A stretch of 64,000 bases of DNA from the IMG/VR virus record IMGVR_UViG_3300025098_005131; one strand, 5' to 3'. Made by a program: the position numbers and the translations under genes. This stretch comes from a virus. Lineage: Duplodnaviria > Caudoviricetes. A model generated the notes under the pieces. It had not been told where the DNA came from and did no database searches. It was given only the letters and a program-made list of their open reading frames with translations. Position 1 is the stretch's first letter. Each line of letters opens with the position of its first letter. Shown in pieces: positions 1-64,000 of this stretch.

Positions 1-305
1 TTATCAAAACCAAACGAGCTATTAACTAAACTTCCAAAAATATTTTCAGGAAAAATACTGTCGGTTTTCAAAGTAGCTTTTTGTTCGTCTGTAATATTTA
101 CATCTGTAAGTGCAGCTGCTATACCACCAAGTGGTAAAACATTAAAGCCTAACTTAACGTCAGCTAAGCTAATGCTTTCTTTGTAATTCTTTTGTCTAGA
201 AAGATAATCTTTACTAACGTTGTAAGCGTCTTCTAAAGAATTTCCATCTGTGTCGTCTTTTTTTAAAATCTTTCCGCTAGGATCTAAGATATATTTGGTT
301 GCCAT
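1..305 (-). CDS. Hypothetical protein, 3'-truncated by the window edge (MATKYILDPSGKILKKDD...)
   Basis: ATG at 305-303 two bases after the TAA of the upstream ORF; frame is open to position 1; follows the tape measure gene in the same operon. Not in the supplied ORF track. Confidence 0.7.
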   Translation of the reverse strand, partial: MATKYILDPSGKILKKDDTDGNSLEDAYNVSKDYLSRQKNYKESISLADVKLGFNVLPLGGIAAALTDVNITDEQKATLKTDSIFPENIFGSLVNSSFGFD

Positions 306-307
306 AA

Positions 308-577
308 TTAACCCTTAATTACAGTTTTACCTGTTAAATAGTCTTCAGTGTTAACTTCTTCATAGCTTTTATGATTTTTATTAAAATCATATTGTTTTGC
401 ACTTTCAACTTTTTCTATAAAGTCATCTTTAAAATAATTCATTTTTTTCTCAACAAGACTTTCAGCATCTTCTTTTGACATTTTAAAAAGTTCCATATAT
501 AAAGTTGCTAGGCCAGAAACTATTTCTTTTGTGCTCTCATTTTTTTTAAAATCTAATTTTTTAACTTTTTCAAACAT
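308..577 (-). CDS. Small hypothetical protein (89 aa)
   Basis: ORF with AAGGA RBS, directly downstream of the tape measure gene. Confidence 0.7.
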   Translation of the reverse strand: MFEKVKKLDFKKNESTKEIVSGLATLYMELFKMSKEDAESLVEKKMNYFKDDFIEKVESAKQYDFNKNHKSYEEVNTEDYLTGKTVIKG

Positions 578-592
578 ATATATTCCTTTATT

Positions 593-3500
593 TTAATATG
601 AAGCGTCTTCTGTAGAACCGAAAGAAGAGTTTCTTGTTGTGCCGTCTCCTAGTGTATCGTATGAACCGCCAAGATTTCTATCCTTTGCAAAAGCTACTAT
701 GTTTGCTTTAACACACTGCTTTGCAATCATTTCTCCATCCAGATTAACAGAAAGTTCTATTTTGTCAACGTGTTTAACTTGACCAGCACCTTGTGTATTA
801 CCACTAGCAGCAGGAGAAACCATTCCTGCGATTAAACTATAAACTTCTGCAGCCATATCTCCACTATATCTTATTGCAGCATCAATAGGCCCACCACTCA
901 TTCCTGCCATTATTTGGTCTGCAGGATTAAACAAAGTCATGTCAAAGCCATTAAGACCTCCTTGCAACAAAGCTTTACCTCCTCCTAACAAGTCTGAAAG
1001 AAAATCATTTGCTTGCCTAACTTGAATTGTTGTATTGTTTTTATTGTTTTTATTGTTTTCAGCAATCATGTCAAGTTGTTGCAACATTGCTCTTCCTATT
1101 TGGTTAGACGTTACATCCTGGTCAGAAGAGGAAGATTCAAGAGCTTTATCGACGTCTAGTCTATGAACATATTTTATTCTTTTATTTTTACTTCTAAGCT
1201 CAGCTTTAGCGTTAAGTATTTCCTTATTAGAATCAGACTGCTGTTTTTTAAATGCTTCACGCATGTATTGCAGCATACCTTGTGCTCTCATTTGATTTTG
1301 ATCTCCCGATCCTCCTCGGAAGTCTTTTGATGCAACCATATCTCTTATATCTTGAGCAGAAACTGCGCCTCTATAAAGCTTTTTAGCTCTATTAAAACCT
1401 ACTTCTTTAAGTTCTGCGTTACTTTTACTCATGCCTTCAAATGGATTTAGTCTTTCGTTAAGAATTTCTCCGACCTCACCAGCAATATCAAAAGCCATAC
1501 CTAGCACTTTTTTATTAACCCATACGAAAAAACTCATAAAAGGACCACTTGACTTTTTAAGTTCTTCAAATAACGTTTTAAAAGTATTTCTAATTGCTTC
1601 AACATCAGTTTTTCCAAGTTTGAAAAAGCTTGTAAACATAGTTGATACACTGTTTTTTTCTCCGCCATACCCTTGTAGCCAAGCAACCAAATCTCTAAAG
1701 CCTTTACCTACAAACTTAATAATGCCCGGGCCAATCGCCGCAAATCCTTTCAAGAACTTTCCTATAAGTTCTCCAGAAGCTTCCATCAACTTTGACGCAA
1801 CTGAGCCACCGGGTTTAAGGCCGCCTTGTATAGCTCTTATTGTTTTTAAAGAAAAAGTGTCTTGAACTTCTAAAAGGTCACTGTCATCTTTAAATGCTTT
1901 AATTAAAGAGTCTCCAAAAAAGTCAACGAAAGAGTTTGTAGCTTTATTTAAATCTTTTGTATTAAAAATTCCTCCTTCTTTAGACCCGGGTTTTCCGACA
2001 AGTTTTTCAAAAGTTTCTGTAATTGGTGAAAATATGCCTTTTATTTTTTTCGTAGTACTTTTATCTAAAGTCAATCCTGAAATATAAAAATCTTGCATTC
2101 TTTTTGATATTCTTTTAAAAATAGGGTCAAGACCAGATCCCAGTGTAATTGTTGCAGTTAGTCCTTTCTTGAAAGATTCAAAAAATGAGGTATCTGTAAT
2201 TACTTTTTGCATTTCTTTCAATGAGTCTGTCATGGACTTAATATTTTTTGTTTGTTGAACAGTTGGGTCATCTTCAGCCATTTTCTTTTGAATTTCAGCA
2301 TACGTCATTCCCATGTTTTTATAATTCATAACAGACTTAAGAGCTTCTGCTGAAAGACCTGTATGTTGTGCCATTACAGCTTTTTCATGACGATTAAGCT
2401 CATCAAAAGATCTGCCTGTCGCAAACATTGCATCACTAAACATTTCAATGATTTCTTCAGGTTTTTCTGCTCTTATTAATTGCAAAGCATCGACATTCAT
2501 TCCAAAAGTCTGTGATAGTAATGCTGCAGAATTGGCTGCATCTTCAAAAGTTCCAAACTTATTAAACATAGCAGATGCTTCTTTTACAGAAACACCCATT
2601 TGTGTTACTTTTGCAACAGTCTCAGAAAGTTCTTCATTTGTCAAGTGCCCAAAATTAATGATATCATTTCTTAAAACAAAGAAATTCTTTCTAACAAGCT
2701 TAACATTGAGACCAAATTCTTTAGAAACAGTCGCAGTTGATCCTGCAATGTCATCAAGCGTCTTAAATAAAGATTCACCGTTTTTTGCTGATTCCAGTGC
2801 AACATAACTAAAATCTTGCGTCGACACGCCTAAAGCTCGAGTTGCTTTAGTCAATAATATCAAATTATCAGGTGTTCCTTCTTTACTTATTTTAGCAACA
2901 TTCTCAGCAAAGATATCAGCAAACACGCCGGCATTTGTCAAAACCGACGTATACTCCTTTATTAAAGCAGTCACTCCACCGGCGCCGGAGCCAAAAAGTT
3001 TAACAAAATCATTTGTTACATTTTTAAACTTTAGTAATGTTGTAGTACTTTGCGCAAATTGTACAAGCCCTTTTGTTGCTTGACCTATTTTTCCGCCAAG
3101 TCTATCTGACATATCAAACAACTCTTTTGTTTCTTGCGCAGCATTTCCAATAGTTTCAACTATGTCTCTTCTAATAGAATTACCAATCTTTGCAGCAGAA
3201 GCTGCCATAGTCAAAGGTAAAGCAATAAAAAACTTTGTCAACTTCGCGCCTACCTTCATTGTCTGCATAAAGACTTTAACCATTGTACCACCAATTGCTG
3301 CAATGGCTACTCCTATAGGACCTAGAACTGCAGCTACTCTTGTAGCTCCAAATTTTGCAAGAGCACTAAACCTGGCAAAATTTGAAGTTGTGTTTACAAG
3401 ACCGTTATTAAGAGCATCAAGATCTTTTCCTGAATTCTTAAATGCTGAAAAGCTTTTTCTTATACCGCCTGTAAATTTGAATAATTTTTTGCCGTATTTT

Positions 3501-3856
3501 TGTAGTTTTCCGCCAAAAACGTCGTCAAGAACTTTTCCGTATGCTAGCGTTGATTTATTAAGACCTAAAAAGCTTTTTTCTCCTGATTCTGCAAAGTTTT
3601 TCATTTTTTCGCCGTATGACAAAAATTCTTTTACATTTTCAGATGCTATGTTAACAGCTTTTCCATGATCTTCCATTGCTGCTGTTTGATTTTTTAGCGC
3701 GTCTGTAGAAGCTTCCGCATCAGCATCTAGTGAAGCTGCCGCACGATTGGCCACATCAGACTGTGAGCTCTTATTTTTGGTGCCGGCTTGGGCGCCTTTA
3801 GCTGTGTTTCTTTCTATTTTCTTAAGAAGATCAACCATAAGCTCAGACTGTAACAT
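593..3856 (-). CDS. Tape measure protein (1087 aa)
   Basis: Long Ala/Gly/Lys-rich helical protein with hydrophobic Ala/Gly segment (VAAVLGPIGVAIAAIGG), directly downstream of the chaperone pair and tube/sheath genes, the canonical TMP position. Confidence 0.85.
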   Translation of the reverse strand: MLQSELMVDLLKKIERNTAKGAQAGTKNKSSQSDVANRAAASLDADAEASTDALKNQTAAMEDHGKAVNIASENVKEFLSYGEKMKNFAESGEKSFLGLNKSTLAYGKVLDDVFGGKLQKYGKKLFKFTGGIRKSFSAFKNSGKDLDALNNGLVNTTSNFARFSALAKFGATRVAAVLGPIGVAIAAIGGTMVKVFMQTMKVGAKLTKFFIALPLTMAASAAKIGNSIRRDIVETIGNAAQETKELFDMSDRLGGKIGQATKGLVQFAQSTTTLLKFKNVTNDFVKLFGSGAGGVTALIKEYTSVLTNAGVFADIFAENVAKISKEGTPDNLILLTKATRALGVSTQDFSYVALESAKNGESLFKTLDDIAGSTATVSKEFGLNVKLVRKNFFVLRNDIINFGHLTNEELSETVAKVTQMGVSVKEASAMFNKFGTFEDAANSAALLSQTFGMNVDALQLIRAEKPEEIIEMFSDAMFATGRSFDELNRHEKAVMAQHTGLSAEALKSVMNYKNMGMTYAEIQKKMAEDDPTVQQTKNIKSMTDSLKEMQKVITDTSFFESFKKGLTATITLGSGLDPIFKRISKRMQDFYISGLTLDKSTTKKIKGIFSPITETFEKLVGKPGSKEGGIFNTKDLNKATNSFVDFFGDSLIKAFKDDSDLLEVQDTFSLKTIRAIQGGLKPGGSVASKLMEASGELIGKFLKGFAAIGPGIIKFVGKGFRDLVAWLQGYGGEKNSVSTMFTSFFKLGKTDVEAIRNTFKTLFEELKKSSGPFMSFFVWVNKKVLGMAFDIAGEVGEILNERLNPFEGMSKSNAELKEVGFNRAKKLYRGAVSAQDIRDMVASKDFRGGSGDQNQMRAQGMLQYMREAFKKQQSDSNKEILNAKAELRSKNKRIKYVHRLDVDKALESSSSDQDVTSNQIGRAMLQQLDMIAENNKNNKNNTTIQVRQANDFLSDLLGGGKALLQGGLNGFDMTLFNPADQIMAGMSGGPIDAAIRYSGDMAAEVYSLIAGMVSPAASGNTQGAGQVKHVDKIELSVNLDGEMIAKQCVKANIVAFAKDRNLGGSYDTLGDGTTRNSSFGSTEDASY

Positions 3857-3923
3857 AAAAAAATCCTTTAGTTAGTAACTATCAAATATGTTATAAGTAT
3901 GTTTATCTTAAATAACTCTAAAA

Positions 3924-4181
3924 CTAAAAAGACTTTTTAAACATGTTATTTGCTCTTTTGCTTTGTTGGGGTAAAGGATTATTGTTTTGCTGAGACTGTT
4001 TTTCTAAGTCTGTCTTAAGTTTTCTTATAAACCATATTCTTTTCCAAATAGGTAATTTATATGCGTCTGCATAAGAAAAACTTAAATGTTGCATTAAGAC
4101 ATATATTTGTTCTAAAACAATGTCTTTATTTTCAGGCGTCAGGCCAAAAAAATGTAGGTCCGATTGGCAACTCAACCTCAC
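3924..4181 (-). CDS. Tail assembly chaperone C-terminal extension ('T'-like ORF); probably made by frameshift from the upstream ORF rather than from the GTG at 4181
   Basis: Overlaps the upstream ORF in the +1 frame and has only a GTG start without a clear RBS. Sequence FFGLTPENKDIVLEQIYVLMQHLSFSYADAYKLPIWKRIWF resembles the short helical ORFs found before TMP genes. Confidence 0.7.
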   Translation of the reverse strand: MRLSCQSDLHFFGLTPENKDIVLEQIYVLMQHLSFSYADAYKLPIWKRIWFIRKLKTDLEKQSQQNNNPLPQQSKRANNMFKKSF

Positions 4182-4974
4182 TTTCTTCGAAGCAGTGGGT
4201 GCATTCCATAGTTGCTTTCATATCAACACCAGGCTCGTGGTTATCCAAAAATCTTCTAAGCGCCAAAGAATCTCTTGCAGGCATGTTTTGAACAAAAAGT
4301 TTAATCTTGTTTTTATCTTTAATGTTTTCAATTTGTAGAATAGATCTATTTAAGCGATCAGTCACGCTATTGTCTGTATTTAAACCGCTCTTTTTCTTTC
4401 GATCATTTGTAATCATCATTTCTTTTTCGTCATGACCAGTTAAAAACTTAACTTTAACATTCTTTTTCGTTACAGGTAAGACAACATTAAAAACGTTTTC
4501 ACCTAAAACATCTGGCTCTACTTGCAATCTTTTAATCTTTAATTCAGACAAATTAAAAGTTGACTTATTTGACTTACTACAAGCAGGACAATTTATGTCA
4601 AGCTCATAATCAGCACCGTATCCTGTAATTCTTAGCGCGACTAATAAAGCGTTTCTGTCACCTGATATTAGATCGTCGGGGTCAATTGACTTGTCGACTA
4701 AACAGCTTTTGATTAGTTTTGAAATCACTGTTCCGTTCTTAATATAAGCTCTAGAAGTAAGAATATCTTCTTCCTTAGCTGTCATAGGTTTAATATCTAA
4801 AGTTTCAGTATCATAAATACCTTTATCTTCAGAGTATATAACACCTCTAGAAGGAAGTGGAACAGATTCAATAGCTAGTTCAAAGCCAAAGTCATCTAAC
4901 ATTACATTATTTTTTTTAATTGGGCTGCTGTCTGCAATTTCTGCAGCGTCTAGCGGCTTATCAAGATTATTCAT
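4132..4974 (-). CDS. Tail assembly chaperone / T4 gp26-like baseplate hub assembly protein (280 aa)
   Basis: Motifs LPSRG, IKPMTAKEEDIL, LISGDRNALLVALRITGYG, two CxxC pairs (CPAC, CTHC) and C-terminal FFWP; lies between sheath and TMP; AGGAG RBS. Confidence 0.8.
   Translation of the reverse strand: MNNLDKPLDAAEIADSSPIKKNNVMLDDFGFELAIESVPLPSRGVIYSEDKGIYDTETLDIKPMTAKEEDILTSRAYIKNGTVISKLIKSCLVDKSIDPDDLISGDRNALLVALRITGYGADYELDINCPACSKSNKSTFNLSELKIKRLQVEPDVLGENVFNVVLPVTKKNVKVKFLTGHDEKEMMITNDRKKKSGLNTDNSVTDRLNRSILQIENIKDKNKIKLFVQNMPARDSLALRRFLDNHEPGVDMKATMECTHCFEESEVELPIGPTFFWPDA
4146..4152 (-). other. Candidate programmed ribosomal frameshift site (ACA UUU UUU UGG to UUU UUU GGC)
   Basis: A7 run on + strand (U7 in mRNA) encodes Phe-Phe in both the 0 frame (PTFFWPDA*) and the +1 frame (HFFGLTP). 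Confidence 0.65.
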
Positions 4975-4986
4975 TAAGTACTCCTG

Positions 4987-7900
4987 CTATACAGATTCTA
5001 TTATTATATTATTATCTTCTTCAAAATTGTTAACAAAGTTTAGTAAATTATTTGTGCTTATTAAATTAAATAAATCACTACTTTGTGAACCTTTAAAGTT
5101 AATACCTATCTCTCCGCTAAACTCATTTCTAAACTTTTGTTGTCTAGCTCTTTCTGAATTTAATTTTACAGTATTAACATAATAATCATTTATTATTTCT
5201 CTATCAACGTAGCTTAACATAAATTCATCTAAACTTAAAAATAAATTAACATCTACTCTATTATCATTACTATCTATAGTATTAGGAGAGAATAACATAG
5301 GCGAGCCATTTATTAAAGGAGCTGTGAATAATATATTTCTAAGATTTCTAGTTATATCATGATAAATTCTAATATTATGAAAACTTCTAAATACAGATCT
5401 ATTATTTGTACTTAAAGTATTAGAAGAAAGAGGTTTTACAAATCTATTTTGACTCATTAGACCTATAGGATTAATACTACAATCAAAGCTTTTTGTCTGC
5501 TTAAGTAAACTATCAAAATTATTACAATTAAACTTAAATTGCATGTTTAAAGTTGAACTTACTGAAAGTGTGTCATCAGTATTATCATAGTTTACTGTTG
5601 CTATAGGTTGAGCTAATTGTGACTTTGAGAGTGACTTAAGATAAACAGTGCTAGGAGGAATTTCAACATTAAACTCATTTGAAACTACAGCCTCACAATA
5701 ATTGTACAAAGCTAGACTATATTTTGAGTTTATAGACATTAATTTAAAATTATTAATTGTCTCGTTTATATTACTAATATCATTTAGATCATCTTTGACT
5801 GTTTCATCAAAGTTTAGTAAATCACTAGGTCTATTATTAAAATCTAAAAAGTAATAAGATTTGTCTCTTTGCTTTGAACCTGTAACAATTTCAGGAACAT
5901 CAAATATATAATTAAAGCTTCTTTTTGTTTCTGCTAAGTCTACAATTTCTTTAATCAAACTTTGAGAAGATATTCCTGGCATGCAAAACAAATCAACTCT
6001 ACAATCTGTCTCTTCTGTTGCAATTTTATATGCAGTTCTATAAATCTCTGTGGTTTGCATTTCTGCATTTGGATCTGCAGCATTATTTGTTTCTCTTGCC
6101 ACAGAAAATCCTGACATGTCTTTTTTATAATAATCTAAAATATTAACGCCATCGAAGCCACCATAACTAAAAAAGTCAAAAGAAAGAAACAAATGATTAT
6201 CAGAATAATTTTCGTCGTTTGAATAAAGAAGCTTGTTTATATCCACATATTTAAAATTATTTTTTTCATCTAACGATGTAATTTGAGATATATCTTTACC
6301 ATCTCTTCTGTAAAATGAATAGTCCCATCTTTTTGAAACGTTTATATCATCTGCGGCGTTATATAAAATCTTTTCTAGATGAAAGAAGTTATATTGGGTA
6401 TTTTGATCTAGTTCTTCTTTCCATACACTATATTCGTCTCTATAACTACTAAAATATTTTGAATATTGTGATGCTTGATCAAAACTATTTGTTACGTTAT
6501 CGTTGTATAATTCCATTATAAAATTATAATTTTCACCATCTACTAAAACGTCTCTGACTTTAGTTAACTCTGTCTGATCAAATAGCACGCCCCACGATGC
6601 ATCTTCTTTAAAAATAGGTTTTATACCTTCAAATCTTAAAATCTGTCTATTTCCAGCAAACCTCATTGGGTTTTGAATAATCGGTGTGCTGTTAGTATTT
6701 TTACGAAGATTGTTTGTGTTTATAATAGGATAGTTTTTAAAGCCGGAAGGCATCAAAGTTGTTTGGATTACTTTATCTTCAACGTCATTTGTTACTTCTA
6801 CATAAATATGATTATTTGTTTTTTTATAGTTGCCAGCAGTTACTATTTTTCCTAAATCAAAATCATAATACTCATGCTCAGTGCCTATAACCTTGCAAAT
6901 ATAATCATCGCTTTCTGGGTTTAAGTTTAAATCAATATACTTCGCAATAGAATTATATCTGTTTTGAGTTTTAAGACAATAAAAAACTTCAACATCAAAC
7001 TTAGAATATAACTTATTAGGATCTATATTGTTATAATTTCCTAATCTTTTAGGCGTTATTCTAAATCTATATTTATTTCCTTCTTCACCGTCTGAATAAG
7101 TATGAAATCTAAATAATTCAACACACTCTTTCCATATACTTTCTTTACTAGTGTCTGAAGACTGTATTGTATTGACTGGTTGCGATACTACCCAAGGCGT
7201 CTTTGCTTTTCTAAAAACATCTTTAAAACTTTGATAGTTAATAGCATCTTGGACAGCTGAGTTTTGAAATGTTATAAATGATGCTGTTGAAGCTTTTTTT
7301 GTTTTCTCATTAGGATAATCAAATAAATCAATATCTCTAAACGAGCAATAATTTAAGTGGCCTCTGTTTAAATTAAAATAACTGCTTGTATTTAACTTGT
7401 CTTCATACATACTAAATCTTTTATAAGAATCAGTTTTAAGAGGCGTTTCAATAATACTTTTGCTCGAGTCACTCAATCCTTTAATATAAATGTAAGGATA
7501 AGATATGTCAGATTCGATGATTGCACTAGGATTGTCAGACTGGTAAGTTCCTAGTTCTTGCCTTTTTTGACTTAAATCTAGCTCATCTAGCAAATCTTTT
7601 TGTAGATCTAACTTTATTCCTTGTGCTGCAAATATAACATTTGTTATAATTCCTATTGTGTCATCTGTTTGTCCTATTTGATCAAAGTAGTTTTCAAAAG
7701 AAGAAGTATATACAACTTCTTGATCGTCGTGTCCATCTGGCCCAACAAAAGATCTTTCAGAAACATATTTGCCTTCAAAATAGCATAAACCGTTAATTAA
7801 ATCATTACTGCTTTTAACGGCATATTCATTAGGGTCAAAAAAAATTTGATTTCCGACTGTAAATCCTGCGTGATCGTATTCACCTGCTTGATTTTTTTCA

Positions 7901-8214
7901 AAACTACCGTTGCCTACGCCTAACACTCGAGTATAACTAAGCTGACTACCGTTATTTTCTAGCCAGACTTTTGAAGAAATTGGGCTTGCATGTTGTTTTT
8001 GAAAATTAAAGTCACCAAAGATATTTTCCCAAGTGTTGAGTATACTAGAATCTTGCGCAAAAGAGACGACTTGTTGTGGAACAAAAGCAGGGCCTCTCAT
8101 TGCTGTGCCGACAAGACTTAGCGTTTCGTCAGTTAAAGAAATAGTTTCTTCTTCTAGAAATATTCTTTGCGTAACTATGTCGCCTGTAATTTGTGCATTA
8201 TTTCTGTTTGACAT
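4987..8214 (-). CDS. Divergent tail sheath paralog 3 (1075 aa)
   Basis: N-terminus (AMRGPAFVP, IFGD, YTRVLGVG), central FRFHTYSDGEEGNKYRFRI and GGFDGVNILD align with the two canonical sheaths; C-terminal sheath motifs are degenerate. Confidence 0.8.
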   Translation of the reverse strand: MSNRNNAQITGDIVTQRIFLEEETISLTDETLSLVGTAMRGPAFVPQQVVSFAQDSSILNTWENIFGDFNFQKQHASPISSKVWLENNGSQLSYTRVLGVGNGSFEKNQAGEYDHAGFTVGNQIFFDPNEYAVKSSNDLINGLCYFEGKYVSERSFVGPDGHDDQEVVYTSSFENYFDQIGQTDDTIGIITNVIFAAQGIKLDLQKDLLDELDLSQKRQELGTYQSDNPSAIIESDISYPYIYIKGLSDSSKSIIETPLKTDSYKRFSMYEDKLNTSSYFNLNRGHLNYCSFRDIDLFDYPNEKTKKASTASFITFQNSAVQDAINYQSFKDVFRKAKTPWVVSQPVNTIQSSDTSKESIWKECVELFRFHTYSDGEEGNKYRFRITPKRLGNYNNIDPNKLYSKFDVEVFYCLKTQNRYNSIAKYIDLNLNPESDDYICKVIGTEHEYYDFDLGKIVTAGNYKKTNNHIYVEVTNDVEDKVIQTTLMPSGFKNYPIINTNNLRKNTNSTPIIQNPMRFAGNRQILRFEGIKPIFKEDASWGVLFDQTELTKVRDVLVDGENYNFIMELYNDNVTNSFDQASQYSKYFSSYRDEYSVWKEELDQNTQYNFFHLEKILYNAADDINVSKRWDYSFYRRDGKDISQITSLDEKNNFKYVDINKLLYSNDENYSDNHLFLSFDFFSYGGFDGVNILDYYKKDMSGFSVARETNNAADPNAEMQTTEIYRTAYKIATEETDCRVDLFCMPGISSQSLIKEIVDLAETKRSFNYIFDVPEIVTGSKQRDKSYYFLDFNNRPSDLLNFDETVKDDLNDISNINETINNFKLMSINSKYSLALYNYCEAVVSNEFNVEIPPSTVYLKSLSKSQLAQPIATVNYDNTDDTLSVSSTLNMQFKFNCNNFDSLLKQTKSFDCSINPIGLMSQNRFVKPLSSNTLSTNNRSVFRSFHNIRIYHDITRNLRNILFTAPLINGSPMLFSPNTIDSNDNRVDVNLFLSLDEFMLSYVDREIINDYYVNTVKLNSERARQQKFRNEFSGEIGINFKGSQSSDLFNLISTNNLLNFVNNFEEDNNIIIESV

Positions 8215-8224
8215 TCAAGTCTCC

Positions 8225-8266
8225 TGCATAAATAGTTTTTTTTTTGTGCTTATAACTATTTATGCA
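8225..8266. repeat. 13-bp perfect inverted repeat (TGCATAAATAGTT / AACTATTTATGCA) abutting the RBS of sheath paralog 3
   Basis: Arms at 8225-8237 and 8254-8266 with a 16-nt spacer, read directly from the sequence. Confidence 0.85.
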
Positions 8267-8292
8267 AAAAGTAAGTTGACAGAATCAATTAA

Positions 8293-8781
8293 TTAATATT
8301 GTAGAACGCAGTTATCGAACCTGATGCTTAAAGAAATATCTGTTGGATCGTCACCGTCGTAACTAAGGTCACCGTAAGCAGCACTTGTTAAAAATGCGCC
8401 TTTGATGTCCCAAAGCTCTACAACAGTCCCAACTGGGTCAAGCATCTTAAGCTGAATATCGCGCTTATAAAAGTCTGCATATCCTGCACGACCACTAACT
8501 GATTCGTAGTGTGTTCTAATCCATTCCATTACTTGCTGAGCTCCGCTTGGTGCAATAGGATCATGAATAGTAACAGAAAGTGAATCAAAAGTCATCTTAC
8601 CTGCGATGTATCTTTTCGCATTAATAAAGTTGATTTCAGTTTCGCCTATTTGGAATGTAGGTCTTGCAGCTGATTTAATAAGAAAAGCGTCGATGCCTTC
8701 GATTGCCAAGATCCATCGATTCTTTCTTTTTGGCTCAAACTTATTTGGAATCATTTCCGTGACTGAAAGTGTCTCTGGCAT
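8293..8781 (-). CDS. Tail tube protein (T4 gp19-like, 162 aa)
   Basis: FEPKRKNRW, SAARP, LSVTIHDPI, YKRDIQLKMLDPVGTVVELWDIKGAFLTSAAYGDLSY are typical myovirus tube motifs; directly downstream of a sheath gene. Confidence 0.93.
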   Translation of the reverse strand: MPETLSVTEMIPNKFEPKRKNRWILAIEGIDAFLIKSAARPTFQIGETEINFINAKRYIAGKMTFDSLSVTIHDPIAPSGAQQVMEWIRTHYESVSGRAGYADFYKRDIQLKMLDPVGTVVELWDIKGAFLTSAAYGDLSYDGDDPTDISLSIRFDNCVLQY

Positions 8782-8817
8782 TTTATTTTCTCCTAATAAT
8801 TCTTATGTATTTATATA

Positions 8818-11800
8818 TCAATCAATTGAGTTAGTTACAACAAAGTCAAGTGAAATAAACTCTACAGACTTAGTAGGCTGTAAGTATACCTTACCTCTTA
8901 TTGTATTGTTTTCAACATCGTTTTGTGTTGTTGTAGAAGTATCAATTTGTACTTTATATCTATCAACACCCTGTCTTGCTTGAATTTCTGCCATAATTGG
9001 CTCAACAAGCGCACTAAACTTAGCTAGAGTAGATGCTCTATTAGGCTCAAAGAGTAACGTGTTTGCAACTGCTTTAACTCTTCTTCTAACATTGATCAAT
9101 AACCTTCTAACGTTAATTCGATCTAACGCAGATTGATTCTGTAACAATGTCTTTTGTCCAAACGCATAAACTTCGCCAGGACGACCTGATGGTTCGTATA
9201 TTGGATTTATATCTTCATCATAAAGATCATCCAGAACGTCGCGATTCATCTGCACCTTTGAGTTAAGAGCATTAAGCTTTCCTCTACTAAGACCTGCAGG
9301 AGCAAACCAAGGGTCTGCAAGGAAGTCGTTTTGACTCATAACACCTAACATACTTACAGATGGTGGAACCTCAACAGGCGTTCCATTTGAAGGTCTTCTA
9401 ATAATTACATTAGGGAAGTAAGCTGCTGCAAATGACGTATCCAAACTTCTGTTTCTAAATCTATTAATTGTATTCGCTACATTAGGTAATGATTCATCAG
9501 TTGTAGGCAAAGTATTACCCTCAGCTACTTCTTCAATGTCAACCAACAACATCGCGTCAAATCTGCTTTCGCAAGCTGTAATTGCGTAATCTGTAATTAA
9601 AGGCTCACGCATTCCTGGAACTGCCAAAAGCTGGAACTCAGTTGCACTCTTGTCACTTAATACGTCAATTGCTTTCTTATATGAATCCACTGTTACACCG
9701 GTAAATTTGGCATTATCAGTTTCATCATTAGCTTCTCTAAATGCTGCTACTGAACTCATCTTAGATTTTTCTTCATTAAAGATATCTAATCCATCAAATC
9801 CGCCTTGCATCATAAATCTAAACTTAAGATATCTAGAGTTTTTACCTACAGCATGTGTTCCAACATTTAATTGAGTTGTTAAAGAACCTGCTTCACCATC
9901 ACGTCGATACTCAGCAGTTGACCAGTCAAGCTCTCCATCAGAATCTAAATTTAGATAGATGTTATTTAAGCTAAACTTACTGTTTTGATGAGTATCTGCT
10001 GTAGAGTCTGATACTAAATTTGGCAAGAATTTTGTCCAAGATGGCATACTAGTATTTGTTCTTATTTCAGTTAACTCGTTAGGCTCGTCGTCGCGCTTAG
10101 TCTTTTTAGCAAACTTAACACCCCAAGAAAGCTTTGCATCAGCAACTTTAGAAGAACCTGATTTCTTAGCTATTGATTTAACATAAGGAACCGGTAAAAC
10201 TTGATGTCTATCATAAGAAGCATCTGACACGACCTTGCCTGCGCCATCTCCATCTGTTCCACTTTCTACTATTGCAAGTGGTGCATAGCTAAGTCCTCTA
10301 AATCCGCAGGGCATTGTTACAAATGTAATGTCTCCAGCATCAACAGACGGATCCATCTCAACTCTAATATAATCATTAGTTACATCGTAAGTTCCTTCTT
10401 CAACAAGTCTTTGTCGGGATTCTGCTGCATCAAAGTTATAATAAATGTGTTTATCACCTATTACTCTAGCAATATAATTTCTGCTATCAGGGTCTAAAGT
10501 AAGGTTTCTCCAAGATGCAATTACTTCGCCTGAAATAGGATCGCTGTCAAATCTCTCTAGTGCTAATGTAAATGTCGCATAATCACTTGCAGAGTTGCCA
10601 AGCTTTAAGTCAGATATTTGAACTCTAAATCTACTATTTGCTACTTCACCATCGTCAAGTGCATATACCTTAAATAAATCCTGATCAGTTTGCGAAATAA
10701 CCCAAGGTGACTGTGCAGTCTTAAATGATTCTCTAAAAGTTCTATAGTTTTCACTAGCCTTACTACAGAAAGCGTAATTAACATCTATTGCAGCTCCACT
10801 TGGTGCTGTAACACCATCATTACTTGGAACGGCACAAGCTTTGTCAATATCCCAATTTAGATATAGATAATGGCCTAACTTTTCAATCTTTGTAGGATCT
10901 GTGTTTAAAACCTTTGCAAAGTAATTTGGGCTCTCTGGATCAAAAGAACAAGACAAAGTATTTAATTCAGATGAATTGTTAAAACCATTTAACAATAAAC
11001 TAAATGCTTGAGTATCATCTGCTATTTCTCCTAGCTCATAACCAATTAACTTTGTATCGTCTCCTACGTCTGGAGAAGCAAAGTTTTTAAGCGCACCGCT
11101 ACTTGTAACCGCAACATTAAGGCGAGAATCAGTATCTGCTTGATTAAATGTCGTGTTTGCTAAAGCAGGAACAACGCCTTGTGGCACCATCAAGACACCT
11201 CTAACTAAAGGAGCTGCTGCACCGCCACCGCCTACAAAGTTTTCTTGCTTTTTACCAAAGTTACCAACTACAACTTCACCTTCACTATTAGAAATAGTCA
11301 CTGTGCTTGTCGCAGATAACTTATTCTTTAACTTAGCTCTTACTCCTTTTTCAGTTGAGGCTTGTTGTAAAGAAATGGTGCCGCTATCTGATACTATGTC
11401 TAGCGGTGTGACATTATCACTTTCAAACAATACCAAGTTATCTTTTAAGTTTTGAACTGATGTGGAAATTAAACAATTTTTAAGATTATAAAGCGTCTCT
11501 AATATATCAGAGCCAATCTTACAGTTTGTAACTCTTAATCCATTGTTATCACTAAACTGTGTAATTTCCGCATTGACGCCAGCGTCAGTAGCAAAATCTG
11601 CAACTTCTGATCCATACTCACCTGTCAAGTCTTGCTCGAATATAACTTTATCAAGGTCATTGCCGGGGTCAGCAATAGCAGTTATTTTTAATGGATTAGA
11701 TAAATCATTAAATCCTGCAATTAGTCGTGTAGCTCGATTAGCATCTGAATCATTAGCAACATCAAAACCAATAGTCAAAGTTGATGAAGGTACATCAAAA

Positions 11801-13824
11801 GATACATTTGCATCAGCTATGCCGAAAGCAACGTTAATAGTTGTACCTTCTAGATCTGTAAGTGCTGTTATGTTTTTGCCATCAACACTAACGTTACCTT
11901 TAAACTTAAAGCTTGCTGTTGCCTTAGTACTGTCTGTAGTATTTACCGAAGCATTTGTCACAGCACTACTTGTAGTAAACTTGATTTTTTCTTTATCTAT
12001 TTGATCAGTCTCTGCATTATTAACTGTTTGAAGTTCTAAGACATCATTGTTATTAGGTTGACCTGATAGTGATAAATCAAATGATACAGGATCAGCGTCT
12101 CTACCATTTTTCATAAACTTTACTTTGTCTTCTTCACCTTGTGTAGATACTAAATTAAAATCTTCAGTAGTTTGCTGTGTTCCATTCGTTAAGTTAGTAT
12201 CGGCATCTGATGCACATTCTATAATAAGACTATTTTCACCAACAGCACCTTTAAGCACAATATTTCCAGTGTTGTTTGTCCTTTTAATGCCTGCGTTGCC
12301 TTTATAGACACTTACAATTCTTAAACTTAATCCATTAGGAGAAATCGTAGTTTCAAATAATCCTCTATGCACTAAAGTATGATCATCTATTGATGTTCTA
12401 TCGATAGCAGACTTAAGATTTAATAATGTTTCTTTTATAGTTCCACCGCTGTATATTGTAACAGCATTTGCACTTGTAACTTCATATCGATTTGCAACAT
12501 CGTCAGCACCTGCAACGTCTGCAGCAATTGCTGTATCATCAAATTCATAAGTTACATGATTCCCGTCAATTGTAAAAGTTCCATCACCTTCATTTTTTAA
12601 CCCAAAAAACTTTATCGAAGTATCATCTTTTGGTTTGCTCACACCATCTCTAGAACTAATTGTAAACTCAGCAGCAACAGCGTTATCTAAGCCCCAGAAA
12701 AAGTCTCTTTCAGAAGAAGCTATTCCATCTTGAACTGTTATGTCTGATTCTGAGCCTCCTGAAGTTGAATTTGTTATGTTATAATCAACTGTAAAACTAT
12801 TAGAAGAAGGAAACTGTGTTGAGTGGATTGATCGTATCTCTAAAGAAGCTTGATCTAAGTCTTCTACAAGCTTAACAGTTGTGAGTGCATTGAAGCCTTG
12901 GTTGGCAGTGCTTGTAAGAACAAACTCGCCACCCACAGCGGCTTCTGCTGCGCCTAAAGTGCTGATGTTTGCAAAAAAGCCAATGTCGCCTGCATTAATA
13001 TTTACAATTTTATATGTAGCGCCAACAAAAATGCCTGCGATATCACCGCCACCATCATTTAAAGGAATTGCGTCTGCTTTTGCTATCTCTCCATCGCTAA
13101 ATCTTGTTGGAATAAAAGTTGCTGTAAGGTCGGTAAGTGCATCAATTTTTTGACTTAAGTTACGTACACTTTCAACAGATTTTGTTCCTTTTGTTGACTG
13201 GCTAGCGTTTCCAGCAGAAGCAACAAATGTTATTGTTGATTCAACGTCAACACCTACATCATCTTTATGTTTAATTTTAAACGTATCGTCAATAGTAGGA
13301 AGTGCACCGTTTTTAAGTGAATATGTCAAAACACCAGATGTCGATTCTGTTGTGACGCCTGAATCTTTTAAGTATGTGCTTTCGTTTGTATCTTTCATGA
13401 AGCAGCCTAGGAAATATGTGTCTCCATCAATTAAGCCTTCTCCGGATTCTTTAGCGGCATGTGGATTATCTTGTAGTTTATCGTCACCATCATATGATAC
13501 TTGATTACCTACAACAAAACCTGCGTCATCACCTACACCTAAAACTCTGAGATAAGTACCTGCTTGTGCTTGGCGCATCCATTCGTTAAGTGCTAGAGGT
13601 CCAAACTTATTTGAGTTGCTATCTTTGTGAACTTCTTGCATTGAGCCAAAACATTTATTAAATTGTTCCATTGTCGCAAATGTTTTAGGCACAAAAGCCG
13701 GTCCACGACGTGAAGGCCCAACAACAGCTGCAGGAACGCCAACAGGTAGTTGTTCTAAGCTACTTACGTCTGATCTATCTATTTCATTAAGTGTAACTCT
13801 TGCTGAGCCTTGTCTATTAGACAT
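8818..13824 (-). CDS. Tail sheath paralog 2 with ~710-aa insertion (1668 aa)
   Basis: Sheath N-terminus (AVVGPSRRGPAFVP) and canonical C-terminus (PWFAPAGLSRG, INPI, AFGQKTL, SALDRINVRRLL, VEFISLDF). Confidence 0.92.
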   Translation of the reverse strand: MSNRQGSARVTLNEIDRSDVSSLEQLPVGVPAAVVGPSRRGPAFVPKTFATMEQFNKCFGSMQEVHKDSNSNKFGPLALNEWMRQAQAGTYLRVLGVGDDAGFVVGNQVSYDGDDKLQDNPHAAKESGEGLIDGDTYFLGCFMKDTNESTYLKDSGVTTESTSGVLTYSLKNGALPTIDDTFKIKHKDDVGVDVESTITFVASAGNASQSTKGTKSVESVRNLSQKIDALTDLTATFIPTRFSDGEIAKADAIPLNDGGGDIAGIFVGATYKIVNINAGDIGFFANISTLGAAEAAVGGEFVLTSTANQGFNALTTVKLVEDLDQASLEIRSIHSTQFPSSNSFTVDYNITNSTSGGSESDITVQDGIASSERDFFWGLDNAVAAEFTISSRDGVSKPKDDTSIKFFGLKNEGDGTFTIDGNHVTYEFDDTAIAADVAGADDVANRYEVTSANAVTIYSGGTIKETLLNLKSAIDRTSIDDHTLVHRGLFETTISPNGLSLRIVSVYKGNAGIKRTNNTGNIVLKGAVGENSLIIECASDADTNLTNGTQQTTEDFNLVSTQGEEDKVKFMKNGRDADPVSFDLSLSGQPNNNDVLELQTVNNAETDQIDKEKIKFTTSSAVTNASVNTTDSTKATASFKFKGNVSVDGKNITALTDLEGTTINVAFGIADANVSFDVPSSTLTIGFDVANDSDANRATRLIAGFNDLSNPLKITAIADPGNDLDKVIFEQDLTGEYGSEVADFATDAGVNAEITQFSDNNGLRVTNCKIGSDILETLYNLKNCLISTSVQNLKDNLVLFESDNVTPLDIVSDSGTISLQQASTEKGVRAKLKNKLSATSTVTISNSEGEVVVGNFGKKQENFVGGGGAAAPLVRGVLMVPQGVVPALANTTFNQADTDSRLNVAVTSSGALKNFASPDVGDDTKLIGYELGEIADDTQAFSLLLNGFNNSSELNTLSCSFDPESPNYFAKVLNTDPTKIEKLGHYLYLNWDIDKACAVPSNDGVTAPSGAAIDVNYAFCSKASENYRTFRESFKTAQSPWVISQTDQDLFKVYALDDGEVANSRFRVQISDLKLGNSASDYATFTLALERFDSDPISGEVIASWRNLTLDPDSRNYIARVIGDKHIYYNFDAAESRQRLVEEGTYDVTNDYIRVEMDPSVDAGDITFVTMPCGFRGLSYAPLAIVESGTDGDGAGKVVSDASYDRHQVLPVPYVKSIAKKSGSSKVADAKLSWGVKFAKKTKRDDEPNELTEIRTNTSMPSWTKFLPNLVSDSTADTHQNSKFSLNNIYLNLDSDGELDWSTAEYRRDGEAGSLTTQLNVGTHAVGKNSRYLKFRFMMQGGFDGLDIFNEEKSKMSSVAAFREANDETDNAKFTGVTVDSYKKAIDVLSDKSATEFQLLAVPGMREPLITDYAITACESRFDAMLLVDIEEVAEGNTLPTTDESLPNVANTINRFRNRSLDTSFAAAYFPNVIIRRPSNGTPVEVPPSVSMLGVMSQNDFLADPWFAPAGLSRGKLNALNSKVQMNRDVLDDLYDEDINPIYEPSGRPGEVYAFGQKTLLQNQSALDRINVRRLLINVRRRVKAVANTLLFEPNRASTLAKFSALVEPIMAEIQARQGVDRYKVQIDTSTTTQNDVENNTIRGKVYLQPTKSVEFISLDFVVTNSID

Positions 13825-13863
13825 ATTGTTAGTCTCCTATTTTTAAATCTATAAAACTATATA

Positions 13864-16800
13864 TTACGGAAATTCAACACCTGAGTTAGTAATTACAAAA
13901 TCAATTGCAATAAATTCAATAGCTCTTGTAGGCACAATAACAATTTGTCCGTTAAGTCTATTATTATCTACGTCCTGTGCTGTATTGTTTGTATCGTCCA
14001 TAATAACTCTAAAGTCTTCGATACCTTGATTAATCTGAATATTTGCAAGTTGACTGCTAGCAGAAGAAATAAATCTATTTCTAGTCTTTGAGTTGTTTTG
14101 CTCAAATAGTAAACCTTGCGCAATTAACTCTATTCTTCTCTTAATCTCTAAAACAAGTCTTCTTACGTTAACTCTATCAAGTGCAGTTCTCTTTAGCTGT
14201 GTTGTCTTCTGTCCAAATATAACAAATTGTTTATTTGGGAAGTTTGCAATTGGATTAATTCTAGACTCATACAATGTATCTCTATCTTCAGCGTTAAGTC
14301 TAACTGAAATTGAAGAAATAGATTCTAATGCACCTCTTGAAAATCCTGCTGGAGCAAACCAAGGCTGCGAAATGGAATCAGTCAAAGCTAATGCACCAAG
14401 TGCAACAATCGATGAAGGCACCAACACAGATCTTCTAGAATTAACAGCAGCTTCGTCAGAGTCACCGCTATCCAAAACTTTTACGTCCGGAAAGTAAGAT
14501 GCTACATAAGATGAATCCACTTCACGAGTATCAAAATCACCAGCTGTAAGCACAACGTCAGGCTTTGAACTCTCAGTGCCTCTTGCATCAACAAAAACTC
14601 TTTTACTATCTTTGTCATACTGCTCTAAGTCCATTAAGTAAATTGCTTTACCATACTCTTCTTCAATTCTATCCTTAACGAGATCTGTTACAAATCTATC
14701 GCGAATATTTGGTATAGCCAAGACATTATGATTAACAACGAGATCATCTGTCATTATTCTGATCGCGTTTTTATAAGAAGCAATAACATTGTTTAGGTCT
14801 TCACTACCTTGCATAACAGAACCAACGTCAGCCTTTAAAGTTCCATGTATTCCACTTTCAAATCCTTCAATAGCGCCTTTACCTTTTGGTGTGGTTGAGG
14901 TATGAACTGAAGCTGCTCTGTCTGTCATAAAGTAAGAGTCTCTATCAAAGATGTTTAACCCATCAAAACCACCACCCATCGGTGCAGTAAACTTTGCCAT
15001 AACTGAATATTTGTTAAACTTTAAAGTGTCTTCTGCTAAAAGCTTTGCTAAAGAAACTCTGTCAGCTGCATCAATATCGTCATTAGTTCCACCCATTTTA
15101 ATTAAATGTGCTGAAGCGTCATAAACGTCAGAATTAGAAACTTCTGCATTTCTTACGTAAACTGCGCTTTTAAAAACATCGTTTGTTGTCCCAGTTACTC
15201 CGTTAACAGTAGCACCTTTAAGAGCAACCTTTGCCAAAGAAAACTTATTGTTATTATGACTGTCTGATAGTGAGCCAGAAGTAATCACTGTTTGATCTAC
15301 ACCAAAAAACTTTGTATAGTTTGAAAGAAGCTCGTTAAACTCTGTGCTTTTATTTGCATTATTAATGTCTAAAACGCGTGTAGACATAAGACCCCAGTGT
15401 AGAGCAAAGTTAACACTTTCAGACGGAGATGCATCACCTAAGAAAGTTTGTTCGTAAGATTGATTTGTTCTAATGTCACCGTTTGTTACTTTAAATCTAT
15501 AAGGCAGAGGAGGCAAAATAGAATCTAAAAGTTCGTTAACTTTAGCATCACCGGCGCCCGAGTCTACTGCAAAAAGACTGTAATTGGTGTCTGAGTCTTT
15601 TGCTGTCGCATTAAAGTGCAAAGCGTCAATGCCTCTAAACCCAAAAGGAAGTGTTTTTGCTGGAACTTCGCCTTGCATAATTGCATCGCTAACAACAACT
15701 CTTACTTTCTGTGAATTGTTCTTAAACGTACCTTCTCTTACAAGTCTTCTTTCGTTTTCGCTTGCAGCATCAAAGTTAAAGTATACCTTTTGATCACCAA
15801 TTACTCTGCTTATAAAGTTGCTAGAATTAGGATCTAAAGAACACTGGTTGAATGTTTCGTAAATAATAGGTGATTCATCTGTATCTTTTAAATCTCTAAC
15901 TGTAACTGTAAACGTTCCATACTCATCAGTTGGATCTGTGCTTGCTCTTAAGTTAGATATAGATATTTTATATTTGTCGTTTGCGTAAGCACCGTCGTCC
16001 AAAGAATCGAAATGAAACAAGTCATATTCACGTGAACCAAAAGGTTGCGAAATAAACATTGGTGAAGTTGCTGATTTAAATCTTGACTCAAAGTTTTCAA
16101 AAGCGCCTGCAAAGCCATCTGTTTTTTCTTGTAAAAGAGAATATGGCGAGTTTGCAGCAGGTTCTGCAACTTCTGAATCAATAGGGAAATGTGCGTAGAG
16201 AAAATGCTTTTTACTTTCTAAAGCAAAAGGATCTGTATTAAGAACCTTTGATATATACTTGTCGCTACCTGGATCTAAAGAAAAAACGTAGTCTAAACTA
16301 TCTCCCGCTTGGCCTGCATCATCTTTAAATCTAATGTAAAAAAGTTTATTTTGATTGACATGATAGCTGTTTATTTGCTCGGTAAAAGATCCGCTAGCTT
16401 CTTGCAAAGGAATGATAGAGTAGTCTTTGTGAGTAATAATCATTGCTCTAACTATATTGACAAGATTATCGTTACCATTTGGAGCATTTGGGCCACCATC
16501 ATCGTCCATATTTGTAGTAAAAGAGTCGTTATCGTTTATAGATCCTAAACCAAGCCATTCTCCAGCGCTAACCGTGTGTGTAGATGCAAGAAAATAAGAA
16601 GCACCAATTAGCCTTCCGGCTGTACCGCCACCAACAGCATCAGTTCTCGGTGTAAATTTAAATCCAGCGTTTTCTTGGCTTTTGAGTCCGCTGCCTAAAA
16701 CTCTGCAGAAAGTTAGTGCAGAGTTAGTTGTGCTATTTCTAAAATATTCTGCTGCTGCATGACCGCCGAGTCTATTTGGGTCAGGTTCACCAAAAATTCT

Positions 16801-16965
16801 AATATATTCTTCTCTAGATGTAACTGTAGTGGGTACGAATGCAGGACCTCTTTTTGACGTTGATATAACTCCAACAGGCGTCGCTTTTGTTCTGCTTATT
16901 GGTCTGCTTATTATCTCAATTTCTCGTTCAAAAAAGCCTGGAGACTTAAATGTCTGCTCTGCCAT
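13864..16965 (-). CDS. Tail sheath paralog 1 (1033 aa)
   Basis: SPGFFEREI, RGPAFVPT, IFGEPD, PWFAPAGFSRG, INPIANFP, IFGQKT, ALDRVNVRRL, IEFIAIDF. Confidence 0.93.
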   Translation of the reverse strand: MAEQTFKSPGFFEREIEIISRPISRTKATPVGVISTSKRGPAFVPTTVTSREEYIRIFGEPDPNRLGGHAAAEYFRNSTTNSALTFCRVLGSGLKSQENAGFKFTPRTDAVGGGTAGRLIGASYFLASTHTVSAGEWLGLGSINDNDSFTTNMDDDGGPNAPNGNDNLVNIVRAMIITHKDYSIIPLQEASGSFTEQINSYHVNQNKLFYIRFKDDAGQAGDSLDYVFSLDPGSDKYISKVLNTDPFALESKKHFLYAHFPIDSEVAEPAANSPYSLLQEKTDGFAGAFENFESRFKSATSPMFISQPFGSREYDLFHFDSLDDGAYANDKYKISISNLRASTDPTDEYGTFTVTVRDLKDTDESPIIYETFNQCSLDPNSSNFISRVIGDQKVYFNFDAASENERRLVREGTFKNNSQKVRVVVSDAIMQGEVPAKTLPFGFRGIDALHFNATAKDSDTNYSLFAVDSGAGDAKVNELLDSILPPLPYRFKVTNGDIRTNQSYEQTFLGDASPSESVNFALHWGLMSTRVLDINNANKSTEFNELLSNYTKFFGVDQTVITSGSLSDSHNNNKFSLAKVALKGATVNGVTGTTNDVFKSAVYVRNAEVSNSDVYDASAHLIKMGGTNDDIDAADRVSLAKLLAEDTLKFNKYSVMAKFTAPMGGGFDGLNIFDRDSYFMTDRAASVHTSTTPKGKGAIEGFESGIHGTLKADVGSVMQGSEDLNNVIASYKNAIRIMTDDLVVNHNVLAIPNIRDRFVTDLVKDRIEEEYGKAIYLMDLEQYDKDSKRVFVDARGTESSKPDVVLTAGDFDTREVDSSYVASYFPDVKVLDSGDSDEAAVNSRRSVLVPSSIVALGALALTDSISQPWFAPAGFSRGALESISSISVRLNAEDRDTLYESRINPIANFPNKQFVIFGQKTTQLKRTALDRVNVRRLVLEIKRRIELIAQGLLFEQNNSKTRNRFISSASSQLANIQINQGIEDFRVIMDDTNNTAQDVDNNRLNGQIVIVPTRAIEFIAIDFVITNSGVEFP

Positions 16966-17020
16966 GCTATTTCTCCTATTTAGTATTATTATTTGACATT
17001 ATAAATATACATCAATTTTA

Positions 17021-18247
17021 CTAATTATCATTATTTGATATATTAAAAATTAATTCAGCATATTTTTCGTCATAGACTGTTTCACCTGAAGTATTTTGAA
17101 CTGCTCTTACTTTAACGATATTTCCATCTTGATCTTTTACGTTTACTTTTGTGTGCTTTCTTTCGTTTGTATATTTTTCTGCAACAGCATCATATTTTTG
17201 CAAATTGCCGGGTTCTGCAACAAAAGCATGTGATTTGTCATATTCTAAAAGATTTTGTAAATTATCAATATCAGTTACACCTGTAATTTGTGAAATAAAA
17301 CCGTCATTACTATTTACGTCTTCAAGCAACATTCGAGCGTCTGCAGTATTTGCAGGAATTCCTTTGATTTTTGGATCAATATCTTTAGCACTTTGTAAAA
17401 CTTCAAAAGAAAACTTTGGTGCACTTATAAGAGACTTAATTCCTACTTTTCCGCCTCGTATATTAGGAGCAAGAATGTAACCTGTTGTAGATATTGTCAT
17501 CGAGTATTTGATGTACCTGTGCGCGTCTGTATAATCTGCGTAGTTTGTATCTTGCGAAAAAGAACTTTCAACAAAAGCAGGAAACCAATATCCTTTCTGG
17601 CTTTCAACTCTAAATTGTTGACCAGGATTAAGCGTGTAAGCGCTCATTATCGTTTCCAATAGTTTGTTCATTTGTTGCGTAAAAGATGACCACACAGTAA
17701 TCTCGTATGTCGTACCAAAGTATTTTACAGGTGGTATTTCTATGGTTTCATAGATATTATTTTCAAGATCAGGTTTTAAACTAAAGTTTGGATTTTTTAG
17801 ATCGCTTTCTTTAGATGTATAAGAAAGATTTTGAATGCCTTCAAAGTTATTTAGCTGTCGCCATGCGGCATTATTGCTAGCAACTCTTCGTGCAACAACT
17901 TCAGGAAACATTTGATTATTTGCAATTCCTTTCGAAGGATTATTTTCAATTGCACCTCTTGAAATAGAAATAAGCGGAAGAATTAATGCGCCTCTTTTAT
18001 CAGTAATAGGCATTTTTCTTCTTAAGAGCGCAAATCTCTCACCGGTTGCAAAAACAACTGGGACTTTTTTTGTTTCTCCCTCAAGATCGTAGTAAAGAGG
18101 TATTTGTTTATCGAATAAAGAAAAGACAGCGAAGTCAAGATCTTCTAAACCACATGACGGGATAACATAGTCATATGACTTTTCGTCTTCATAGCCTGAT
18201 ATTACTTTGTTATCTTGTTCTGTATTGCTATCAAATCTTGTTGCCAT
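17021..18247 (-). CDS. Tail terminator / sheath stabiliser (T4 gp15-like, 408 aa)
   Basis: VPVVFATGERF, LILPLISISRG, PVKYFGTTYEITVWSSFTQQMNKLLE; lies between neck genes and sheath; TAATG overlap with upstream gene. Confidence 0.7.
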   Translation of the reverse strand: MATRFDSNTEQDNKVISGYEDEKSYDYVIPSCGLEDLDFAVFSLFDKQIPLYYDLEGETKKVPVVFATGERFALLRRKMPITDKRGALILPLISISRGAIENNPSKGIANNQMFPEVVARRVASNNAAWRQLNNFEGIQNLSYTSKESDLKNPNFSLKPDLENNIYETIEIPPVKYFGTTYEITVWSSFTQQMNKLLETIMSAYTLNPGQQFRVESQKGYWFPAFVESSFSQDTNYADYTDAHRYIKYSMTISTTGYILAPNIRGGKVGIKSLISAPKFSFEVLQSAKDIDPKIKGIPANTADARMLLEDVNSNDGFISQITGVTDIDNLQNLLEYDKSHAFVAEPGNLQKYDAVAEKYTNERKHTKVNVKDQDGNIVKVRAVQNTSGETVYDEKYAELIFNISNNDN

Positions 18248-18903
18248 TATTCATCTCCGTAAAAAGAAGACCCGATTCCATTAATACTCTTTGTAGTGCC
18301 GTCAGGTGCTACTTTTTTAGGACCGCTAATTGGTTCTTCTAAAACACCGTCTTCTCTTAGCTGGCGTTTATCAGTTTCTGTTGTTCCTCTTTGCTGTTTA
18401 AATGTAGTCTGAATTGCATCTTTTTCTGTGTAACCTTCATATGTAGGTCCAATTGCATTCTTGAATATATGTTCAGCACGTGCCTGCTTAGCTGTAAGTT
18501 TTATTGATGCAACGCGTTCAATTTGACCGTAAACTAGCTTATCGTATATGAGTGATGTTATTTCAAAGAAAAATTCACCATAAGATAAATAGTCACCTTG
18601 TCTAATGTTAAGATTTCTGTCGATAATATCTCTATCATGTATGTAAACTGTAATTGTTTTTATTTGTTCATGTCCAAACTGTGTAGTCTTAACTTCAGAC
18701 GGTTGCCATTCCACAAGACATTCTATTTCAACAGGAGGATTAAATATTTTATAGACAGACTCTTCGTAAACGTCATGTATGTCACTCAAATCTTCTCTAA
18801 TTGTATAGTAATATATTTTTTGCCCTGCTACGTCTTTAATAAGCTCTTTGGTAATATCAGCAAAAAAATCAACTTCTTTTTGTCCTATAAATAAACGCGC
18901 CAT
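18247..18903 (-). CDS. Neck / head closure protein (T4 gp14-like, 218 aa)
   Basis: LFIGQKEVDF, ELIKDVAGQKIYYY, YEES...FNPPVEIECLVEW, GDYLSYG; position after the gp13-like gene. Confidence 0.75.
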   Translation of the reverse strand: MARLFIGQKEVDFFADITKELIKDVAGQKIYYYTIREDLSDIHDVYEESVYKIFNPPVEIECLVEWQPSEVKTTQFGHEQIKTITVYIHDRDIIDRNLNIRQGDYLSYGEFFFEITSLIYDKLVYGQIERVASIKLTAKQARAEHIFKNAIGPTYEGYTEKDAIQTTFKQQRGTTETDKRQLREDGVLEEPISGPKKVAPDGTTKSINGIGSSFYGDE

Positions 18904-18908
18904 CTTTA

Positions 18909-20354
18909 TTATCCTATTATAATTGCTTTGCCATTAGGCACAGGTACTCGCTTTAATATATTAAGCATTGTTTCGCTCTGAGCAGCATCAGCTTCTAATA
19001 ACTTCTGGTATGTTAATTTGTCAAGCTGCTCATTTAAAGAGTCTATAAGCTTTTGCTGATCATCTCTACCTTGGCTTAGCAAATCAGAGCCATTTAACTG
19101 GACATCGCTACCAGGAATAGGCACAGAACTAAACTTTGATCTAATAAGTCCTAATGTTTCTTTGCATAGTGCAAGTGTATACTGTCTTATCCATTGTCTA
19201 GACATTTGATTAATTTTACTATAAGTAATATTTCCAAAAGGAACGTTTGACAAGTTTGAAACGCCGTCTATAGATTCGTCCCCATACGGCAGATTAGGCG
19301 AAAAAGGATCTGTAGGGAAAGAAAATTTAATGAAAAGATTCATAGGATTATCTTGTGTAGGTCGAGGATAAATTCTTAAATTTTGCCCTTGTAACTTATA
19401 TGAGTAATTACTTCTTCTAACTCTATTTGATATGTCTAATTGACCTGCTCTTAATAAATCTTCAAAAACAGGCAAAACATAAAATACAGTTTCTGGTGTA
19501 AAAGATTCAAATGCAAATTGATTATTTAAGTAGTTAATTGCTGACGTTGTATCAAAAAATCGATATGCAGCTTGAGGAGAAAAGTGAAATATCTCATTTA
19601 CTTTAATCTTTGTCATTGAAGCAGTCGGCAAAACTTTTTCTTTATAGACTGGATTAAATAAAGATTTTTGTGCTGGATCGTTATTGTACTTATCTAAGTT
19701 TAAGACAACATCGTCTGTAGGTATTTGGAGTTCTTTATAGATGTTATAATCTTGTTTGTTGTGTTGTAACTCTATAAATCCGTCCAAAGAATTGTTTACA
19801 CCACCAACAAAAGCTTCGCTAGCATAAGGTTCAGCTCTTCTTAATAAATATTCTAAAGTCTCTCTAGGAAATCTTTGCTCTTGTCCATTAGGACCTACTT
19901 TTTTATCTTCAATAGGCACTGCTGGAGGATTATTATCTTTAGCAACAATTTCACCATTGTCGTATTGACCTTCAACATTTTGTGCTAAAAACCGAGGATC
20001 GTTTACGTTTTGTATTAACAAAGGTTGCGTATTAGCATCCAATTCATCACCGTAATAATAATTTCCAAGCGCATTTTTTTTATATGTTTCAGTTGGTCCA
20101 GTCTTGAGACCAAGTATGTTAGACATATAAGATTCAGCCTGATGAGCATTTATTTTTTTTGAAAACTCAAATGTAGCCTCTTCAAAGTTTGCCCATATTT
20201 GCTTATTTGTCAACTCTACCGACATTACATCATCACCTAATCGACGTTTAACGTATAAAACAATTTTATCTGCATCTTCTTGAAAGTGGCTATCACTATC
20301 AAATGAGCCAAAAGGCGTCGGCTGATTACTTAGCATGCTTAAAAATGAAGCCAT
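18909..20354 (-). CDS. Neck / head-tail adaptor (T4 gp13-like, 481 aa)
   Basis: VKRRLGDDVMSVELT, WIRQYTLALCKETLGLIRSKFSSVPIPGSDVQLNGSDLL and C-terminal IIIG are gp13-like hallmarks. Confidence 0.82.
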   Translation of the reverse strand: MASFLSMLSNQPTPFGSFDSDSHFQEDADKIVLYVKRRLGDDVMSVELTNKQIWANFEEATFEFSKKINAHQAESYMSNILGLKTGPTETYKKNALGNYYYGDELDANTQPLLIQNVNDPRFLAQNVEGQYDNGEIVAKDNNPPAVPIEDKKVGPNGQEQRFPRETLEYLLRRAEPYASEAFVGGVNNSLDGFIELQHNKQDYNIYKELQIPTDDVVLNLDKYNNDPAQKSLFNPVYKEKVLPTASMTKIKVNEIFHFSPQAAYRFFDTTSAINYLNNQFAFESFTPETVFYVLPVFEDLLRAGQLDISNRVRRSNYSYKLQGQNLRIYPRPTQDNPMNLFIKFSFPTDPFSPNLPYGDESIDGVSNLSNVPFGNITYSKINQMSRQWIRQYTLALCKETLGLIRSKFSSVPIPGSDVQLNGSDLLSQGRDDQQKLIDSLNEQLDKLTYQKLLEADAAQSETMLNILKRVPVPNGKAIIIG

Positions 20355-20435
20355 ACATAACTCCTATAATCTTTTATATACATATCTAATTATAAAAGTC
20401 TTTGCTAAAGAATAAGATTTCAAACAGCAAATACT

Positions 20436-20477
20436 AAAAAACCTCTACAGATAACATAAGAAATCTTGCAGAGGTTT
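20436..20477 (-). terminator. Putative intrinsic terminator
   Basis: AAACCTCT/AGAGGTTT stem extended by several pairs, followed by a U-tract on the minus strand, downstream of the 121-aa ORF. Confidence 0.65.
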
Positions 20478-20505
20478 AATAGATATTAATAAGATTATCT
20501 ATTAA

Positions 20506-20871
20506 TTAACATTTTTTACAAACAGAAACGTTTAAGTATGAAATTGCATATTGCAAACCATTTTCCCACGATACAGTTAATTTTGTTGCAAACCCTTGCT
20601 CGTTAGATTTAAAGCTTAAAACTCTACCTTTTAATCCATCTCTTAAATTATTTTGAACGCAATCACCAGCAGAAACTTTCAAGCTTGAAGAAGCAACGCT
20701 TTTTACAGCTGCTTTTTTAGGCGCAGGCTTAGCTTCTGCTTTTTTAGGAGCAGGCTTAGCTTCTGCTTTTTTAGGCGCAGGCTTAGCTTCTGTCTTCTTA
20801 GAAGCAGGTTTCTCATCTGGTTTTTCTAAATTAACCTTTTTATCTTCTTCTGATTTTTTAGCTCTCGACAT
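20506..20871 (-). CDS. Basic protein with histone-H1-like AKPAPKK repeats and a small C-terminal beta domain (121 aa)
   Basis: Three AKPAPKKA repeats; C-terminal LKVSAGDCV...GRVL...TVSWENG resembles an SH3/KOW-like barrel; GGAG RBS. Confidence 0.75.
   Translation of the reverse strand: MSRAKKSEEDKKVNLEKPDEKPASKKTEAKPAPKKAEAKPAPKKAEAKPAPKKAAVKSVASSSLKVSAGDCVQNNLRDGLKGRVLSFKSNEQGFATKLTVSWENGLQYAISYLNVSVCKKC
20711..20791. repeat. 27-bp tandem repeat x3 (GCTTTTTTAGGMGCAGGCTTAGCTTCT)
   Basis: Three consecutive copies with one mismatch, encoding EAKPAPKKA. Confidence 0.95.
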
Positions 20872-20890
20872 TTTAGTTTACTCCTTTAAA

Positions 20891-21826
20891 TTATGCAAAT
20901 GTTAACGCAGCGCCATTAGCTGACTGAATTGCTCCGCTAACATACCATTTTGGTGCTGCAGCTCCATCACATAGAAGCTCAAAAAAGTCTCCTGCAGTGT
21001 CGTGAGCATTTACAATTGTCATAGCATCACCTGATACTTCCTCTACTCCTCCTGCATTAAGAACTGTACCAACCAGAGAGCCTTCGTCTCGGGCAGCTAG
21101 CGCGTCATCTTTTGGAATTTCTACAACAATATTTCCATCAATAGCAGCTGCTACCAATCTAATTCTTAAACCAGAAGCATCAGCAATTGCATCTTGTCCT
21201 TGATTAGGAATAATATTAGCAGTTAAGTTTGTAGCAATTACACCTGCAGTTGTTAGTGCAGCTTCGTCTTTATCTACAAGTACTCCGTTTCTATTTCCAG
21301 GTAAAGTTGAGTCAATTTGAAAATTAGTTCCACCTTGAACAGCTTGCACAGCTACTCCACTCAAAGGAGAGAAATCGTTTGCGCCTGTTCCTAGCAAAGT
21401 ATGCAAATTTGTAATTGCTCCGTCGATATCAAGGCCTCGCTCGAGCTGAAATGTACTTACTCCAGACGAATCTGTTGAAACTAATTTACCGTTGTTAGCG
21501 TCAGCAGCGTCTGCAACGACTTTTAGTTTAAATTTCCTACCAAATCCTTCAAATGTAAATACTTCATTTACAGTAAATGGTCCATTAGCAGCTGTAAATT
21601 TTACAGATGTTCTAACTCCAGCAACTGCAGGAAGTAAAACTGATCTGACGTTTGCGCCTAAAAGCAATTCTTTTCCACTGTCAGCAACAGATAGTTGTTC
21701 TGTTGCAGTTGCTAATGTTCGAACAGCTTGACGATGACCTGATAACTCACCACGAAGATCAAGTGATGAAGATGTTGATGATTTTTGAACTAAACCTTTT
21801 TCTTTTGTATATTCTACGCTTGGCAT
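20891..21826 (-). CDS. Putative virion decoration protein, paralog B with ~140-aa insertion (311 aa)
   Basis: N-terminus MPSVEYTKEKGLVQKSS...LDLRGELSG nearly identical to the neighbour; C-terminal AGDFFELLCDG...KWYVSG matches the neighbour's AGDFIELFYTGSKWSVQG. Confidence 0.6.
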   Translation of the reverse strand: MPSVEYTKEKGLVQKSSTSSSLDLRGELSGHRQAVRTLATATEQLSVADSGKELLLGANVRSVLLPAVAGVRTSVKFTAANGPFTVNEVFTFEGFGRKFKLKVVADAADANNGKLVSTDSSGVSTFQLERGLDIDGAITNLHTLLGTGANDFSPLSGVAVQAVQGGTNFQIDSTLPGNRNGVLVDKDEAALTTAGVIATNLTANIIPNQGQDAIADASGLRIRLVAAAIDGNIVVEIPKDDALAARDEGSLVGTVLNAGGVEEVSGDAMTIVNAHDTAGDFFELLCDGAAAPKWYVSGAIQSANGAALTFA

Positions 21827-21856
21827 ATTATTTTTCCTTTTTATTTTTATATTAAA

Positions 21857-22366
21857 TTATACTACAAATATTAATCCGCCAGCTGCTTGGCTTACGCCTT
21901 GAACTGACCATTTTGAGCCTGTGTAAAATAGCTCAATAAAATCTCCTGCTTTGGCTGTGTCTGCTACAAACCGAATTTTCGAATCATCTTCTGGGTCATT
22001 GTTAACAGCTAAATTTGCTCTATCAACTGCTGCGCCTCCTTGATATAAAGTTCCAGCAAAATCGTGAGCACCATCACCTTGGATTACTTCTATTGTTTTT
22101 CCTGCTGCAACATCTATAGCAGTTATAACTCTATATTTAACACCTGTTTCAGGGGCAGCTGGTAATGTTATATCAATATCGTTATCTGCGTTATGAGTAA
22201 CAAGAAAAACTTTTCCTGAATCTTCATTTTTTAAAGTATTAGCTGCTGCTGATATTGGCACAATTTTTTTTCTAAATCCTGATAATTCACCACGCAAGTC
22301 TAGAGCAGCATCTGTCGATGACTTTTGCACTAACCCTTTTACTTGCGTATATTCTACACTTGGCAT
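21857..22366 (-). CDS. Putative virion decoration protein, paralog A (169 aa from ATG 22366)
   Basis: Strong AAAGGAGG RBS before ATG at 22366, and the paralog also starts MPSVEY. DSGKVF...ITLPA..G..Y..I...GDFIEL...W pattern is typical of small beta-sandwich virion proteins. Confidence 0.6.
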   Translation of the reverse strand: MPSVEYTQVKGLVQKSSTDAALDLRGELSGFRKKIVPISAAANTLKNEDSGKVFLVTHNADNDIDITLPAAPETGVKYRVITAIDVAAGKTIEVIQGDGAHDFAGTLYQGGAAVDRANLAVNNDPEDDSKIRFVADTAKAGDFIELFYTGSKWSVQGVSQAAGGLIFVV

Positions 22367-22450
22367 AACTTCCTCCTTTTCGGATAAACTTGTCCGCATG
22401 ATTCCGATGCACTGGCGGGGTCAGCTGTTATGTTTGCATCGGGCCTAATG
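22367..22450 (-). ncRNA. Candidate structured cis-regulatory 5' leader RNA
   Basis: GC-rich island in AT-rich DNA; 8-bp stem CCGATGCA/TGCATCGG (22435-22442 with 22404-22411); CGGA/TCCG hairpin (22381-22396) next to the RBS. Confidence 0.5.
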
Positions 22451-22461
22451 CTATATATTAC

Positions 22462-22490
22462 AAAAAAGGTGCATTTTTTACGTGCACCTT
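22462..22490 (-). terminator. Intrinsic terminator
   Basis: AAGGTGCA/TGCACCTT 8-bp stem followed by a U-tract on the minus strand, downstream of the 86-aa ORF. Confidence 0.75.
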
Positions 22491-22527
22491 AATTTATTTA
22501 ACGTTAAAAATACGTAATAAGCTAATA

Positions 22528-22788
22528 TTACTCAGAGTCACCGGCAGGTTCTGCATCAACAACCTCGTCAGACTCAGGCATACTTACTGCTTCAGCCTCA
22601 TCGCCACTCGCATCGGCAGCTTGTGCCTCTGCTGCTTGTCTCTCTTGCTCTTCACGAGGTACTAGTCGATCAATTGCTTCTTGCAATGTTGAAGCATCTT
22701 GCAAAGAAAAGGCTCCTCGTCGTTGCGCTACTTGTACTGCCGAGAGAAGAATATTTATTGATTGAACTTGTTCTGGTGATAATTGCAT
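22528..22788 (-). CDS. Hypothetical protein (86 aa), helical N-terminal core (AVQVAQRRGAFSLQDA) and acidic tail
   Basis: ORF with AAAGGA RBS, its own promoter-like element and terminator. Confidence 0.8.
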   Translation of the reverse strand: MQLSPEQVQSINILLSAVQVAQRRGAFSLQDASTLQEAIDRLVPREEQERQAAEAQAADASGDEAEAVSMPESDEVVDAEPAGDSE

Positions 22789-22844
22789 TTGTTAATCCTT
22801 TCATTTAATATTAGATTTTTTTGTTCGCGATTAAATGCAGGTAT

Positions 22845-22873
22845 ATAATAAACACAAATTAATAAATGTACAC
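22845..22873 (-). promoter_or_regulatory. Putative sigma70-type promoter GTGTAC-N17-TATTAT
   Basis: 17-bp spacing, 5/6 match at -10; -35 resembles the TTGTAA seen before the lipoprotein gene. Confidence 0.45.
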
Positions 22874-22892
22874 TCTTTTTTTATTTTTTTTA

Positions 22893-23114
22893 TTAGTAGT
22901 AATAAGAGCTTCTAGCTCTTCGGCGCCGGCTTCTAGCTTCTGCTAGACGCTGTTGTTTTTGATGCGCTGCATACTCTTCTTTGATAACTCTGTTAAGATA
23001 TTCTGCTGTAATTCTTACAGGTCTTTCAGTAGTTCCTTCTACAAGTCTACTTCTCTCAAGGTTACGCATTTCTTGCATAATCATTCTTCTTAACATTCTT
23101 GGGCTTAATCTCAT
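22893..23114 (-). CDS. Small Arg-rich protein, putative internal head/DNA-condensing protein (73 aa)
   Basis: LRRMIMQEM and LNRVIKEEY helices plus a protamine-like RSRRRRARSSYYY tail; CAGGAG RBS. Confidence 0.75.
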   Translation of the reverse strand: MRLSPRMLRRMIMQEMRNLERSRLVEGTTERPVRITAEYLNRVIKEEYAAHQKQQRLAEARSRRRRARSSYYY

Positions 23115-23152
23115 TGTATTCTCCTGTTAAACTATTACTATATTATATATTA

Positions 23153-23440
23153 CTAAATGTCGCTTTTTTCTTTTAAGATATTAATGTCTTTTTCTATAAT
23201 TGTCATTTTTGTTTCTATTTTAGCTAAAGTGACTTTAATTTCTTGGACAGATGCTAATAGTTCTTGTAGAACACTTTCTGTAACTTTTGCTTTGTCTTCT
23301 AAAGTATTCACTCTTGCTTTTAAATCTGCCATTTCTTCGGCATTTTTTTTTGAGTCTTTATGCCAAGAGTAAAACAAACCTAAAACTGATAAAACTGTAC
23401 CTATTGATAACACTAAGTTTGGTTGCATATCCACATGCAC
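23153..23440 (-). CDS. Putative holin-like membrane protein (one N-terminal TM plus coiled coil, 95 aa)
   Basis: LVLSIGTVLSVLGLFYSW hydrophobic helix followed by heptad-rich region; AGGAGG RBS; clustered with two other membrane proteins. Confidence 0.5.
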   Translation of the reverse strand: MHVDMQPNLVLSIGTVLSVLGLFYSWHKDSKKNAEEMADLKARVNTLEDKAKVTESVLQELLASVQEIKVTLAKIETKMTIIEKDINILKEKSDI

Positions 23441-23483
23441 CTCCTAATTTTAATATACTTTATTAATTATCACAAAAAAGTTG

Positions 23484-24005
23484 TTATTTTGAAATCTCGT
23501 AAATTAAAATACCTAGGCCAGCTCCACTCACAGCTGATATTGTTGCCCAGATTATTTTGCTTCTTTTTTCAGACTTTAAGCTTCTTAAAAGATCTTTGTT
23601 TTTATTTTTAAGTAAATCATTGTCTAATGTGATTATCTTTATTCTTTTATTACAGCTACTTTGACATTGCGAAAGTTTAAGCTCGTATTCGTTTTTAATT
23701 ATGTTAACTAAAGAATCACAGCTACTTTGACAGCCTGTTACTATGTCTTTCATTCTTATAGTATCTCTTATTCCAATCAAGTAACCTTGCCTTGGCGCTA
23801 CCTCACCTTTATAAATAAATGGTGCATATATTTCCAAGTCACCAACTGTAATTTTTACGTCTTTATGCTGAATTATTATTGACTCAGTTTGTCTATCTGA
23901 GTTAGTAGTTGGAATATTGACAGAAACTTGAGCGTTAACTTTTGTTAATGTTAAAGAAAAAATTAAAGCTAAACTTAAAATAGTGTTTTTAATCATTGCG
24001 AACAA
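23484..24005 (-). CDS. Exported coiled-coil protein with C-terminal TM, spanin-like candidate (173 aa)
   Basis: Signal peptide ending VNA-Q, two CQSSC motifs, coiled coil, C-terminal IIWATISAVSGAGLGILIY. Confidence 0.5.
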   Translation of the reverse strand: MFAMIKNTILSLALIFSLTLTKVNAQVSVNIPTTNSDRQTESIIIQHKDVKITVGDLEIYAPFIYKGEVAPRQGYLIGIRDTIRMKDIVTGCQSSCDSLVNIIKNEYELKLSQCQSSCNKRIKIITLDNDLLKNKNKDLLRSLKSEKRSKIIWATISAVSGAGLGILIYEISK

Positions 24006-24352
24006 ACTCCTCTAGCTACACAAATAGGACAATGTAAATCTTCACTAAATTCACAGTGACCAATTGCTTCATCAATTCTTAGTGCACAGTCTTTGTTAAG
24101 ATCACTCGTCAGAGTCTGCAAGGATTTGACTTTTTCTGTTTGACATTTACTTCTTTCTTCTGTAAGTTGAGATGAAAGTATATCACGATCTCTAATGATA
24201 TCTGAACATATTATTGTCTGTTTACATTCAGGTGCTGTAGCTTTTCCTGCAAAAAAAGAACAGACAACCAAGACTAATCCAATAAATACTTTCTGAAAAG
24301 TATTGTCTTTTATGATTTTCAAAAAATCTTCTGCATCTATGTTAATAGGCAT
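23993..24352 (-). CDS. Membrane-anchored Cys-rich coiled-coil protein, i-spanin-like candidate (119 aa)
   Basis: N-terminal TM VFIGLVLVVCSFFAG, coiled coil, Cys-rich C-terminus (C..HCPICVARGVC); overlaps the next ORF by 13 nt. Confidence 0.5.
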   Translation of the reverse strand: MPINIDAEDFLKIIKDNTFQKVFIGLVLVVCSFFAGKATAPECKQTIICSDIIRDRDILSSQLTEERSKCQTEKVKSLQTLTSDLNKDCALRIDEAIGHCEFSEDLHCPICVARGVCSQ

Positions 24353-24455
24353 ATTTATCTCCTTTGTTTTAATTAATTATAAAAATTATTATAACTTTAT
24401 ATAATATTGTAATACATATTTAAATGATTTATATTTCAAAAAGGAGATAAATATG
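24350..24455. repeat. 16-bp perfect inverted repeat covering RBS and ATG of two divergent genes
   Basis: CATATTTATCTCCTTT (24350-24365) is the exact reverse complement of AAAGGAGATAAATATG (24440-24455); 74-bp spacer. Confidence 0.9.
24407..24435 (+). promoter_or_regulatory. Putative sigma70-type promoter TTGTAA-N17-TATATT
   Basis: Canonical 17-bp spacing just upstream of the lipoprotein RBS. Confidence 0.5.
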
Positions 24456-24860
24456 TCAAGAATTAGAACAATTGTTTTAGCCCTTTTAGTTTCAATGTTT
24501 GCGTTTTTTGCAGGATGTGATGATGATGAAACAGAAGAAGAACCTCAAGCCGGCCAAGTAGTAGAGTGTGTAGTTTCTGAAGATGAGACTTGTGAAGAGG
24601 CACCTCAAGAAATGCCTTGCGAGGAACTTCCTGAGGCACCGCCTGCTGGTGAAGAGATGCCTGATGATTTGGACATGGAGGTTCCTGAAGAGGTTCCTGC
24701 TGGTGAAGAGGCTGATATGGAGGTTCCTGCTGGTGAAGAGGCTGATATGGAGGTTCCTGCTGGTGAAGAATCTACTGAAGAAGATCCTGTAGGGGGAGAA
24801 GAGGAAGTTCCTGCTGGCGAGCAGTCTGAAGAAGATCCTGAGGCAGAGGGTGACGAATAA
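24453..24860 (+). CDS. Acidic repetitive lipoprotein (135 aa)
   Basis: Type II signal peptide with lipobox FAG-C, then DDD; mature region almost entirely Glu/Asp/Pro with repeated VPAGEE units; AAGGAG RBS. Confidence 0.85.
   Translation: MSRIRTIVLALLVSMFAFFAGCDDDETEEEPQAGQVVECVVSEDETCEEAPQEMPCEELPEAPPAGEEMPDDLDMEVPEEVPAGEEADMEVPAGEEADMEVPAGEESTEEDPVGGEEEVPAGEQSEEDPEAEGDE
24691..24769 (+). repeat. 30-bp tandem repeat, ~2.6 copies (AGGTTCCTGCTGGTGAAGAGGCTGATATGG)
   Basis: Two exact copies (24691-24750) plus a 19-bp partial copy, encoding EVPAGEEADM. Confidence 0.95.
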
Positions 24861-25095
24861 GATAATCAATTTTCTTTCTGCGGCTTAGCTGCTTAAATTG
24901 ATATTCTAACTTAGAAGCGATGGAGCGATTCATCGCTTTTTTTATATACACAATTCGATGAGGTCCTCTTCCCCTAGTATATTTGGCGCCTCCTTTGATC
25001 TCTCCGTTATGCTGCTTTAATCTTTTTTGAAGATTTGTAGTTATACCGCAGTAAAGAGAATTATCAGCACATAACAAAACGTAAACATACCACAT
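24772..25095 (-). CDS. GIY-YIG nuclease family protein (short YhbQ/UPF0213 type, 107 aa)
   Basis: WYVYVLLCADNSLYCGITTNLQKRLKQHN...GGAKYTRGR...ASKLEYQFKQL. Confidence 0.9.
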   Translation of the reverse strand: MWYVYVLLCADNSLYCGITTNLQKRLKQHNGEIKGGAKYTRGRGPHRIVYIKKAMNRSIASKLEYQFKQLSRRKKIDYLIRHPLPQDLLQTARQQELPLLPLQDLLQ

Positions 25096-25250
25096 TATAT
25101 TTATCTACTTTTCCTTCTTGCTAATGAAAGTGTGAAAACCTAGCAAGTCAAACGGCATTATGACACTTCTTATACACTGACACACTTCTTCTTCGCTTTA
25201 TATATAAGACGCATCAATAGATAAATATAACGTAATACTTCTATATATTA

Positions 25251-25778
25251 CTAGCTTTTCTTAACTTTGTAATATTTTTCTTTAGATATTGTCGGACTAA
25301 AAAAAGCCAAACGATTCCCTTCAGGGTCTGTTATGTGGAACGAAGCATCTCCCCAAGGATTTTCTATTAACTCACCAATTTGAATATTCTTTTTTTGCAT
25401 TTTTTCGTAAAGCTTATAAACATCACTTACTTTGACTGATAATGATACGTTGCCATAAAAAGCTTTATTTGAATAGTTTCTTGGACCTTTAGAAAAAAGC
25501 TCAATAAGATTGCCTCCTACATTTATTTGTGTCCCATCGCCATCACTATATCTCCAATACCTAACAACAGGAAACTCGAGTATCTTATTATAAAACCTAA
25601 CCATTTCTTGCATGTTTTTAACATAGATATGCACTCTTACTTCTTTTGAATACGCATTCCAGCTTTTGCCTAAATCAATACCAATTTCTTTTGCTAATTG
25701 AATTTCTGATTTTGAAGGTGAAGTATTAATACTTTTTCTTTTATTTTCTTTTTTTTGGTATTGATTTAAAAATGGCAT
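25251..25778 (-). CDS. VOC / glyoxalase / bleomycin-resistance family protein (start probably ATG 25778)
   Basis: HIYVKNMQEMVRFYNKILEF...IELF...SLSVKVSDVYKLYEKM...ENPWGDASFHITDPEGNRLAF. Confidence 0.88.
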   Translation of the reverse strand: MPFLNQYQKKENKRKSINTSPSKSEIQLAKEIGIDLGKSWNAYSKEVRVHIYVKNMQEMVRFYNKILEFPVVRYWRYSDGDGTQINVGGNLIELFSKGPRNYSNKAFYGNVSLSVKVSDVYKLYEKMQKKNIQIGELIENPWGDASFHITDPEGNRLAFFSPTISKEKYYKVKKS

Positions 25779-25780
25779 AA

Positions 25781-26158
25781 TTAACTTTCTTTCTTTGCGC
25801 CGCCTAAAGGATAACTTTTCCAAGCAAACTTTTCTCGTTTTTCAATATAATCCTCAAATTCATCGCAGTTCCAAGCTTCTTGCTCAAACCTTATGGAAAG
25901 GTAAGATTCACGCGAAAACCCTTTTCTGCTTAAAACTGCAGCCCATAAATAATCAAATAGATAAACAAGTAAAAACCCAATAAACCAAAGTTCTCTATAT
26001 TGTAAATAGTGTATTGTTTCATGCCTCTTCGTCTGTTCAGCAAGCTCTCCTCGACAAAAAACCCATGGGCCTAAAGTTATTGCCCATATGTCAATAGGCG
26101 CAAATTTGCTTAATATTGCAGGCAACCTGCTGTTTTCGTAAAACTTTGGATATTTCAT
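25781..26158 (-). CDS. HExxH zincin-like protein (125 aa)
   Basis: AITLGPWVF, RHETIH, hydrophobic helix, downstream FEQEA third-ligand motif. Confidence 0.7.
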   Translation of the reverse strand: MKYPKFYENSRLPAILSKFAPIDIWAITLGPWVFCRGELAEQTKRHETIHYLQYRELWFIGFLLVYLFDYLWAAVLSRKGFSRESYLSIRFEQEAWNCDEFEDYIEKREKFAWKSYPLGGAKKES

Positions 26159-26178
26159 TATTACTTTAATTTTTCTTG

Positions 26179-26565
26179 TTAAGGCATTCTATCTAGGCTG
26201 TCATCAAAAGGCATGGTTTCATTAGCTGTATCTTCGCCAGGTGCAGGTCTTCCACCGCGTGAAGCATAGTATTCTTCTTCTTCTTCGTCATATGAAGTGT
26301 AATCATAATCATCTTCACGGTCTAAGCCTTCTGGCGGTATTGGAGAGTTTTCGTAAGGATTAAACTCACCCATATCATCCATACCATGCATTCTATCGAT
26401 CATATTCCTGTCGCTCTCAAGATCTTCATCCTCTACAGGAGATCGATCAGAAGCATTAACCTCTTCTTCTTCATCTACAACCATTCCGTCTGGGTCAATG
26501 CCTTCAGGTCCTTCTTTTAAAAATCTTCTCCAAGTTTCCATTATGAGCTTAGTGTTGTTTTTCAT
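26179..26565 (-). CDS. Acidic hypothetical protein with N-terminal KLIMETWRRFLKE helix (128 aa)
   Basis: ORF with AAGGA RBS; very Asp/Glu-rich body. Confidence 0.8.
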   Translation of the reverse strand: MKNNTKLIMETWRRFLKEGPEGIDPDGMVVDEEEEVNASDRSPVEDEDLESDRNMIDRMHGMDDMGEFNPYENSPIPPEGLDREDDYDYTSYDEEEEEYYASRGGRPAPGEDTANETMPFDDSLDRMP

Positions 26566-26635
26566 TATATTTCCTTTTTTATAAGTATAGTTTATAATTA
26601 TAATGCAACTATAAATATTATCTTAAGGTTATAAA

Positions 26636-29600
26636 ATGACAAAATATTCTTTAAAACAAGTTTTTTATAAAAATAGTGCTTTATTAAATGAAATGGCACT
26701 AATAACACCTAAAAACTTTTTAGAAAAAGTAATAAAACTCTGCAAAGAAAAACCTCAATTAATTGGCGATCCTACAATAAGTTCTGTAGAAGAAGCTTTC
26801 GACAAAATAGATGATAATTTATATAAAAAAAGAAAATATTTGACAGCGATGCAAACAAATGAGTTTTTATATAAATTAAAAGCTGAATATGAGTCAAAAG
26901 AGAAAGATAGACAAAAAAGTGTTGATATTAGAAAAAGTAAAGGTATTAAAGTAAACGAAAAAGACTTAACACCAATTACACTATCTGAGAAAGAAAAGGA
27001 ATATCAACTTGAACTTTACGAGGCAACTTCTGTAAAAGAGAAAAACATTGCTTTAGAAATTATAAAAATAGTACATGTAACAAAACTGCTAGAGCTTAAA
27101 GGAAAAGAAAACAAAAGCAAACTCAAAGAAGCAGAAGAAATTTTAATTAAACAGCTTAGGAAACATAAAAATTCTGACGGTGAGTTTATCGAATTTAAAA
27201 AAGTTCTTCCAATGTTTGACAGCATAATACAATATATTGAAAAATCTGTTGACGTAGATATTGATACTTGTATTAAAGCTGCTGATCTTTATATGCGTGT
27301 TTATTATGACATTGCAAGAAAAGAAGAAAAAGATGAGATCGAAAAGGGAAACTTTGACTTTAATATCATAATGAAAAGAATGACATTTGCAAAAGGCTAT
27401 AAAAAGATAGCTGCAGTTGGGAAAATGTTGTCTGAATCATTGTTAAAAGTATATGAAGACGATGATATGTTAATTGTTTATCCAACAAATTACAAAGCAT
27501 TCAAACATATGCTTGGAAGTGTATTAGGAGCGAGCGAATTAACTTGGTGCACGTATAGAAGCGAATCAACTTGGAGCAGTTATAATTCAAGTCAGTATGT
27601 AGCAGTTGCCCATTCAAAAAAAGATGGCTTTGGCGAAGACGCTTATGCAATTAGCCTTAAAGTACGAAAAGACGGAACCATTGATGTAGAAGGAACTTGC
27701 GACTTTCACAATAATCACGTTGATGACGAATTTCTGGATGAATACATAACAAATGAAATGAAAACAGAAATTTCAAATCTGCCAGAACAAGTTAGCTTGC
27801 AATCAAACATTTCTGAGATTGAAGATAATGTAATAGGACTTAGTAAACTTAACGATGTCAACGAATTAAAAAATTGTTTTTCACAATCACTCGCATTCTC
27901 AGGTGTTGAACAGACTATGGGATTATATGAGTTAATGTGCACAGAAACACAGCTCTCTAAAGAAGATGCAGCTGAAGTAATTGTTGATAGTGTAGCTTAT
28001 TATATATTTGATAATTTAGACGCTGAGACGCTGTATTTTACTGACTTTTTCCTTACTCAGGGCATGTATCCTAGAGAAGAAATTTATAATAATTTAAAAA
28101 ATAAAATACTAAATCAAAGATCTCACCCAAGATATTTTAATGCTTTTGCAGAAATTCAAAAAAAAACGACGTCTGTTTATAGTTTTAAGCAACTCAACTT
28201 TAATGAGTTTAAAAGTGCCTTAGGCATTGCATGTAATACAAACAACGCAAATAACTTAAAAAGAATAATAAAGCTAGCGCTAGATAGTGATGAGTACAGT
28301 TCATATTTAAATCCCTATAAAGTTCAAAATAAATCAGCAGGTCTTACAAAGCAAAACATAGAAATATATGACATGATAATGAAATCGCAAGGAATAAAAT
28401 CTTACATTTCAGAATTTGGAACGAATTCACTAAATAAAATTACAGGAGGTTTATCCTCTGGGAGATCGTTTAGACCTGATGTATTTATCTCACATTTAAT
28501 TTTTAGATATCCTGAGATATTTGTTAATAATCTACAAGAAAAAAGTGAAGACTCAAGTGAAGATTTAATAGTAAGTATCGATTTAAGTCTTGTGACAAGA
28601 TATATTATTAAAGATGCAAGTGCAAAGCCAAGTGAATACCTAAGCGAAGAAAGCAACGACGAAAGAAGATTTTTAAGTCTTGACAAAAATGCTTATCAAG
28701 AAATAAAAGAAAATGTATTAACAGAATACAAAACTTTTAGACTAATAAAAGACTATTTAGGAAGTAGAGATGCTTATGTGCTATACAGACTAATTGGTAG
28801 CAATATCGAAAAAGGTAATCCACTTAATGTGTCTTATAATCAAGATGAATTTGACATATTTAATGATTTAACTTCGTACAAAGACGTTTTTAAAAGTAAT
28901 GACTATTTTGCAAACTTTATAACATTCTTAAGTGCATACAAGAAAAACGCTACTGACTTAAACACAAAAACTCTAAAAAATATTGCTGATCATATTGATA
29001 GATCATATAACAATGATGAATTAGCAGACACAGCGACTTGTCAATCGTTTTTTGAAACAGTTATATTAGACAACGCAACGAGAGACTTTGACTTTGAATA
29101 TGCATATGAAATATTTAAAACTTTGCCTGATAGTTTGAGAGCGTTTATTATTACTAAAACTTTTCATAAAGCTCGTATAAGTATTCTGCGAGGCAAAAGA
29201 AATATTGATAACGTTATAAACCATATTCAAAATAAATCTAAAATATTTGTAAAGTCATCAAACTTTATTGACAATTACTATTCTTTGCATAGACTTCAAA
29301 TACCAAAATTTACGTTTTTAATATTGACATTTTTAGATTTTATACCTATGGAAAAAAGAAAAGTTTATTTTAGTCAATTTGTAGAACAATTATTTTCTAG
29401 AGACAACACCAACTATGAATCAACACATGAAAGAAGTTTAGCAACAAACGCAATTCAAAAGATTGATATGGAAATAATAGGAAGTGATGAAACAATAAAT
29501 GCCTTGAGGAAAAAAATAAATCATGTTATAAGTCATTACGGAAAAGTGGAGTTACATACACTCTTTACAAATAGTTTAATTAATATATTCACTCAGAATA

Positions 29601-30004
29601 ACAAAGCTTTTCCTAAAGATATTATGCAAAAAATCGCTACATTATCTACAGGTCAAAACTACAATTCAGCTAACGGTATAAAAAACTTCTTTAAAAACTT
29701 TATCGGTATATCTGAAGATGGTAGTAATAGTTTATACGGTAAAGAGCTCACAATTGTAAGAGAAACGCTTAAAGAATTGTTTAGAGATAGAAAATTCAAC
29801 AGTAATAGTAGTATGTTTGGCACTCGATATTCAAAAGAAATAGCTTTTGAAATTGTCCAGAAAATGGGCAAGCATGCAAGAATGCACATGGGAATGGCTT
29901 TTCCTGATGAAGCATCAAACTTAAGCGCAAATACACCAGAAGAAGAAGCAGAGTTACAAATGGACTCACTTATTAGACAATACGTCAAAATGCTGTTATC
30001 TTAA
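26636..30004 (+). CDS. Large hypothetical protein (1122 aa) with a WCT-motif (PcfJ-like) domain; possible internal virion protein
   Basis: Long ORF; KVYEDDDMLIVYP...LTWCT...SY...ISLKV...DFHNNHV segment; C-terminal LIRQYVKMLL helix. Confidence 0.75.
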   Translation: MTKYSLKQVFYKNSALLNEMALITPKNFLEKVIKLCKEKPQLIGDPTISSVEEAFDKIDDNLYKKRKYLTAMQTNEFLYKLKAEYESKEKDRQKSVDIRKSKGIKVNEKDLTPITLSEKEKEYQLELYEATSVKEKNIALEIIKIVHVTKLLELKGKENKSKLKEAEEILIKQLRKHKNSDGEFIEFKKVLPMFDSIIQYIEKSVDVDIDTCIKAADLYMRVYYDIARKEEKDEIEKGNFDFNIIMKRMTFAKGYKKIAAVGKMLSESLLKVYEDDDMLIVYPTNYKAFKHMLGSVLGASELTWCTYRSESTWSSYNSSQYVAVAHSKKDGFGEDAYAISLKVRKDGTIDVEGTCDFHNNHVDDEFLDEYITNEMKTEISNLPEQVSLQSNISEIEDNVIGLSKLNDVNELKNCFSQSLAFSGVEQTMGLYELMCTETQLSKEDAAEVIVDSVAYYIFDNLDAETLYFTDFFLTQGMYPREEIYNNLKNKILNQRSHPRYFNAFAEIQKKTTSVYSFKQLNFNEFKSALGIACNTNNANNLKRIIKLALDSDEYSSYLNPYKVQNKSAGLTKQNIEIYDMIMKSQGIKSYISEFGTNSLNKITGGLSSGRSFRPDVFISHLIFRYPEIFVNNLQEKSEDSSEDLIVSIDLSLVTRYIIKDASAKPSEYLSEESNDERRFLSLDKNAYQEIKENVLTEYKTFRLIKDYLGSRDAYVLYRLIGSNIEKGNPLNVSYNQDEFDIFNDLTSYKDVFKSNDYFANFITFLSAYKKNATDLNTKTLKNIADHIDRSYNNDELADTATCQSFFETVILDNATRDFDFEYAYEIFKTLPDSLRAFIITKTFHKARISILRGKRNIDNVINHIQNKSKIFVKSSNFIDNYYSLHRLQIPKFTFLILTFLDFIPMEKRKVYFSQFVEQLFSRDNTNYESTHERSLATNAIQKIDMEIIGSDETINALRKKINHVISHYGKVELHTLFTNSLINIFTQNNKAFPKDIMQKIATLSTGQNYNSANGIKNFFKNFIGISEDGSNSLYGKELTIVRETLKELFRDRKFNSNSSMFGTRYSKEIAFEIVQKMGKHARMHMGMAFPDEASNLSANTPEEEAELQMDSLIRQYVKMLLS

Positions 30005-30093
30005 TGATCACTGTTTTAACTTTTTAGCCTAACACACTTATTCATATTAGCTTCTAAAAAAGTCAAAACTAACGTTACTTCTCCAAGCAAATA

Positions 30094-30119
30094 CAAAAAA
30101 ACCAGCATAAGCTGGTTTA
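30094..30119 (-). terminator. Intrinsic terminator downstream of the major capsid gene
   Basis: AAACCAGC-TTAT-GCTGGTTT stem-loop followed by a U-tract on the minus strand. Confidence 0.85.
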
Positions 30120-30154
30120 TCGTCACCCTAAGGTGTCAACCACTAGAACTTATC

Positions 30155-32092
30155 TTAGATAATGTTCATGTCGAGGCATGTAACTGATCCGTAGAAGTCA
30201 GCGCGAACCATCTTCTTACCGTAACGAGTCATCACGCCCTTACGTGGTGTGAAGTCCTCAGGCTGGAAGATTGTAGGAGTAACGATCAATGGAACATACG
30301 GAGCGTAAACGAAACCAGTCTCTAGGTAAGAACCACCCTTGTAACCAACAAGGATCTTGTTGCGTGGGAAGTATGGGTCTTTGTAAACTGTGAAGCGGTT
30401 AGAAAGAGTACCAACCTTCTCAGCGCCCATTGTGAAAGGAGCACCAACTTGTCCGTCACCGTCAATGCTATAGCTAGGACGATAAAGAACTGAAGCCTCA
30501 AGAATTGTTGCAACATCAGGAGAAACTACGATAAAGTTTGCAGAACCACGTAGAGTCTTACGGTGAATCTCATTAGCAACGTCAATAACTGTCTCAGTCA
30601 AAGTCTCATACCACTCACGAACTGTACCAGTGAAAGCTGGTCCAGGGTTAAGTGTTGATGTACGAGCAACCTCTGCACCAGTACGCTTGTTAACAAATTT
30701 ACCAGGTGAACGACTCCAGAAGAAGTTAGCACCCTTAGCACCTGTTAGAAGATCACCAAGAATCTCGCGATCAATCTCTAGAGCAATTTGCTCAGAAAGA
30801 ATCTGAGTAAGCTCTACCTCAGCATCCATTGAGTGGTATGCGTTAAGGTCTTGAGCAAGCTCAGGGCTCCAACGTGCACGTAACTTACGTGTTTGTGCAG
30901 TTACAGGAATCGACTCAATCTTAATATCAATCTCTGGGATTGTAGGTGTACCGTCAGTGGTGAAGTCTGCCTCAAATGCTGGAGCACCAGCAACCTCACC
31001 AAAGCCTTGAGCTGTAGCCATTGACGCGCCGTCAGCCTTAACAAAAGAAACTGTTACAGCAGAAAGATCTTCTGCAGCAAGTGTTGCTGCACCGTTAGTT
31101 CTTATTACAAAGCGAATTGCTGCATTTGCTGCTGTAAGATCTTGATCAACGTCTGCAACAAACTTACCTGTAGCGACATCAAACGTACCTAGCTGGTTTA
31201 GTCTTCTTACATTTAATAAAGAACCTTGCTGAACTGCTCCTGCTACTACTTTAAGTTTGCCACCATCTCCTGCTAAGTGTAATGCAACGTCTTTAATTGC
31301 TGTCTTATCAAGACCCTCAGAAGAAAATGGATTTGTAGTTGCATTATCAATACGTAAAGAGTTTAATGTGAGGTGTAAAAGTGAATATTTGTCAGCAATT
31401 GATGCGTCTGCAATTCTTTCAATAAGTTGTGAATCAAATTGCAAAGCTTTAAGGTCAGCAAGTGATGTAGTATTTAAAGAATTAACACCAGTTAAAGGGG
31501 CCTCTGCGTCTGCGTTATACGAACCTAATTGTGCATCAGCGATAGTAAATCTATTATTAACATCACCGGCTGCTGCCTGTCCTAGCTTAGCAGCAACTTT
31601 AGGATCTTGTCCATCTAGAACTGTAATGTGGCGACGTGAAAAACCACTACCAGCAAGGTCATATTGACCGCCAACAGCATCGGCGCCGTCTTGGATTTTT
31701 CTACCTGCGGGAGATCCGTAAATAGACTCACCAGCCTTGTAACCACCTTGGTCACTGCCGTATGTGTAGTCTAGATAAAAGAGAAGACCACTTGGAAGAC
31801 TCATAGGTTGAATTGAAACTAGCTCGTTTGCTACGAGACCACCGAAAACACGGCGAACAATTGGGAATGCGATGTTAGTGAAACCACCAACGTCACCGCT
31901 ACCCATTGAGTTACTCTCGCGAAGAGCTTGTGCTGCCTGGTTCTCAAGAAGAGTAGCCATATTCTCACGATTTACTTCTTCCATACCGCGAAGAAGACCA
32001 GTGCGAGACCATTTCTCAACGAGGCGCTTATTTTGCTGGCCTACGTGGCGGTCTCTAATACCTTCAGTTAACTTTTGTAATGTAAAACTCAT
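30155..32092 (-). CDS. Major capsid protein (T4 gp23-like, 645 aa)
   Basis: KWSRTGLL, LLENQ, FPIVRRVF, VSIQPMSLPSGLLFYL, TRKLRARWSPELAQDL, EIDREI, GYKG, YAPYVPL, KGVMTRYG. Confidence 0.97.
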   Translation of the reverse strand: MSFTLQKLTEGIRDRHVGQQNKRLVEKWSRTGLLRGMEEVNRENMATLLENQAAQALRESNSMGSGDVGGFTNIAFPIVRRVFGGLVANELVSIQPMSLPSGLLFYLDYTYGSDQGGYKAGESIYGSPAGRKIQDGADAVGGQYDLAGSGFSRRHITVLDGQDPKVAAKLGQAAAGDVNNRFTIADAQLGSYNADAEAPLTGVNSLNTTSLADLKALQFDSQLIERIADASIADKYSLLHLTLNSLRIDNATTNPFSSEGLDKTAIKDVALHLAGDGGKLKVVAGAVQQGSLLNVRRLNQLGTFDVATGKFVADVDQDLTAANAAIRFVIRTNGAATLAAEDLSAVTVSFVKADGASMATAQGFGEVAGAPAFEADFTTDGTPTIPEIDIKIESIPVTAQTRKLRARWSPELAQDLNAYHSMDAEVELTQILSEQIALEIDREILGDLLTGAKGANFFWSRSPGKFVNKRTGAEVARTSTLNPGPAFTGTVREWYETLTETVIDVANEIHRKTLRGSANFIVVSPDVATILEASVLYRPSYSIDGDGQVGAPFTMGAEKVGTLSNRFTVYKDPYFPRNKILVGYKGGSYLETGFVYAPYVPLIVTPTIFQPEDFTPRKGVMTRYGKKMVRADFYGSVTCLDMNII

Positions 32093-32124
32093 GTTTTATC
32101 CTTTTTTTATATATTTTAAAATTC

Positions 32125-33669
32125 TTAGTTCTTAATACCAGCTAGTGTTGCCCATCTATCAAGTGCTACTGACTCATTTATAGTTTGTGCGCTCTTCACT
32201 GGTGAAGAAGAGTACCCAGAACTACGACGTCGAATTGCACCTTCTGAAAGGGTTTTGCCGTTGCTAGTTTTTCTACCGCTTACAAGTGACTTAGAAAGGC
32301 TCTCGAAAAGAATCTTAGCCTCACCTAAAGTCTTTGCTTCATCTAAAGACTCAACAATGTGGCGTTGTTGCTTAATTGATAAGTCTTTGTTTTGCATAAG
32401 TTTGTTAGCATAAAGAAGCTTTGCGTTGAATAGGTTCATCTCTTGAAGTTGGCCTTTCATTCCTCGAAGTGCCTTTTTATATTGAGAAAGCTTGCTTTCT
32501 AGCATGCGATTCTTGCGCACAACCTTTGCAGCTTTAATTTTCATTTCATGAAGCTTGTTAAGTTCTACACCATCAACAAATACTTCACCTTCTACAGAAC
32601 CACCTCCAAAGTGTGAAGCCATATCTTTAGCTTCACCTTCGCGAAGAGTCTTCATTCTACCAATCTCTCTTCTAAGCATATTTTCATCAATCTCTAAAAC
32701 GCGATCTCGACGCCCAAATGACTCAGCCATCTCGTCAGGACCACAGTTTTCACCTTCTTCAGGAGCGTCATCTTCAAAAATACCTTCAAGTTCCATTTCT
32801 GAAGTGTCTTCATCCTCATCATCATCTGCAGCAGGCATTTCTGATGGAGCATCGTCTTCTAATAGACCTGCCATCTGAGCTAATTCTTCAACAGTTGTAT
32901 TTGACGTAACAGACTGAGGCTCGTCTGTTTCTTCAAGGCCTGCCATCAAATCTGAAGAGTCATCATCTTTTTCAGAATCTTCAGCGTCTTCGTCACCGAA
33001 AATATCTTCAGCGTCGACATCCTCACTTGACTCATCGTCACTATCTTCTTCAAATAAGTTCATTTCTAGCAAGTCTTCAAGGCTCTCGCTCAAAAACTTC
33101 TTGTTGTAACGTCTATTAGACATATTTTCTATCTCCTTGCTTAATATATAAAAGTTTTTTAATAAATCTTTGTCTTCTTTAACTATATTGTTGCTTTTTA
33201 AATTTTTAAACTCTGAAATAATTTTTTTATAAAATTTAACTATTTTTTTATTAACAGATCTTTTGTTAGATGCATTTTCACTTAAAATTATAACTTTGTT
33301 TAAAGCGTTTAAACTTTCTTTAATACTATTTATTTTTTCATTTACCGCATTTTTTTGCATGTTTTTGCTTATTAATTTGTTCAATATTCTTCTTGACTCA
33401 CTGTTCAAATCAATATTTTCGTTTTCTTCAATTGCTTCAGGACCACATTCTTCTGTGTCTTCTTCATCAATTGATTCGACACCATATGCTTCTAATTCTT
33501 CTTCGTCAATTGATTCAGAACCGTCTTCTTCAAAAAGTTTTTTTTCTACCATCGTCTTGATTTGAGGTGTTAAAGTCTCGATAAGATTTTGTCTAACTTT
33601 ATTTTCAGCAGAAACTCTTATTTCTTCTGCAGCTTTAATTGCCTCGCTATATAATACATTATTACTCAT
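32125..33669 (-). CDS. Prohead core scaffolding protein (T4 gp22-like, 514 aa)
   Basis: Directly upstream of MCP; acidic linker, coiled coil, LFNAKLLYANKL, IVESLDEAKTLGEAKILFESL, C-terminal RWATLAGIK. Confidence 0.85.
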   Translation of the reverse strand: MSNNVLYSEAIKAAEEIRVSAENKVRQNLIETLTPQIKTMVEKKLFEEDGSESIDEEELEAYGVESIDEEDTEECGPEAIEENENIDLNSESRRILNKLISKNMQKNAVNEKINSIKESLNALNKVIILSENASNKRSVNKKIVKFYKKIISEFKNLKSNNIVKEDKDLLKNFYILSKEIENMSNRRYNKKFLSESLEDLLEMNLFEEDSDDESSEDVDAEDIFGDEDAEDSEKDDDSSDLMAGLEETDEPQSVTSNTTVEELAQMAGLLEDDAPSEMPAADDDEDEDTSEMELEGIFEDDAPEEGENCGPDEMAESFGRRDRVLEIDENMLRREIGRMKTLREGEAKDMASHFGGGSVEGEVFVDGVELNKLHEMKIKAAKVVRKNRMLESKLSQYKKALRGMKGQLQEMNLFNAKLLYANKLMQNKDLSIKQQRHIVESLDEAKTLGEAKILFESLSKSLVSGRKTSNGKTLSEGAIRRRSSGYSSSPVKSAQTINESVALDRWATLAGIKN

Positions 33670-33692
33670 TATTTTGCCTTTAATTATATTGA

Positions 33693-34565
33693 TTATATAT
33701 TTGTCAATTTTAGTTTTTTATGAATTTGTTTGTGCACAACTTGATTATCAACATAACTTCTGCTTGAAGTTCTTTCAAGATTTTGATATGTTGTTTCATC
33801 TGAGTCGATATCAACTTTAAGATCAGAATCAAAAACTGTTTCTCCACCGTCAGTTGTAGGGTGCAAATCGTATTTATCTTTTCCAAGCTTTACTGTGATT
33901 CTTCTTTGACCAATACCTTTTGAATTAATTGCTGATCTACTTATGCTGTTAAGTCCTAAATCGTTAGAAGCACCTTCTGGGCCTGGGTCTGCAGTATTTG
34001 ACGATGCTGATGCATCGTCAATAGGTAACGGATCTTTCTTGTTTTTCCCGCCAAGATTTTTCCCCGTGTTAGGAGAAGACATTACGGCAAGGCGACCGCT
34101 AGAACCTTTATATTCTAGTAACTGTTCCTTTATGTAACTAACAAGATAACTTTCTGACATTCCAATCACACTTGCTATAGAATTTCCTAGACCGCCCAAG
34201 CTTGATATGTCTGTGCCTTTATGAGCCAAGCTATCTGTAGGTGTTTGATTTGTTGAACTAAAGGCCTTTTTCTCTATGCTTGCATCTATATCGTCAAAAC
34301 TTTCTGTATTATCAATAAGACCTGCAAATATAGCTAATTCTCTAACTGTTGTATCTTTTGTTAACTTTTCTTCGACTTCTTGACTAGATACATCAAATTC
34401 ACCTTTTGGTGTGCTTAATGCATCGCCCATATTCCAGTTTCTACCAATTCCACTATTGGGATCACCACCAAGTGAACCAATGCCTAAACCTGTCCTGCCG
34501 TCATAACCAAAGGCTCCACCAAACGAGTTTGGATTAGTCTTTATAGTTCCAGAAGATTTAGGCAT
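33693..34565 (-). CDS. Hypothetical protein, Gly/Ser-rich, putative internal head protein (290 aa)
   Basis: Lies in the head operon; TVRELAIFAGL resembles scaffold TVEELAQMAGL; YLVSYIKEQLLE helix. Confidence 0.7.
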   Translation of the reverse strand: MPKSSGTIKTNPNSFGGAFGYDGRTGLGIGSLGGDPNSGIGRNWNMGDALSTPKGEFDVSSQEVEEKLTKDTTVRELAIFAGLIDNTESFDDIDASIEKKAFSSTNQTPTDSLAHKGTDISSLGGLGNSIASVIGMSESYLVSYIKEQLLEYKGSSGRLAVMSSPNTGKNLGGKNKKDPLPIDDASASSNTADPGPEGASNDLGLNSISRSAINSKGIGQRRITVKLGKDKYDLHPTTDGGETVFDSDLKVDIDSDETTYQNLERTSSRSYVDNQVVHKQIHKKLKLTNI

Positions 34566-34582
34566 TACTTTACTCTTTGCTA

Positions 34583-35152
34583 CTATACAGGTTGATTATA
34601 GTCTATGTTATTATTAAAGTCGTTTGACTCACCAAGTGTTGGTTTGTTTGCGCCAGAAGTATAGTGATTTTTAAAATAAGTTCCTATTGTAGACTGTTCG
34701 CTGCCCGGATTATTTCTTTCATCTCTCCAGCCGTAACCTTTATTTAAGAATCTTGCAGAAACTTGTCCTTCTGTTGCTACTGAAAGGTTGTTTACATCTG
34801 GTACAAGTAAGTTTGGTCCTAGCTTGTTAGGTTTATCAATTGGCTCTGATAAATTGCCAAACATTTCTGTTGATTGGCTATAGTCAAATTTAATTAAACT
34901 TGTAAAGTCTGGGTTTCCTGGATTTTCACCAGAAGGACTATATTTTTCGTCTAATTCTTGTGCTACGCTAAGAGAGCTTTCAAATATTTCACCCATATTA
35001 TTAGGAAAAATGCTAGAAGCGCTATAAACGCCAAAAGCAGTCTCAGCATTTTCTGGGCGAGCTTGATAGGCTTGTCGTTGGTGCTTCATTTGTTCGTTAA
35101 ATGTTGTAGCATTTACGTGGTCTTTATCACCTGTTCTTCTATAACCTGCCAT
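34583..35152 (-). CDS. Hypothetical protein in head operon (189 aa)
   Basis: ORF with AAAGGA RBS. Confidence 0.72.
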   Translation of the reverse strand: MAGYRRTGDKDHVNATTFNEQMKHQRQAYQARPENAETAFGVYSASSIFPNNMGEIFESSLSVAQELDEKYSPSGENPGNPDFTSLIKFDYSQSTEMFGNLSEPIDKPNKLGPNLLVPDVNNLSVATEGQVSARFLNKGYGWRDERNNPGSEQSTIGTYFKNHYTSGANKPTLGESNDFNNNIDYNQPV

Positions 35153-35184
35153 AATTTTTTCCTTTCAAAGTATAAAATTAAATC

Positions 35185-35472
35185 CTATATACCTTTAAGT
35201 ATTCTTGCCTTAAGCTCTCTTTTAACTTCTTGTAGACTTTTAAGATCTTTAATAAGCTTTGATTCTTTTAGTTTACACATCTGGTAATAATCCATGCATT
35301 TTGAAAGAGTGTCTGCGTATCCAGTTGCATCAACTTCTCTCACTTTCTTATGAACGTCTTCCGGTCTTTTCATCTTAAGCTCTAAAGTTTCATTTAACTT
35401 TTGTCGCTCTTCAAGCACAAGTTGCTTAATTAGATTTGGTGTAACATTTACAATTCTATCTTTACTAGACAT
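35185..35472 (-). CDS. Small helical protein, putative prohead core component (95 aa)
   Basis: LIKQLVLEERQKL motif and coiled-coil C-terminus; CAGGAG RBS. Confidence 0.75.
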   Translation of the reverse strand: MSSKDRIVNVTPNLIKQLVLEERQKLNETLELKMKRPEDVHKKVREVDATGYADTLSKCMDYYQMCKLKESKLIKDLKSLQEVKRELKARILKGI

Positions 35473-35551
35473 AAAATCTCCTGTGTTTTTTAATTTTAAA
35501 TATTCGCATAGAAATAAATATGTCTAAATGAGATAAATTTAAAAAATAATG

Positions 35552-35983
35552 TTATTTATCTGTAAATGCTAGTGTTGCCCATTTATTAGAAGCCTCACCA
35601 AACATTTCCATTGGATCAGACTCACTTGCAATCTGGCTATAAGTATCGTTAGGTTTTCCAGCAAATTGATTTGGACGATCAGCTGAGTTTTGTTCTTGCA
35701 AAGTAGTCTGTGCAGTATCTTCAAGCAAAGAAGCCATAATAGGATCATTAGTAACCTGAGAAATGATCTGTTTCGTCTTTTTCTCAAAACTAGGATTAAA
35801 TACCTGGTCTGTTGTTTTGCTTTTATTCTGCTTCATTTTCTGCTTTGTTTTTCGTGTAGAAAAACTAGAAGTTAAGCTTTCATTTAAAGAAGAAGTATCT
35901 CCTTCACTTAAACCTTCAGCTAGTAACTCTACTAAACATTCTTTAACAATGCTTTTAAGCATGCTTCTATTTACTTTTGCCAT
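35552..35983 (-). CDS. Hypothetical protein, putative prohead core component (143 aa)
   Basis: MLKSIVKECLVELLAEG at N-terminus; KWATLAF at C-terminus echoes the scaffold's RWATLAG. Confidence 0.75.
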   Translation of the reverse strand: MAKVNRSMLKSIVKECLVELLAEGLSEGDTSSLNESLTSSFSTRKTKQKMKQNKSKTTDQVFNPSFEKKTKQIISQVTNDPIMASLLEDTAQTTLQEQNSADRPNQFAGKPNDTYSQIASESDPMEMFGEASNKWATLAFTDK

Positions 35984-35984
35984 A

Positions 35985-36509
35985 TTATTCTACACCCGTA
36001 AATCCGTTTGAAGCTTTTTGATCAGGAAAATCTAATGATCTTATGTTTGTCAACCCAGCAATAATTTCTACTTTGTTGCCGATAGCTGCACCTTTTATAA
36101 ATAATTCTTTGCATTTTATTTCTAAGCGAGGAGAATCTTCCCCAGCAGCTAAAGTTATAAACGATGATTTTTTCTGATCAAACTTTACAGCAGCATTATC
36201 CCCATCAGCATCAGCTTCTACAACACCATTACCACCGTCAAACAGTGTTGCTGTAGAATTTACTCCTTTACCGTTGTCATTGTTAAATCCTATAGTTACT
36301 GTTCCTGTTTGACATCTTAAAATAATCCATCTAGTTAAAAAGTCAAACTTTACTTGAGCTATAACTGCATTACCATCATTTCTGGCATCTGCACCATTGT
36401 CACCTATAATCTCAACGGTTCTTACAAAAGGAATACCACTTTGTTGATATTCAGGTACATAATTATGTGAAGGTCTTGGTACTCGTGTATTGCGATCGTT
36501 TTCAGCCAT
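35985..36509 (-). CDS. Hypothetical beta-rich structural protein (start probably ATG 36509, TAATG-coupled to protease)
   Basis: TAATG overlap with the protease stop codon; VPEYQQSGIPFV, LEIKCKELFI, IIAGLTNI. Confidence 0.72.
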   Translation of the reverse strand: MAENDRNTRVPRPSHNYVPEYQQSGIPFVRTVEIIGDNGADARNDGNAVIAQVKFDFLTRWIILRCQTGTVTIGFNNDNGKGVNSTATLFDGGNGVVEADADGDNAAVKFDQKKSSFITLAAGEDSPRLEIKCKELFIKGAAIGNKVEIIAGLTNIRSLDFPDQKASNGFTGVE

Positions 36510-37111
36510 TATTTCCACTCCAATATATCATTAAAAATTCTATCTATTCTATCTGTTTTGTTAAATACATTATTTATAAACTGAGGAGAAACTTCTTTGC
36601 CTTCTTTCATCATAAAAGCGCCAGGAGTTGAAGGTTCACTAACAAAGTCCCAACAAATAAGTTGAAAGTCATCTTGTACAATTTGCATATCACCTTGAGT
36701 CTTTGTGCTCCCAACACCTCTCGAAGAAATACCTAATGTAACACCACTTTCAACTAAAGACTGTAGTATTTTTCCGCTTGGTGTATTAAGTATTTCAACT
36801 GTTCCGTATACAATATTACCTTCAATATAAGCTTCTTTTATATTGTGAGAAGCATTTTTAAGTTCAACAACTGAAGAGTCTGGGTGATCTAACTCGCCTA
36901 AAGCTCTGTTTTCTTTTATAAATTTCTGATAATTTCTAACTTCTCTTTCAAGAATTAACTTAGGATAAACTCTGCCGTTTTGGTTTAAAGTCTCAGCTTT
37001 TTGTAAGATACCTTTCATAATCAAAGGTTGCCCTGGCTGTCTTTGCTCTTTAATGATTTTTGGGTCATATTCAAAGTTTACCCATTCTGTAATCAGTCTT
37101 TGCGTTCCCAT
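36509..37111 (-). CDS. Prohead maturation protease (T4 gp21-like, 200 aa)
   Basis: GILQKAETLNQNGRVYP, ALGELDHP, NASH, TPSGKILQSL, LGISSRGVGS, DFVSEPSTPGA. Confidence 0.95.
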   Translation of the reverse strand: MGTQRLITEWVNFEYDPKIIKEQRQPGQPLIMKGILQKAETLNQNGRVYPKLILEREVRNYQKFIKENRALGELDHPDSSVVELKNASHNIKEAYIEGNIVYGTVEILNTPSGKILQSLVESGVTLGISSRGVGSTKTQGDMQIVQDDFQLICWDFVSEPSTPGAFMMKEGKEVSPQFINNVFNKTDRIDRIFNDILEWK

Positions 37112-37112
37112 T

Positions 37113-37937
37113 CTATTCTCCTAAAATTTCTTCTTCTAATTTTAAAGCCAGTAAGTATTTTTGCAAGTTTTCTTTAGAAAAGTCATTTTCTTTAAGTAAT
37201 TTTATTTTATTAATTACACTGTCTTTTTTTTCTAAGATAATTTGATTATTTAGACTCACAATTTTATTTTCTAAGAAATTTTTAATTCTTTTCTTTATTA
37301 GAGTATAATTTTCACTTAAAGATTTATAATCTTCGTTTATATATAAAGAAATTAATTTATTTTGGTCTTCATTAAGATTGGAAGAATACTTCTTTTTAAA
37401 TATTTCTTTCATCAAGGAATATGTTAATTTATCAACTTTAATAGGCTTTTTTTCTTCTTTTAGACTTTTTTCTGTTAAGCTTTCATGAAGTAAAATTTCG
37501 TATTCAGTAGTTTTATCAAAGTTGTTTGTATTTTCTCGCCACTCATTTAATAAAGTCTGGATTGTGGCGTAAATTCTATAGTTAGATATTTTTTTACTAA
37601 ATATTGTACCTTTGCCGAATGTATAATTTAGTTCTTTAATTAAATTAGATTTTTCTTTTTCTAGCTGGTTACTATTAAACATATTATTACAGGCAGATTT
37701 AGCTTCTGTAATAATCATTGTTGCCAATTGATCAGTTACTTGGTGTGTATCTGATAGTGCTTTGAAAAGTTTATATTCTTTATATAACTGACTATTTTTA
37801 GTAAAATTATTTTTAATAATATTGATAGCAACTTCAGCATCTTTTTTATTTTCGTTAATTAAACACTCAGAGACAAAATTTATAATTTGCTCATATATAA
37901 TTCCAATATTTCTTTTTTTATTATGATGCTTAGGCAT
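37113..37937 (-). CDS. Helical hypothetical protein between portal and protease (start probably ATG 37937)
   Basis: KHHNKKRNIGIIYE N-terminus; ATG one base after the portal TGA. Confidence 0.75.
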   Translation of the reverse strand: MPKHHNKKRNIGIIYEQIINFVSECLINENKKDAEVAINIIKNNFTKNSQLYKEYKLFKALSDTHQVTDQLATMIITEAKSACNNMFNSNQLEKEKSNLIKELNYTFGKGTIFSKKISNYRIYATIQTLLNEWRENTNNFDKTTEYEILLHESLTEKSLKEEKKPIKVDKLTYSLMKEIFKKKYSSNLNEDQNKLISLYINEDYKSLSENYTLIKKRIKNFLENKIVSLNNQIILEKKDSVINKIKLLKENDFSKENLQKYLLALKLEEEILGE

Positions 37938-37938
37938 T

Positions 37939-39945
37939 TCAATCTTCCTCGTCATTTAATATGTCATCGTCTATAAATATATCTATTTCTTTATCGTTTG
38001 ACTCTTTTAAAAGCTTATTTGTATTTAAGTTTAGTTTATTAGATAAATTATTTAAGTCAATTGAATCTCTTCTAGATATCTGCCTGTCAATAAAGCTGTC
38101 AACAATAGGACTTTGTGGCATTATACTGTCAAATATATTTTTTGAGCTAAGATCTTTAACAGATATAACCTTAGGTAAATCACCTAGTTTGTTTATGTCT
38201 TTGGCACTTACTCCGTATATAGGTGTATTACCATTCATGCTTTGCTTTCTTTTACCTCTTGTTTTATTTGAAGCTTTGATAGGATTCTTATCTTTATTGT
38301 CTTTTTCGCTATCATCTTCCTCTAAAAGCTCGTCATATTGGGAAAGTTCTTCTTCTGACATAAGGCTGCCTTTTTTAATCTCTCCTGCGAAAAGGTCTGA
38401 AAGGTCTCCACCACTGTCATCTCCTCCGGAGTCTCCTGAGTCACCGCTATCTCCTCCACCGAAAAGACTACCTGAGTCATCTCCTCCACCTGAGTCATCT
38501 CCTCCACCTTCGTTTTCGTCGCCAAAAAGATTAATTTTGTCTTCTGGGAGTTGGACTGCTTCAAGCTCCATATCTCTTATTTTATCTTTTTCTCTGCCTC
38601 TTTCAATTCTATATATTTCATCGTTATTTAGATCTAAAATATGTTTTCTAATCCACTCTCTATCAACAAAACCTTCTGGTGCCTGAGCTGATATTTCAAA
38701 TTTTGTCCTTATTAGCTCTAGTTTTTGCTGCTGTGCAATACTCGAAGGATTACTTAACTTTAAGTTAAAGTCTAACAGGTCTTCGTCTGTGTAACCATTT
38801 ACATATAAATGAATCATTGCAATCTTATTAAGTTCAGAAATAATTGTTTTTTGTATTCTTTGGATTGTTCTACTAAACCTAATGTCTTCTTGCGCTAATG
38901 TAGCTTTTGCACCGATATCTTCATCGTAACCTAAATAAGCTTTTGGGACTTTTAATGCAGCAAATAACTTTTTCTGTATATATTCAACATCTTCAATAGC
39001 AGTTGTATTAGAGCCTCCTGCAAGCGTATCAATTCTTGTACCGGTGTCTCCACCACGCACAGGTAAGAAATAATCTTCGTCGACTGATAGCGGGTTGTAT
39101 CTTAAGTCGACTTGGCCTGTTGTCTTATCAACTACAGCATTTCTTTTAAGCGAAGTCTGTGCTTGTTCTAGATAGTCTGCAATGTTTTCTGGAGGTATAT
39201 TACCAACGTCAATATAAAAAACACGCCTTTCAGGTGATCGAATAACACGATAAACAAGCATAGCATCTTCAATAAGAATTAGCTGTCGCCAAACTCTTCT
39301 TGCGCCTTCTAAAACAGAAGAACCATACGGTAAAAATGCATCGCTACCTAAAAGTCTAAAATGTGAAACCTGCCAATTTTCTAATACTCTGTTTCCTTGT
39401 GTAATCCATCTAAATCTAACAGCACCTGGATCATCATTATCAAAACCTTCTTCTCTTTCAATTTCAGATATCGGAATAGGAAATGTATTAATAACTCCTT
39501 CTTCAGGATGTATATCATTAAACAGAAAGAAGTCACCATATTTACATAGATTTCTTGTCCACATAACTAAGTTAAAGTCAATATTAAGTGTATCATAAAA
39601 AAGCTCATTAAGAAGCTTTTTGATATTCCTGTTTTCAGAATAAATATGTAAAACTTGACCTTCAACATCTGGAGAGACACATTCTTCTGCGTAAATATCT
39701 AATGCCGAGCTAATTTCTGGCGTTGCTTCCATTTCTGAAAAATCTGAGTATCTTGCCATTCTATCATAAGAGCCGTAAGCTCTGAGAGTAGAATTATATA
39801 CGTCACTATGCGCTTTCTTAAAAACCTCCAAAGAAGACTTAGAATAAGAATTCTGATTTTGTATTTTTTTAATTTTGCGTCTAACAACGGGACCAGATCT
39901 GAATAGAGTTGTTAGTTTCTTAAATAAACTGTTACTATCTGCCAT
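37939..39945 (-). CDS. Portal protein (T4 gp20-like, 668 aa)
   Basis: RYSDFSEMEATPEISSALDIYAEE, RNLCKYGDFF, EDAMLVYRVIRSPERRVFYIDVGN, EDYFLPVRG, IDTLAGG, DVEYIQKKLFAALKVPK; Gly/Asp-rich low-complexity C-terminal tail. Confidence 0.96.
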   Translation of the reverse strand: MADSNSLFKKLTTLFRSGPVVRRKIKKIQNQNSYSKSSLEVFKKAHSDVYNSTLRAYGSYDRMARYSDFSEMEATPEISSALDIYAEECVSPDVEGQVLHIYSENRNIKKLLNELFYDTLNIDFNLVMWTRNLCKYGDFFLFNDIHPEEGVINTFPIPISEIEREEGFDNDDPGAVRFRWITQGNRVLENWQVSHFRLLGSDAFLPYGSSVLEGARRVWRQLILIEDAMLVYRVIRSPERRVFYIDVGNIPPENIADYLEQAQTSLKRNAVVDKTTGQVDLRYNPLSVDEDYFLPVRGGDTGTRIDTLAGGSNTTAIEDVEYIQKKLFAALKVPKAYLGYDEDIGAKATLAQEDIRFSRTIQRIQKTIISELNKIAMIHLYVNGYTDEDLLDFNLKLSNPSSIAQQQKLELIRTKFEISAQAPEGFVDREWIRKHILDLNNDEIYRIERGREKDKIRDMELEAVQLPEDKINLFGDENEGGGDDSGGGDDSGSLFGGGDSGDSGDSGGDDSGGDLSDLFAGEIKKGSLMSEEELSQYDELLEEDDSEKDNKDKNPIKASNKTRGKRKQSMNGNTPIYGVSAKDINKLGDLPKVISVKDLSSKNIFDSIMPQSPIVDSFIDRQISRRDSIDLNNLSNKLNLNTNKLLKESNDKEIDIFIDDDILNDEED

Positions 39946-39948
39946 TGA

Positions 39949-41574
39949 TTATTTTCCTATCAGCCATGATAAATCACCCAATGGGTTTTTTTTGCTTATT
40001 TCTTTATTAAATTTATTTTGAGGCAAATTTACTGGAATAAACGGGTTAAAAGAATTCTGATTATTATAATAAAAAGGTGATAACATTGTATCATCTTGAC
40101 TCGTATTGTTAAACTTCATACCTTTTAAAATCTCATCAGACTGCTGCATTTGAGTAGCGTTATACTTTGAAGAATTACTTTCTGAAAGATAGCAGCCTAT
40201 AGCTAGCGACATTATTAAATCGTCGTTGTAACCTTTCATAGCTGTTATCTTTTTACCATTCCAAATAAAAGTTTTTAATTCTTGATAGAGTCTGCTTGAA
40301 TATGTTTTTACTCTATTGTTTCTTAAACTTTCTTCAAAGTTTGCAAGTATCTTGTCTCTACTTTCTTTACTAGTAGTAAAACCAGCTTTCCCTAAATTAT
40401 TTCCTTCACCATAAAGATATTTGTATCTTTCTCTTTCAGAAGAAAAATAAATATTTTTGTATCCTAACTCACCCAATTTAATAAGCATTGTATACCCATA
40501 TGCATTATTTTCCGGGCATATAGTTGCTTCATTAAATCTTCTCGCAATATCATATACTAAAATTCCAAATTGATCTGGAGGTATTTTTCCTTTAAATTCG
40601 GCTGAAATGGTTAAATCTTTAAGATTAATTACATGAAAAGTTGAATAGTCACCGCTATCACCTCGGGCAATATCAGCTGAGAGCATGTATTTGTCACCTT
40701 GAACTGGGTACGACCAGTACCACACGTTTCCTTGAGGACCACTTTTTTCCATAGGTTGTTTTGTTAGTATTCTAATTTTATCCAAAACATCAGCTGATAA
40801 AAAAGTGTCACCTGAAGATGAAAAATCACAAAGAAGTTCTTGAGAAACTTGTTTTTGAGACATATTTTTAGTCTCTTTTTCAAACCACTCGTCACTTCTT
40901 TCTGGGTGAACATCCCATAAAAGCTTTATAGGATTAAATTCGTTTTCTTTTCGTTCAGCCTTGACGTAAATATCATGGTATTGTCCGCCAACACCGTTAG
41001 GTGTAGATAAAAGTATTGCTCTACCGCCTGTTGAAAGTGTAGGGTACAAACCCATCCATAACTCATCAAAGTTTCTTACGAAAGCAGCCTCATCTACAAT
41101 AAGCAAAGAGAGAGCCTCTGATCGTCCTGCGTCTTCAGAAGTAGGGACTGCTTTGATTTGAGAGCCGTTTGAAAATTCAACTTGTTGCTTGTTGTTTGCA
41201 ACAATTTCTGGTACCAATAACCACTTAGGCATTGATTTAATGTAAGTCTTTACTTTTCTTATAAAGTTTTGTGCAACAGCTAGCTTTGTTGCTATAATTA
41301 AAATATTTTTTTCTTTATAGAAAACAGCCTGCCATACTGCATAAGCTGCTACAAGTGTTGACAAACCGAGCTGTCTAGACTTAAGAATTACATTAAATCG
41401 ATGATCATTGAAGTCTTCTACACAATCGTCCTGAAAAGGGAAAGTTGCGAACGGGATCAAACCTTTTAACGGATGTTGTATTTTTAAATACTTGTTCATG
41501 AAGTATATTGGGTCTTTTCCGCACTTTATAATTTCAGAAATTTGACCTCTTTTGGTCCCAGAGTTTTTACTCAT
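39949..41574 (-). CDS. terL: Terminase large subunit (T4 gp17-like, 541 aa)
   Basis: Walker A region ILKSRQLGLST, Walker B LIVDEAAF, STPNG, RNase H-like LSADIARGDSGDYS, final DDLIMS. Confidence 0.96.
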   Translation of the reverse strand: MSKNSGTKRGQISEIIKCGKDPIYFMNKYLKIQHPLKGLIPFATFPFQDDCVEDFNDHRFNVILKSRQLGLSTLVAAYAVWQAVFYKEKNILIIATKLAVAQNFIRKVKTYIKSMPKWLLVPEIVANNKQQVEFSNGSQIKAVPTSEDAGRSEALSLLIVDEAAFVRNFDELWMGLYPTLSTGGRAILLSTPNGVGGQYHDIYVKAERKENEFNPIKLLWDVHPERSDEWFEKETKNMSQKQVSQELLCDFSSSGDTFLSADVLDKIRILTKQPMEKSGPQGNVWYWSYPVQGDKYMLSADIARGDSGDYSTFHVINLKDLTISAEFKGKIPPDQFGILVYDIARRFNEATICPENNAYGYTMLIKLGELGYKNIYFSSERERYKYLYGEGNNLGKAGFTTSKESRDKILANFEESLRNNRVKTYSSRLYQELKTFIWNGKKITAMKGYNDDLIMSLAIGCYLSESNSSKYNATQMQQSDEILKGMKFNNTSQDDTMLSPFYYNNQNSFNPFIPVNLPQNKFNKEISKKNPLGDLSWLIGK

Positions 41575-41576
41575 TA

Positions 41577-41954
41577 CTAAGAAACCTCAAAAGTCTTTGT
41601 ATAGCAAACTTTGTAAGTTTTAAAATGACTAAATGAGCTTGTTGTTATTGCCTCAAAAGAATCTGACTCACCTATCTTTTTTGTTTTTAAAGGTCGACCA
41701 GCACAAGATTTAAACTCTTTTTTTATGCGGTTGAGTCTTGCTGTAATGTGGTGATTGGATTCTTTATTTATATGAACTACTTGAACTTGTAAATCTGATT
41801 CTCTAGCAACATTAACAATAGACATAAAAGTTATAGACATTTCTTTATTGTTAATAAGTTTTGCAACTGTTTTTCTAGAACTATCTTGACCATTTGAATA
41901 GTTAAATACATTGTCAATTGCATTGCCTAAGTTTGATACTAAATCATATTCCAT
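41577..41954 (-). CDS. Hypothetical protein upstream of terL (125 aa)
   Basis: ORF with AAAGGA RBS, stop two bases before the terL start. Confidence 0.75.
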   Translation of the reverse strand: MEYDLVSNLGNAIDNVFNYSNGQDSSRKTVAKLINNKEMSITFMSIVNVARESDLQVQVVHINKESNHHITARLNRIKKEFKSCAGRPLKTKKIGESDSFEAITTSSFSHFKTYKVCYTKTFEVS

Positions 41955-42003
41955 GATGTTTTCCTTTTATTTATACTATAATTATTATAATTATTAATTA
42001 AAT

Positions 42004-42270
42004 TTAATATTTGTTACTTATTTTAGGTCGCCAGCCTTGTTCCCATTTTTCTTTATTACTATAATAATAAGTATTATAACATGTATCACAGCAATTTTCT
42101 TTCTTTACTCTTTCAACATCTTCAACTGTATAGATCAAGTTTTTGCAAATTTGACAGTCAAGACTTACAGGTATGTCACCTTTAACTCTATAAAAAGTCA
42201 TGTTTTTATATGTTCTTTCTTCTTCATTGTTACCAGCATCGATCCATTCAATTTCATCTATATTCGACAT
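42004..42270 (-). CDS. Small putative Zn-binding protein (CQIC...CCDTC, 88 aa)
   Basis: Cys pattern and C-terminal KWEQGWRP; overlaps the stop of the nuclease fusion gene. Confidence 0.7.
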   Translation of the reverse strand: MSNIDEIEWIDAGNNEEERTYKNMTFYRVKGDIPVSLDCQICKNLIYTVEDVERVKKENCCDTCYNTYYYSNKEKWEQGWRPKISNKY

Positions 42271-45200
42271 GTGAGTCGTTTCCTTTTCTGTTTATTTCGA
42301 TATTTTTATCTACTATATCTTTGATTGAGTCAACATGAGAAATTATCATTATTGTTTTAAAGTATTTCTTAAGACTCTTCAGAAGTCTAGAACAAGCTTC
42401 AATGTTTGAAGAGTCTAATGCACCAAAGCCTTCATCAATTATAAAAATATTAGACTTCGGCAAAGAAGAAATACTTATTAATGCAACTCTAATAGCAATT
42501 GAAGCCATCATTTTTTCCATACCACTAGCACATTCTATAATTCTTTTTGAATCCCCATAATCTATATAGACATTTAAATTAGTTCCATCATCTTCTAAAT
42601 TTATACTAAACGTAGTAACTGTTGATAAAATTTTATTGATTTCGCTATTTATTAAAGGCAAACTATTGTTTATCAACATTGTAGGTATGCCTTTTTTTGA
42701 AACTGCAAAAGAAAACAAATCATAAGACTTCCACTCGTCTATTAAACTATAATATTCTTCTTTTTTATTTTTGCATCGTACTATATTGCTTTCAATTTCA
42801 TATATACATTTATTAATTTCAATGATACTGCTTTCAAGGGACAATATCTTAGAAGTTGTATTATTTAACTCCTGTTTAACTTTTTTCATCTTTATGATTA
42901 AATCATCATTGTTGTTTGCTAACAGCTCTTGGTGTATTTTCTCTAATTCTCTGGTCTTTGATTTAAGTGCTTCTATATTGTTTAAAGATAATTCTAGCTT
43001 TTCTTGGTTTCTTTCAGTGTCAACATTAGCTTTATACTCTTTATTAAGAACACTATTGAACTTTTTAATTTTTTCTTCTAAATCTTGCTTTTCAATAGAC
43101 TTAACAGCACTTGATATCTCTAATACGTTTAAACCAATTGATCTAATTTCTTCTTCTAAAGAAGAAATGTTTTCTTTTGACTGATAAGCATCTTTTATAA
43201 ATTTACAACTTGAATATTCTTCATTACATGGTACCTCTTCTAGTATTTTAAGTCTATTTTTATTTCTATCAGTTTCTGCCTCAGCAATTACCTTGCTTCG
43301 TTTAAAATTGTCGAGTTTTTTCCTAAGGGAATCAAGCTTCTTTTTTTCTTTTTCAATATCATCTATAGAAAAGCTAGATTTAAAAATATTGATCTTTTTA
43401 AGCAAAGTAGAATCTTGATCAATTAGCAATCTATATTTGTCAACATTAGACTTGTTTTCTTCTATTTTACTACTTAGATACTTTAATTCACTCTCAGCTG
43501 ACTTTAAAGTATAACCTGATGGGTGTTTTGTTTCGTCTTTTTTAAGACTTGCAATTTCAACATTAAGCTTAACTTCTTTTTCTCTTAATTGTGACAAGAA
43601 ATTTTTTGCTTTATTTTCTTCGTTTTTATTTTCATTTATGTCAGAGTTATAGTTTTCAATTATCTGATCCCAGTTTTCTTCTTTAATGTTTTTGTATTTA
43701 TTTTTTAAAACAATATAATCTTCTCTAGACTTTTTGTAAAGCTCTTCGTATAAATCTAAATTTAAAAATTTTGCCAAGACGCTTTTTCTTGCGCTCGACT
43801 TTTCTTTTATAAAAGCATTAATTTCTCCTTGTGATGCAAAAGAAGTATAAAGAAAATCTTCTGGAGTGCCAATCATAGATTTAAGTATTTTTTCAGTTTC
43901 TCTTCTTTGTTCTTCTGTTTTATCAGAGTTGTTATTTAGGTTCTTTAAAGAAAGACTTGTTGATGAGGAAATTTCTCCATTATTTTTAGACTTTTTAACA
44001 GTTTTTCTTTTAACACTATACTTTTCGCAGTTATACGATAATTCTATTTCTGCATCACAAAAACCTTTTCTAGTATTAACAATACTCTGATTTTTAATCG
44101 ATCCTCTGTCTGTACTGTTAAATAAGCAATACATCAAAGTTCCAGGAATAGAGGATTTTCCTGCCCTATTGTTTCCAAAAACACCTACCACACCATTTAA
44201 TTTATCAAAATTAATATAGTTTTCTTTCCCATAAGAAAATGTGTTATTAAACTTAATATTGTTTATACACCAGTCTTTGTTAACAAAAGATGCCAAGTTC
44301 TGAGGTATTTGGTCTAGATATTTGTCAAATAAACTACTAACGGTTTCTTTTAATTCATCTTGAATTGTTTCGCCTAAAAGGTCAGAAATTAAATTTTTTC
44401 TGCTTGATTTTGATCTTACATCAAATATTTCTGCTTTTTCTTTGCTGATATTTTTAACTTCAAAGCTATCTTTACCTGTATTCTGGTATACGATTTCTTT
44501 TGCTTTTTTCTCTTCTTTTAGATAATGATGGAGAAGTTTTATTTCTACTTGTGAGATGTTATTATTTGATCTGATTCTAAATCTAGACTTACTCTTTACT
44601 TTTGCAAGATAGGGTATAGTTTTTTCAACAGAACCTTTCCAGTCAATTGTAATAAAAGGACTAGGATTCTCTATTGAAATAAACTTACTGTCATATTCAT
44701 TAGCGTTTTTAATGTTCCAAAGCAAAAATCCTTTTTTGATATCTTCACCGTAGTTTTGCTGAATTGTTGAACCTGGATACGCTACTCTTTTTTCATCGTC
44801 TAAATACTGCTTTTTATGAATATCTCCTAAAAAAGAAAAATCGTAATCTTCAAAAAAAGAAAGATTTACTTCGCCCTCAAGTTCCCAATCAATATCAGTT
44901 TTTGAACCCCAAACTGCTCCGTGAAAACAGGCAATGTTAATATCACCTTTTACAGGTTTAACGTTTATCCAATTTTCTTCGTCAAAGCATGAAAAAACAC
45001 ACCAGTTAATTACTTTATTGTCAGCCGTTGTAAAAGCTGGATATACACCACTTTCCTTGTAGAGCTTTATATTAGGATTGTTTAAGGCACTAATAATAGG
45101 AGATATTGCATCTTGTCTGTCTTTATTTAAAATAAGACCATCATGGTTTCCCAGTATTATATGAGTAGGAGCAATATCAGCTAAGCTTTTAAACCACCAG

Positions 45201-45391
45201 TTTAAATTATCAATTAACTCTGGCGAAATACCTTGTGTTTTTGAATGTACAATGTCACCGCCAATAAAAATTAAATCTGGGCTTTCTTCACGAAGTCTTT
45301 TAAATAATTTTTCAAATACGGCTTTATACTCTTCATGTCTTTTTAGACCACGCCAATGAACGTCTGATATATGTGCACAAGTAAAATTCAT
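42254..45391 (-). CDS. Fused Mre11/SbcD phosphoesterase plus Rad50/SbcC ATPase (T4 gp47-gp46-like; start probably ATG 45391)
   Basis: HISDVH, GGDIVH, LGNHD, FHGAV, LGDIH, YPGS (phosphoesterase); GNNRAGKS Walker A, coiled coil, SGMEK signature, IFIIDEGFGALD Walker B, ISH. Confidence 0.95.
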   Translation of the reverse strand: MNFTCAHISDVHWRGLKRHEEYKAVFEKLFKRLREESPDLIFIGGDIVHSKTQGISPELIDNLNWWFKSLADIAPTHIILGNHDGLILNKDRQDAISPIISALNNPNIKLYKESGVYPAFTTADNKVINWCVFSCFDEENWINVKPVKGDINIACFHGAVWGSKTDIDWELEGEVNLSFFEDYDFSFLGDIHKKQYLDDEKRVAYPGSTIQQNYGEDIKKGFLLWNIKNANEYDSKFISIENPSPFITIDWKGSVEKTIPYLAKVKSKSRFRIRSNNNISQVEIKLLHHYLKEEKKAKEIVYQNTGKDSFEVKNISKEKAEIFDVRSKSSRKNLISDLLGETIQDELKETVSSLFDKYLDQIPQNLASFVNKDWCINNIKFNNTFSYGKENYINFDKLNGVVGVFGNNRAGKSSIPGTLMYCLFNSTDRGSIKNQSIVNTRKGFCDAEIELSYNCEKYSVKRKTVKKSKNNGEISSSTSLSLKNLNNNSDKTEEQRRETEKILKSMIGTPEDFLYTSFASQGEINAFIKEKSSARKSVLAKFLNLDLYEELYKKSREDYIVLKNKYKNIKEENWDQIIENYNSDINENKNEENKAKNFLSQLREKEVKLNVEIASLKKDETKHPSGYTLKSAESELKYLSSKIEENKSNVDKYRLLIDQDSTLLKKINIFKSSFSIDDIEKEKKKLDSLRKKLDNFKRSKVIAEAETDRNKNRLKILEEVPCNEEYSSCKFIKDAYQSKENISSLEEEIRSIGLNVLEISSAVKSIEKQDLEEKIKKFNSVLNKEYKANVDTERNQEKLELSLNNIEALKSKTRELEKIHQELLANNNDDLIIKMKKVKQELNNTTSKILSLESSIIEINKCIYEIESNIVRCKNKKEEYYSLIDEWKSYDLFSFAVSKKGIPTMLINNSLPLINSEINKILSTVTTFSINLEDDGTNLNVYIDYGDSKRIIECASGMEKMMASIAIRVALISISSLPKSNIFIIDEGFGALDSSNIEACSRLLKSLKKYFKTIMIISHVDSIKDIVDKNIEINRKGNDSHVEYR

Positions 45392-45398
45392 GTTTTCC

Positions 45399-46385
45399 TT
45401 AAAGTTGTGATATTTTTGCAAGTAGAGAATCGTTTTGTTTAAACTCTTTTGAGTCTGTTAAGCATTGATTAAATTGAGACTTTGACATATCACCAACATC
45501 GTCTGCAATTCTTGTGTCAAGTATATTAACTTTTACATCATAAGCTGTCAAAAGCTTTGCAATTTTTAAAGATTTATGGTATACGTCACTATCAAGCGCA
45601 AGATTTATTTCTGTTTTGTTTTTTACAATTTCTTGAAATAAAAGCATATCTTCTGTCAATGAAGATCCTAGCAAACAAGTTGCATTATCATTTGTTTTTA
45701 ACAAGTCAAGAGGCCCTTCTACAAGAGTTAAAGGTATGTTCCAATCAATGTTTATTTCGTTAAAAATAACATTCTTTTTAGAAACATTTGCATTTTTATA
45801 TTTTATAGGACTATTAGAATCAACATCGATATTTCGTGAAGTATAAAAATTTAAATCACCTTTTTTGTCTAATGAAGGTATTATTAAGCTTCGACGAAAC
45901 TCTGGATCACTAGAATAGCCCAGTCTAAGCATCCACATTTTATGTTTATCGACCCCTCTTTTGACTGCATATTTGAAAACTTTTAAGGTGTCTGGATTGT
46001 TCGAGCTGAAAGCGTTCACAAGCAAACTAAAACCATTTGGTATGTTTACTTGTTCTTCTTCGATTTCAAATATTTCTTCATTAAATAAGTTAATATTTAA
46101 ATCAAATGATTTTTTATGCTTTTTCGGGAATAAAGCAAGTGCTTCTTTTTGTTTTGATGGATTAATCTTGTTTATTAAGTAAGATATGTCACTTCCTTTT
46201 TTACCGCACAACCAACAATGAAACAAATCTTTTTCTAGATGAATTGCAAGTTTTAGCTTTGATTTGTTTTCGTGCTTACAGAAAGGACACCATATACTTA
46301 GGTTTTTGCCATCGTTTGAAAGTAAAGATCTATATACTATAGATTCAATAAAATCAATTTTTTTGTATGTTTGTATTTGTGTCAT
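45399..46385 (-). CDS. DNA primase (zinc finger plus TOPRIM; T4 gp61/DnaG-like, 328 aa)
   Basis: CPFC...FHCWLC zinc-binding domain; IIPS, KYKNA, LVEGPLD, LALDSD, DVGDM. Confidence 0.88.
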   Translation of the reverse strand: MTQIQTYKKIDFIESIVYRSLLSNDGKNLSIWCPFCKHENKSKLKLAIHLEKDLFHCWLCGKKGSDISYLINKINPSKQKEALALFPKKHKKSFDLNINLFNEEIFEIEEEQVNIPNGFSLLVNAFSSNNPDTLKVFKYAVKRGVDKHKMWMLRLGYSSDPEFRRSLIIPSLDKKGDLNFYTSRNIDVDSNSPIKYKNANVSKKNVIFNEINIDWNIPLTLVEGPLDLLKTNDNATCLLGSSLTEDMLLFQEIVKNKTEINLALDSDVYHKSLKIAKLLTAYDVKVNILDTRIADDVGDMSKSQFNQCLTDSKEFKQNDSLLAKISQL

Positions 46386-46941
46386 AATTTAATGCCTTAC
46401 ATATAACATATGCGTCAGACATATCATAACAAGATTCATCAAATTTTACAAGCCCTTTATTAGGACCACTTTTCAATATTTTTTCAGGCCAAGAAAATTC
46501 CCTGGTATCTTCCTGCAATTTTACCCACTGAAATACTTGCTCTTTAGTTGACTCTTTACTTTTTCTATCTAACTTTATTTCTAAGTTCTTTCTGGCACTG
46601 TTAACATTTAAGTAAATAGGAGTGCTTAAATAAACTTCAGCAGCAATATATGATACAATGCCATTAAACCTATTAAGTTGAGATAAAGTCTTTGCAGAAG
46701 AAAAACCTTTACTAAATGACTGAAATGATTCTTCTATGATAATTTTTAAGTCTTTGTTTATAATATAGTTATTTTTTAATTCACTAAAATAATCTTTTAC
46801 ACGTTTTGACTTTTCAAATATACATTTTGTTTTTTTTAAATTAATATTATGTAAATTTATCATTCTTCTATTAGAATCTAAAAGACATATACCTATAATT
46901 GATGTAGAGATATCTAAACCAATATAACTTACTTCACTCAT
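46354..46941 (-). CDS. RuvC-like Holliday junction resolvase (195 aa)
   Basis: IGLDISTSIIG, IIIEE, LNRFNGIVSY, SARK, DMSDAYVI catalytic pattern. Confidence 0.8.
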   Translation of the reverse strand: MSEVSYIGLDISTSIIGICLLDSNRRMINLHNINLKKTKCIFEKSKRVKDYFSELKNNYIINKDLKIIIEESFQSFSKGFSSAKTLSQLNRFNGIVSYIAAEVYLSTPIYLNVNSARKNLEIKLDRKSKESTKEQVFQWVKLQEDTREFSWPEKILKSGPNKGLVKFDESCYDMSDAYVICKALNYDTNTNIQKN

Positions 46942-49900
46942 TCAATAATCCAACTTTAATCTAAATAATACATTATCTGAAGATTTTTTAGCAAAAGGCT
47001 TAGCTAATTTAGCTTTTGCAACGACATTAAGATTTTCATCATGTATGTTTATATCTGTAATATAAACAAAACTTTCGTCTGCGTTAAACGCAGATTCATT
47101 ATGCCTTAAATCTTCATTATATGAAGTATTTCTAGAAAAATTAGATTCTCCTTCGAAAGCAGGAAGATTAAGCTCAAAAACATTAATACTAGAAGAAGAA
47201 TTAAACGTTATTTTAAATGTATCTCTACCAAAATTTTCTAAGGATGGATGTAATACAGAACAAATGCCTTCTTTGTATAAGACATGACCAACTGTATTCC
47301 AATCAGCATGCTTTGTATTACAGTCAGCACGATAAAGACCTCCCTTTCCGTTATCTTTAAGCCTAACTTTAACAGACCCAAGAGTTCCACCTAAACTACC
47401 ATCATATATTTCAAAAGACTCTTTTTTGATTTCGTTACCAAAAACTTGTGTTGAAATACAAAAACTAGTAGAATGAATTTCACTTAAACTTCTTGTCAAG
47501 TCGTAATAAGGAGCATCTAGTTTAAAATAAGGAATAGATTCGTTTTCATTAATACTTTTTGTAAAAACTGGAGCACTAAAAGTATCAATACTATTAGTAA
47601 TATTATTATTAATTACTCTAGAAACAGGATTTGAAAGATCTCTAAAGAAAGACAGTGGAGTTGTTACAAAAAAGTCGGCATCCGCTTTGTCGTATCTAAG
47701 TAGCAAAGTCATAGAATTATTAATGTTGTAATTGATTCTGTGATAGTTTCTCAAAGAAGCATTTTTAAACTTGTTATAAGAAGATCTAAAAGTCTTTCCA
47801 GATTCTATTGTAATTAAGTCTCTTTCATCTTCAGGTAAAATAAAAGTTTGATCAGCATTAATTAATTCTTGGAAACCTGATATTAACTGTAATTTTTCTG
47901 GTTTTTCTATTACAATTTCATTATCATATACTTTTTCCAAGTCTATATAACTCAAGTCTTCTCTACCATTCAATATATGTGAAAAGCCGTCATAGTTATC
48001 ATAATATCCTTTGAAATTGCTATAATCCATATAATGCAAACCATTATCGCATGGCATAATAAAATTGTTTTTATAGTAGAAGTTTGCTATTGAACTATGA
48101 GAAGAAGTAGCAATTTCATCATCATCTGGACTGCCAGCTCCTGAGCCAAAATAAGCTGGCAAGTCTAAAATTTCATGATTTAAAATTTTTTCTTCTTCAT
48201 TAGAAGAATACAGCATGTCAAGAGTTTGTCTACCTAATTTACAGTCTTCATTCCTACTATTATTACTATGGAAAAGAAAACTCGCATATTTATAAAAGCT
48301 TTCGTCATCATTAAAGTTATGACCAAAAACAACATTAGGTCTAACTTTCTTTTTAAATTCGACTACGAAAGCATCAACATTTACTTCGTGACCAAAGCAT
48401 TTATTTAAAAAGTAAGGATTGACAGGGCTTCTGTACGCAGCATTAACTGTAGAGATTTCCGAACCAGTGTATTCATTGTTTGTAGCTATACTAGTGTAGC
48501 CGGAGTCATTAATGTTATATATTGAACTTCTTGCAACGTAATCATCATAATACAATACAGGCACAGAAAATACAAGGTTTTCTTCAGTAAAGTCTGTAAT
48601 GTTTTTAAACATTATTTTTTTATTTATATCTTCTACAAATTCACTGTAGATTCTTATATCATACAAATCAGCATTAAGTCCAAGTGACACAGTTTCATAA
48701 GCTCCGTCGTTATCATTGATTATAAAGTCAGTTGGCTCTCCTCTCCTTCTCTGAGGTTCACCAATCTTGACAATTTTAGTTCCCATAAAAAAATAAAATT
48801 TATCTGCATTTCTAGGACTGAATGTTTCTGGCACCCCTAATAGTGTATCTGAATTATTAAAGTCTGTGCCGAAAGATATGTTTTTATTTATAAAAGGACC
48901 TAAATTATCATCATCAGCATCTCTATCTCTTGAGAATAAAAGCTTGAAAGCACTTTCTAGCTTTATAAGTGGTGGGCTGTGATCTTGATGAGATAAACTG
49001 TTGATTCTATTTCCTATAGATATAATATTGTTTCCTAATCTAGAAATTTTTTTTAAGCTTAAACCCTGGAGTTTACTTTTTTCTATATTTTTAAAATCAT
49101 CATTAAAAAAGACTCCAAAATCACTATTATTTATCTGATTTGTATAATTTTGATAAACTTTGTGTCTAAATTCTTGTTTGCAAAAATTAACATTGTCAAC
49201 GTCAATTAAAATATTCCATTTATGTGTACTCGTGGTTTGTCCATGACCGCTGGTGACCGGACTTGGATCTCCTAAGTATTTGAGTCTTATACAAACATTA
49301 TGCCAACTATTATGATTTAAAACATTTTTTTTTGTAAAAAATATTTTATTTTGATAGTGTGCACCTTCATCATCATTGATAAGACGACCTGACCCTTGTG
49401 TAGTATAATTATCGTTGCTACTACTACCTCTAAGATTGCTTAAATCGTTCCCAAAAGTATCAACACCAACTACTACGCATATATTAAATTTATCTGTTTT
49501 GTTTTCTTCATCAAGAGAATCTCCTGGTAAAATATAAACACTTATTAAGCCAGGAATATGTAATATACAACCTGGATTATAATAATGAATATCTTCATCA
49601 CTTAGTTTTATATTTTGTTGTCTTGGGTTAATCCAAAAAGACACAGTCATATCGTCGTTTTTTAAAAAGTCGTAAGCTTGTTTTTCATCTTCAAGTCTGT
49701 TTGGGTAAAACAGTCCGTTAGCATGAGAATATTGACGAGTAAATTCAGCCTGATTTCTAGCTGTATCTTTTTTAGAAATTGTAAAAAAGCTTAAACAGTT
49801 AAAATTAGTAAAACCCCAAGAAGGATTAATTACTCTATGCTGCATATTGTTCTTATAATAATTAAAGAGATTTTTTATTGACTTTTTCTTAAAGTAATTA

Positions 49901-50256
49901 CTATCTTCAACAATATACTGCTGCTTTACTTTTTCTACACCAAATTTGAAATCTTTTGAATTATCTAAAAATAAGTTGTCATTTTCAGAAAAGGTTTGTC
50001 CAACTTGAACAGAATCTCCCAGCGAGCCTTTTACGTTGTAATATCTATCACCCGCGCCACTCTCGTCGCTGTTATTATATACAATTGACTTTGCGTTTAC
50101 TTGACCAAAAGTTCCAGATTCGTTAACGCCTAAATCTTCTTTTATTGCATTTGTAATATTTTCTGATTCATCAGTAACAAAAGTGTATTCTACTTGAGGC
50201 TGTAACTCTATTTTATTTTTAGTCACCATGTTGTTGCTGATTAGATTTAAAGGCAT
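46942..50256 (-). CDS. Large putative baseplate/tail-tip protein with a LamG/ConA-like segment (1104 aa)
   Basis: TVSFWINP...WHNVCI...ISIGN...LYDIRIYS laminin-G-like pattern; C-terminal YITDINIHDENLNVVAKAKLAKPFAK...FRLKLDY. Confidence 0.6.
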   Translation of the reverse strand: MPLNLISNNMVTKNKIELQPQVEYTFVTDESENITNAIKEDLGVNESGTFGQVNAKSIVYNNSDESGAGDRYYNVKGSLGDSVQVGQTFSENDNLFLDNSKDFKFGVEKVKQQYIVEDSNYFKKKSIKNLFNYYKNNMQHRVINPSWGFTNFNCLSFFTISKKDTARNQAEFTRQYSHANGLFYPNRLEDEKQAYDFLKNDDMTVSFWINPRQQNIKLSDEDIHYYNPGCILHIPGLISVYILPGDSLDEENKTDKFNICVVVGVDTFGNDLSNLRGSSSNDNYTTQGSGRLINDDEGAHYQNKIFFTKKNVLNHNSWHNVCIRLKYLGDPSPVTSGHGQTTSTHKWNILIDVDNVNFCKQEFRHKVYQNYTNQINNSDFGVFFNDDFKNIEKSKLQGLSLKKISRLGNNIISIGNRINSLSHQDHSPPLIKLESAFKLLFSRDRDADDDNLGPFINKNISFGTDFNNSDTLLGVPETFSPRNADKFYFFMGTKIVKIGEPQRRRGEPTDFIINDNDGAYETVSLGLNADLYDIRIYSEFVEDINKKIMFKNITDFTEENLVFSVPVLYYDDYVARSSIYNINDSGYTSIATNNEYTGSEISTVNAAYRSPVNPYFLNKCFGHEVNVDAFVVEFKKKVRPNVVFGHNFNDDESFYKYASFLFHSNNSRNEDCKLGRQTLDMLYSSNEEEKILNHEILDLPAYFGSGAGSPDDDEIATSSHSSIANFYYKNNFIMPCDNGLHYMDYSNFKGYYDNYDGFSHILNGREDLSYIDLEKVYDNEIVIEKPEKLQLISGFQELINADQTFILPEDERDLITIESGKTFRSSYNKFKNASLRNYHRINYNINNSMTLLLRYDKADADFFVTTPLSFFRDLSNPVSRVINNNITNSIDTFSAPVFTKSINENESIPYFKLDAPYYDLTRSLSEIHSTSFCISTQVFGNEIKKESFEIYDGSLGGTLGSVKVRLKDNGKGGLYRADCNTKHADWNTVGHVLYKEGICSVLHPSLENFGRDTFKITFNSSSSINVFELNLPAFEGESNFSRNTSYNEDLRHNESAFNADESFVYITDINIHDENLNVVAKAKLAKPFAKKSSDNVLFRLKLDY

Positions 50257-50270
50257 GATATCACTTTCTT

Positions 50271-51452
50271 TTAAAAGTCTAGTCTTACGCTAATAGATAA
50301 GTCAACTTCTGGATTTTTTTCAATAGGCCTAGAAGTCTTTGCAACAGCAACTAAGTCATTTCCTGAATATAGACCAATTGTAGTTACATAAGAAAAAGGA
50401 TCGTCACCTTTGTCTTGAATACATCTAATTGTCCCATCATCGTCTGTGTATGTTGGATTTGAAGAATAATTGCAATCATTAGGTCCTACTCTAGCAATAT
50501 AAATACTCGAATTAATACTTGTTGTATTTATAAATCCCATTGCAGATTGAACTGCCGTACCAAATCTAGTACCACATATATGATTTAAAATTTGATCAAT
50601 CGAAGCAACTTTCCACAAATCTAAAATCTTATTACCGCCACCCTCAACCCACGTTTCTGTGCCAGACAATGTCGCTACATCGCCTGTTAATACTTGATCC
50701 ACGTTAAATACTTTTTCTGCATCAAGTATTACTATGCCTTTATCATAAAAGATCAAACCGACGTTACTTGAACTATCAGGCGATTTAATATTTCCAATTG
50801 CACCACCGATTGATGTAATGCTTAGATTACTACTTGCGTCACTGTCAGTATATAGATTAAATTCATTCGTGTCTGACCCGACGACGTCAAGATCAACTAC
50901 ATCATTATTATTGGCAGCTGATGTATCATTGTATAACTTTATTGAAAACTGGTCTTTGTCTAAGCCGTCTCGAGTAAAAAGTCTTTTTATGTTAATAAAA
51001 ATTGGGTAATCAATTCTTGAAGCATCATCGCTACTAGAATATGGGCTATGAAAAGACGCAGATGAATCACCTAATAATACTTGTGCGTATTGTTTATAAA
51101 TATTTACTTTTTCTCTACCCATTAAAAAAGTATCTGCAAAATTTAATTTTCCATTATTGTCAACTTGAATCGTTTCATCACAAACCTCAAAAGAACCATT
51201 TGCGTTTGCTTTTGCATAAGCACCAATTGTAATATCAAGCATTTCATTAGAAGTTTGCAATGAAAAGTTCTGATCAAACACAGTATGAAAAAGAGAACTC
51301 GTTATATCAGGTGTTCCAGACTTTGTAAATACGTCGTATGTTTTTCTGCTAGAAGTTGATGCAATATCAGCTTGTATTATGTCGACTAATTGTCTTACTT
51401 TTGATTGTTTTACAACTATATCTTCGTTGCTAAAGTTTCCTCTAAATGCCAT
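50271..51452 (-). CDS. Putative baseplate wedge/tail-collar protein (393 aa)
   Basis: NVGLIFYDKGIVIL and C-terminal YVTTIGLYSGNDLVAVAKTSRPIEK...SVRLDF, homologous to the C-terminus of the 1104-aa neighbour. Confidence 0.6.
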   Translation of the reverse strand: MAFRGNFSNEDIVVKQSKVRQLVDIIQADIASTSSRKTYDVFTKSGTPDITSSLFHTVFDQNFSLQTSNEMLDITIGAYAKANANGSFEVCDETIQVDNNGKLNFADTFLMGREKVNIYKQYAQVLLGDSSASFHSPYSSSDDASRIDYPIFINIKRLFTRDGLDKDQFSIKLYNDTSAANNNDVVDLDVVGSDTNEFNLYTDSDASSNLSITSIGGAIGNIKSPDSSSNVGLIFYDKGIVILDAEKVFNVDQVLTGDVATLSGTETWVEGGGNKILDLWKVASIDQILNHICGTRFGTAVQSAMGFINTTSINSSIYIARVGPNDCNYSSNPTYTDDDGTIRCIQDKGDDPFSYVTTIGLYSGNDLVAVAKTSRPIEKNPEVDLSISVRLDF

Positions 51453-51470
51453 TTTCTATAGTCCTTCTTT

Positions 51471-52220
51471 TTATAATGTGTTGCTAGTAATCGTAACAGG
51501 AATAATAAATGTTGCTCCTGAAGAAGCACCTTCTATTTCAATCTGGGTCTTTATTTCATTAGGGTTGCTTGAAGAAGCGTAATACTGATATGTGCTAGTA
51601 GAAACTTTATTTATTGCTGATATAGTAAATGATAAAAATCTTTGGCCTACAAATTCTTGTGTAGTATTTCTACCTTCTATAACACTGTTAACTTCATACA
51701 CAGCAACATTATTTCTATTATCAGGAGGTTCTATGTCTTCTCCTGTTATTTCTAAGAGTTCATCAAAAACTTTTATAGAAAATGTATCATCTATTAGACC
51801 TGACTCTGTTAGCTCAAAGTCTGTGTCTTGACTTAAGAAAGTTTTAACATTAACAACTAAACTTTTGTTATTTGTAGACTCAGAGTTAGATGATAAAGTA
51901 TAGGTTAGCGCACTGTCTTCTAACTGAATTTTTGGGAAAGCAAATATTTCTGTTGTATTATTTGTTAGAGAAATATTTTCATATTTAATTGCAAGATCTT
52001 GATCAGTTATTGCTTCAAAAACAGGTGTGTTTTTTTCAATCTTTTCTTTTCCAATAATTAATCCGTAATGCTTTAATACTTCATAGTCTACTTCATCGTC
52101 AGCAAAACTAAAACTTGTAATATTAAAACTACCGTCATTTCTAGCTAATAGTTCTCTACCTTTTTCTGTTAAGACTGCATCAACTATTATATTGTTTGTT
52201 GCATGATTTAAAAAGCCCAT
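51471..52220 (-). CDS. Putative baseplate/tail-collar protein (249 aa)
   Basis: MGFL...IIVDAVLTEKGRELLARNDGSFNITSFSFADDEVDY; AGGAG RBS. Confidence 0.6.
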   Translation of the reverse strand: MGFLNHATNNIIVDAVLTEKGRELLARNDGSFNITSFSFADDEVDYEVLKHYGLIIGKEKIEKNTPVFEAITDQDLAIKYENISLTNNTTEIFAFPKIQLEDSALTYTLSSNSESTNNKSLVVNVKTFLSQDTDFELTESGLIDDTFSIKVFDELLEITGEDIEPPDNRNNVAVYEVNSVIEGRNTTQEFVGQRFLSFTISAINKVSTSTYQYYASSSNPNEIKTQIEIEGASSGATFIIPVTITSNTL

Positions 52221-52278
52221 TTATAACTCCTAGTTTTATTATAAATATTATTATATTTCTATATATCGTTAACAAATT

Positions 52279-53925
52279 TTATCTGTCAAAATTTGCAATA
52301 TTAAATTCTTTTTCGTATTTAGATAGCGTATTTAGCTTTAAAATAGTAAACTTAAACTTTGCTTCATCCTTAAAAACATTAATTGTTTGATTGTTATCTC
52401 TAGAGATTTTAGTAAACTCTGGAGTCACGTAAAGTGATATTTTATTGACATTTTGTAAAAAAGGTAAATTATCAACAACGCCTACTTCGTTTTGAAAAAA
52501 CAAAGTTTTACTTTTTATTTTCTCATTTGGCTTGTCTCTTTTAGCTCCTTCTGGAGAAATTACATCATATATTACTTTGTCTTCAAAGGGATCAAACATT
52601 ACTGCAGTTTGTGTAGAATAGTCTGAAATTAGTCCATGTGCGTCAATAAGTCTAAGACAATATATGGTTACTCTACCTGGCTGATAGTCTTTATCAATAT
52701 ACTTAAACGGCAGTTTATTTGGCGTTGCAATAATATTTTCCTGTAAGATAATTTCATTTTTCGTGTATAAATCATTAACACTATGTGCTTCTAGTTGCGC
52801 AATAACTGTAAATGGGTCATCAATAGAATATCTTCTTAAGACTTGTACTCCTCTACCGTCTTCTTGATAGTCTTTTGGAAACTTCCAAGAAATTCTTATT
52901 TTTTTATCATTGTTCACTTTAAAGTTAACTTCTCGTGGCGGCGGCGGCGCTTCAGTTTCTATACAGTCAATATCTTTAGTAATAAAAGGAAAGTCAGTTA
53001 TTAAAAATTTGTTTGTTATATAATGATTATCTGGATCTGGCCAGTTATATAAATAAACTTTACTTACAACATATCGATACGTCTTACCATACGCAACATT
53101 TTCGTCTTCTATTTTGTTTTTTATACTTAATTTAATATCTCCAGGCTTTGAAGTATAAAATTTTCCTCCCAGGTATGTGTAAGTAAAACTACTTTCTTTT
53201 CTAAACTTTTTTACTAATAGGCCACACAATACAGCATTTTTTTTACTAAAGTCTTCAAGTGTTTGATTAGTATTTATATTAGAGCTTAGTTTAACGACAT
53301 TAGGAAACAAAATACCATTTTCTCTTGCAGATCTTAGTGTTTCAATTTTTCCTAGATTATTTGAAGAAATTAATTCATCATATAAATCAATATGCTCTGA
53401 AAAGTCTGATTCAGGAAAATCTTTTTGTAAAAGCAAATTGGATATATTTAACCCTTTATTAAAAGAAACTTTATAACTTGTCTTAAGCAATCCTGCATAG
53501 TAATCTTTAGATTCAATATTATTTGCTAGATAATGATTTAATGAATGCTTTGATTCGTCCACATCCAAATTCACAGTTAAATTATTTCTTTCTGCATTGA
53601 AGTTGTCTATTTCATTAAACTTTTTTATAGTAGCTTGATCAATATAGTCAGTTAGTGATAATAAATAAACATCGTTTTCAAAGTTATTAAAATTGTATTC
53701 TTCATTAGAAAGATTAGAAAAATTAAAACTTAATCTAACAAATCTATTTTTAACTAAGTCTATTTGCCCTCTATCTTTTATTCCTTTGTCAACTATTGAT
53801 GTTTCATTATTTCTATATCTATTGTATACAAAGTCTATTTTAGGCGACAAAGCATCGCTGTTTATTCTAATTCTACTTTTCAAAGAAGAATTTATAGATA
53901 TTAAATTATCAAATACTTTTGTCAT
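52279..53925 (-). CDS. Hypothetical structural protein with an FN3-like segment (548 aa)
   Basis: PPPPREVNF...IRISWKFP...GVQVLRR...YIDKD...YCLRLIDAHGLISDYS pattern. Confidence 0.55.
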   Translation of the reverse strand: MTKVFDNLISINSSLKSRIRINSDALSPKIDFVYNRYRNNETSIVDKGIKDRGQIDLVKNRFVRLSFNFSNLSNEEYNFNNFENDVYLLSLTDYIDQATIKKFNEIDNFNAERNNLTVNLDVDESKHSLNHYLANNIESKDYYAGLLKTSYKVSFNKGLNISNLLLQKDFPESDFSEHIDLYDELISSNNLGKIETLRSARENGILFPNVVKLSSNINTNQTLEDFSKKNAVLCGLLVKKFRKESSFTYTYLGGKFYTSKPGDIKLSIKNKIEDENVAYGKTYRYVVSKVYLYNWPDPDNHYITNKFLITDFPFITKDIDCIETEAPPPPREVNFKVNNDKKIRISWKFPKDYQEDGRGVQVLRRYSIDDPFTVIAQLEAHSVNDLYTKNEIILQENIIATPNKLPFKYIDKDYQPGRVTIYCLRLIDAHGLISDYSTQTAVMFDPFEDKVIYDVISPEGAKRDKPNEKIKSKTLFFQNEVGVVDNLPFLQNVNKISLYVTPEFTKISRDNNQTINVFKDEAKFKFTILKLNTLSKYEKEFNIANFDR

Positions 53926-56900
53926 AATATGTTTGCCTCTATAATAAATGAATATCCAACGTTTGACTCTTTTTTCGTATATAGATTTTTACGAAAATCA
54001 TCATAACTCTCTCTATAATCTGAATTTTCATACACTTCTTTGTCTATTCTTCTAATTAACTCACTTCTTTCTATTTTTATATTAAATATATCATAATAAA
54101 TATCGTCTGTGAATATTTTTGCAAACTCTGTCATAGACATATTGTAGTCAAGCATTTTTAAAAAGTCATATGCATAAATCTGACTGTCAATAACCTCTAA
54201 ATTGTTTAACAAGTCCATTGTTCCATTTTCTAAGTTTATAATACTATCAAAAACATCTTTTTCTTTTAAAAATACTTTCTTGAATTCTTGATCAGACATG
54301 TTTTCATATACGTTAGTTGTCATAGAAGATAAAATATTTTTTGACGACGTACTCTCTAAGTTTAGATCTTTTTCATTAAAAACTTTTTGTTTTACATAAT
54401 CACAATATTTAACTGCATTAGAAGTTGCAATTTGATCATATATTAATGCATAAACGTCTTCGTTCTCTCTAATTGACCCATCTTCAGGCTCGAACAAGGC
54501 ATTTTCAAAATTTGTTCCTTCAACTATGTTTTTAATATATAATTCTGCTGTATCTCTATTTAAAATAGACATTCTATTTTCTAAACTCTTAATATTATGA
54601 TCAAAATATCCGACAAAATCATATGGATCAATTTGCTCAAAATTATTTTGTTCTTTAAGCAGTCTATAATGAAAAGGTAAGATATTTGTAAAACAAGGCA
54701 TATAATAATAATTTAGTGGTTTAAAATAAACATCAGGAAATTTATGATTTACAATATTTATTTTAATATGCAATACTTTGTTTTCTAAAACTTCTTTTGC
54801 TAAATCATACTTAATACCTAATCTAATAATATCGATATTTGAATTTCTGTCTATACCTTGTTGTTCATATGTTCTATAAATTTTATGAATAGACTTTTTA
54901 CATAGTTCTTTACTTAGTTCTTCTATCTTTTTATTTGGTCCAAACGCACCATCTTGAGAAAGAGAGTTTTCAAGATTTAAAATTCCTTGACTACTATTTA
55001 GCTTACTATACACGAAGTTTTGGTAAAGATATCTATCAATTGCATACTTTGATATTTTGTTTAATTTTGCATCATTATTAATGTATCTTAAGAAAGAAGG
55101 CAAACTATTTAAACCATCACCTAAGTCTGCCAATAAGTTTTCTACTTCATTAAAACTACTGTTTATACTTCCAGAAATACTTTGTAACTGAATATTTTCC
55201 TTACTATATAACCAATAGTGTAAAATATCATGACTTACTGCTTCAAGATCATTTGTATTACAAAAAGTATTATAACAAGCGTCCAAGTCATTTCTAACTT
55301 TAGTGTTTCCAGTGGGCAGTGCGCCTCCACTGAACACTTGCCTGCGCAGATCTCCCGGGACATAGACTGCGGCTCTAGCTGCCCGCTGGTGGTTTTTTAA
55401 CTCTTCTCTAACCACATCCAAAACTTCATTGTCCCAAATAAGCTCTGGGCTTAAAGTAAACGTTGAATTTCCTTTTGAAACATCATTGTCGCTGCTATAA
55501 AGATTATCTCCATAAGTTCCTGATTGATTAAATTCAAATTTAGTTATTTTATCTATATTTTTCTTAATAGATAAGTTTGTAACTTGGTCGTAATAAAAAG
55601 AAAAATGCTCAGCAATAGGCTTTATTAGATCATATACAACTTGAATAATACTATCATTGTTATTTATAAAGTCTGTTATACTAGATGCGTCATCAAAGTC
55701 TGAATTGTTATAATAACTCATCACTTCAATAATACTATTTTTTAAATTTTTTGAAAGCGTCCCAACAGATTCTAATTTATAAAAGTCTTCAAGATTCATA
55801 GAATATGAAGTAGTATAATTTAAATTATTTTTTAAACTTTCATACCTACTATTAACTTCATCTGTGCTGTTAGTATACGGGTTTATCATTTGTCTATAAA
55901 AAAGATTATCTGTGTCCAAGTTAAGCATAGCATCTTGGCCCTCTAGGATTGTATCATTATTTGTATCTGTTAAATTGTCCTCCATCACAATATAACTAAT
56001 TTCTGATTTTTCTGATGCTATATTAAATAAAACTTTTTTATTGTCTATGTTTTCTATATTTGCTGAAAAATTATCTTCACTGTTTATAGAAGATGTTTTC
56101 TCACATAAATAAGCGTCATAGTTAAATGATTTGCTTGTAATGAAATTTTTAAAAGACTTGTCATCTGAAGATAAAACATAACCTCTATTTCTAATATTTT
56201 GTCCGTCGCCAAACGCAATAATATCAGAGTAAAATAACTTCATAGGCTCTATGTTATTGCTAAATCTAAATTTATGCAGTATAAAAGGAAAAAGAAGTTG
56301 ATATACTTCTCCACCTATTGTAGAAAGTTCTCCGTAACTATCATTTTGTTCATCTCTATTTGCGGCAGCAGTATTTAACTTATACTCGCTTCTTGCTTTG
56401 CTTGCACTTATTTTGCTTAAACACTGCTCACTTAAAGTCCTGATAGTAAAACTTTGTTGCTTTTTAAAATTTTCCGTGTCAAAGACTTTTCCTATATACT
56501 TGTTATAACTTCCGTTAGTTGCCTCATTTAATTCAGTATAACTACCAATATTAAAACCATTTTTTTGCATTAAAGCTACATAAACTAAGTACTTAGCAAT
56601 ATCCAAACTGTCATCCCCAGCAATCGCATCTGATAAAAGTTTTTCAAAGCCAAGAAACCACCAGTTTGTTTGGGAAATAGCTATTTTTGTTGATAGATTT
56701 AAATAATTTAAATAAGTTTTTTCTGATTTAAAAAATCCAACGGGAAAATAATTTGACATAAATTTTCTATAGTCTGAAGAATTTATGTCAAATTGAATAT
56801 TACCGACTTGATTATTTTCTAAAACATATTGATCTAAAGGCTTTACTTTTTCGCTGTTTAACAAAAAATTATTTTTTGAATAAAACTTTTCATTACTATT

Positions 56901-59417
56901 TAATAAAAACTGGCTGTTTTCTAAGCTTGAAAAAGAATGTTCTTCTTTACCATAAACTAAAGAAAACTTGTTTTCTTGGCTTAGCTGATTTTCAAATTTA
57001 TAGTTAGTTAGTTTTTTTGCTTTTTCTTTATAACTATTTAAAAAGTTTATAATTCTTAGTCCACCGTCATTATTTAATTTTAATTTTGCAAATTTTACAT
57101 TCTTAATAATTCTTTTAATTCTTGTTGCGTAAGAAGGCCAATCATTCTGTATGTTTAAAACATCAAAAGGAATATCCTTGCTCGACTTCTTAAAAGAAAG
57201 TTTTCCTTTTTCTATTCCTGAGTATATATTATTTCTTAACGGATGATCTTTTGTTGTTTTTGTATTTGAGTTTTGCTGTATCAATATTCTTTCGTAAAAA
57301 TATTCCTCTTGACTTTGTAAATCTTCATTTCTATTAATAAACTTTTCTTTCATATCACTTAATTTGTGTAATTTGTTTGTATTCTCAAGCAACACAAAAG
57401 GCTGTTGCATGTTTTCTCTGTATGAATAAAAGCTACTTCCGGTATTTTCTTCAAGGACTTTGGCTAAAGATATTTCTCCAGCTGGAACCTGATTTTCTCG
57501 GGAGAGTTCGGGGTGTTCAAGTCTCATCCTAGGACTTGTTATTAATTCATTCTCTTTTAAAACTATTTTTCCACCATCAACTTGATCTCCCCGATCAGGA
57601 TAAATATTTCCCAGCATAGAACGTTTATACTCAAATAAGCTTAAAAAGTTAAAATTACCCAAAATAGAAAAAGAATAAAAAAACTTTTGTTCTGTGGACA
57701 CGCGATCAGAAAACACACCTTCAGGCAACCATGCACTAATTTTAATACCTGATTCACCTGTGATTGAAAGACTATTTACATTTAAAACTGTAAAGCTTGG
57801 GCAGTCTAAATAGTCTTTTACATTACTATCAACTATCGACTTTGCTTTAGTATCTAGTAATAAAACTCTATTTTCTTGCGCTTCTCGAAGTCGTAGTGAT
57901 GCTATTTTCAATACAGCTTTATTGAAAGAAGAAATATTAAAAAGTCTTGAAGTAAATGTTAATTTTGGAACCTCCCATCTTGAGGCTTTAAAAGCTAGCT
58001 TTGCTTCATCCTTAATATTATAGTTAAAAGCTAGCTTTTCGACTGTTTCTCGTTCATAGTTTTGTGACAAATCTCTTAACGAAAAGTCTACATTAGCGTC
58101 TCTGTCATCTGATATTGTAATACGTTTTTTGTCTCTTAAAAATATATTTTTAAAACTGTTTGGTAACAATAACATGTTATAGTATGAATTGTCATTTATT
58201 TTTTTAAAACTTTCAGGCCGTATGTTTTCGTTTGTACTGCTATTTACAACCATTCTGCTTATTGGGTTTAGATAGTTAAATATATTTGAAGATGATTTAT
58301 TGCTTAAAGATAATTCATCATATCTTAAATCATCTGTTTCTATATCGTTAAAGCATGAAATATTTTTAAATTCATCAGCAGTATTATTATCAATATTATA
58401 TAATTCTGAGCTAGTCAAATAAGGGAGTAGTTTAACTATAGGAAACTGATCAAATATTTTTAAACTTAAATCATCGTAAGCATTTAAATTTGGTGAGCTA
58501 CTTTGTAAAAAATCAAAGCTCCAGCTGTCTCTGTATATATTATTAAGAGAAAGTGATGTATTTAACAAGATTTGACTGATAATCTTATCAGAATTTAATA
58601 TTCTATCGTCTTCTATATCTTTTTTATATCTTAAAACAGAAGAGTATATTGTTTCAAGCCTACTCGATTCAGATGGGTTTAGTATTGTATCACTATTTTC
58701 AAAACTTGTTGTAGGAATAGAAGTTGTTATGTTCTCAATAATAACAATTTCTTCTCTTGCGATTCTTCTATAGTATTTTCCTATTTTATTAAAAGTATTT
58801 CCTATAAAAAATTTATGAATATTATTGCCTATACTGTTTTCTTTTGATAAATCATCTAGTTTTTTAAATGACAAGTTTATACTGTCATATATAAAGTTTA
58901 TATCATTATAACTTTCTTCTAAATTAGAATAATATAGGTTTCTATTTAACTCAGCGTTACTGCTATTAATAAAAAACCTACTAGCAATTGTTTCTTGCTT
59001 GCTTTTCAAGTAGTCAACTTTAATGTCAAAATAACTATCTGTATTTATTTTGCCATCTGATGTAGATGTTAAAATTTCATGACTCAAGACAGAAGGAAAA
59101 ATATTTAAATTATCGTCAGACTTTGTGTTTATTAAAAGTCTTAAATTGTTACTAATATTTATATTAATGTTGTTAGTAATTAAATCATCATCACTATCTT
59201 CTGTTAAGCTATCTAAGTATTCATTGTTTAACTCTTGTTGAGTCGTATTATATAAAGCCCTATCACGTAATTCTGACCTAAAAGCACTTATTGCGCTCGA
59301 TATTCTATAATCAGCAGACATCATCTCTTGGACAGCACTAGCAGTATTATTCAATCCACCTATAGACTCATTTCTTCCTGTAGACTCAATTCTTGAAAGA
59401 TTCATTTGATATGTCAT
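53922..59417 (-). CDS. Very large Asn/Ser/Ile-rich hypothetical protein (1831 aa)
   Basis: Uninterrupted 5.5-kb ORF with ATGA overlap to the next gene; no recognisable motif. Confidence 0.75.
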   Translation of the reverse strand: MTYQMNLSRIESTGRNESIGGLNNTASAVQEMMSADYRISSAISAFRSELRDRALYNTTQQELNNEYLDSLTEDSDDDLITNNININISNNLRLLINTKSDDNLNIFPSVLSHEILTSTSDGKINTDSYFDIKVDYLKSKQETIASRFFINSSNAELNRNLYYSNLEESYNDINFIYDSINLSFKKLDDLSKENSIGNNIHKFFIGNTFNKIGKYYRRIAREEIVIIENITTSIPTTSFENSDTILNPSESSRLETIYSSVLRYKKDIEDDRILNSDKIISQILLNTSLSLNNIYRDSWSFDFLQSSSPNLNAYDDLSLKIFDQFPIVKLLPYLTSSELYNIDNNTADEFKNISCFNDIETDDLRYDELSLSNKSSSNIFNYLNPISRMVVNSSTNENIRPESFKKINDNSYYNMLLLPNSFKNIFLRDKKRITISDDRDANVDFSLRDLSQNYERETVEKLAFNYNIKDEAKLAFKASRWEVPKLTFTSRLFNISSFNKAVLKIASLRLREAQENRVLLLDTKAKSIVDSNVKDYLDCPSFTVLNVNSLSITGESGIKISAWLPEGVFSDRVSTEQKFFYSFSILGNFNFLSLFEYKRSMLGNIYPDRGDQVDGGKIVLKENELITSPRMRLEHPELSRENQVPAGEISLAKVLEENTGSSFYSYRENMQQPFVLLENTNKLHKLSDMKEKFINRNEDLQSQEEYFYERILIQQNSNTKTTKDHPLRNNIYSGIEKGKLSFKKSSKDIPFDVLNIQNDWPSYATRIKRIIKNVKFAKLKLNNDGGLRIINFLNSYKEKAKKLTNYKFENQLSQENKFSLVYGKEEHSFSSLENSQFLLNSNEKFYSKNNFLLNSEKVKPLDQYVLENNQVGNIQFDINSSDYRKFMSNYFPVGFFKSEKTYLNYLNLSTKIAISQTNWWFLGFEKLLSDAIAGDDSLDIAKYLVYVALMQKNGFNIGSYTELNEATNGSYNKYIGKVFDTENFKKQQSFTIRTLSEQCLSKISASKARSEYKLNTAAANRDEQNDSYGELSTIGGEVYQLLFPFILHKFRFSNNIEPMKLFYSDIIAFGDGQNIRNRGYVLSSDDKSFKNFITSKSFNYDAYLCEKTSSINSEDNFSANIENIDNKKVLFNIASEKSEISYIVMEDNLTDTNNDTILEGQDAMLNLDTDNLFYRQMINPYTNSTDEVNSRYESLKNNLNYTTSYSMNLEDFYKLESVGTLSKNLKNSIIEVMSYYNNSDFDDASSITDFINNNDSIIQVVYDLIKPIAEHFSFYYDQVTNLSIKKNIDKITKFEFNQSGTYGDNLYSSDNDVSKGNSTFTLSPELIWDNEVLDVVREELKNHQRAARAAVYVPGDLRRQVFSGGALPTGNTKVRNDLDACYNTFCNTNDLEAVSHDILHYWLYSKENIQLQSISGSINSSFNEVENLLADLGDGLNSLPSFLRYINNDAKLNKISKYAIDRYLYQNFVYSKLNSSQGILNLENSLSQDGAFGPNKKIEELSKELCKKSIHKIYRTYEQQGIDRNSNIDIIRLGIKYDLAKEVLENKVLHIKINIVNHKFPDVYFKPLNYYYMPCFTNILPFHYRLLKEQNNFEQIDPYDFVGYFDHNIKSLENRMSILNRDTAELYIKNIVEGTNFENALFEPEDGSIRENEDVYALIYDQIATSNAVKYCDYVKQKVFNEKDLNLESTSSKNILSSMTTNVYENMSDQEFKKVFLKEKDVFDSIINLENGTMDLLNNLEVIDSQIYAYDFLKMLDYNMSMTEFAKIFTDDIYYDIFNIKIERSELIRRIDKEVYENSDYRESYDDFRKNLYTKKESNVGYSFIIEANIL

Positions 59418-59424
59418 TATTTTA

Positions 59425-60777
59425 TTACTTTTCTATTAAAATATTTGGTTTTAAGTTGCTAGTTTCATTTACATTTAAAAACAATTCTCTTTTTCCAGAA
59501 TTGTTTTCTTTTTTTCTTCTAATAATATTATTAAAACATATAAACTTTTCTTGATTTTTTTCTTCTATAACAATAACGTATCTTTCAATAATATTTTTAA
59601 TAAATAAAGAATTCTTGTTTGTGTTAAATAAAATTTTATCGTTATCAACATTTTTAATTCCCCAGATTCGAAGTGCTCTGCTATAAAACTCTTTATTAAA
59701 GTTACATGTTTGTCTAGAATCACTATTTATAATAACAATTTTATCTTCTTCTAACTTTAAGTTTTTTAGCTTTTCAACAAAAATAAAATCAGAATCTATT
59801 AATATTTTATTATTGAAAGTTTTATGTATTGTTTCTTTAAAATTGTTTTCGTAAAATTCAATGTTGATATTTCTATAAGCTTTTACTGCGCTGATGTTTT
59901 CAATATTTTCAACATACTTTTTGATGTCTACTTCTGCTAAAGATTCATTTGAATTAATAGACTTTTCAATTTTTATAAAATTGTTGTTACTTTTAAAATT
60001 AATATTTAACGTACTATTACAGAAATAATTTTCACAATTAACATAATTATAATCTAATATCGCGTTTAAGTTAGTCTGGCTTATTTTTCCTGACAAACTT
60101 CTAGATGATGAAGCTAAAACATTGTTATTTTTAAATATACTTTTATTTGAATTATATAATTTTTGACTCTTGTTCTGTATATCACTAGATACTTTTAATT
60201 TATAACCTGCACTAGAATCAATCTTGTTGACTTTATTAATTTGCTTTCTTTTTAAATTTTTACCTACAATATTAAATATTTTTTCAAAAACAATATTTTT
60301 TCTATAAGTTACACTAGAATTATTGTTAGTCTGTAAACTTTTGAAAAAATAGTTCTTAGCTAGTTTATCTATTTTTACAAATTGATCTGGAGAAATTCTA
60401 TTTAGCGACGTAACTACACTTTCTTTTTCATCGTCTGTTGCTTGTGAGTTAAATATCGTCTTTAAGTCTTCATTTTTAAAAACAATATACTTAATAAAAC
60501 CTATCTTTTCTAAAACAACAGCAGAACTAATTTCATCTATTATTTCGTACGTATTCGTTTCTTGATTTACAATGTCTGCCAAAATAAAATACTTAGTAAA
60601 AGTTTTCTTCTGATTGTTTTTCATGATATAAATCATGTTGTATTTAAGAACTGTATTTGAATATATCTTGCTATAATATAAGTTGGCGTCCTCTGACTGA
60701 GTATCGTATTTAAGATTTGTTAAATTATTTTTGTTAATATTCTCTATATTAAGCTTTATTCTCGTTAAATTAATCAT
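59425..60777 (-). CDS. Asn/Lys/Ile-rich hypothetical protein (450 aa)
   Basis: ORF coupled to the upstream gene by TAATG overlap at 60777. Confidence 0.7.
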   Translation of the reverse strand: MINLTRIKLNIENINKNNLTNLKYDTQSEDANLYYSKIYSNTVLKYNMIYIMKNNQKKTFTKYFILADIVNQETNTYEIIDEISSAVVLEKIGFIKYIVFKNEDLKTIFNSQATDDEKESVVTSLNRISPDQFVKIDKLAKNYFFKSLQTNNNSSVTYRKNIVFEKIFNIVGKNLKRKQINKVNKIDSSAGYKLKVSSDIQNKSQKLYNSNKSIFKNNNVLASSSRSLSGKISQTNLNAILDYNYVNCENYFCNSTLNINFKSNNNFIKIEKSINSNESLAEVDIKKYVENIENISAVKAYRNINIEFYENNFKETIHKTFNNKILIDSDFIFVEKLKNLKLEEDKIVIINSDSRQTCNFNKEFYSRALRIWGIKNVDNDKILFNTNKNSLFIKNIIERYVIVIEEKNQEKFICFNNIIRRKKENNSGKRELFLNVNETSNLKPNILIEK

Positions 60778-62207
60778 TACTCATCCTCACAATTATCCGA
60801 CATATTAGTTGACGTCTCACACTCGTCGGAATCATTTGTGCTCTCCTCGCCATCATCTTCATTTGTTTGCAGTGGGTATATATCAAATGGAACAGAAATA
60901 GGTCTTCCTCCTAAATCGATTTGTGGAATTACACATTGAATGCTCAAATTGTTAATATTACTATTTTTAATGTATAATTTATCAAAACTTTTTGTTACTA
61001 TGTTTTTAAATAAAAAGTGACTAGATGTTTCTATTCTTTTTTGTGAACCTTTTGCAAAATAAAGCTTAGTTTTAAGAACATCGCTTACTTTAAAAACAAT
61101 AGAAACATTTGACAACATGTTATATAACTCTTTATTACTGTCTACTATGCTGTTATTAATTTTTATTAAAATATTACTACCAGCAGCTTCTACAGTAAAA
61201 AATCTACCTTCTTGAAAATATTTGTATTTATAATAGGAATAAAAGCTTTCTTTAATTTTTTTTATTTTTGAAGCTTCAACTTGAAATATTTTTTCGCTCT
61301 GAAAAAATAAACTATAATAAAAAGTAATTTCAAAGTCCAAAGTAGCAGAGTCACTTAGCTCTTGGGCTTTACTTAACACATCTGAAATAAAATTTTCTTC
61401 TCTTAAAAGAAGAAAATTAATCCTGTCAATGTCGTTAGCGTTTGCAAAAAATGTTGTGTCACCACATTTTATTTTAATACCGAGAAATGAACCATTAAAA
61501 AATTCACTTAAAGTCCTTAATAATGTGTTATTGTACTTTAAATTAATCCCAGAGTCTAAAAGACTCTTAGCAGAAAGCCTACCAAGAATACCAGAACTAA
61601 AGCTAGATCTTCTATGGAAAAAAGGAGTAATAGTAATTCTTGTTGAACTTAGTAACTGATCTAATAAATTCTGTGTTATACTTCTTGAAGCTAATGAATT
61701 TTGTAGATAACTAAAAGGATTAGCTGATTCTTGGTCAGAAGACGCAATTTCTACTATATTGTTTTCTTTGTTTGTAGCATAAACAGTAAAAACGTGTGAG
61801 TAGTCTTGATCTGCAAAAAGAAATTCTAAAGTAGTTTTTTTAATAGAACAAAATATTGTTGTTGAACCTTCAATTTCGTTAACGCTTTTATTAACAAGAA
61901 TTTTTTGTTTATCAATTTCTCTTTGACCTGACTTTATTGATATGTTTTTTGAAAATAATTTCCTTGTTAAAGAATCATAACTTCCTTTAATTTGGTCAAA
62001 CTCAATATTTCTTGATAGATTAAGTGAGTTACTTAAGTGTGTAGGTTTACTTCGTGTAGTATAGTATTTTCTTTTAATAAGGCATGAAACGTAGATATCT
62101 TCTGTAAGATTTGCTGTGTTTATAACTACTGGTACAAAAAACAAATTTCTATCTTGCGAAGCAAAAATGTTACTTGTGTCTATATTATTTATAATGCCGT
62201 TTTTCAT
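60777..62207 (-). CDS. Hypothetical protein (476 aa)
   Basis: Long ORF abutting the upstream stop codon. Confidence 0.7.
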   Translation of the reverse strand: MKNGIINNIDTSNIFASQDRNLFFVPVVINTANLTEDIYVSCLIKRKYYTTRSKPTHLSNSLNLSRNIEFDQIKGSYDSLTRKLFSKNISIKSGQREIDKQKILVNKSVNEIEGSTTIFCSIKKTTLEFLFADQDYSHVFTVYATNKENNIVEIASSDQESANPFSYLQNSLASRSITQNLLDQLLSSTRITITPFFHRRSSFSSGILGRLSAKSLLDSGINLKYNNTLLRTLSEFFNGSFLGIKIKCGDTTFFANANDIDRINFLLLREENFISDVLSKAQELSDSATLDFEITFYYSLFFQSEKIFQVEASKIKKIKESFYSYYKYKYFQEGRFFTVEAAGSNILIKINNSIVDSNKELYNMLSNVSIVFKVSDVLKTKLYFAKGSQKRIETSSHFLFKNIVTKSFDKLYIKNSNINNLSIQCVIPQIDLGGRPISVPFDIYPLQTNEDDGEESTNDSDECETSTNMSDNCEDE

Positions 62208-63221
62208 TTATTCTACTACCATTGTAAACATAGATATAAAACAATAGTCATTATCTACGTTGTATATAAACTGCCTATTTTCAGCATTAACGCTGTCTGT
62301 TATTTTTCGTGTAAGGATTATTTTGCCAATTAAGTAAATAGATCTTTGTCTTCCTGAGGAAGGGTCAATAATGTCATCAAGTCTAATAAAGACTAGCTTA
62401 TCTAGATTACTGTCGTTTAAAACTTCATGAAGCTCAAAAATATAAGCGTCTTCTTGCTTTTGAAAGTCTTGATTAATATTATACCTTTGAAAGAAAACTT
62501 TAGTATTGTTTTCTAAAGCATTTAAGACTTTATTAATAGACTCATTTTTACTATCACTTTCAAGTAAGTTTAGTCTAGGATCATCAAAAGTTTTAAATAA
62601 AAAATTAACATTAAAATTTTCTTTAGTTTCTTTTTGCTCAATGTCAACTTGAGAACCGTCTGTGTTAATTGGGACAAGTGTTTTAAATCTTATTTTGCCC
62701 AGGAATCTCTTGTCATATAACATTTCATCTAAATTGCTTATGTCTTCACTTAGATATTTTATTGTTGGGTAATTTCGTACATTTATTTCACTTACAAAGT
62801 CAAAGCTACTAAATTCTTCTTTACTACTAAATAGTATCTCATTACTCTCAATAATATTAAAAGATTTTTTATCTAGGTATTTTTTTTGTATTAGAAAATC
62901 GCTTAAAGAAATATTTGTTGCATTATTTTTAAAAACAATGTTTACGTCTCTATTATCATAACTAACTTTTCCATCAAGATATAATTCTGGATTTGCCTTT
63001 ACAGAAACTTCTGAGTCGTTTTCAAAAGGAAGAAAAAACTCTTCAGAATTAGAAATCTTTTCATCTTTTAAAGAATCATGATTTTCGTGATAAACGATGG
63101 ATGAATCAGAAAAAGTATAATACTTAAATCTTAAGTCATTTCCATTTGACAATTGTGACTTTCCGTCATGAGTAAGCTTGAAGTCAATTAATCTATTTTT
63201 TCTATCTAGAAATCCTGCCAT
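62208..63221 (-). CDS. Putative baseplate/tail-collar protein, paralog of the 249-aa ORF N-terminus (337 aa)
   Basis: MAGFLDRKNRLIDFKLTHDGKSQLS...FKYYTFSDSSIVY parallels MGFLNH...DAVLTEKGRELL...FSFADDEVDY. Confidence 0.6.
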   Translation of the reverse strand: MAGFLDRKNRLIDFKLTHDGKSQLSNGNDLRFKYYTFSDSSIVYHENHDSLKDEKISNSEEFFLPFENDSEVSVKANPELYLDGKVSYDNRDVNIVFKNNATNISLSDFLIQKKYLDKKSFNIIESNEILFSSKEEFSSFDFVSEINVRNYPTIKYLSEDISNLDEMLYDKRFLGKIRFKTLVPINTDGSQVDIEQKETKENFNVNFLFKTFDDPRLNLLESDSKNESINKVLNALENNTKVFFQRYNINQDFQKQEDAYIFELHEVLNDSNLDKLVFIRLDDIIDPSSGRQRSIYLIGKIILTRKITDSVNAENRQFIYNVDNDYCFISMFTMVVE

Positions 63222-63226
63222 TGTTT

Positions 63227-64000
63227 TTAGCTCTCTTCAAAAGATATTTCTTCAGTATTATATCTTGCATTATTGTCAATATTATAACTATTAACCAAAT
63301 CACCTTCACTTACATAAAAGTTTACAAAATTTGCTTGATCAATGGTTCCAGAATTCAAACTAAGGTTATCTATTTTACCTGCGTTTTTACTTTTCAGCCT
63401 TATTGTCCTTTTATATTGTTCTGTAGTTTCTAAGACTTCTGCTTCAACCTCGAGCTTAAATTTCTTATCTGTTGAGTTTCCGCCGTTTTCAAAACTTGCT
63501 GATATGGCAAAAGAACTATGGCCGGCGACGAACTTAGTAATAGTAGTGTCACCGTCTAATCCTATTATTTTTTGTTGAATAAATAACTGATCTATAATAT
63601 TATACGGCAAAAAAGTGTCTATTTTTAAAATTGAAAGCTCAATTGCTTTTTTTAAGCTAATTATCTGCTGCTCTTTTGACGCTAAGGATGGAACTTCGCT
63701 TATTTGTCTTATTCCGACAATTATTGTTTCGTTTGTATTATCACTTGAATCAAAGACTAATGATGAGCTTTCACTAGTATATACATCGTCATTAATACTA
63801 AATTTAAATTTTATTTCATTACCCTGTACGTCTTCTAAAGTTATAAATTGATTATCATAAAAGCCAACGTCGTCGGGGTCTAAAGAGAGACGAGCATGTG
63901 AATAACCAGAGCCTATATTGCTTAAAGGATCTAAATCGTAACTTTTAAAATTATTATTATCAATTGTATTTAAAAGATTAGCTATTTTATTAATAAGCTC
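63227..64000 (-). CDS. Hypothetical structural protein, 5'-truncated by the window edge
   Basis: The frame of the listed 127-aa TTG-start ORF has no stop up to 64000 (ELINKIANLL...FITLEDVQGNEIKFKFS...LFIQQKIIGLDGDTTITK...). Confidence 0.75.
   Translation of the reverse strand, partial: ELINKIANLLNTIDNNNFKSYDLDPLSNIGSGYSHARLSLDPDDVGFYDNQFITLEDVQGNEIKFKFSINDDVYTSESSSLVFDSSDNTNETIIVGIRQISEVPSLASKEQQIISLKKAIELSILKIDTFLPYNIIDQLFIQQKIIGLDGDTTITKFVAGHSSFAISASFENGGNSTDKKFKLEVEAEVLETTEQYKRTIRLKSKNAGKIDNLSLNSGTIDQANFVNFYVSEGDLVNSYNIDNNARYNTEEISFEES

Follow-up and report, generated by a model that had tools for sequence, protein, structure and literature searches.

The leader of the E. coli alpha operon forms a double pseudoknot which encloses the start codon and represses translation of the operon's first gene via entrapment of the 30S subunit (PMC3616713). 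In phage T4, the gene 32 mRNA leader carries a pseudoknot at its 5′ end (PMC10690425). HDV-like ribozymes, including minimal and theta forms, occur in phages; P4 is dispensable in the minimal forms, and the catalytic C with which J4/2 begins is essential, a C-to-U change being inactivating (PMC10879173). Described here is a 56-nt leader core from a phage genome fragment that, as judged from covariation, forms, like the alpha-operon (rpsM) leader bound by S4 (RF00140), a double pseudoknot with the start codon of the first gene inside. Initiation-masking mRNA leaders are already known as a type, of which the present leader is a new family with an unusual double-pseudoknot build. On balance, comparison of relatives suggests that it serves as a cis-acting translational operator for the first gene of a fibre/neck operon.

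In its mode of action, the S4-controlled leader is probably the nearest match. The two differ in sequence and model, between which no match was obtained, and in helix lengths; moreover, RF00140 is an S4-bound leader in an operon for ribosomal proteins of a cell, whereas the present leader heads a phage fibre/neck operon. The T4 gene 32 pseudoknot is an autogenous translational operator, used by a phage protein on its own gene. It is a simple H-type nucleation site, located far upstream of an unstructured region and preceding the gene of a protein that binds single-stranded DNA, whereas the leader described here pairs the AUG itself and precedes virion fibre/neck genes. With the preQ1-II, SAM-II/SAM-V and guanidine-III riboswitches, it shares a compact pseudoknotted core of aptamer size, many invariant bases and a 3′ helix over the initiation region; it differs from them by the lack of a model match, the lack of metabolic or transport genes and the presence of two pseudoknots instead of one. 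More generally, a conserved structured core, invariant unpaired bases and a platform overlapping the initiation region are riboswitch traits found in the leader, but it is not tied to the genes of one metabolite and none of the matches listed for cellular genomes represents it.

The window, i.e., the complete stretch of 64,000 nucleotides analyzed here (IMG/VR record IMGVR_UViG_3300025098_005131), is part of a large T4-like phage (terminase, portal, gp23, gp13, gp15) that is distant from all cultured phages. On the minus strand, a terminator is followed by the box TAATATATAG, a GC-rich island, AAAGGAGG and an ATG at 22366, the end of the terminator directly abutting the promoter box (22462/22460 region). 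Coordinates are listed in Table 1. The original prediction, derived from this sequence, had quoted a terminator (22462-22490), TAATATATAG, a stem, a loop CCGC with a downstream GCGG, AAAGGAGG and the ATG; all were found as quoted, the stem-loop of the terminator being located at 22466-22490, and the sequence of the 56-nt core agrees with that quotation. It had also described the island of approximately 70 nt as far more GC-rich than other intergenic DNA. This is borne out by a GC content of 0.57 for the core, compared to 0.32 for the window, by which it ranks among the upper 0.3% of the window's 56-nt segments; in the remaining intergenic DNA of the window, GC peaks range from 0.09 to 0.43, with none above 0.43.

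Table 1. Positions of the leader, its flanking signals and the downstream genes in the window. Strands of the leader are given as RNA.
Feature	Positions	Strand	Remarks
Intrinsic terminator, upstream gene	22462-22490	-	Stem AAGGTGCA/TGCACCTT (22483-22490 with 22466-22473), 9-nt loop, T-run to 22462
Promoter-like box TAATATATAG	22451-22460	-	TATATA at 22452-22457, 5 nt ahead of A 22446
Leader core	22392-22447	-	56 nt
5′ tail UAGGC, unpaired	22443-22447	-	AGGC in 74-75 of 75 members
P1, 5′ strand CCGAUGC	22436-22442	-	7 pairs, 98.3% paired, 5 changing on both sides
Internal loop J1/2	22426-22435	-	10 nt, between P1 and P3
Pseudoknot 2, 5′ strand CAUAAC	22427-22432	-	Inside J1/2; complementary to GUUAUG
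P3, 5′ strand GCUG	22422-22425	-	4 pairs, 98.7% paired, 3 covarying
Loop L3 ACCCCGC	22415-22421	-	Last four bases CCGC (22415-22418) form the 5′ strand of pseudoknot 1
P3, 3′ strand CAGU	22411-22414	-	Covariation
P1, 3′ strand GCAUCGG	22404-22410	-	Covariation
Linker AAUCAU	22398-22403	-	AA.C.U invariant
Pseudoknot 1, 3′ strand GCGG, then conserved AC	22392-22397	-	GCGG at 22394-22397, AC at 22392-22393
P4, imperfect hairpin UUUAUCC/GGAGGAA	22370-22388	-	Pairs Shine-Dalgarno GGAGG (22372-22376); found by folding of the linker
Pseudoknot 2, 3′ strand GUUAUG	22364-22369	-	Includes start codon AUG (22364-22366)
P0001, first gene of the operon	21857-22366	-	169 aa, MPSVEYTQVKGLVQ..., beta-rich fibre/spike-like virion protein
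P0002, paralogue of P0001	20891-21826	-	311 aa, same N- and C-termini as P0001, no own leader
Lys/Pro/Ala-rich low-complexity protein	20506-20871	-	C-terminal SH3/Tudor/KOW-like barrel, confident model
gp13-like neck protein	18909-20354	-	gp14-like and gp15-like genes next in operon

At the observed spacing, an 8+8 stem such as CCGATGCA...TGCATCGG is expected by chance 0.04 times in the window. Folding of the single sequence was compared with that of shuffled sequences and gave a z-score of −1.05, which is not significant. The minimum free energy (MFE) fold of the single sequence, in which the 5′ flank pairs with coding bases, was rejected, as this pairing is not kept by relatives. The single sequence is unremarkable by this measure; proof of the fold is provided by the relatives. 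An in-frame ATG located upstream at 22399 is not conserved, its A being replaced by U in about half of the members. The product of the gene directly upstream of the leader (22528-22788, minus strand) has 86 aa and is highly acidic in its C-terminal tail; in relatives, a gene for a protein of 85-90 aa is present at the same place, with the same terminator at its end.

Four pattern scans of IMG/VR, each fixing another part of the motif, yielded about 100 viral contigs. A search of 5.8 billion proteins retrieved 11 relatives of P0001 (35-96% identity), and the marine metagenome contigs encoding them carry a near-identical leader. Among GenBank phages, no DNA or protein match to the leader region or to P0001 was obtained, only distant relatives of gp13 being found, and peptide-pattern scans of IMG/VR with P0001 and P0002 were likewise without match. 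A covariance model (R1), from which pseudoknot 1 is absent, was built from 35 distinct cores. On the window, it detected one copy at 79.3 bits, the second-best match scoring 9.5 bits; five large viral records likewise contained a single copy each, and one of these records is complete (239.5 kb, with terminal repeats). The alignment (A4) comprises 81 members, 75 of them distinct. A scan of 185,579 cellular genomes gave at least 120 pattern matches; among the matches listed, all scored at most 22 bits, i.e., chance level. With family members at 43-81 bits and this background at no more than 22 bits among the matches listed, the leader is a sharp metagenome marker of its phage group. The family was seen in uncultured large marine T4-like phages, an abundant group to which it appears to be confined. 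Where the first proteins of two phages share 20-60% identity, their cores are 93-98% identical.

The original prediction had not recognized the element as a known riboswitch or tRNA, and the searches agree. Covariance-model searches against Rfam 15 (4227 models) gave no match to any family: none at gathering level in the window, none on the element at E up to 10 and, for eight divergent members, none with an E of up to 1. No tRNA or tmRNA gene was found in the window using ARAGORN. Literature searches yielded no description of this leader. A survey published in 2023 predicted 8,495 unnamed viral RNA structures from IMG/VR (PMC10690425), and it is possible that the motif is already listed in that set as an uncharacterized candidate.

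Regions upstream of MPxVEY...KGLVQ homologs, in which a search for covariation had been proposed, do carry the conserved leader. In the 75 distinct members, 98.8% of the alignment cells are paired and 12 of the 15 pairs of the core change on both sides. In a shuffle control, none of 500 shuffles reached any of these measures, and sliding the 3′ partners lowered pairing to 25-44%. The most distant relatives (L018-L020) show compensated changes in every helix. Pair 7-44 of P1 changes from C-G to U-A in L086, L087 and one contig from an RNA run, which thereby adds a doubly compensated variant of P1. Contigs from four RNA libraries span leader and terminator; such contigs can neither show RNA ends nor prove transcription and possibly represent DNA carry-over. 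P3 directly adjoins P1 on the 3′ strand. The perfect 8-bp stem of the original prediction is present in the sequence, but conserved P1 consists of 7 bp only. Its eighth pair, A-U, is given up because the inner 4-bp stem claims that U, as seen from G-U/G-C/A-U/U-A covariation.

The H-type pseudoknot proposed between CCGC and GCGG was fully confirmed. This pseudoknot 1, formed by the loop of P3 and a GYGG located six bases past P1, has 100% of its cells paired, with two-sided changes at each of the four pairs, the variants being CCGC/GCGG, CCAC/GUGG, CUGC/GCAG, UCGC/GCGA, CUAC/GUAG, CCCA/UGGG and UCCC/GGGA. Frequent G·U pairs on the sense strand assign the structure to the RNA of that strand, pointing to a fold of RNA (or single-stranded DNA) and not to a DNA-level element. 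P1 plus P3, with a calculated energy of −13.0 kcal/mol, constitute the MFE fold of the core; the corresponding values of pseudoknots 1 and 2 are −5.0 and about −3.5 kcal/mol, respectively.

Approximately 11 unpaired bases of the core are invariant or nearly so, i.e., the AGGC tail, the first loop base, AA.C.U of the linker and the AC after pseudoknot 1; each of these stayed constant also in scans that left that base free. No pairing partner was found for the AGGC tail. Pairing of the 5′ GG with L3 positions 2-3 was rejected, as C/U/A and C/A occur there with no compensating change. A helix between the 5′ GGC and the GCC of AUGCCA was rejected as well, since it would clash with pseudoknot 2 and is missing in members having AUGGCA. 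The leader is unusually well defined, with five helices including two pseudoknots, approximately 11 unpaired bases that are invariant, and covariation of almost all pairs.

Pseudoknot 2 joins the internal loop to positions −5 to +4 around the AUG of the first gene. For 78 distinct leaders, the best contiguous duplex has a mean length of 6.06 bp, compared to 5.46 ± 0.06 bp with permuted partners, and none of 1000 permutations reached the observed value. Compensated variants occur in four registers; they comprise CAUAAC/GUUAUG, UAUAAC/GUUAUA, AUAAUC/GAUUAU, UGAUC/GAUCA, GCAUAA/UUAUGC, GCAUAAUA/UAUUAUGC and CCAUAA/UUAUGG. In the UAUAAC/GUUAUA variant the AUG is shifted by two bases, and in CCAUAA/UUAUGG the change in the loop is accompanied by one at the first base of codon 2. 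The start-codon pairing is limited to 3 bp in L062 and L084. That CAUAAC mimics the anticodon of initiator tRNA was rejected as the main point, as pairing is kept by variants without CAU.

In P4, 92-96% of the cells are paired, and one pair changes from C-G to A-U in eight sequences; the hairpin is missing in members with short linkers (13-17 nt). A CGGA/TCCG hairpin had been predicted to compete with pseudoknot 1 and to end just before the Shine-Dalgarno sequence, but it is not conserved. At this place, relatives have UCCU or UCAC, which form the arms of P4 with AGGA or GUGA of the Shine-Dalgarno sequence, respectively. Of the switch envisaged at the ribosome-binding site, pairing of that region stands, but it is brought about by pseudoknot 2 and P4, helices absent from the original prediction, and not by CGGA/TCCG. 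The alignments document pairing of the leader with both the Shine-Dalgarno sequence and the AUG; by this pairing, initiation would presumably be masked. The idea of a stand-alone virion-associated RNA has become unlikely, the fold being joined to the start codon and most members having no terminator in between.

Exact copies of TAATATATAG precede three minus-strand genes in the window (13857-13866, 22451-22460 and 25241-25250). This box is probably the late (or middle) promoter consensus of this phage. A near copy is present at 23143-23152 (minus strand), and behind the copy at 25250 there is a 155-nt leader whose GC content peaks at 0.41. In 48 distinct relatives, TATATA-N5-AGGCC or ATACTTA-N5/6 is located at a fixed distance before the conserved A of AGGC, and the arrangement of a terminator followed by a promoter is common to most relatives. 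As TATATA lies 5 nt before A 22446, we infer a transcription start at approximately 22444-22446, i.e., 2-4 nt before P1, from a late-type TATATA promoter of the phage. The UAGGC tail probably represents the first bases of the transcript.

The leader always heads one type of operon, consisting of one to three MP.V..T..KGLVQ paralogues, a Lys/Pro/Ala-rich protein and then gp13 and gp14. It precedes an MP..KGLVQ gene in 67 of 78 cases and the Lys-rich gene in nine; where the next genes were read at such Lys-rich-first loci, the MP.. paralogues come afterwards. The Lys-rich gene is third in the operon in the window and first after the leader in some relatives (e.g., L021:5014-5442). Among the proteins downstream of the leader, no gp32 or other Pfam/PHROG match was found.

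The structural model of P0001 is beta-rich (pLDDT 78) and weakly resembles capsid-spike, tailspike N-terminal and gp10-like domains of phages. T4 carries wac at the position before gp13 that is occupied here by P0001. A decoration-like operon had been suggested; the leader indeed heads an operon of proteins resembling virion-surface proteins, but for P0001 the model and the position make fibre/spike-like the better fitting term. Across relatives, the N-terminal MP.V..T..KGLVQ arm of the MP.. family is conserved and the remainder is hypervariable. The leader guards the most variable virion genes, encoding fibre/spike-like and probably host-facing proteins. P0001 and P0002 share the first ~33 residues and a C-terminal AGDF.EL...KW.V.G, and P0002 contains a large central insertion.

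Transcription from the TATATA promoter would make the fold the 5′ end of the message. P1 stacked on P3, the two pseudoknots and, often, P4 would then gather the whole initiation region into a compact nested double pseudoknot, and this folded state would hinder or trap the 30S subunit, setting or switching translation of the first gene. The 5′-terminal helix probably also guards the message against 5′-end-dependent decay. The low stability of pseudoknot 2, together with the invariant unpaired bases, suggests a trans-acting partner, which would decide whether pseudoknot 2 forms. Such a partner may possibly, if somewhat doubtfully, be a phage protein of the same operon that acts autogenously, by analogy with S4 and the alpha-operon leader of E. 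coli, the chief alternative being a small ligand. The Lys-rich protein might bind nucleic acids and represents a candidate for this role. If found, the partner would show how these phages time or dose fibre synthesis and might add a new riboswitch or ribozyme class. The size of the leader (90-nt construct) suits direct probing, crystallography and screens for ligands or proteins.

Several points count against an operator. Strong repression seems odd for late virion genes, the start-codon pairing in L062 and L084 comprises only 3 bp and short-linker members lack P4. A rival interpretation is a constitutive 5′ element, which would protect the 5′ end from decay and simply damp translation of the first gene to match the amounts of the neck proteins made from the same message, without responding to any signal. 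5′-terminal hairpins stabilize bacterial mRNAs, P1 begins 2-4 nt from the inferred 5′ end, and Shine-Dalgarno sequence and AUG are both paired. A plain hairpin would suffice for such a task, however, and the maintenance of about 11 near-invariant unpaired bases and two pseudoknots, while the proteins diverged to ~20% identity, indicates a specific partner or chemistry, making a purely constitutive element decidedly unlikely. A riboswitch would provide such a partner in the form of a metabolite or ion, bound in the invariant core, that stabilizes pseudoknot 2 so that translation is shut off (or turned on); fibre synthesis would then be coupled to the host cell's condition. In size and design, the leader is similar to the small pseudoknot riboswitches by which ribosome-binding sites are masked. 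In the leader, the invariant unpaired bases surround the pseudoknotted core, the helix across the AUG is weak and switchable, and the linker platforms vary (P4, linkers of 13-17 nt, U-runs after the core in L018 and L244). A riboswitch is nevertheless considered unlikely, given that no Rfam riboswitch matches, that the leader occurs only before phage fibre-like or Lys-rich virion genes and never before metabolic or transport genes, and that the matches listed from the 185,579 cellular genomes all score at most 22 bits, against 43-81 bits for phage members. Antitermination, as by the put RNA of phage HK022, would let polymerase read through terminators along the >20 kb of late genes. The position of the element at the very start of a long same-strand structural run, directly after a promoter, would suit this function, which is extremely improbable all the same: the covarying pairing with start codon and Shine-Dalgarno sequence indicates translation, a copy of the promoter box lies within the run (13857-13866) and tandem copies 540 nt apart would be redundant.

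The strand order of the leader also counts against an operator, as it leaves room for catalysis. In the HDV fold, a 2-bp P1.1 is formed from the bases directly 3′ of P1, and in HDV-like ribozymes the G at +1 closes P1 at its base, beside the cleavage site, as part of a G·U pair. The 7-nt C-rich L3 of the leader resembles that of HDV. The succession P1, P2, P3, L3/P1.1, P3′, P1′, P1.1′, optional P4 and P2′ is exactly that of the nested double pseudoknot of HDV-like ribozymes, with which the leader further shares a P1 of 7 bp and a short P3 whose loop pairs just past P1′; as in the minimal forms (PMC10879173), P4 is dispensable, and a near-invariant C follows pseudoknot 1. A self-cleaving ribozyme of this kind would trim the 5′ end before P1, leaving a message with a 5′-OH, or process read-through transcripts, but it appears very unlikely here. 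J4/2 (GGAA, GAAA or AGAAA) contains no C; the sole conserved C stands before P4 and is replaced by U in L023 and by G in one L236 copy. The P1.1-like helix has 4 bp instead of 2 and lies past the invariant 6-nt linker that follows P1′, and G44 is paired with C7 of P1. At the base of P1, 74 of 75 members have C-G and not G·U, the 3′ strand of P2 is the start codon region, and AGGC is conserved upstream of the would-be cleavage site, which is unexpected for HDV-like ribozymes. As the features tested (C in J4/2, placement of P1.1, G·U at the P1 base, match to the HDV-type models of Rfam) are absent, membership among the HDV-like ribozymes fails. A tentative and rather improbable proposal is that the core represents a new functional RNA class on an HDV-type scaffold, either a riboswitch for an unknown signal or a ribozyme with a non-canonical site. 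By drawing the start codon into the fold, it would gate translation of hypervariable fibre/whisker genes in marine T4-like phages. A translational operator remains the preferred interpretation.

In some phages, promoter, leader and MP.. gene occur as tandem copies, ~540-740 nt apart (L209:2582-3180, L218, L251, L242:125-846 and L236:6860-7654). Each tandem paralogue has its own promoter and leader in these lineages, whereas in the window only the first of the two paralogues does. In L209, both 56-nt cores are identical and the two genes are different. Directly behind the core, GUGGACAC is followed by a run of 6-7 U in L018 (2445-2480) and L244, and the P1 3′ strand GUGUC could alternatively pair with GACAC in these two relatives, giving a weak terminator-like fold; if real, this would be a second kind of expression platform. 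Inside the minus-strand structural block of the window, a gene for an 1122-aa protein without Pfam match (26636-30004) is encoded on the plus strand, with gp23 on one side and, on the other, the small genes that lie upstream of the leader.
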